Assembly (NCBI GenBank): GCA_964508365.1
Contig: CAZDTP010000051.1
Span: forward strand, 14,176-31,176
Length of the DNA stretch: 17,001 nucleotides
DNA from: an uncultured archaeon
GTDB taxonomy: Archaea; Asgardarchaeota; Lokiarchaeia; Sigyniarchaeales; SOKP01
Direction of reading: 5' to 3'
A model generated the notes under the pieces. It made no database searches. It saw only the letters and a program-made list of their open reading frames with translations, and had not been told where the DNA came from. The translations under genes and the position numbers were made by a program. Below, piece after piece: positions 1-17,001 of this stretch. How positions within the stretch are numbered: the first letter of the stretch is position 1; each line of letters opens with the position of its first letter.

Positions 1-2
1 TT

Positions 3-173
3 TCTATTACTAAGAATTTGGAATCAGAATATAATTCTTTAATAAAAGAGAAGGAAAAAATTTTACTCAATAATTTAAAAGCGATTGAAAAAGAAAGGAA
101 AACTAAAACTAAAGATATCGATAGCAAAATAAAAACTCTAGAAAAAGAGTTGAAATCGAGCGAAAAAAAATAA
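3..173 (+). CDS. 3' end of a gene running in from the left edge; Lys/Glu-rich predicted coiled-coil C-terminus
   Basis: Open frame from base 3: SITKNLESEYNSLIKEKEKILLNNLKAIEKERKTKTKDIDSKIKTLEKELKSSEKK, TAA at 171-173. Not in the ORF track because the start lies outside the window. Confidence 0.7.
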   Translation, partial: SITKNLESEYNSLIKEKEKILLNNLKAIEKERKTKTKDIDSKIKTLEKELKSSEKK

Positions 174-298
174 AACTTTAGGGATATCATCCTAAATTAC
201 CAATATCATAATTATAATTAAAATCATAAATTATTATGGCAGATATTATAGAAATCAAAATACTAGAAAAAGAATTGAAAACAAGTGAAAAAAAATAA
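126..298 (+). repeat. Diverged 48-bp direct repeat (126-173 and 251-298) encoding the same C-terminal peptide
   Basis: KIKTLEKELKSSEKK* versus EIKILEKELKTSEKK*; 40/48 nt identical by hand, both copies ending in TAA. Confidence 0.8.
236..298 (+). pseudogene. 20-codon mini-ORF or orphan 3' fragment of the upstream gene
   Basis: ATG at 236: MADIIEIKILEKELKTSEKK*. The last 15 codons parallel the end of the ORF at 3-173. Confidence 0.5.
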
Positions 299-407
299 GC
301 TGGGAGAGACAAAAGAGATCGAACAAATAATTAAGAAAGAAATACATAAACTACCCAATTTAGAAGAGCATACCTGAGGAGGAAGCGATCATCTTTCTTA
401 CAGATCT

Positions 408-602
408 ATGAGTAAATTTAAGTTAGGAAAACTAAAGAAAACAAAATGTCAAGAAGATTTAACTTTTGAAGTTGTTTGTACGTATGACATTTACACTGAA
501 ACGGAATTTATGCATTCTCCAGATATGGACGAACTCTATACGGAGCATTATAAAGACAAGTTTATTCTAAAACTAATAAAAAAAAGAAATTTGAGAAGAT
601 AA
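408..602 (+). CDS. Hypothetical small protein, 64 aa
   Basis: ORF track; ATG start; converges on the next gene with a 4-bp gap; no recognisable motif. Confidence 0.45.
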   Translation: MSKFKLGKLKKTKCQEDLTFEVVCTYDIYTETEFMHSPDMDELYTEHYKDKFILKLIKKRNLRR

Positions 603-606
603 AATC

Positions 607-1182
607 TTATTGATTATATTCAATGGAGAGTTGGTTAAATGATTGTGAGTTAGATATTGCAAATGATGTATCACCAGTACAATAAGCTCTTATTAAAAAA
701 TTATCTAAACCGGTACTTTTTACAAATACTGATGATTCTACTTGATAATTTGACGAAGTAGGAAGTCCAATTTTAGCAATGCAATGATTAATTGAATTAT
801 TTCTATATAGATAAAACCAATATGTTCCACCACCAGGAACAAGATCATTCACATATAAAAGAAGTGTTAATTTATAAAAACCCTCCTTTAATAGCTTAAA
901 ATTCGTATTATTGTTACTGACGGAGATATAATTAGAATCATTATACTGATTATTATCGAATTCTAATCGCCAAGTAGCATCAGTATCATATGGTGCGTAT
1001 TCTTTATTCTTTGCGAGATCATCCCACAATCCCACGAGAATCAGTCCACCGTCTGGTGGATCTGGAGGCGTGGGTTCAGGAGCAACAAAAATCTCATTTT
1101 TGATGAACAAATATCCACTAAGTCCTAAAGCGGCAATTGCGATGATCCCTAAGAGAACCATCGCACCTTTTCTTCCACTCAA
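607..1182 (-). CDS. N-terminally membrane-anchored protein with Pro-rich linker and probable C1q/TNF-like beta-sandwich head
   Basis: TTG start with a GGTGA RBS about 10 nt upstream (plus strand tcacc near 1193-1197); hydrophobic residues 7-28; PEPTPPDPPDGG linker; LEFDNNQYN...FKLLKEGFYKLTL...WFYLYRN resembles the gC1q pattern (fold call is inference). Confidence 0.75.
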   Translation of the reverse strand: MSGRKGAMVLLGIIAIAALGLSGYLFIKNEIFVAPEPTPPDPPDGGLILVGLWDDLAKNKEYAPYDTDATWRLEFDNNQYNDSNYISVSNNNTNFKLLKEGFYKLTLLLYVNDLVPGGGTYWFYLYRNNSINHCIAKIGLPTSSNYQVESSVFVKSTGLDNFLIRAYCTGDTSFAISNSQSFNQLSIEYNQ

Positions 1183-1250
1183 GTTTTACTTTTCACCTTT
1201 TACTCTATTAATCTTTTTCTCTTTAAAATTAAAGTTATAGATACTACTGT

Positions 1251-1276
1251 TTATTCATAATAATTATTCATAATAA
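1251..1276. promoter_or_regulatory. Perfect tandem 13-bp repeat of a dyad, TTATT-CAT-AATAA x2, in a divergent promoter region
   Basis: ttattcataataa at 1251-1263 and 1264-1276; each copy has TTATT/AATAA inverted arms. The regulatory role is inferred. Confidence 0.4.
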
Positions 1277-1433
1277 TAATATTACTGAATTTCAATAGAG
1301 TAATTGGTATAGTAATTATTAAAAATAGTTGATCCTATTGCCTTATCTCTCTTAAAAATAAATTTAAATTTTTGTGATTATACTACAATATAATTAAAAA
1401 TTTTATTAAAAACTGAAAATAACGTGAGTAAAT

Positions 1434-1949
1434 ATGGGTAAGGGAAACGGATTGGCAATTTTTGCTTTACTAATTGGCCTTGGAGGTCTTGGTTTGGGTA
1501 TTTATTCAGCATTTATTTTACCAAATACAATTATAGCACAGACTACTAACCCTTCTGAAATTGTGCAAATTTGGACCAAAGAACAGCCTGCTGTCTATTA
1601 TACCACTAGCAGTTATGTTGAAGTTCCAGATATGGATATAACAATCACCGTGAACGCTGGAGAATCTGTTATGATAATATTTAATGGGCAATTTTATGGT
1701 TCACCTGGACTACTTTATGGTGGAGTGCGATTTATGAGAGATAACGTCCTAATACCAAATTCCTTGAGAGATTTTAGTATTGAAACAACTGGCGTTGTAA
1801 TTACAGCCAATAGTATAACGGCGCATATTTTAATTGATAATTTAGTAGCAGGAACCTATGAAATTGAACTACAAGCATATGGTGGTAATGGTGCACCCAA
1901 TAACGACCGCCTCGATGACGGATTATTAATTATATATACCTTTATTTAA
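1434..1949 (+). CDS. N-terminally membrane-anchored protein with a beta-rich (BclA-CTD/C1q-like jelly-roll) ectodomain
   Basis: Gly-rich TM segment GLAIFALLIGLGGLGLGIYSAFI; alternating beta-strand pattern ITITVNAGESVMIIFNG...LVAGTYEIELQA. Confidence 0.75.
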   Translation: MGKGNGLAIFALLIGLGGLGLGIYSAFILPNTIIAQTTNPSEIVQIWTKEQPAVYYTTSSYVEVPDMDITITVNAGESVMIIFNGQFYGSPGLLYGGVRFMRDNVLIPNSLRDFSIETTGVVITANSITAHILIDNLVAGTYEIELQAYGGNGAPNNDRLDDGLLIIYTFI

Positions 1950-1976
1950 TTCTTTTTTTTTATTTTCTTATTTTTC
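1950..1976 (+). terminator. Oligo-T archaeal terminator
   Basis: T9 run and further T tracts immediately after the stop at 1949. Confidence 0.6.
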
Positions 1977-1991
1977 CTTAATATTACATTT

Positions 1992-2004
1992 GACAAATTA
2001 TAAT
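1992..2004 (+). promoter_or_regulatory. Candidate BRE/TATA element for radA
   Basis: gacaaaTTATAAt about 30 nt upstream of the ATG at 2032. The region is AT-rich, so this is tentative. Confidence 0.35.
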
Positions 2005-2031
2005 TTTTTTCTTTATAAGTAAACAATTCTA

Positions 2032-3324
2032 ATGAGAAGTAATCTCAAATTACAAATAGGAGTTGATATCGGAAAAATTTCAGATTTAGATCAGGTAAAG
2101 TCGATCAACGCTCGACAAATTAAACTCCTTCAAGAAAGTGGAATTAGCACGGCAGAAGCCCTTGCGATGTCTCCGCACAATATCATAGGGGAGATAGACG
2201 GTTTAGGGGACAAAACAGCGAAGAAATTAATTTGGAACGCTCGAAACGCACTTGGAATGACCGAGTTCGTAGCAGCGGAAGACATAGACGAGAACACCGA
2301 GTACATTACGACCGGTTCTTCTGAGTTAAACAGAATATTGGGCGGTGGATTCCAAACAGGAAAACTCACTGAGGTATATGGCCCGTTTAAAAGCGGAAAA
2401 ACAAATTTAGCTCATACAATTGCTGTGACCATTCAGCTTTCGAAGAAAAAAGGCGGTCTTGGGTCGGCAGTAGCCTATATAGATACCGAAAACACCTTTT
2501 CGAAAGAAAAGATTAAACGGATCGCAAAAAGGTTCGGACTCGACCCAAAGAAAGTCTTATCGCAGATTTTTCACGCCAGAATTTATTCTTCTGACCACCA
2601 GATGCAGATGATTCAAAAGGCAGAAACTTTATGTAAAACAAGGAATGTGCGACTTATTGTAGTGGACAGCTTAATGGCTTTGTTAAGGGCTGAATATGTT
2701 GGCATTGGAATGCTCGCCCGCCGTCAGGGAATTCTCAACAACATGATACATGGGCTTTCGCGGGTTGCAGAGACTTACAATTGCGCCATTCTTCTAACCA
2801 ATCAAGTTTCGACCAAGATGATGGGTATGTTTTCAGCGGACGACGCGATTGGCGGAAACATCGTGGCACATGGCTGTCACTTTCGTGTCATGTTTAAAAC
2901 TAAAGGGTTCTCGTCCAATAATTCGTTAAAGCGGAGAGCGATAATAGTAGACGCCCCTGATTTGCCACCAGAAGAAGCAGAGTTCTATATTACGAGCGTA
3001 GGCATTGCCGACACCGAAAAAGGAGAAATTCCCGAAGCAAAAGGGTTAGATTTCGAAGTAGAAGAGCTATACGAAAAAGAAGAAAATGAAGAGATTCAGG
3101 TAGACGAAATTACCGAAGATGCAACTAATTCAGAGGAATATTCTTTAGTAGATGTGAAGGGGATCGGGGATGGCACCGCAAAAAATCTTGTTAAAAACGG
3201 TATAATATCGATCCAAGACTTGCTAAATTCCGATCCTGAGACGCTCGCCACTAAGATTAGCGGAATCTCTTCTAAAATGATTAATGAATGGCAAGCGAAC
3301 GCGAAAGCTCTTTTAATCGCTTAA
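2032..3324 (+). CDS. radA: RadA/Rad51-family recombinase (probable paralog) with an acidic linker and an extra C-terminal HhH domain
   Basis: N-terminal HhH domain, FxxA motif (FVAA), ITTGS...LGGG, Walker A GPFKSGKT, YIDTENTF, Walker B LIVVDS, LARRQ, TNQV, GGNIVAH, DAPDLP. About 100 extra C-terminal residues. Confidence 0.93.
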   Translation: MRSNLKLQIGVDIGKISDLDQVKSINARQIKLLQESGISTAEALAMSPHNIIGEIDGLGDKTAKKLIWNARNALGMTEFVAAEDIDENTEYITTGSSELNRILGGGFQTGKLTEVYGPFKSGKTNLAHTIAVTIQLSKKKGGLGSAVAYIDTENTFSKEKIKRIAKRFGLDPKKVLSQIFHARIYSSDHQMQMIQKAETLCKTRNVRLIVVDSLMALLRAEYVGIGMLARRQGILNNMIHGLSRVAETYNCAILLTNQVSTKMMGMFSADDAIGGNIVAHGCHFRVMFKTKGFSSNNSLKRRAIIVDAPDLPPEEAEFYITSVGIADTEKGEIPEAKGLDFEVEELYEKEENEEIQVDEITEDATNSEEYSLVDVKGIGDGTAKNLVKNGIISIQDLLNSDPETLATKISGISSKMINEWQANAKALLIA

Positions 3325-3328
3325 ATCC

Positions 3329-3370
3329 TTATTTTTTTTCTTTTTTTTTTTATTTACTCTTTTTTGTTTT
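3329..3370 (+). terminator. Long oligo-T terminator after radA
   Basis: T8 and T11 runs directly after the stop at 3324. Confidence 0.65.
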
Positions 3371-3489
3371 AAGTTCAATCTTTTGCGAGGAAAAAATGAA
3401 ATATTGTCAGTCTATTACTGTTAAAATATAAAAGCCTATTCATTATTCAACTCTTTTATTATATTATCTGCAATACTTGCAAAAAAAGT

Positions 3490-3609
3490 TTAAATTTCCT
3501 TAATTCTTGTGAAAAAGTCTTTTGAAGGAGTTATATCTGCTTTTGTTAAGACTTCAGCACATTGAGATCCGGAGGGTCCCGCTCCTGATATTATCACATC
3601 ATGCATCAT
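3490..3609 (-). pseudogene. Remnant of an FAD-dependent oxidoreductase (geranylgeranyl-reductase-like N-terminus)
   Basis: Hand translation MMHDVIISGAGPSGSQCAEVLTKADITPSKDFFTRIKEI*. DVIISGAGPSG is the beta1-GxGxxG dinucleotide-binding start; the frame stops after 39 codons. Confidence 0.75.
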
Positions 3610-3814
3610 TAACACATTTCAAAATTATTTATGTTAAAAAATTTATTTGAGAAAGATTTATTATTTTCTTACCAATTTGATTGCTTCAGAAATTTCTACT
3701 AATGGCTTCGCAATTAATAAGAAATTAGGTTAGTATTCTATATATATGTTTCACACTAAGAGAGAACAGATCAATTAAGAAATTAATTGATTTGTATTTT
3801 TTATAAGGTTATTA

Positions 3815-3988
3815 CTACTCCTTTTTTTTCATGTTCTCCGACTTCCAGAGCTTCAAATAGATTTTGAAAAAATTGTGCGGAAGACCGATAGAGTTAATTA
3901 TTCTCGTATTTTTTGGCTCGTTTACCTTCTTAGCTTTCTTTTTATTAAAATTTTGTTCCCAATCGTAATATGATATCGGTTCTTCCAT
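3815..3988 (-). CDS. Small basic hypothetical protein, 57 aa (below the ORF-track cutoff)
   Basis: MEEPISYYDWEQNFNKKKAKKVNEPKNTRIINSIGLPHNFFKIYLKLWKSENMKKKE followed by TAG TAA TAA; purine-rich AAGAGGAAG upstream; more GC-rich than the flanking spacer. Confidence 0.55.
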   Translation of the reverse strand: MEEPISYYDWEQNFNKKKAKKVNEPKNTRIINSIGLPHNFFKIYLKLWKSENMKKKE

Positions 3989-4372
3989 ACAACACGAAAT
4001 TATATTCTTCCTCTTAAACTATGAGACCACTTTAGATTAGAAATTTTTCCCGAAGTAAATTGATCGATTTGGAGCAAAAATCGTCGAAATTCAGTCGCTT
4101 AATTTGAATATTTATTATTTTAATTTTGTAATTTATGCGATAATTGCCAATTAATTCCAATTATTATTGTACTTACAGTTATAATTATCAAATCTTAATT
4201 TATAAAATTATATAAATAAAACTAAATTTTAATGAAAATTAAAAAATATCCTTCAAATTTAATTTTTTTTTTCATTGAATTAGGTGCAACTAGATTTAAA
4301 TATGATAATTACTTAGTTAATATTTAGAATTGGAATAGATATGAACATAAACAAATTTTTAGGGTGATTTAA

Positions 4373-4933
4373 ATGGAATTTCTTCCTATGTTAGAGTTTG
4401 GTTGGTTGAATGGTTGGTTATTACTTGTTATATTTTTCGGCATTTTTGGTATAATAGTCTTGACAAGTCCTAAAGAGGTCATCGCAAGGCTTTATGAGGA
4501 AGAAGAATGGAAAAAAAGAGGAATTCTCCTTAAAATAGCTGGATGGTGTGGAGCATTATTTTTATTCCTTCTATTTATACTTACTCCGCTAAACATTGGA
4601 TCAATTGAATTTTTAATTGGGATAATATTATTCTCTATTGGTACAGTAGGGATGGCAGTGGCACTCGTAAATTTTAAAAATGCGCCTTTAAATAAGCCAA
4701 TAGCATCTGGGTTATATCGAATATCTCGAAATCCTCAGATGTTGACTATCTATGTCGCATTTTTAGGGATTTGTTTAGCGATTGGATCAGGGATTGTACT
4801 AATATTACTTAGTATTTCTATAGTTGGTGGCCATTTTCGCATTCTAAGTTAGGAGAGAAAGCTTTTAAGGCAATACGGCGAATCTTACGAATTGTACAAA
4901 AAGAAAATAGCGAGATATTTTTTATTCTTCTAA
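4373..4933 (+). pseudogene. ICMT/PEMT-family integral-membrane methyltransferase interrupted by an in-frame TAG at 4850-4852
   Basis: GGTGA RBS at about 4364-4368; several TM helices; GLYRISRNPQ motif; the frame continues past TAG as ERKLLRQYGESYELYKKKIARYFLFF* (TAA 4931-4933), matching the family tail EE..L...yGe.Y..Y....R. Confidence 0.85.
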
Positions 4934-4962
4934 TAAGAAAATTTCTTTCGGTCTCATATATT

Positions 4963-4978
4963 AAGAAAAAAAAAGAAT
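4963..4978 (-). terminator. Oligo-T terminator for the minus-strand 350-aa gene
   Basis: Plus-strand A run just beyond the stop at 4988. Confidence 0.45.
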
Positions 4979-4987
4979 AGAATGTAG

Positions 4988-6040
4988 TTAATTAGTTCGC
5001 AGGCTAACAGAATCTTTTTTTCGCCTAACCGCTCCAAAAACTACTAGAATAGATAGTATTCCTCCGGCAGAAAGACCAAAAGCAAGCGTCCATTCCATCG
5101 GTACGTAATAATATCCGCTCGTAGTTTCGTTAGTAATTGGATCGGTTCCGTTGTTAGGGTCAGGGTCGGGAATAGTTCCGTTATTAACAGTGCTAATTTG
5201 ATAATCTTCTGCTATAGCGTAGGCAATGTTTGCTACTTCGACCTGGCAATGAATCGTAATTTTTACCGAGTAAATTCCCTCAATAGATGTTCCAAAGTCA
5301 AAATGCATCATCGTTCCAACGTTTCCTATTGTTTCGTTTTGGTAGATCGTAAACTTAATTTCTTCAGGATCGGTTACTTCATATTCCACCTTTACTTCAT
5401 TTGCAACAGTTAGGCCACCAATAGCCGAGACTCTTGCGAGGTAAAACTTGTAAGACCAATCGATTTTAAGAACGGTGTTATGCTCAATCACCATCCCGCT
5501 GGTGAATTTATTAACCTGATATAGCTCCAATCGTTCTAGATATTTTAACGCTATCATATCGTATAAGCACTTATCTTGCGAGTCGAACGATATTTTTACA
5601 TGTAAGTTCAAATTAAGCGCACATTCAACGGAAAAGATAAAACTATAATTCCCCGCAATTGCTGTACCAAATGGAATTTCGAACCAATCGTCGTCTTGAG
5701 AAATGTTCACTTCCGTTTTGAACACTTCGTACACGTCCAGTACCGGATCGATGATGGTCACGTTGATTTCGCAATTGTGAGGAGTAACAATCTCAAGTAA
5801 CACATAATAATTGACCTTTTCGATCAGATATAAGTCGTCGAATTGTAAGGTGTCATTAGGAGCCAGAAAGGTAAATACTTTGTCGACTAAATTTACTTCG
5901 GAGCTTGTTTTTGGTATTTCTCCAGAACCAAGAACCTTAGGAATTCGAGAATTATCTCCTAATAACCCAACAATAAGTCCTCCTATCAATAAAAAACTGA
6001 TAATTACGACTTTTTTAGTATTATACTTGCTAATAGCCAT
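4988..6040 (-). CDS. Secreted or surface protein with two beta-sandwich-like repeats and a C-terminal TM anchor, 350 aa
   Basis: N-terminal hydrophobic segment; internal repeat IIDP...IPFGTAIAGNYSF / VTDP...FDFGTSIEGIYSV; DPDP linker; TM followed by RRKK. Confidence 0.8.
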   Translation of the reverse strand: MAISKYNTKKVVIISFLLIGGLIVGLLGDNSRIPKVLGSGEIPKTSSEVNLVDKVFTFLAPNDTLQFDDLYLIEKVNYYVLLEIVTPHNCEINVTIIDPVLDVYEVFKTEVNISQDDDWFEIPFGTAIAGNYSFIFSVECALNLNLHVKISFDSQDKCLYDMIALKYLERLELYQVNKFTSGMVIEHNTVLKIDWSYKFYLARVSAIGGLTVANEVKVEYEVTDPEEIKFTIYQNETIGNVGTMMHFDFGTSIEGIYSVKITIHCQVEVANIAYAIAEDYQISTVNNGTIPDPDPNNGTDPITNETTSGYYYVPMEWTLAFGLSAGGILSILVVFGAVRRKKDSVSLRTN

Positions 6041-6296
6041 ACACCTGCAATTCTTTGAATTCAGAGATTAGTAATTTCACCTTCGAACAAATGTCGTAGT
6101 CTATACAACTAAAGCATGGCTGGTCCGACCAAAAATACGCGGGTTGATTCATCCTCTCCACGATTAAAAGCGGAAAGCTACTTTTTGGGCATTCTAACGC
6201 AGAATTACTAATCTTTCCCTTCTTCGGGATCGGATACGAAACACCACAAGCATCGCATTTCACGAATCGCTTGTAGTTATTTGTCTTGTACATCAT
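6030..6296 (-). CDS. Small Cys-rich metal-binding protein, 88 aa
   Basis: Six Cys: CDAC, ECPK, CFSCIDYDIC. Overlaps the start of the downstream gene by 11 nt, consistent with translational coupling. Confidence 0.75.
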   Translation of the reverse strand: MMYKTNNYKRFVKCDACGVSYPIPKKGKISNSALECPKSSFPLLIVERMNQPAYFWSDQPCFSCIDYDICSKVKLLISEFKELQVYGY

Positions 6297-6516
6297 TAAT
6301 GAGCACTGGCAAGATGGGCAAGTGCCTATTTCCTCAATCTGTTTCAGTTAAAACACCGTAAATTTATTTTTACTTTATGGTAAAAATCGATACTTATAAA
6401 GGAAAAAGCATTTTTTAAAAAAAAATTAGTAATTACGGGAACTGATCTCACTTAAAAGGTACGGAATTATTTTCTAACCTTGCAATTCTCTGAAAACGCC
6501 CTAATTTATTTTTTTT

Positions 6517-6547
6517 GGAAGGTTAGGATTATAATTCCTATCCTTTC
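6517..6547. promoter_or_regulatory. Imperfect inverted repeat (12-bp arms, TTATAAT spacer); possible operator or RNA hairpin
   Basis: ggaaggttagga-ttataat-tcctatcctttc; arms match 10/12; followed by a T tract on the plus strand. Confidence 0.4.
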
Positions 6548-6716
6548 TTTTTAATTAAACAAATTCTAATACTAAAAATATCATGTATTAAACAATATCA
6601 CATTTATGGTATAGTAAAAAAAGGTTTTTTTACCCTTATAACAGTCCGCAACTATCATCATAAAATTAATAGATTAGTTTTTTTCTTTAAAAATACAAGA
6701 ATAATATTCCACTATT

Positions 6717-6941
6717 ATGGTATTATTCGATTATTTTGAAGATGTGCTTGGAGGATTCGAGTTTTGGATTGCCTTTGGCTCGCTCGTGGGAATCTTTGGA
6801 CTCTTAATCGGTATTATATTAGTAATATGGGGCGGAAGTCGGCTTCGCTACAAGATGCTAGGAGTTATAATCGCTTCATTTGTGTTGATTGCGATTTGCG
6901 GGTTCGATACCGGTTTCAAGTACTTCAGGATTTTTAGATAA
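6717..6941 (+). CDS. Small two-TM membrane protein, 74 aa
   Basis: Two hydrophobic helices joined by a basic loop (SRLRYK). Confidence 0.75.
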   Translation: MVLFDYFEDVLGGFEFWIAFGSLVGIFGLLIGIILVIWGGSRLRYKMLGVIIASFVLIAICGFDTGFKYFRIFR

Positions 6942-6956
6942 AAAAATATTTTTCTT

Positions 6957-7340
6957 TTAATAATAATGGTATCCTTGGGGTGGTTGACCCCCTCCAAACA
7001 CTAAACCTAAAAATTCGAAAGGAATTCCGGTAAGAAAAGCGCCGATCCATAGTAATAACGCACTAAGCAACATTGATTTAACATTGAATTGGTGGAAGAA
7101 GATTTTGAGGATGTTTATTACGAGCAATGCGCTCCCGATCGTGAGGAAAATTTGTCCTACGCTCACAAAAATGGTTTTGAAAACCGTACTTGTCATATAA
7201 CGCAAGTTGGATCCGAAAAAAGGCACGACTATTGCTACGAACCCTAATATTCCGAGAAATATTAAAAAAGTGTGGTTTGCCTTGCGTTGTTTTCGAAGGA
7301 TTATGATTCCGTCGCTATTTTTAGCCATAGATTTTATCAC
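6957..7340 (-). CDS. Hypothetical membrane protein with 3-4 TM helices, 127 aa (true start may be the ATG at 7328)
   Basis: Basic N-terminus, hydrophobic segments, GGGQPPQGYHYY tail. Confidence 0.75.
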   Translation of the reverse strand: MIKSMAKNSDGIIILRKQRKANHTFLIFLGILGFVAIVVPFFGSNLRYMTSTVFKTIFVSVGQIFLTIGSALLVINILKIFFHQFNVKSMLLSALLLWIGAFLTGIPFEFLGLVFGGGQPPQGYHYY

Positions 7341-7449
7341 TTGATAAGATAAATTTGGTTTTTATCTCATATTCAAATCAAATCTTTATAAAGAAAAAGT
7401 CTGGAACACTCGATTTTTCCTTTTTATATGCTTCTTTGCTCTAGAATGT

Positions 7450-8550
7450 ATGGGAGTTAAGCTTCAAGATTTAGTGATCCGAAACACTATAGATTTTTCC
7501 AAACTCGCAGGAAAGATTATAGCAGTAGATGCTCCGAATGTAATAATGAGTTTGTTTAACTTCGCCCGTAAAAACCATGATGGCTCCCATGCGGGACTCA
7601 TTCTAGACCGCACCCAAAGACCGATATCTCACCTTTATGGCTTGCTTTTCAGGACGAACTTTTTCTATTCTAAGAAAATTTTCCCAATTTTTTGCTTTGA
7701 CGGGCTCGACTCTGACCTTAAAAAGCTAAAAACTAAAGATAGGCTCAACGACTTCTTATTTACAGAAAAATTATACCGATCGTTAATCCAATCGGGGAAA
7801 AGAGAGAATGCGAAACAAATTGCTTTATCCCGAGAGTATATGTGGCCCAATATTATTAAAGAATCTAAGCAATTACTAGGGGCATTAGGATTACCATACA
7901 TAAACGCTCCCGCTTCGGCAGAGTCGCAATGCGCTCAGCTTGTTAAAAATAGAGTAGTTCATTACTCTAACTCGCAAGATTTCGACTCACTTTTGTTTGG
8001 TTGCCCGCGGGTAATCCAAAACCTCTCGAAGTCGTTAAGAAGGAAGGTGCAGGGTCGCTGGTCGTATCAAAAAATCACTCCGGTCAAGATCGATCTTAAA
8101 GAAAACCTAAAAAGGTTAGGAATCGATCAGTTTCAATTGGTAGATATGGCGCTCCTGATTGGAACCGATTACTTTCCAGGTATAAAAAATATTGGACCAA
8201 AACACGCCTACAAATTCATAAAAAAGCACCGATCCATAGAAAATGTGATTAAAGAAGAAAAAGAAAATTACGATTTTTCTGAATTGAGTTCCGAAAACAT
8301 TGCAAATGTAAGAAAAATTTTTTTACTCCCCGAAGTCTTAGAGGATTACCCAAATTTGAGCTGGAATTACCCTAGCGAACACCAAACGCAAAACTTATTA
8401 TGCGAAGTTCACCATCTCAATCGAGAACGGGTGGAAACCAACCTGAAAAAGTTAGCCTCTAATTACGAAAAGTGCCAGACATTTTTCTCCAACAAAACGA
8501 GAAATCCCTCTAAAAAACAAGAAACCTTCGACTCTATTTTTTATACCTAA
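7450..8550 (+). CDS. fen: Flap endonuclease 1 family nuclease (divergent)
   Basis: MGV start, AVDA, SHLYGL, FDG..LK......R, SQDFDSLLFG, GTDYFPGIKNIGPKHA (H3TH motif), degenerate C-terminal PIP box QETFDSIF. Confidence 0.92.
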   Translation: MGVKLQDLVIRNTIDFSKLAGKIIAVDAPNVIMSLFNFARKNHDGSHAGLILDRTQRPISHLYGLLFRTNFFYSKKIFPIFCFDGLDSDLKKLKTKDRLNDFLFTEKLYRSLIQSGKRENAKQIALSREYMWPNIIKESKQLLGALGLPYINAPASAESQCAQLVKNRVVHYSNSQDFDSLLFGCPRVIQNLSKSLRRKVQGRWSYQKITPVKIDLKENLKRLGIDQFQLVDMALLIGTDYFPGIKNIGPKHAYKFIKKHRSIENVIKEEKENYDFSELSSENIANVRKIFLLPEVLEDYPNLSWNYPSEHQTQNLLCEVHHLNRERVETNLKKLASNYEKCQTFFSNKTRNPSKKQETFDSIFYT

Positions 8551-8553
8551 AAA

Positions 8554-8567
8554 TTTTATTTTTCTTT
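8554..8567 (+). terminator. T-rich terminator-like tract after fen
   Basis: ttttatttttcttt after the stop at 8550. Confidence 0.4.
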
Positions 8568-8640
8568 ATAAAGTCTCAATGAATCGTTTATATGGTAATT
8601 AATATTCAATACCCACAAAACTAACGAAATTGAGAGAAGT

Positions 8641-9249
8641 ATGGCAAGATCAACGAACAATGCGATTTTTCTGCAAAACAGTTTACGAGCCTATAGAAGA
8701 GCTCCAAAGGAAGATTTAAACAAGGAGAAAGTGCTAAACTACTTTTTTAGGTTAGAAAGTTTTACGAATGATCGAAACGAATACAAAAATTTAACGCCTT
8801 TGCTCGTTGGGAACATTGCGAAGGAAACAAACCTACCTAATTCCGTAGTGTTAAACACTGCTTTGGAGTTTTTAACCGAAGCTACTCAATTCAGTCATAC
8901 TTTAAGTTTAGGGCTCATATCGTGGGGCACAGGAGAGAAAAGCGTGTTGCGGCAAGCGAAATTTTACCTGAGAAAGGTTTATAAGATCGCCCCGGTGTTC
9001 GATTACTCCCGAGCGATTGCTAACTTAGAAATTTTACATACTCTTTTAAAGAAAGTCTTTTATTGGCCTCGCATCACCACTCAGCTTGCCTTGACTATTT
9101 TTGTGACCGACCGAAACGACCCAAATATAACGAAAAATGAGTATATTTTGCAAAAAAATTTAAGAACTTTTTGCGCATGCTCCGCTTACGCCTTCCACAT
9201 GGCTCGAAAGAAGCTTAATATTGACAAGACAGGAAGCGTTAGTATCTAA
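8641..9249 (+). CDS. Hypothetical protein, possibly with a TFB/cyclin-like helical fold, 202 aa
   Basis: IAKETNLPNSVVLNTALEFL and QLALTIFVT...ILQKNLRTFCACSAYAFHMARKKL resemble helices of the TFB cyclin repeat. The resemblance is by eye only. Confidence 0.7.
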   Translation: MARSTNNAIFLQNSLRAYRRAPKEDLNKEKVLNYFFRLESFTNDRNEYKNLTPLLVGNIAKETNLPNSVVLNTALEFLTEATQFSHTLSLGLISWGTGEKSVLRQAKFYLRKVYKIAPVFDYSRAIANLEILHTLLKKVFYWPRITTQLALTIFVTDRNDPNITKNEYILQKNLRTFCACSAYAFHMARKKLNIDKTGSVSI

Positions 9250-9253
9250 CCTG

Positions 9254-9300
9254 TTTTTCTATTTATTTTATTATTATTTATACTTGAAGTTTATTTCTTT
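9254..9300 (+). terminator. T-rich terminator-like tract
   Basis: Several T runs after the stop at 9249. Confidence 0.4.
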
Positions 9301-9370
9301 CTTAGATTTTTTCTTTAAATAATCAACTTCTTATTTTTACATAATAGTAAATTAATAAGCAGTTTTTATC

Positions 9371-10297
9371 GTGAGCAACTCAGTAGACGAATTATACCAA
9401 AAGTTATTGGACCTTGGTATGTCAGAAGAAGAGCTAGAAAAAAAAGTCAAGAATAAAGTAGAAGAATACGGCGGTTTCATGTCGGAACAGGGAGTGTTGT
9501 TTGTAATAGCCAGAGAAAACGGGCTTAATTTGAGATCCCCCGATATTGACGATTATCTTTACGACGAGTTAGAAGAAGAAGTCGATTACGACGAGTTCAC
9601 AATAGATATTTCGGACGTTAGAGAAGGGATGAGCAACATCGTGCTGTTAGGTAAGATTTTGAGCACGCAAAAAATTAGAGAATTTATACGGAAAGACGAA
9701 TCTATTGGAAAAGTGAGTTCTTTCTTACTTGGTGACCTAACCGGAACCGTTAAAGTTGTGCTATGGGACGAGCGAGCCGATAGCGTTAATCACGAATCTT
9801 TTAAACCAAACGAGCTTGTACGAGTTATCGGCGGGTATTCAAAACTTGGACAAAACGAAGCTATAGAAGTTCACCTTGGAAGAAAAGGCACATTAATTTT
9901 CGCTCCTGAAATTAGCGATAAGAAGAAAGAGCGGTTAGACACTATTACAAATAATAGTTCAGAAAGAAAAACGCCCAATAGTATTTCTTTAAAGCCTTTA
10001 GGACAAGCCATCCAACAAAACAAGTTCATTAGCATCGTTAAAGGAACCGTTCGAATCGAAGATTTTAGAGAATTAGAGTTAAAATCAGGCGATAGATCGT
10101 TTTTACTCACGCTGTTATTAGAAGTCGAAGACTTTTCCATCAGGGTGAAAGTGTGGGGCATGAAAGCGGTAGAATGCTTGAAAATAGTGAATGATGGGGA
10201 TTATATTTCTATTACCAACCTAGTTGTTAAAGAGAACAAATACACCGCAGAGAAGGAACTTGTTTTCACGAAAAATTCGAGTTTACTATTAATATAA
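9371..10297 (+). CDS. rpa: RPA-like ssDNA-binding protein: DUF2240-like N-terminus, acidic linker, two OB folds
   Basis: GTG start; ELEKKVKNKVEEYGGFMSEQGVLFVIARENG; ISDVREGMSNIVLLGKI...LGDLTGTVKVVLWD; second OB fold SIRVKVWG...GDYISITNL. Confidence 0.85.
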   Translation: MSNSVDELYQKLLDLGMSEEELEKKVKNKVEEYGGFMSEQGVLFVIARENGLNLRSPDIDDYLYDELEEEVDYDEFTIDISDVREGMSNIVLLGKILSTQKIREFIRKDESIGKVSSFLLGDLTGTVKVVLWDERADSVNHESFKPNELVRVIGGYSKLGQNEAIEVHLGRKGTLIFAPEISDKKKERLDTITNNSSERKTPNSISLKPLGQAIQQNKFISIVKGTVRIEDFRELELKSGDRSFLLTLLLEVEDFSIRVKVWGMKAVECLKIVNDGDYISITNLVVKENKYTAEKELVFTKNSSLLLI

Positions 10298-10478
10298 TTA
10301 ATTAAGTCTACTCTCGTTGGTTGGTCAAATATTCCCAATACATGATATACTGGGATTAAGAAGGCGGATTGAGTTAAATGTAGACGTCTAAATCTTATTT
10401 AGAGTTAAATTTTTATAGAATCTTTGCGTATATATTGATTTAATGAAATCTAAATTTAAAATTAGAGATTGATAACAT

Positions 10479-13403
10479 ATGAAAAATAAATGTAAGATAT
10501 ATTTACTCCTATTTCTTGTATTAATACCTTATTTTATTCTAATTGGTGATATAAACCTTTTATCCGAAGAGAATGAAAAAAATATTTTAAAGCAAAAGAA
10601 TATCGTAGGGGGGCTAAAAACTTCAAAATCATGGAATTTATCACCTTTTATCATCAGCGTTACTGGAGGGGGCAATGGTACTTGGGCTTGGGCAAGTAGC
10701 AACGATTGGTGTAATGGCTCTGGAACAATCAATGATCCTTATATCATTGAAAATGTAACTATCGATGCGAGTGGAATATTAGGTACAAGCTGTATTACAA
10801 TCAATAATTCTGAAGTCTATTTTGTAATTCAAAATTGCTCGTTAAGAAACTCAGGTAATGATGCTATGGATGCAGGGATTAAATTACTAAATACTAGCAA
10901 TGGAAGAATTCAAAACAACAATATTTCGAGAAATCTAGGAAATGGAATTTATTTAAATGGTTCACATCAGAATACAATCAAAAAAAATATTATTGAACAT
11001 AATAAAATTGGTTGTAATCTCTACGATTATTGCGAGTATAATACCATAACCCAAAACAATATCAGCAATAATCAAGAGCACGGTATTTACTTTCACTTTT
11101 ATAATGATTATAATAACATAAGTTCAAATACAGTGCAGTTTAATGGAAAATTTGGTCCCTTTCATGGAATTTTTCTTGATGGCTGGTATTGCCAATTTAA
11201 TTTAATAGATAAAAATGTAATAAAAAACAATACAGGTGACGGAATTCGATTAGACACTTATAGTCATAATAGTACCATCGCTGAAAATATTATCGTGAAT
11301 AATTCTTGGGCGGGAATAACATTAACTTCTTCTTCTGAATGTGAAATCTCTGAAAATCAAATAATTAATAATTTTCAATATGGCATCTTGATTTCAGAAT
11401 GTGATCGTGTAAATATAATAGTGAATATAATCAAGTTCAATGGCGATTTAGTTGATTCTTATGGTATTTACTCTACTGGTAGTGACTACCTCAATATTTC
11501 TGGAAACGAGTTTCTGAACAATTACAATGGTATTGGGCTGAGATTTTGCGATAGTTGTAATGTTTCGAATAATTTTCTAAAAGATAATGCTCTGTATGGA
11601 ATATTCGTTGAGCATCTATCTGATTTTAATTACATCTATGACAATTTATTGCAAGATAATGTAAGAGCAATTACGATTTATGACAATAGCAACAATAATG
11701 AGATTTATAATAATAAAATCATAAAAAGTAGTAGTTCAAGTATAGAAATAAATAACAAATGTAATCTAAACTTAGTTTATAATAACTCTCTTATTCGAAA
11801 TGGTTATGGTATCGATATTAATAACGATTGCGACCTTAATAATTTAACAAGTAATGTTATCAAGGAAAGCACTTTCAGCGGTGTACGAATTGTTAGTGGC
11901 TGTAACGAAAATCTTTTATACGGGAATTATTTTGTTCTTAATATTCTAAATGCTATCAATGATGAATCCGATACTCGATGGAATACAACAGAAACCGGTA
12001 ATTATTGGTCTAACTATACTGGTTATGATTTAGATGGTGATGGTTTTGGAGATATACCTCATCCCATTATTAGCTATGGAAATGACTCCCTTCCTATTTA
12101 CAGTAATATTCCAAATATCTACATTGATGAATTTACTGATTATGATTGGAAATGGGCAAAGCAACAATATTGGTGTAATGGCTCAGGAACAGAAGAGGAT
12201 CCCTATATAATAGAAAATAAACTCATCAAAAAAGAATGGTTGAGCAATTGTATTGAAATTAGAAACTCTGAGGTTCACTTTACTATCATTAATTGTACTT
12301 TAACGGCAAAAACATCATATTTCTCTAGTATTGTTCTATATAATGTTAAGAACGGTAAGATTAGTCATAATAAAATAACACAGAATAATATAGGGATTCA
12401 ATTAGACAAGTGTGATCAAATTGATATTTCAAATAACACCATCAAGGATAATAATATTGGCGTTAATTTAATTTGTAGCGATTTCAACTATGTTACCAAT
12501 AATACAGTCCAATATAACAATTTTGGTTTGTATATATGGCAAAGTAATAACAATTTGTTCAATGATAATCTTCTACTTAATAATAATCAATGTATCCTTG
12601 AACTTGACTGCGAGAATAATGTTTTTGAAAATAATATTTGTGACCCTAAACCTTTAGAAGAATTATGCGTTGAAATAGTTGACCAAATATTCTCTTCTTC
12701 AGCCTATAATTTCACTTTTTATGTATATAATGATACTAATTATGCCATGGAATTCGCAACTATTCAGATATGGTGGAATGGAACTGATGTGTCATCTGAT
12801 ATCATTAATCTTGGTTCTGGTTTCTATTTTATATCTTTAGAACCTATTACCATAAATCTAGGTGAAAGCTCAATCCTTTTGAATTTAACTATTTCTGCTT
12901 CAGGATATTCAGATAAATACTTTGAAACTTATCTTGCAATACATCCATGCGAATTAATTGATTTGATGTTTCTTGAAATTATAGAACAGATTTTTACTGA
13001 AGAACATTTTAATATCACATTTTCAATAAGAAATGGGACAGGTCAGGGGATTGATTCTGCAGTCCTTGTTATATCATGGAATGGAACTGATGTGTCATCT
13101 GATATCATAAATCTAAGTGGTGGTTTCTATAAGATAACCCTAACACCAATAATAGTAAATCCAGGAGATGATCCCATTATTTTGGGTATTAATGTTTCAG
13201 CTGCGAATTATAGTGATATGTCTTATCAACTAGAATTATCAGTAGATCCAGATACAATCAGTAAAGAAACAATTACTCCCTCACCCGGAGAATTTCTGAT
13301 TTTTCTTATCGTAATAATCGGAGTTTCGAGTGGAGGTGTTTTGGTTGCTCTAGTGATTATTATTTTAAGAAAGAGAGGATCTAAAGAATTCGTACAATCT
13401 TAA
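10479..13403 (+). CDS. Large surface protein: signal peptide, two NosD/CASH-type parallel beta-helix modules, two C-terminal beta-sandwich repeats, TM anchor
   Basis: Many Asn-rich repeats (I..N.I..N..GI.L); WCNGSGT..DPYIIEN leader occurs twice; GNYWSNY...DLDGDGFGD NosD-type ending; two 101-aa WNGTDVSSDIINL repeats; TM plus LRKR. Confidence 0.9.
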   Translation: MKNKCKIYLLLFLVLIPYFILIGDINLLSEENEKNILKQKNIVGGLKTSKSWNLSPFIISVTGGGNGTWAWASSNDWCNGSGTINDPYIIENVTIDASGILGTSCITINNSEVYFVIQNCSLRNSGNDAMDAGIKLLNTSNGRIQNNNISRNLGNGIYLNGSHQNTIKKNIIEHNKIGCNLYDYCEYNTITQNNISNNQEHGIYFHFYNDYNNISSNTVQFNGKFGPFHGIFLDGWYCQFNLIDKNVIKNNTGDGIRLDTYSHNSTIAENIIVNNSWAGITLTSSSECEISENQIINNFQYGILISECDRVNIIVNIIKFNGDLVDSYGIYSTGSDYLNISGNEFLNNYNGIGLRFCDSCNVSNNFLKDNALYGIFVEHLSDFNYIYDNLLQDNVRAITIYDNSNNNEIYNNKIIKSSSSSIEINNKCNLNLVYNNSLIRNGYGIDINNDCDLNNLTSNVIKESTFSGVRIVSGCNENLLYGNYFVLNILNAINDESDTRWNTTETGNYWSNYTGYDLDGDGFGDIPHPIISYGNDSLPIYSNIPNIYIDEFTDYDWKWAKQQYWCNGSGTEEDPYIIENKLIKKEWLSNCIEIRNSEVHFTIINCTLTAKTSYFSSIVLYNVKNGKISHNKITQNNIGIQLDKCDQIDISNNTIKDNNIGVNLICSDFNYVTNNTVQYNNFGLYIWQSNNNLFNDNLLLNNNQCILELDCENNVFENNICDPKPLEELCVEIVDQIFSSSAYNFTFYVYNDTNYAMEFATIQIWWNGTDVSSDIINLGSGFYFISLEPITINLGESSILLNLTISASGYSDKYFETYLAIHPCELIDLMFLEIIEQIFTEEHFNITFSIRNGTGQGIDSAVLVISWNGTDVSSDIINLSGGFYKITLTPIIVNPGDDPIILGINVSAANYSDMSYQLELSVDPDTISKETITPSPGEFLIFLIVIIGVSSGGVLVALVIIILRKRGSKEFVQS
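12774..13108 (+). repeat. Perfect 32-bp direct repeat (12774-12805 and 13077-13108) within the beta-helix gene
   Basis: tggaatggaactgatgtgtcatctgatatcat twice, 303 bp apart and in frame. Confidence 0.95.
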
Positions 13404-13409
13404 ATTCAT

Positions 13410-13425
13410 CTTTTTTTTTCTATTT
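13410..13425 (+). terminator. Oligo-T terminator after the beta-helix gene
   Basis: T9 at 13411-13419. Confidence 0.55.
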
Positions 13426-13452
13426 GTTCATGGTTTCTTGTGTTTAAATAGG

Positions 13453-13686
13453 TTTAAGGAATTAGAGTTGAAGTCGGGCGATAAATCGTTTTTGCTCACC
13501 ATGTTCATAGATGTGGAAAGCTTTACGATAAAAATGAAAGCGTGGGGTATGAAAGCAGTAGAATGCTTGAAAATCGTAAATAGTGGAGATTTTGTTTCAA
13601 TAACTAACTTAGCTGTTAAAGAGAACAGATACACATCAGAGAAAGAGCTTATATTCACGAAAAATTCGAGTGTATCGTTGGTCTAA
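13453..13686 (+). pseudogene. Orphan 3' fragment of an rpa gene (C-terminal OB fold); ORF-track call 13438-13686
   Basis: Homologous to rpa codons 232-308; only a TTG start with no RBS, and located directly after a terminator; reading frame intact. Confidence 0.8.
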
Positions 13687-13817
13687 CTATAAGTGTTAGA
13701 GACAAGATCTTTATAGTTCCTAAGAATTTCCCTCTTATTTTTTGTTTAAATATCTCACATTGTTCAAATCCTAAAATATTTTAGTGTTAAAATATTACCA
13801 AAATCAATCTGAAGATC

Positions 13818-14483
13818 GTGATAACTAAACAAAAATTCAATTTGTACCAGGTCCTTAGGCTAGAAAAGCTTAACAATCTCTTTTTAAAGCGGCTGGGGAG
13901 AATTCTCTTTTACAGTAGTGTTTGCTACATTATTTTGTTAGTCTCGAATGTTTTATTGTCTTCTTTTTTCGGTTTTTCACTCTTTGTAAATTTCATTAGC
14001 GATTTAGGTAGTATCAGATTTATTCCTTTTCCTTATGTTCATAATTTAATCTGCTTATTTGGAGGTATGGTAAGCCTTCCAATTAATTTTTATGTAAGGA
14101 ATAAGTTACGTATCGTATACAAAACTTCGAAGTATTCTATAAAGTTTGTTGATTTCGGCGTGGCTTTTGGAATAATTGGAAACATTGGATACATACTTTT
14201 GGGAGTGTTTAGTTTAGATAGGGCTGGTCCAGGAGACATCTATCATAGTATCATTGCTTCTATTTCGTTTGTCGGTTATATTTTATCTATTTTCTTTTTT
14301 AGTTTGAACATCGTCCTATCACACAACTGCAAGTTGAAACATTTGGGCTTTTTTGGGCTAGTTGTTCCCATCGCTTTGCTTTTCACCTATTGCATCCTTA
14401 CCATCCCTCTTATCGAATGGTTTTTGTTAAGTTCTATTTTGTTGTTTTTGCTTTTATTGAACTATTATGTGTTCAAATTTTAG
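13818..14483 (+). CDS. DUF998-like multi-pass membrane protein
   Basis: GTG start; FISDLG motif, G..GN.GY..LGVFSLD, YHSIIASISF; 5-6 TM helices. Confidence 0.75.
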   Translation: MITKQKFNLYQVLRLEKLNNLFLKRLGRILFYSSVCYIILLVSNVLLSSFFGFSLFVNFISDLGSIRFIPFPYVHNLICLFGGMVSLPINFYVRNKLRIVYKTSKYSIKFVDFGVAFGIIGNIGYILLGVFSLDRAGPGDIYHSIIASISFVGYILSIFFFSLNIVLSHNCKLKHLGFFGLVVPIALLFTYCILTIPLIEWFLLSSILLFLLLLNYYVFKF

Positions 14484-14584
14484 TCGTCAAGCTAAAACTG
14501 AAATTCCATTAAGGATTATTTTGGTAGGATATTGTAATTTCAAGGTGTAGAAAAGATTCCTTCCTTTCTCAGATTATCCATGAC

Positions 14585-15076
14585 TTACTCTCTCACTATC
14601 TTGTTCATCAAAATCGCGCTCATAAGAACTAAGCCACCTCCTATAAGATTAATAACAAAACCATACCCAATAACAAAATAATTAAAAAGAAAGGTTTCAC
14701 CAAGCATGATGATCTTAAAAAGTATCAACCATAGTACTGTTAAAACAAGAGTCAAAATTGCTAATAATGAAAAGTATTTTCTCATCTTCTTTGTGAAATT
14801 TTGGGTTCTTCTAAATTCTAATAATAATTTTGCATTTTTAACTGCAAATACAATAATTATAATGGAAAATATTATCCCATATATCGAGATATTTGATAGC
14901 ATACCCATGTATTCTCCGCTTACATCTATCCAAAATCCCCACATCCAAATATAACCATTAATCCCTGTGGGAAAATCTGGATTTTTAGGTATCATGATGG
15001 GTAAAAAGACCAAAGAAATCATTATGATTACGGTCCCAATTGAATTAAAAATCCAAAATTTACTGAAATTAACCAT
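14585..15076 (-). CDS. Hypothetical four-TM membrane protein, 163 aa
   Basis: Four hydrophobic segments; GAGTGA RBS-like sequence upstream. Confidence 0.75.
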   Translation of the reverse strand: MVNFSKFWIFNSIGTVIIMISLVFLPIMIPKNPDFPTGINGYIWMWGFWIDVSGEYMGMLSNISIYGIIFSIIIIVFAVKNAKLLLEFRRTQNFTKKMRKYFSLLAILTLVLTVLWLILFKIIMLGETFLFNYFVIGYGFVINLIGGGLVLMSAILMNKIVRE

Positions 15077-15157
15077 TTCTTATCACTCTAAAAAAAAATT
15101 TTTTTTTAACTTTATATTATCTATCTTCTTTTTTACCTAAAAAGGATTGTAATTAGG

Positions 15158-15856
15158 TTAGTTTTTAGCGCTATTTTCATTATTTTCCTCTGGCTTCATT
15201 TTTGCGAGATATTCGAGGTATCCTTCATTTTTCTCTTTTTCTTTCTTGGAAAGATTGTGAAAATCGGGATGTATTATGAAAAACAGAATTATTGGCAAAA
15301 CAAAGAAACTTAAGATATATACAATAATAATAGTATTTTCGAATAACATAAAATTATGCGCATCGTGTTCTTTAATACTATGAGTATAAACGAGATTATA
15401 ATTCACAGTGCCATTCTGTGGATTACTGTTCAATTGATAGTTTAAATCAACGGAGCCTTGACAAGTTAAATTGTCTCCAAATGATAATTCAATAGTTCTT
15501 GAGGATATTATCTTGGGCCAGTAGACTAAGGTACCATTATATGTGTATAGATTTATTGCATTCTGATAAATATCACAGTCAATTCTTTCAATTTCCACAT
15601 CTGTTACACTTGCATTAAATGTGAAATCAATTTCCACATAATATAAATATGCAACCGGACTTAATAAGCCTGAATTTAACTCTACATTCATAGCAACATT
15701 CACATCAACATCACCGTCAATAGTTTGATTTTTAATCTTGTTAAATCCAAAAAAATAATCCATCATGCCTAGTAGCGGATTCAAACACAATAAAACTACA
15801 ATAGTTAGAATTGTAAAAACTATAAATATAAAATTAGATTTTTTAGACTTTACCAT
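15158..15856 (-). CDS. Hypothetical protein with two TM helices flanking a beta-rich extracellular domain, 232 aa
   Basis: GGAGG RBS upstream; N- and C-terminal TM segments; charged tail. Confidence 0.8.
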   Translation of the reverse strand: MVKSKKSNFIFIVFTILTIVVLLCLNPLLGMMDYFFGFNKIKNQTIDGDVDVNVAMNVELNSGLLSPVAYLYYVEIDFTFNASVTDVEIERIDCDIYQNAINLYTYNGTLVYWPKIISSRTIELSFGDNLTCQGSVDLNYQLNSNPQNGTVNYNLVYTHSIKEHDAHNFMLFENTIIIVYILSFFVLPIILFFIIHPDFHNLSKKEKEKNEGYLEYLAKMKPEENNENSAKN

Positions 15857-15938
15857 CTTTCTCCCTCCAGTTTTTGTAAAACAACAATTTAGAATACAAA
15901 TACATTTCTATATATTGTATTAAGAAAGGAGTATTTTA

Positions 15939-16055
15939 ATGTTGTGTTCTGAGAACAAAAGAGCTGAGAAAATTGTGATTTACAGTATGAATCGTGGTTG
16001 CTCCAGAAATCGTGAATTTTTGCTTTTGGGTAAATTGTGTAAAAAATTAGTATAG
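15939..16055 (+). CDS. Possible 38-aa small ORF
   Basis: AAGGAG 7 nt before the ATG; MLCSENKRAEKIVIYSMNRGCSRNREFLLLGKLCKKLV*. Could be chance. Confidence 0.2.
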   Translation: MLCSENKRAEKIVIYSMNRGCSRNREFLLLGKLCKKLV

Positions 16056-16072
16056 GAAAATAAACTTTGCTT

Positions 16073-17001
16073 TTATGTATTGGAAAACACTTGAATATTC
16101 AAAGTGGGCCAACTGTTATCTCCGTTTAAAAAAGAAGGATCAGTTTTGGGTTGAGTTTGATTAAAAATATCAGTAGCTTTCACATTTATTGTTATATAAC
16201 CTCGTTCGGTAGCTACTAAATTTATTACCCAGAAAACCCAAACATTGTCAAAATCAACGGTTTTAACTATTTCTGCTTGATGCCAGTCAAGTCCATCGTT
16301 GAGGGTATATTCTACTTTTGATATTCTAGTTCCTCCATACGCTGCGCCACCTATTAAAATTGAATCTCCGATATTTACCGGATGATAATTGTTAGGGAAA
16401 AAAAATTTTGAATCTACTAGCATACGAGGCGAAGTATCCCAACCACGATCATCCCAAAAATCCTTTAAAGGCATATCAATTACCTCAATTTCGATTACCC
16501 AAGCTGGTTGTTTGGCTCCATAATAACCAGGATTTATTACTCTTAAAGGAAATCCCTGAATTGGAGGTAAAGTTAAATTATTGAGGTAAAGCGCTCCGAT
16601 AACTGTATTGTTCATTAGCTGCTCCATTGTGTGGGTTGCATAATAACCATCTGCCGCGTAATATTTAACTCCAGTTGCATTACTCTTTAATCCAAGTGTG
16701 TTTATTAGGTTATAAATGCTAAATCCCGTCCAATTAGCCGTGGAAATTAACGAACCATCAGAAGGGTTTCCAATGCATTCTATTGTTAATGGAAATTCAA
16801 TTAATGGTAGAGCTCGCAACTCAGAAAGACTATAATTTGTAGGATTTTCGATGCAACCGGTTATCTTTAATTCGTAACTATGCTCGTCAATCTCAGGAAT
16901 GACTCCGATATTAGCAACAAAATAATCCTGGGTCTTAGTATAAAAATCGGGAAAGTTAATTAGATCGTCTAAATCATTGTTATTATTTGGAACCGGATAA
17001 A
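16073..17001 (-). CDS. Sulfite-oxidase-family molybdopterin-dependent oxidoreductase with a Mo-co dimerisation-type C-domain; 5' end lies outside the window
   Basis: The frame is open from 16999 (YPVPNNNNDLDDLINFPDFYTKTQDYFVANIGVIPEIDEHSYELKITGCIENP...), so the track start at 16819 is internal. Mo-ligand Cys in TIECIGN; NWTG; GFPLRVINPGYYGAKQPAWV; GAAYGGTRISKVEY...GLDWHQA. Confidence 0.88.
   Translation of the reverse strand, partial: YPVPNNNNDLDDLINFPDFYTKTQDYFVANIGVIPEIDEHSYELKITGCIENPTNYSLSELRALPLIEFPLTIECIGNPSDGSLISTANWTGFSIYNLINTLGLKSNATGVKYYAADGYYATHTMEQLMNNTVIGALYLNNLTLPPIQGFPLRVINPGYYGAKQPAWVIEIEVIDMPLKDFWDDRGWDTSPRMLVDSKFFFPNNYHPVNIGDSILIGGAAYGGTRISKVEYTLNDGLDWHQAEIVKTVDFDNVWVFWVINLVATERGYITINVKATDIFNQTQPKTDPSFLNGDNSWPTLNIQVFSNT

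Follow-up and report, generated by a model that had tools for sequence, protein, structure and literature searches.

Archaeal RadA paralogs such as RadB and aRadC, as well as the eukaryotic Rad51 paralogs, act as mediators, and RadB-type paralogs lack the N-terminal domain. Asgard genomes can encode more than one RadA, in distinct clades, the second of which belongs to Heimdall/Gerd lineages (Matsuo et al. 2025, PMC12722695). Asgard Fen1-2 was described as a divergent second copy of FEN1 (PMC12680538), in a text that gives neither RadA nor synteny for it (“RadA” and “synten” each occur 0 times). The TFB3 DNA-damage response of Sulfolobales (Feng et al. 2018, PMC6101594), with its Ups pili and Ced importer, joins a TFB paralog to damage- or recombination-related genes and membrane genes. 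The locus analyzed here has the same kinds of components, likewise open to joint activation, and TFB3 and the TFB paralog found here are both additions to the housekeeping TFB. In contrast to the TFB3 system, the putative targets lie together in a single dispensable island, with an altered element at the BRE position in common.

Divergent recombination enzymes

The window, a stretch of 17,001 nucleotides from an uncultured archaeon of the Lokiarchaeia, carries eight genes between positions 2032 and 10297: radA_v, surf350, cys88, tm74, tm127, fen_v, unk202, and rpa_v. The original prediction had listed RadA, FEN1, RPA-like, Cys-rich, and membrane-protein genes in this interval, all of which we confirmed; its two small membrane proteins are present, and a surface protein gene, surf350, had been overlooked. 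It had also described the three enzymes as deviating from the housekeeping consensus, and they indeed do so, in Walker A, loop L1, and a second HhH for radA_v, in the E158-to-Ser change for fen_v, and in the two OB folds of rpa_v.

radA_v (2032-3324, + strand) encodes a divergent RadA/Rad51 recombinase in which an N-terminal HhH precedes the ATPase core and an acidic linker leads on to a second HhH at the C terminus. It matched Rad51 (PF08423) at 235 bits and the NCBIfam RadA model PRK04301 at 326 bits (cut-off 259), and a profile search recovered two HhH_5 stretches. Where the protein truly starts is uncertain, as the alignment with relatives begins only at residue 15. The N-terminal HhH, the FxxA polymerisation motif, Walker A (GPFKSGKTN) and B, and the L2 region are retained, and loop L1 reads GIG, not GRG. 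The protein looks competent for polymerisation and as an ATPase, with an altered DNA-binding loop and an extra HhH domain. Like RadB, aRadC, and the Rad51 paralogs, it is a RecA-fold paralog encoded beside other recombination genes, and the island also encodes a RadB/KaiC-like ATPase; unlike RadB-type paralogs, it has the full RadA architecture, including the N-terminal HhH. As in the genomes of Matsuo et al. (PMC12722695), several RadAs coexist, here three: two, of 332 aa and 427 aa, occur in nearly all members of the genus, and radA_v, 41-43% identical to the genome’s own canonical RadAs, is accessory. Since the radA_v clade, at E <= 1e-80, turned up in this order only, with no member in the ~240 other Asgard genomes that were sampled, it is probably not the Heimdall/Gerd clade of that study. 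A tRNA-type mini-intron was seen within radA of relatives, and the active-site changes of the island enzymes are clade-specific.

fen_v (7450-8550, + strand) encodes a divergent FEN1 with XPG_N and XPG_I domains, which scored 287 bits against fen_arch (under the cut-off of 352) and is 34% identical to the genome’s own FEN1. Six of seven active-site carboxylates are retained, the exception being the equivalent of human E158, which is Ser. The PIP box is degenerate, and alignments to PDB entries revealed no deletion relative to archaeal FEN1. The genome encodes exactly two FEN1 homologs, of which fen_v is the divergent, long-branch one, and by elimination it would correspond to the Fen1-2-type “second copy” (PMC12680538). 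Compared with Fen1-2 as described there, fen_v is an accessory island gene with a private promoter, in which Ser replaces E158 within the genus. With one metal ligand missing from fen_v and the L1 arginine missing from radA_v, either protein could have a regulatory role or be non-catalytic.

The last of the three, rpa_v (9371-10297, + strand), encodes a short, predicted RPA-like ssDNA-binding protein with two OB folds and an N-terminal helical domain that is common to canonical RPA. Replication factor A models matched its OB fold at 60-97 bits, all under cut-off, and no Zn finger was found in the protein.

A RecA-like ATPase, a nuclease, and an ssDNA binder could also form a defence or anti-mobile-element system. 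Such a system would fit the accessory distribution detailed below, the joint presence of nuclease, ATPase, and membrane components, and a PIN and ABC cassette nearby on the contig. We nevertheless consider it very improbable: PADLOC returned only a weak generic P-loop match (mad8, 31 bits), the enzymes are full-length homologs of repair proteins that keep the polymerisation motif and HhH domains, and the PIN/ABC genes, given their ordinary composition and their absence from this site in relatives, are inserted cassettes.

Membrane, surface, and Cys-rich proteins

The product of surf350 (4988-6040, - strand) is a membrane-anchored surface protein, with a TM segment at each terminus and, from the N-terminal side, two beta-sandwich domains followed by a Pro/Thr/Asn stalk between them. 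The gene is kept in 10 loci and forms one operon with cys88, which precedes it and overlaps it by 11 nt. cys88 (6030..6347, - strand; listed ORF 6030-6296) encodes a Cys-rich Zn-ribbon protein with six Cys in 88 aa, or nine in the 105-aa form used by relatives, whose start (ATG or TTG) lies 17 codons farther upstream and adds a CPxC; in the window, the codon at that place is CTG, directly after a TAA. Two small proteins follow: tm74 (6717..6941, + strand), with two hydrophobic segments and a dN/dS of 0.08-0.11, and the membrane protein tm127 (6957..7340, - strand), with 3-4 TM segments and a paralog on contig C48.

These proteins bear on the proposal that the locus serves DNA uptake or exchange. 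By analogy to the TFB3-controlled Ups/Ced system of Sulfolobales, membrane and surface proteins would take DNA up or pass it between cells, and the variant RPA, RadA, and FEN1 would integrate it. The recombination genes are closely intermixed with genes for four or five conserved membrane or surface proteins that have the same promoter. As in the TFB3 circuit (PMC6101594), the set is accompanied by a TFB paralog, and cassettes are gained at this island as at a hotspot, with diverged gene tails present; more speculatively, its elevated GC3 could reflect frequent recombination. We still regard an exchange or import programme as unlikely. Scans of the window and island proteins against Pfam and NCBIfam identified no pilin, VirB4/HerA-type ATPase, ComEC-like channel, or other known translocator, and none of the proteins scanned was recognisable as a homolog of Ups or Ced. 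The window’s membrane proteins matched no family, tm74 and tm127, on reading their sequences, lack a pilin-type N-terminus, the folds of surf350 are generic sugar- or protein-binding beta-sandwiches, and within the genus the phylogeny of the island genes is vertical, not exchanged. Of the specialised paralogous set originally envisaged, the extra copies and the conserved linkage stand; nothing in the window or the wider island was recognised as uptake or transfer machinery.

Conservation and distribution of the island

Canonical copies of all three enzymes reside elsewhere in the same genome (RadA on C9 and C114, FEN1 on C10, and a 574-aa RPA on C25), so the locus does not hold the only copies. 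The linkage of its genes holds throughout the genus and, in looser form, in a sister family. The order radA_v, surf350-cys88, tm74, tm127, fen_v, unk202, rpa_v recurs in loci L009-L024 at 33-93% protein identity, and the gene order of the window is kept in at least 10 loci of the genus; this recurrence, along with the excess of the promoter word described below, argues that the cluster did not arise by chance. In the sister family, radA_v-type genes lie beside Hel308-like, FEN-like, Hef-like, and cys88-like genes, an indication of older linkage.

The module is not self-contained: the interval makes up only the right third of a ~45-55 kb island, which in this assembly is spread over three contigs. 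On four long contigs, the island runs in the order ThiF ... Hel308-like ... Hef-like ... TFB, M50, RadB, radA_v ... rpa_v, with the genes outside the window encoding the RadB/KaiC-like ATPase, Hel308-like and Hef-like helicases, an HhH protein, and an M50-like protease. Inserted cassettes lie outside the island core. One is the spacer at 3325..4987, which differs among relatives. It contains a stub bearing GxGxxG (3490-3615, - strand) as well as a gene of ordinary composition for a PEMT-like membrane protein (4373-4852, + strand; GC3 0.256). Another is the cargo at 10298..13452 (+ strand), where a 974-aa beta-helix/NosD-like gene of ordinary GC3 (0.235), which relatives lack at this site, occupies 10479-13403 (+ strand). 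It is followed by an orphan second copy of the rpa_v tail (codons 232-308; 13453..13686, + strand; GC3 0.43), 78.6% identical in nucleotides to the attached tail; such orphan gene tails border inserted cassettes of ordinary genome composition and might be products of the system, as first suggested. orf221 (13818..14483, + strand), a membrane protein with at least five TM segments, comes directly after rpa_v in relatives and, with its island-type GC3 (0.378), is probably the last island gene in the window.

Across the 134 genomes of the family, unk202 was found in 76 and radA_v in 80, with both in 61 and neither in 39, and three congeners that are 98-99% complete (G018, G135, and G144) lack all four marker genes. 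The island is thus accessory and dispensable in one family of Loki-type Asgard archaea. Relatives ranked by radA_v identity to G000 fall in the same order as when ranked by the two housekeeping RadAs, a congruence indicating that the island was inherited vertically and often lost. All eight genes are under purifying selection (dN/dS 0.03-0.22; 0.03-0.04 for radA_v).

Patchiness, at ~55-60% of family genomes, would also be expected of a mobile element, resident or surviving as a remnant (for example an integrated plasmid, a virus, or another selfish element), with its own recombination and replication-restart genes. The island is multi-copy in some genomes (in G077, 28 kb separates two unk202 genes on the same contig, and three radA_v loci occur in G008), its composition is unlike that of the host, and its flanks vary: C12-type genes lie to its right in G008:C20 and to its left in G016:C1, and a second G008 copy has other right-hand neighbours. 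Set against this, the ORFs scanned include no integrase, replication initiator, capsid, or conjugation gene, PHROGs matches were to the generic RecA fold only, no integrase, virus, or defence match was found for the island, and no tRNA gene occurs in the window. The divergence of radA_v tracks housekeeping RadA, and G008 is 9% contaminated, so part of the multi-copy signal may come from mixed genomes. We therefore find a mobile origin improbable.

A shared promoter motif and codon composition

Nearly every transcription unit of the island is preceded by a T run and a C at the usual BRE position, directly before TTTAWA. This 12-nt motif (T-run-C-TTTAWA) occurs eight times in the window against 0.39 expected, a count reached in 0 of 200 shuffles. 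The word TTTTTCTTTATA lies 14 nt ahead of the radA_v ATG (2006..2017, + strand), with the same motif at the orthologous position in relatives, and recurs in a divergent pair (7387..7426), where TTTTTCTTTATA faces tm127 (- strand) and TTTTCCTTTTTA faces fen_v (+ strand). Island-type motifs also precede the cys88-surf350 operon (6395..6406, - strand), tm74 (6680..6691, + strand), unk202 (8559..8570, + strand), and rpa_v (9308..9319, + strand). The motif is conserved at orthologous sites of relatives (52 distinct instances). A stricter word, TTTYCTTTAWAA, is found 87 times in 4.07 Mb, five of them within the 8.3 kb; the loosened motif has 266 genome-wide matches, many of them intragenic, and the word alone is therefore not specific.

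The CG-rich codon style that had been counted by hand proved real: GC3 is 0.37-0.52 in all eight genes (0.425 in radA_v) against a genome mean of 0.257 (sd 0.039, 99th percentile 0.381) and 0.20-0.26 in the canonical paralogs. On C83, C51, and C12, high GC3 coincides exactly with the island genes that bear the motif, and the cassettes between them lack it; it is also absent from the island genes of the deeper relatives G013 and G003. The common promoter and codon composition, along with co-occurrence and purifying selection, suggest that these genes form a single co-regulated unit.

A TFB paralog and a putative switchable regulon

The gene initially called TFB/cyclin-like, unk202 (8641-9249, + strand; 202 aa), is family-less by sequence. 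In the predicted structure, residues 96-202 fold into a single cyclin box whose best match is the first repeat of TFIIB (Z 7.7). A TFB identity is not supported, as the protein lacks a Zn ribbon and has no sequence-profile match to TFB (hhalign probability 0.5%). A truly divergent TFB is encoded ~13 kb upstream, outside the window. It aligned to five of the genome’s own TFBs (hhalign 97%, E 1e-10) over 264 columns that take in the Zn ribbon and both cyclin repeats, and it adjoins the module in all seven loci with enough upstream sequence. TFB3, by contrast, is truncated, has a Zn ribbon plus a coiled coil, and acts together with TFB1. In the island TFB the ribbon and the two cyclin repeats are all retained, and ~130 residues are added at the C terminus. 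The promoter motif is absent from the island TFB gene itself. Elsewhere the genome encodes no fewer than eight canonical TFBs, as well as other divergent TFBs on C48 and probably on C54, and any of them could read the motif.

With paralogy, synteny, accessory status, selection, a common motif and composition, and TFB homology all observed, we lean toward a recombination/repair regulon controlled by the TFB paralog, working beside the housekeeping enzymes from an inherited but dispensable island. The island would then represent a second, divergent toolkit for homologous recombination and repair, interleaved with membrane and surface proteins. Its TFB, once expressed, would read the T-run/C motif and switch the whole set on together, and the variant enzymes would act jointly on DNA, perhaps at a certain life-cycle stage or in response to DNA damage or cell contact. 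No known family could be assigned to most of the island proteins, and the toolkit may therefore serve a process other than recombination. With one unusual promoter shared among its genes and a transcription factor of its own, the island looks like a separately switchable DNA-recombination programme.

Gene content and conserved order

We recovered, by ORF listing and family scans, every gene named in the original prediction, and one that it had omitted, surf350, which encodes a surface protein. The interval opens with radA_v (2032–3324, + strand), encoding a 430-aa RadA/Rad51 homolog with an HhH domain at both ends, and closes with rpa_v (9371–10297, +), encoding a 308-aa RPA-like protein with two OB folds. 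Between them lie surf350 (4988–6040, −) and the Cys-rich Zn-ribbon gene cys88 (6030–6296, −), which overlap by 11 nt and form one operon; two genes for small membrane proteins, tm74 (6717–6941, +) and tm127 (6957–7340, −), with two and three to four hydrophobic segments, respectively; fen_v (7450–8550, +), a FEN1 homolog with XPG_N and XPG_I domains; and unk202 (8641–9249, +), whose sequence gives no family. The order radA_v, variable spacer, surf350–cys88, tm74, tm127, fen_v, unk202, rpa_v was the same in at least ten loci of congeners, at 33–93% protein identity, so the linkage postulated from the single stretch is conserved.

This interval is the right third of a larger island, whose extent we read from the upstream sequence of contig C51, which carries the window, and from four long contigs of relatives. 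The island begins with a ThiF-like gene and genes for family-less proteins of 296, 1270, 284, and 249 aa, followed by a 634-aa HhH protein, a Hel308-like helicase, a DUF1922 Zn ribbon, a Hef-like helicase, a 990-aa membrane protein (prenyltransferase-type toroid), and a TFB-like gene. Next come an M50-like protease, a 116-aa ORF (o116), a RadB/KaiC-like gene, and a 126-aa Zn protein, then the genes from radA_v to rpa_v, and finally orf221, which encodes a membrane protein. In the source genome the island is spread over three contigs (C83, C51, and the beginning of C12), and ~8 kb of it is unassembled. A looser linkage is seen in a sister family (two closed genomes included), where genes of the radA_v type adjoin Hel308-like, FEN-like, Hef-like, and cys88-like genes, which indicates that part of the linkage predates the family. 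The large island proteins offered few clues: the 634-aa and 1270-aa proteins, when compared by sequence with the PDB, gave just an HhH match or nothing, and NCBIfam gave no useful match for ten further island proteins.

Several details of the interval deserve mention. In the surf350 model (pLDDT 65), transmembrane helices at the N- and C-termini enclose two beta-sandwich domains followed by a Pro/Thr/Asn stalk. Its structural neighbours (overall Z of about 8–10) were PNGase F (Z 10.2), then GOLD, PPC, and CBM6 folds (Z 9–10), and also jelly-rolls; these are all generic, and the protein-atlas look-alikes were unnamed clusters, each scoring below 0.85. Relatives start cys88 with ATG or TTG; in the window a CTG stands right behind a TAA, with the conserved N-terminal CPxC still in frame (6297–6347, −), and the gene starts there either at this CTG or at an internal ATG that leaves out the first Zn-ligand pair. 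The AT-rich spacer behind radA_v holds a 41-codon stub (3490–3615, −) with a GAGPSG dinucleotide-binding motif; the stub resembles an N-terminus left over from a gene for an FAD/NAD-dependent oxidoreductase.

Divergent paralogs of canonical recombination proteins

The source assembly (4.07 Mb, 149 contigs, 100% complete) also encodes canonical counterparts of the three enzymes. It carries canonical RadAs on C9 (332 aa) and C114 (427 aa, extended at the N-terminus by a Zn/acidic segment), a canonical FEN1 on C10 (351 aa) whose PIP box reads QVSLDSFF, and a canonical RPA on C25 (574 aa, Zn finger CSECRRKIDNCTC), as well as two RadB-like proteins. The island genes are thus not sole copies, and the postulated paralogous set coexists with the canonical one in the same genome. 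Identity to the canonical copies is 41–43% for radA_v and 34% for fen_v. Against solved structures, radA_v scored 222 bits to P. furiosus RadA and 203–208 to Rad51 (canonical copy, 346 and 271), and fen_v scored 195 bits to archaeal FEN1 and 135 to the human enzyme (canonical copy, 317 and 200). Both are simply farther than the canonical copies from every solved structure compared.

The three genes had also been noted to deviate from the housekeeping consensus, and inspection of their motifs bore this out. RadA_v matches PF08423 (235 bits, cut-off 22) and NCBIfam PRK04301 (326, cut-off 259) and misses the TIGR02236 equivalog threshold (289 versus 361). Its alignment to P. furiosus RadA spans residues 19–327, and it has an N-terminal HHH_5 domain, FVAA in the linker (the FxxA polymerisation motif), and an ATPase core with Walker A GPFKSGKT, LIVVDS, and IDTE. 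All its orthologs, other families included, carry Walker A G[PSA]FKSGKTN in place of the canonical GEFRTGKTQ and, in loop L1, GIG in place of the GRG of the source genome's canonical RadAs. The orthologs also have a 5-residue insertion past the L2 region. They retain the glutamate of DTE, Walker B, and the FxxA motif; an acidic linker and a second HhH are confined to radA_v's genus.

Fen_v aligns full-length with archaeal FEN1 structures and matches PF00867 (83.5 bits) and PF00752 (25.7 bits), and it misses the archaeal FEN1 equivalog cut-off (287 bits versus 352). Six of its seven active-site carboxylates are present; the equivalent of human E158 is Ser (PASAESQ versus PSEGEAQ), which is invariant in fen_v orthologs of the genus, and a more distant homolog has PSEAEAQ. 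The PIP box (Qxx[LIM]xx[FY][FY]) is degenerate, reading QETFDSIF in fen_v and QNTLQKVI, QKTLDQLS, or QKTVDQLY in orthologs. Finally, rpa_v matches PF01336 (30.3 bits, cut-off 27), with OB regions at approximately residues 78–175 and 215–305. Its 308 aa contain no Cys4 motif, no Zn finger, and no full multi-OB large-subunit architecture, and it falls far under the cut-off of the RPA equivalog models.

A 31-nt insert in radA_v of relatives

At least four loci in three relatives carry an insert of 31 nt, which includes a stop codon (TAA), in radA_v, exactly between AIGGN and IVAHG: L013:9172–9202 (G008:C12), L014:9208–9238 (G008:C49), L015:9147–9177 (G015:C255), and L016:7501–7531 (G017:C32). The window's radA_v has no insert at the corresponding site, ~2859/2860. 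The insert folds as a tRNA-type bulge-helix-bulge, with a 4-bp helix flanked by two 3-nt bulges and the two junctions following the second base of the bulges; pairing held in 90.6% of cells, compared with 30–53% in slid controls, with three compensatory pairs. Judged by this fold, the insert is probably a mini-intron excised by the tRNA-splicing endonuclease. Matches ending at residue 276/277 suggest that the same insert may occur in eight more genomes (G131, G139, G140, G084, G064, G076, G060, and G057).

Distribution, descent, and selection

Of the family's 134 genomes, 80 carry the radA_v clade, as do 8 of the 18 genomes of the order's three other families that hold it; none of ~240 other Asgard genomes sampled has it. 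Unk202 was detected in 76 of the 134 family genomes and in no other genomes of the class. The two markers occurred together in 61 genomes of the family, one only in 34, and neither in 39 (raw counts, which ignore relatedness and MAG gaps). Three congeners that are 98–99% complete lack radA_v, fen_v, rpa_v, and unk202 altogether.

Identities of radA_v between the source genome and eight relatives (93, 92.5, 87, 86, 76, 75, 77, and 71%) parallel those of both housekeeping RadAs, a congruence that points to descent with loss and not to recent transfer. All eight genes showed dN/dS values of 0.03–0.22, with synonymous sites near saturation.

A shared promoter word and raised GC3

The motif TTTT[TC]CTTT[AT][AT]A lies 14–110 nt 5′ of radA_v, cys88, tm74, tm127, fen_v, unk202, and rpa_v. 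The window holds eight matches, all within 2006–9319, compared with 0.39 expected, and none of 200 shuffles reached eight. Relatives keep the word at the orthologous sites. It stands before the M50 operon and the 126-aa gene as well, and is absent before operon-internal genes and the TFB-like gene. Genome-wide, TTTTTC stands before 10 of 1302 TATA-like boxes, versus ~0.8 expected from composition. A genome-wide canonical BRE consensus, sought for comparison, yielded a flat profile from the AT-rich upstream regions.

The CG-rich codon style first noted by hand count was evident as raised GC3 in all eight genes (0.37–0.52; genome mean 0.257, sd 0.039, 99th percentile 0.381). The canonical paralogs have GC3 of 0.20–0.26 and the cassettes inserted in the island 0.22–0.28. 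Motif-bearing genes of C83 and C12 likewise have high GC3, and of the 52 ORFs of at least 150 aa that reach GC3 ≥ 0.36, 18 are on the three island contigs. High GC3 of the island core genes was found in most relatives and is absent in two of them (G013 and G003). Candidate causes are codon-use selection, biased gene conversion, and past transfer; recent horizontal transfer is unlikely, because radA_v divergence tracks that of housekeeping RadA.

A divergent TFB, and a cyclin-box protein that is not demonstrably one

The original prediction described unk202 as TFB-like, a label that sequence comparison did not support. None of its 193 homologs is named. The unk202 model (pLDDT 78.5) contains a C-terminal five-helix cyclin box, and VIA-align placed residues 96–202 on the first TFIIB repeat (Z 7.7, rmsd 2.7, 95 residues), a Z within the range common for helical arrangements. 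The five top structural matches were first repeats of TFIIB or Brf (Z 7.7–6.9), followed by cyclins. Unk202 has no Zn ribbon and no Cys pairs in its N-terminal half, its sole conserved cysteines being C178 and C180. Comparison by hhalign with the source genome's own TFBs gave a non-significant probability of 0.5%, and Foldseek against the PDB returned nothing at E ≤ 0.001. Given the missing ribbon and these non-significant comparisons, unk202 is a predicted cyclin-box protein and not a demonstrable TFB.

A better candidate lies upstream of the window, at C51:1625–2902 (L025, −), where a 425-aa protein aligned with five TFBs of the source genome (hhalign probability 97%, E 1.1e-10) over 264 columns that cover the ribbon, both repeats, and the C-terminal HTH. 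Pfam detected the ribbon alone, and weakly (21.9 bits). By these profile comparisons the gene is a real, if very divergent, TFB, in a genome with at least eight canonical ones. Its recognition-helix region reads MSTIHRQVE versus the canonical VTEVTLRxRY. This island TFB stands beside the module in each of the seven loci whose upstream sequence extends far enough, and its own gene has neither the island motif nor high GC3. Since a factor with an altered HTH adjoins genes with an altered element at the BRE position, we infer that the TFB would control them.

The island TFB bears a C-terminal extension of ~130 aa, whose end, ...YNPKGPPxxC, is conserved in five of the seven orthologs, and it is flanked by the 990-aa toroid membrane protein (L025:2–1261, −) and the M50 membrane protease of the site-2-protease family (L025:3644–4411, +). 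One idea is that the factor might be membrane-tethered and freed by proteolysis. A smaller paralogous cluster at C48:20256–25940 (L028) comprises a 295-aa relative with 33% identity to the island TFB, M50-like and tm127 paralogs, and a 203-aa gene, whose ortholog sits between fen_v and unk202 in relative G008 (C12). A high-GC3 gene at C54 20721–21929 has an N-terminus that resembles, by eye, that of the island TFB.

Inserted cassettes

Three cassettes of ordinary composition sit inside the island, which is a hotspot of cassette gain. The first (7.8 kb, C51:5658–13200, L025) lies between the RadB-like gene and the 126-aa Zn gene. Its genes encode a PIN protein and an ABC ATPase, and a radical-SAM/SPASM operon in it also includes small membrane proteins and a methyltransferase-TPR; this cassette is partly present in relative G002, with none of it in G008. 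The second consists of orf191 and orf171, upstream of radA_v, and the third is a 974-aa beta-helix gene within the rpa_v tail. This tail occurs twice, at 10064–10297 and 13453–13686 (78.6% nucleotide identity), around this beta-helix gene, a 3.1-kb cargo that is missing at the site in relatives. Each copy is ~80% identical to the tails of relatives, so that either may be the native one; the other was probably brought in with the cargo from a different species-level lineage. Such duplicated tails would result if a circle integrated by a single crossover.

A predicted recombination and repair regulon

Judging from gene content and promoters, the best-supported reading is that the island would be a dispensable recombination/repair regulon controlled by a TFB paralog. 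In its logic such a regulon resembles the TFB3 circuit of Sulfolobales (PMC6101594). Membership in a virus or a defence system was considered and rejected, as PHROGs and PADLOC yielded just generic RecA-fold or P-loop matches. An integrative mobile element is likewise unlikely: the scanned ORFs contain no integrase domain, the window contains no tRNA, and radA_v follows housekeeping RadA.

A role in DNA uptake or exchange, as first proposed, is possible, given the many co-regulated membrane and surface proteins. Pfam and NCBIfam scans of ~60 island ORFs gave no match to Ced/Ups parts (CedB/HerA-VirB4-like ATPase, CedA, type IV pilins) or to any other known DNA translocator; in this set the proteins of 1270, 990, 634, 411, and 390 aa are family-less, and the ~8-kb gap lies outside it. 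Taken further, the island could be a switchable, sex-like DNA-exchange programme, in which the TFB would induce surface and membrane proteins that join cells or DNA, and a private set of RadA, RadB, RPA, FEN1, Hel308, and Hef would recombine the incoming DNA, with the GC3 and cassette turnover as footprints. We regard this version as improbable, and prefer the recombination/repair regulon.

A divergent Asgard "Fen1-2" has been published (PMC12680538), in a paper that nowhere mentions RadA or synteny, as has a second Asgard RadA clade (PMC12722695), with gene neighbourhood absent from the accessible part of that paper; no description of the island turned up in the literature searched. The Loki-type "second copies" of RadA and FEN1, along with an RPA and helicases, would belong to one dispensable island, predicted to be co-regulated, that carries a TFB of its own, and would not be scattered housekeeping duplicates. 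Trees that use Asgard Fen1-2 or extra RadA copies as stand-ins for the eukaryotic ancestor may sample fast-evolving accessory genes. The island also offers a regulatory test case, namely whether an altered element at the BRE position is recognised by a TFB paralog, and the two closed sister-family genomes, with their looser linkage, provide an experimental handle. The sex-like programme, if true, would be one operating in the closest archaeal relatives of eukaryotes.

Follow-up and report, generated by a model that had tools for sequence, protein, structure and literature searches.

A displaced native gene tail behind an RPA-like gene of a Lokiarchaeal genome: a probable scar of allele replacement

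Introduction

Phage 21 and the e14 element integrate into the 3′ end of the icd gene of E. coli. A superficially similar architecture is found in the stretch of DNA analysed in the present study (17,001 nucleotides, hereafter the window), which belongs to an uncultured Asgard archaeon of the Lokiarchaeia. Here, an RPA-like gene is followed by a gene encoding a predicted cell-surface protein (the cargo), and then by a second, diverged copy of the last part of the RPA-like gene. Which of the two tails is native, and how did the other one arrive? A sequence-only reading of the window had proposed that the RPA-like gene received a replacement 3′ end together with the cargo, while its 5′ part remained native. 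The features discussed below are the following.

8641–9249, plus strand: upstream gene o8641, 202 aa, no Pfam match; the proposed left crossover lies in its 3′ part
9000–13452, plus strand: putatively imported segment, ~4.4 kb, delimited by divergence from contig L092 and all relatives
9371–10297, plus strand: rpaL-A, intact 308-aa RPA-like gene, putative imported allele (Pfam, PDB profile, AF2 model)
10064–10297, plus strand: tail A, codons 232–308 and stop of the putative imported allele (alignment, AF2 model)
10479–13403, plus strand: cargo, 974-aa predicted cell-surface protein (translation, Pfam)
13404–13452, plus strand: 49-bp T-rich trailer, the putative last foreign bases before an abrupt junction (sequence, comparison with L092)
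13453–13686, plus strand: tail B, native RPA-like relic, codons 232–308 and stop (L092 match, trees)
13687–17001, no single strand: native right flank with o13818 (13818–14483) and three minus-strand genes, collinear with L092

Results

The repeated tail and the cargo gene

Tail A and tail B match without gaps at 184/234 nt and 56/77 aa and have the stop codon in common. Re-measurement returned the same lengths and identities as the sequence-only reading had given, and homology ends after the stop, as it had claimed. The differences between the tails are distributed 13/10/27 by codon position. Directly upstream of both copies and past the stop, identity is at background (0–8/15 nt). The pair is the sole long direct repeat of the window detected by the repeat search (D1, 237 nt, 78%). 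The longest exact run common to the two tails is no more than ~18 nt, and the 11-mer GAATTAGAGTT is found at the start of both copies. The HMMER match of tail B with the full RPA-like protein (E = 7e-35) reached residue 219; residual homology upstream of tail B was rejected, as the 18/45 nt identical there are near the AT-rich chance level.

The cargo gene is the only ORF of at least 60 aa between the copies, in agreement with the earlier description of a beta-helix gene standing alone there. The repeat search of the window found no terminal repeats around the insert, and no window ORF has a Pfam match to an integrase or transposase. A 14-nt near-repeat roughly brackets the insert (9254–9267 and 13415–13428) and was read as T-rich terminator-like sequence; at the first of these sites other genomes carry the T-run only. 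At its N-terminus the cargo protein has a hydrophobic signal or anchor; it further contains two modules of the right-handed beta-helix type (NosD/PbH1) and, in its C-terminal part, two ~100-aa repeats and a transmembrane anchor (Pfam: Beta_helix, 2e-69; NosD, 5e-56). Its top homologues among 42 genomes of the genus are just 45–47% identical.

The RPA-like gene and its genomic context

The rpaL-A product is composed of an N-terminal helical domain and two OB folds, and tail A covers the end of strand beta1 and strands beta2–beta5 of OB fold 2. Pfam matches above the cut-off are tRNA_anti-codon OB and CDC24_OB3. The profile of residues 15–196 matches Replication factor A chains in the PDB (8aa9, 8aaj; E = 1.6e-15), and the AF2 model contains two beta-barrels (mean pLDDT 75). 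The 308-aa protein thus carries OB folds predicted from sequence and model to be ssDNA-binding domains, which would place it in the RPA family. It had been taken for a core gene product, but it is a paralogue and not the principal RPA of the organism; another contig (C25) encodes an RPA of 580 aa that is conserved throughout the order.

In the order as a whole, the 308-aa form was detected solely in genomes of this genus (22 of the 24 sampled) and on related metagenome contigs, always beside FEN1. The locus is syntenic across the genus in the order RadA ... FEN1, o8641, rpaL, variable gap, o13818, with a gap of 100 bp to 3.5 kb and differing gene content. Among 5.8 billion proteins, none was found whose identity to the current rpaL-A allele lay between 80% and 100%. 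An integrative or viral element was rejected as the source of the arrangement: a recombinase and terminal repeats are both lacking, and IMG/VR viral contigs yielded no relative of the RPA-like protein or of the cargo. Multiple copies of RPA-like genes in two genomes (four in G008, three in G017) might have pointed to a mobile gene, but composite bins are the likelier cause, because all G008 copies and one of the three G017 copies stand in FEN1/o8641 synteny and these bins show 8–9% contamination.

The empty site and the native relic

The JGI metagenome contig L092 carries a near-isogenic empty site, where an intact 307-aa RPA-like gene is followed by 135 bp and then by the next gene. The sequence-only reading had suggested looking for relatives with such an uninterrupted order, and it also occurs in G008:C20 and G021. 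The next gene itself (13818–14483) had been labelled DUF998, a label that is not supported, as there is no Pfam match at E ≤ 0.01. Over 3549 nt, window positions 13453–17001 match L092 positions 7685–11229 at 98.1%. The flanking genes all share 88–99% amino acid identity with their L092 counterparts. In place of ~1.0 kb of L092 (~6640–7684), the window has ~4.4 kb.

The right boundary is abrupt. Homology to L092 and G048 begins exactly at 13453, and the preceding 49 bp are without a match. Positions 10306–13452 have no counterpart in L092 or G048. The earlier suggestion that the cargo arrived on imported DNA is supported.

Tail B is the native relic, since it is identical to the tail of the intact L092 gene at 233/234 nt, with one nonsynonymous and zero synonymous differences. 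It also runs into the right flank described above, so that the earlier view of tail B as a displaced native tail stands. In the trees, tail B is sister to L092 with 100/100 support, and a sister clade of tail A and tail B is rejected (AU p = 0.0005). Duplication in situ followed by divergence was discarded on the same test, together with the distances from the native allele, 0.4% for the relic and ~20% for the full gene. As far as sequence comparison can tell, the empty-site contig shows directly which copy is native and dates the event as recent.

The frame of tail B is open, with no stop and no indel. The relic is without most of strand beta1 of OB fold 2 (residues 219–236 in the AF2 model).

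Divergence of the current allele

The current full-length gene is uniformly divergent. Its identity to L092 is ~80% nt along the whole length (5′ part ~80–82%, tail A alike), and the proteins are 77.7% identical. The dS between the window and L092 is 0.77 for the 5′ part and 1.02 for tail A, compared with 0.23 for G048–L092 and 0.51 for G047–L092. The dN/dS between rpaL-A and the L092 allele is about 0.14–0.15; therefore, both alleles diverged as working genes. The phylogenetic analysis left both the 5′ part and tail A of the window unplaced near the base of the clade. The placement of the 5′ part as sister to the L092/G048 clade was not rejected by the AU test (p = 0.235), so the case for foreign origin rests on the level of divergence and the lost specific affinity, not on topology. 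Under the sequence-only reading, tail B and the 5′ part should have grouped together, with tail A alone foreign; the 5′ part proved as diverged as tail A.

The switch of ancestry lies inside o8641, at ~8975–9040, and the alignment is collinear through it. Identity of the window to L092 is 97–99% in the blocks 5174–7340 and 8391–8690, 97% at 8794–8973 and 84–86% from 8974 on, where L092 and G048 are 96–97% identical. From ~8975 to 10297 the window is only 70–88% identical to L092, and L092 and G048 stay at 85–99%; over this interval the window is equidistant from its relatives, L092/G048 being no nearer than G002/G047. Differences specific to the window start at ~9010. The left flank is itself mosaic (a block in FEN1 is ~91% identical to L092), which makes the left boundary approximate and allows for more than one event.

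At codon 232 there is no change of ancestry. Since the switch lies ~1 kb leftward, in the upstream gene, the whole gene appears to have been swapped, and not the last OB fold, as previously supposed. Thus, from the original interpretation, the displaced native tail, the foreign cargo, the absence of an integrase and the empty-site relative are retained; the native 5′ part and the tail-only swap are not.

Discussion

A probable allele replacement

Tail B is probably the recombination scar of an allele replacement with one homologous and one illegitimate end, similar to homology-facilitated illegitimate recombination (HFIR). The ancestor would have had the arrangement of L092, with o8641, an intact RPA-like gene, 135 bp and o13818. 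The incoming DNA may have come from a Lokiarchaeon of the same group but of a more distant lineage. It would have begun with the last part of o8641 and extended through the intergenic region, which has a 26-bp insertion, a whole divergent RPA-like allele and the beta-helix gene to the 49-bp trailer. On the left, homologous recombination would have taken place within o8641. On the right, 49 bp past the cargo, the foreign DNA would have been fused to codon 232 of the native RPA-like gene with no homology involved. The cell would have lost ~1.0 kb of its own sequence, namely the 3′ end of o8641, the promoter region and the first 231 codons of the RPA-like gene, and gained ~4.4 kb. It would thereby have kept a working RPA-like gene as a foreign allele and acquired a surface protein, and the last 77 native codons would have been left as a promoterless, incomplete OB-fold fragment.

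From parsimony we infer the direction of the event, and we likewise take a single step, with the one-sided homologous plus illegitimate mechanism, as the likely course. The assignment to HFIR rests on homology at one end, an abrupt non-homologous other end and insertion coupled with deletion in the recipient, and not on junction microhomology of 3–10 bp or uptake of linear DNA.

Alternative explanations

An identical final structure would be produced in the reverse direction, if rpaL-A and the beta-helix gene were resident and the right flank was overwritten by L092-like DNA that begins at codon 232 of the RPA-like gene and was joined illegitimately on its left and by homology on its right. 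At 98.1%, the right flank is indeed somewhat nearer to L092 than the average left flank (~93–99%, mosaic). Such a course is unlikely, because the position of rpaL-A, at ~80%, between blocks of 97–99% on both sides would call for a further event; a single import jointly accounts for the divergence, the cargo and the relic.

It is very unlikely that a cassette of rpaL-A, cargo and relic was formed beforehand in the donor and introduced by double homologous recombination, the right crossover falling either right at the beginning of the relic or within the gene downstream. Another contig (ENA) encodes a protein 98% identical to the cargo, which means that the cassette is present in more than one lineage or strain, and crossovers in the conserved 3′ third of the RPA-like gene are seen elsewhere (L089 vs L091). 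Against this, the relic is only 1/234 nt from the L092 tail, so nearly all of it must be native, and its origin would be merely shifted to an earlier, unseen event.

The proposal from which the study started was that tail A and the cargo had entered a native gene by an insertion of the icd/e14-like or Campbell type, with the crossover where the repeat begins. The order of gene, cargo and displaced tail fits it, as does the shared GAATTAGAGTT as a crossover point, and for Campbell-type insertion there is the E. coli precedent of circularised fragments, single crossovers and partial gene duplications (PMC3240628). It is nevertheless highly improbable: a crossover there would replace the 3′ end only, but the 5′ part, at ~80–82% and dS 0.77 from the native allele, is as foreign as tail A. 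Ancestry switches within o8641 and not at codon 232, and an integrase was not found in the window.

An assembly chimera or strain-mixture artefact is hardly credible. The sequence does come from a metagenome-assembled genome (149 contigs, 3.65% contamination), and the related bins G008 and G017 look composite. However, an assembler would not be misled by exact runs as short as those common to the tails. A 61-aa ORF that can arise only from the truncated relic is found in identical form on two contigs (sources: NCBI, JGI and Logan); the cargo protein is on three contigs, and the rpaL-A protein on four that differ in length.

Equally hard to credit is an independently expressed, selected small gene, whose OB-fold fragment would modulate RPA or serve as a spare part: the open frame, the TATA-like TTTAAATA at 13443–13450 and the in-frame ATG at 13501, from which gene callers take the 61-aa ORF, would suit it, but the near identity to the intact sister-strain gene means that intactness needs no selection, the barrel is without most of beta1 (or beta1 and most of beta2), no stand-alone conserved orthologue is found at the locus in 42 genus genomes or 28 metagenome loci, and in-situ duplication is rejected by the AU test.

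Significance of the locus

The window and L092 form a rare, clean before/after pair for gene gain in an uncultured Asgard archaeon. If allele replacement is accepted, DNA was exchanged recently between Lokiarchaeal lineages ~20% diverged at the RPA-like gene, and a conserved replication/repair gene may be replaced in situ by a foreign allele, with a surface-protein gene riding along. For annotation, it follows that short intact ORFs in these genomes that copy the 3′ end of a neighbouring gene would be relics and not new small genes.

It could also be imagined that the RPA-like locus is a recurrent exchange point in Lokiarchaeia, where divergent alleles of the ssDNA-binding protein pass between lineages along with varying cargo downstream, and where such swaps may themselves be favoured; viral conflict and a need for compatibility with the adjacent RadA and FEN1 are examples of conceivable reasons. 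This suggestion is speculative and quite unlikely to hold. Hints of it are a second independent breakpoint inside the RPA-like gene in other lineages (L089/L091), conflicts between trees of the 5′ part and the tail, an orphan RPA-like tail at an unrelated locus (L109) and a second tail relic on the same contig. A common relic boundary was considered as a hotspot and set aside: the L109 orphan starts at ~codon 217–229 and the window relic at 232, and two points are too few.

Comparison with known recombination systems

The case is ordinary in kind. It is a clean example of a known recombination scar and involves no new integration system or mechanism. As with phage 21 and e14 at icd, the gene is kept intact by an incoming diverged tail, and the native tail lies beyond the far end of the insert. 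Unlike at icd, there is no integrase, att core or element genes, and the 5′ part is foreign too, which makes the event an allele replacement and not an insertion into a gene.

HFIR is by definition an insertion coupled with a deletion and having one homologous end, and it is described for Streptococcus pneumoniae, Acinetobacter baylyi and Pseudomonas stutzeri (PMC3240628). The present locus resembles it in having a foreign segment with homology at one end, an abrupt non-homologous end, no dedicated recombinase or mobile element, and an insertion coupled with a recipient deletion of kilobase size. It differs from these cases in its host, an uncultured Asgard archaeon, in an insert (~4.4 kb) larger than the deletion (~1.0 kb), and in that the insert is partly a homeologous copy of the gene overwritten.

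A model of the HFIR type has also been applied to orphaned 3′ gene regions (PMC5361080), such as the orphans left by C-terminal displacement at rhs, CDI and T6SS effector loci, including the effector-immunity arrays of Vibrio cholerae. In contrast to those orphans, the present locus has no toxin-immunity logic and a single relic in place of an array; the whole gene was probably replaced, and the orphan has no partner gene keeping it under selection. What it has in common with them is a module that displaces a resident gene or gene end, a conserved upstream region serving as the anchor, and an old 3′ piece that persists downstream (PMC5361080).

Nature of the 308-aa gene

By the source names of homologues, the organism belongs to Lokiarchaeota/Promethearchaeota. 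The 308-aa protein encoded at 9371-10297 (gene rpaL) is RPA-like, judging by profile and model comparisons. Pfam OB-fold matches exceed the cut-off, the family profile matches the solved Replication factor A chains 8aa9 and 8aaj (E = 1.6e-15, residues 15-196), and the AlphaFold model (mean pLDDT 75) has a helical domain at the N terminus plus two beta-barrels; predicted strands beta1 (219-236) and beta2-beta5 (242-307) belong to the second barrel. This protein is not the main RPA of the organism; a 580-aa RPA, kept across the order, is encoded on contig C25. The form of 308 aa is a paralogue at the level of the genus, and its synteny is fixed: RadA ... FEN1, o8641 (the gene upstream of rpaL), rpaL, a variable gap and the downstream gene o13818. 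The gap measures between about 100 bp and 3.5 kb, and the genes in it are unrelated from one genome to another; several genomes, for instance, have a predicted 310-aa ORF there. The RadA homologue of the window (2032-3324) possesses an HhH_5 match at residues 372-421, C-terminal to the ATPase core, which is unusual for RadA/Rad51.

Two related genomes carry several copies of rpaL. The four copies of G008, 72-77% identical to the window's protein, all reside in the FEN1/o8641/rpaL synteny, and FEN1 and o8641 accompany one of the three loci of G017. Because of these syntenic positions and of the contamination of the bins (8-9%), both are probably composite, i.e., mixtures of related species.

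The repeated gene tail and the DNA between the copies

The sequence-only reading had described an ungapped recurrence of the rpaL tail, with a beta-helix gene as the sole content between the copies and neither integrase nor terminal repeats. These observations were reproduced. The features concerned are as follows.

10064-10297, tail A: codons 232-308 plus stop of the current allele
10479-13403, cargo: 974-aa protein, matching Beta_helix and NosD strongly, with a hydrophobic segment at the N terminus and a membrane anchor at the C terminus
13453-13686, tail B: relic copy of the tail

The tails align without gaps at 184 of 234 nt and 56 of 77 aa plus the stop, with 13, 10 and 27 differences at the first, second and third codon positions, and identity drops to background at once outside both ends. 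The pair was also recovered as repeat D1 by the repeat search of the window, and HMMER matched tail B with E = 7e-35. The cargo gene is the only ORF of at least 60 aa between the tails. Pfam revealed neither an integrase nor a transposase among the window's ORFs, and the repeat search of the window gave no terminal repeats. The cargo gene itself contains a 50-nt internal repeat (10705-10754 / 12169-12218, 82%), encoding the motif WCNGSGT..DPYIIEN, which opens each of two beta-helix modules.

An empty-site relative and the identity of tail B

The reference is L092 (Ga0307376_10004955, 12.1 kb), a JGI metagenome contig almost isogenic with the window. At the amino acid level, the flanking genes of the two are 88-99% identical, and window 13453-17001 aligns with L092 7685-11229 at 98.1% over 3549 nt, the alignment starting exactly at 13453. 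In L092, the rpa-like gene is intact (307 aa) and o13818 comes 135 bp later; this is the empty site. Compared with the tail of this intact gene, tail B is identical at 233 of 234 nt, the lone difference being nonsynonymous. By this match and the flank identity, tail B is the remnant of the native rpa-like gene. The phylogenetic tree joined tail B with L092 (support 100/100), and the AU test rejected tails A and B as sisters (p = 0.0005).

Two further strain-level differences separate the window from L092. About 1.05 kb of L092 (983-2031) is missing from the window at 3546-3549, and about 0.9 kb of the window (4049-4969, with a PEMT-like ORF at 4373-4852) corresponds to 67 bp in L092.

Extent of the probably foreign DNA

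It had been predicted that the 5' part of rpaL is native and only tail A is foreign; this prediction failed. Identity to L092 is 97-99% in the blocks 5174-7340, 8391-8690 and 8794-8973; from about 8975 until the current gene ends, it is 70-88%, and codon 232 marks no shift. Within this stretch, the window is no closer to L092 and the related genome G048 than to G002 and G047, and L092 and G048 are still 85-99% identical. Between the window and L092, dS reaches 0.77 in the 5' part and 1.02 in tail A, compared with 0.23 for G048-L092 and 0.51 for G047-L092. The dN/dS between the current and native alleles is about 0.14, so each evolved as a functional gene in its own lineage. This divergence explains the conservative and synonymous differences noticed earlier between the tails, which are uninformative on selection on tail B itself.

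In the trees, the 5' part and tail A of the window both lie near the base of the close clade with no firm placement, and a sister position of the 5' part to the L092/G048/L090 clade was not rejected by the AU test (p = 0.235). It is the level of divergence and the lost affinity, rather than topology, that suggest a foreign origin of the current allele. On the left, the boundary falls within the 3' part of o8641, about 8975-9040, where window-specific differences start; the intergenic region of the window has a 26-bp insertion. In a collection of 5.8 billion proteins, an identical copy of the current allele's protein is recorded (P0004, on a 15,266-nt JGI contig, among others), but none with an identity between 80% and 100%. 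The best homologues of the cargo within the genus (42 genomes) are 45-47% identical, and a 98%-identical copy (P0123) is present on an ENA contig of 4,640 nt.

In region 7341-8390 (FEN1), flanked by 97-99% blocks, most of FEN1 is only 84-95% identical to L092. Here the window, L092 and G048 are about equidistant, and it looks like a separate homologous recombination patch.

Proposed recombination event

It seems that about 4.4 kb (about 9000-13452) was acquired in place of about 1.0 kb of native DNA (L092 about 6640-7684). This segment comprises the end of o8641, the divergent allele in full, the gene for the beta-helix protein and a T-rich trailer of 49 bp. Its left end falls within homologous sequence, and its right end is an abrupt join inside the native rpa-like gene. 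The observation made in the sequence-only reading stands, and its interpretation holds for the native origin of tail B but not for the view that tail A is the only foreign part of the current gene.

Import in the reverse direction, where an L092-like right flank entered a genome already carrying the divergent allele and cargo, would yield the same structure, but an extra event is then required for a divergent allele to stand between blocks of 97-99%. A pre-formed cassette that included the relic could have been transferred, but this would only shift the origin of the relic to an earlier time. Tail B is unlikely to be a functional small gene: it is a recent partial copy of an intact gene, it is predicted to be devoid of most of beta1 of the barrel, and no stand-alone orthologue was found at the rpaL locus elsewhere. 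An assembly error is unlikely, as the tails have no exact run above about 18 nt in common, and the relic-specific 61-aa ORF, the cargo and the allele occur on two, three and four contigs, respectively, the last with different lengths.

Similar scars and exchanges elsewhere

The idea that the rpa gene anchors exchange of downstream DNA finds some support in other lineages. Over most of the rpa-like gene, metagenome contigs L089 (region 2634-4576) and L091 share 60-76% identity. A recombination breakpoint lies near codon 225-232, from which identity is about 86% (about 80-90% in the tail and downstream ORF) through their common downstream gene, a 310-aa ORF on the opposite strand. Their tails are strongly sister (100/98) and their 5' parts are not. 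The exchange is an ordinary crossover between homologues, placed in the conserved 3' third of the gene, and it left no relic. L089 also has a tandem duplicate of the o13818 homologue (4732-5391 and 5529-6188; 64% and 70% aa identity to the window's protein).

Nucleotide-level self-BLAST revealed three tail relics with a common stop in the window's genome (G000), two of them on the window's contig. Besides the rpaL pair, the following were found there and on other metagenome contigs.

G000:C51:5386-5486 / 13104-13204, tail pair, 79% nt identity; on the window's contig, about 1 kb before the window start
G000:C1:163220-163328 / 163556-163664, tail pair, 77% nt identity
L109:5476-6051, also L066:6230-6445 and L065:2485-2700, orphan rpa-like tail, 72-aa ORF, 76% aa identity to tail A

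In the C51 and C1 pairs, a short ORF further downstream repeats the 3' end of a long one, and their stops coincide in the alignment. The orphan tail occupies an unrelated chromosomal locus (Fae/Hps, TBP). It is directly 3' of a 114-aa fragment corresponding to positions 463-563 of a pyruvate-formate-lyase-like profile. Homology goes back to about codon 217-229 on the upstream side and includes a 2-nt insertion.

Comparison with known systems

The import structure bears the signature of homology-facilitated illegitimate recombination (HFIR), in which one end is homologous, the other is illegitimate and insertion is coupled with deletion (PMC3240628). The rpaL locus resembles this scheme in its one homologous end, its one abrupt end and its combination of insertion and deletion. 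PMC5361080 applies the HFIR model as well, to 3' gene regions left orphaned at T6SS and rhs loci. The scar at the rpaL locus belongs to a known kind of recombination product; it occurs here in an Asgard archaeon, and its empty-site reference is unusually clear.
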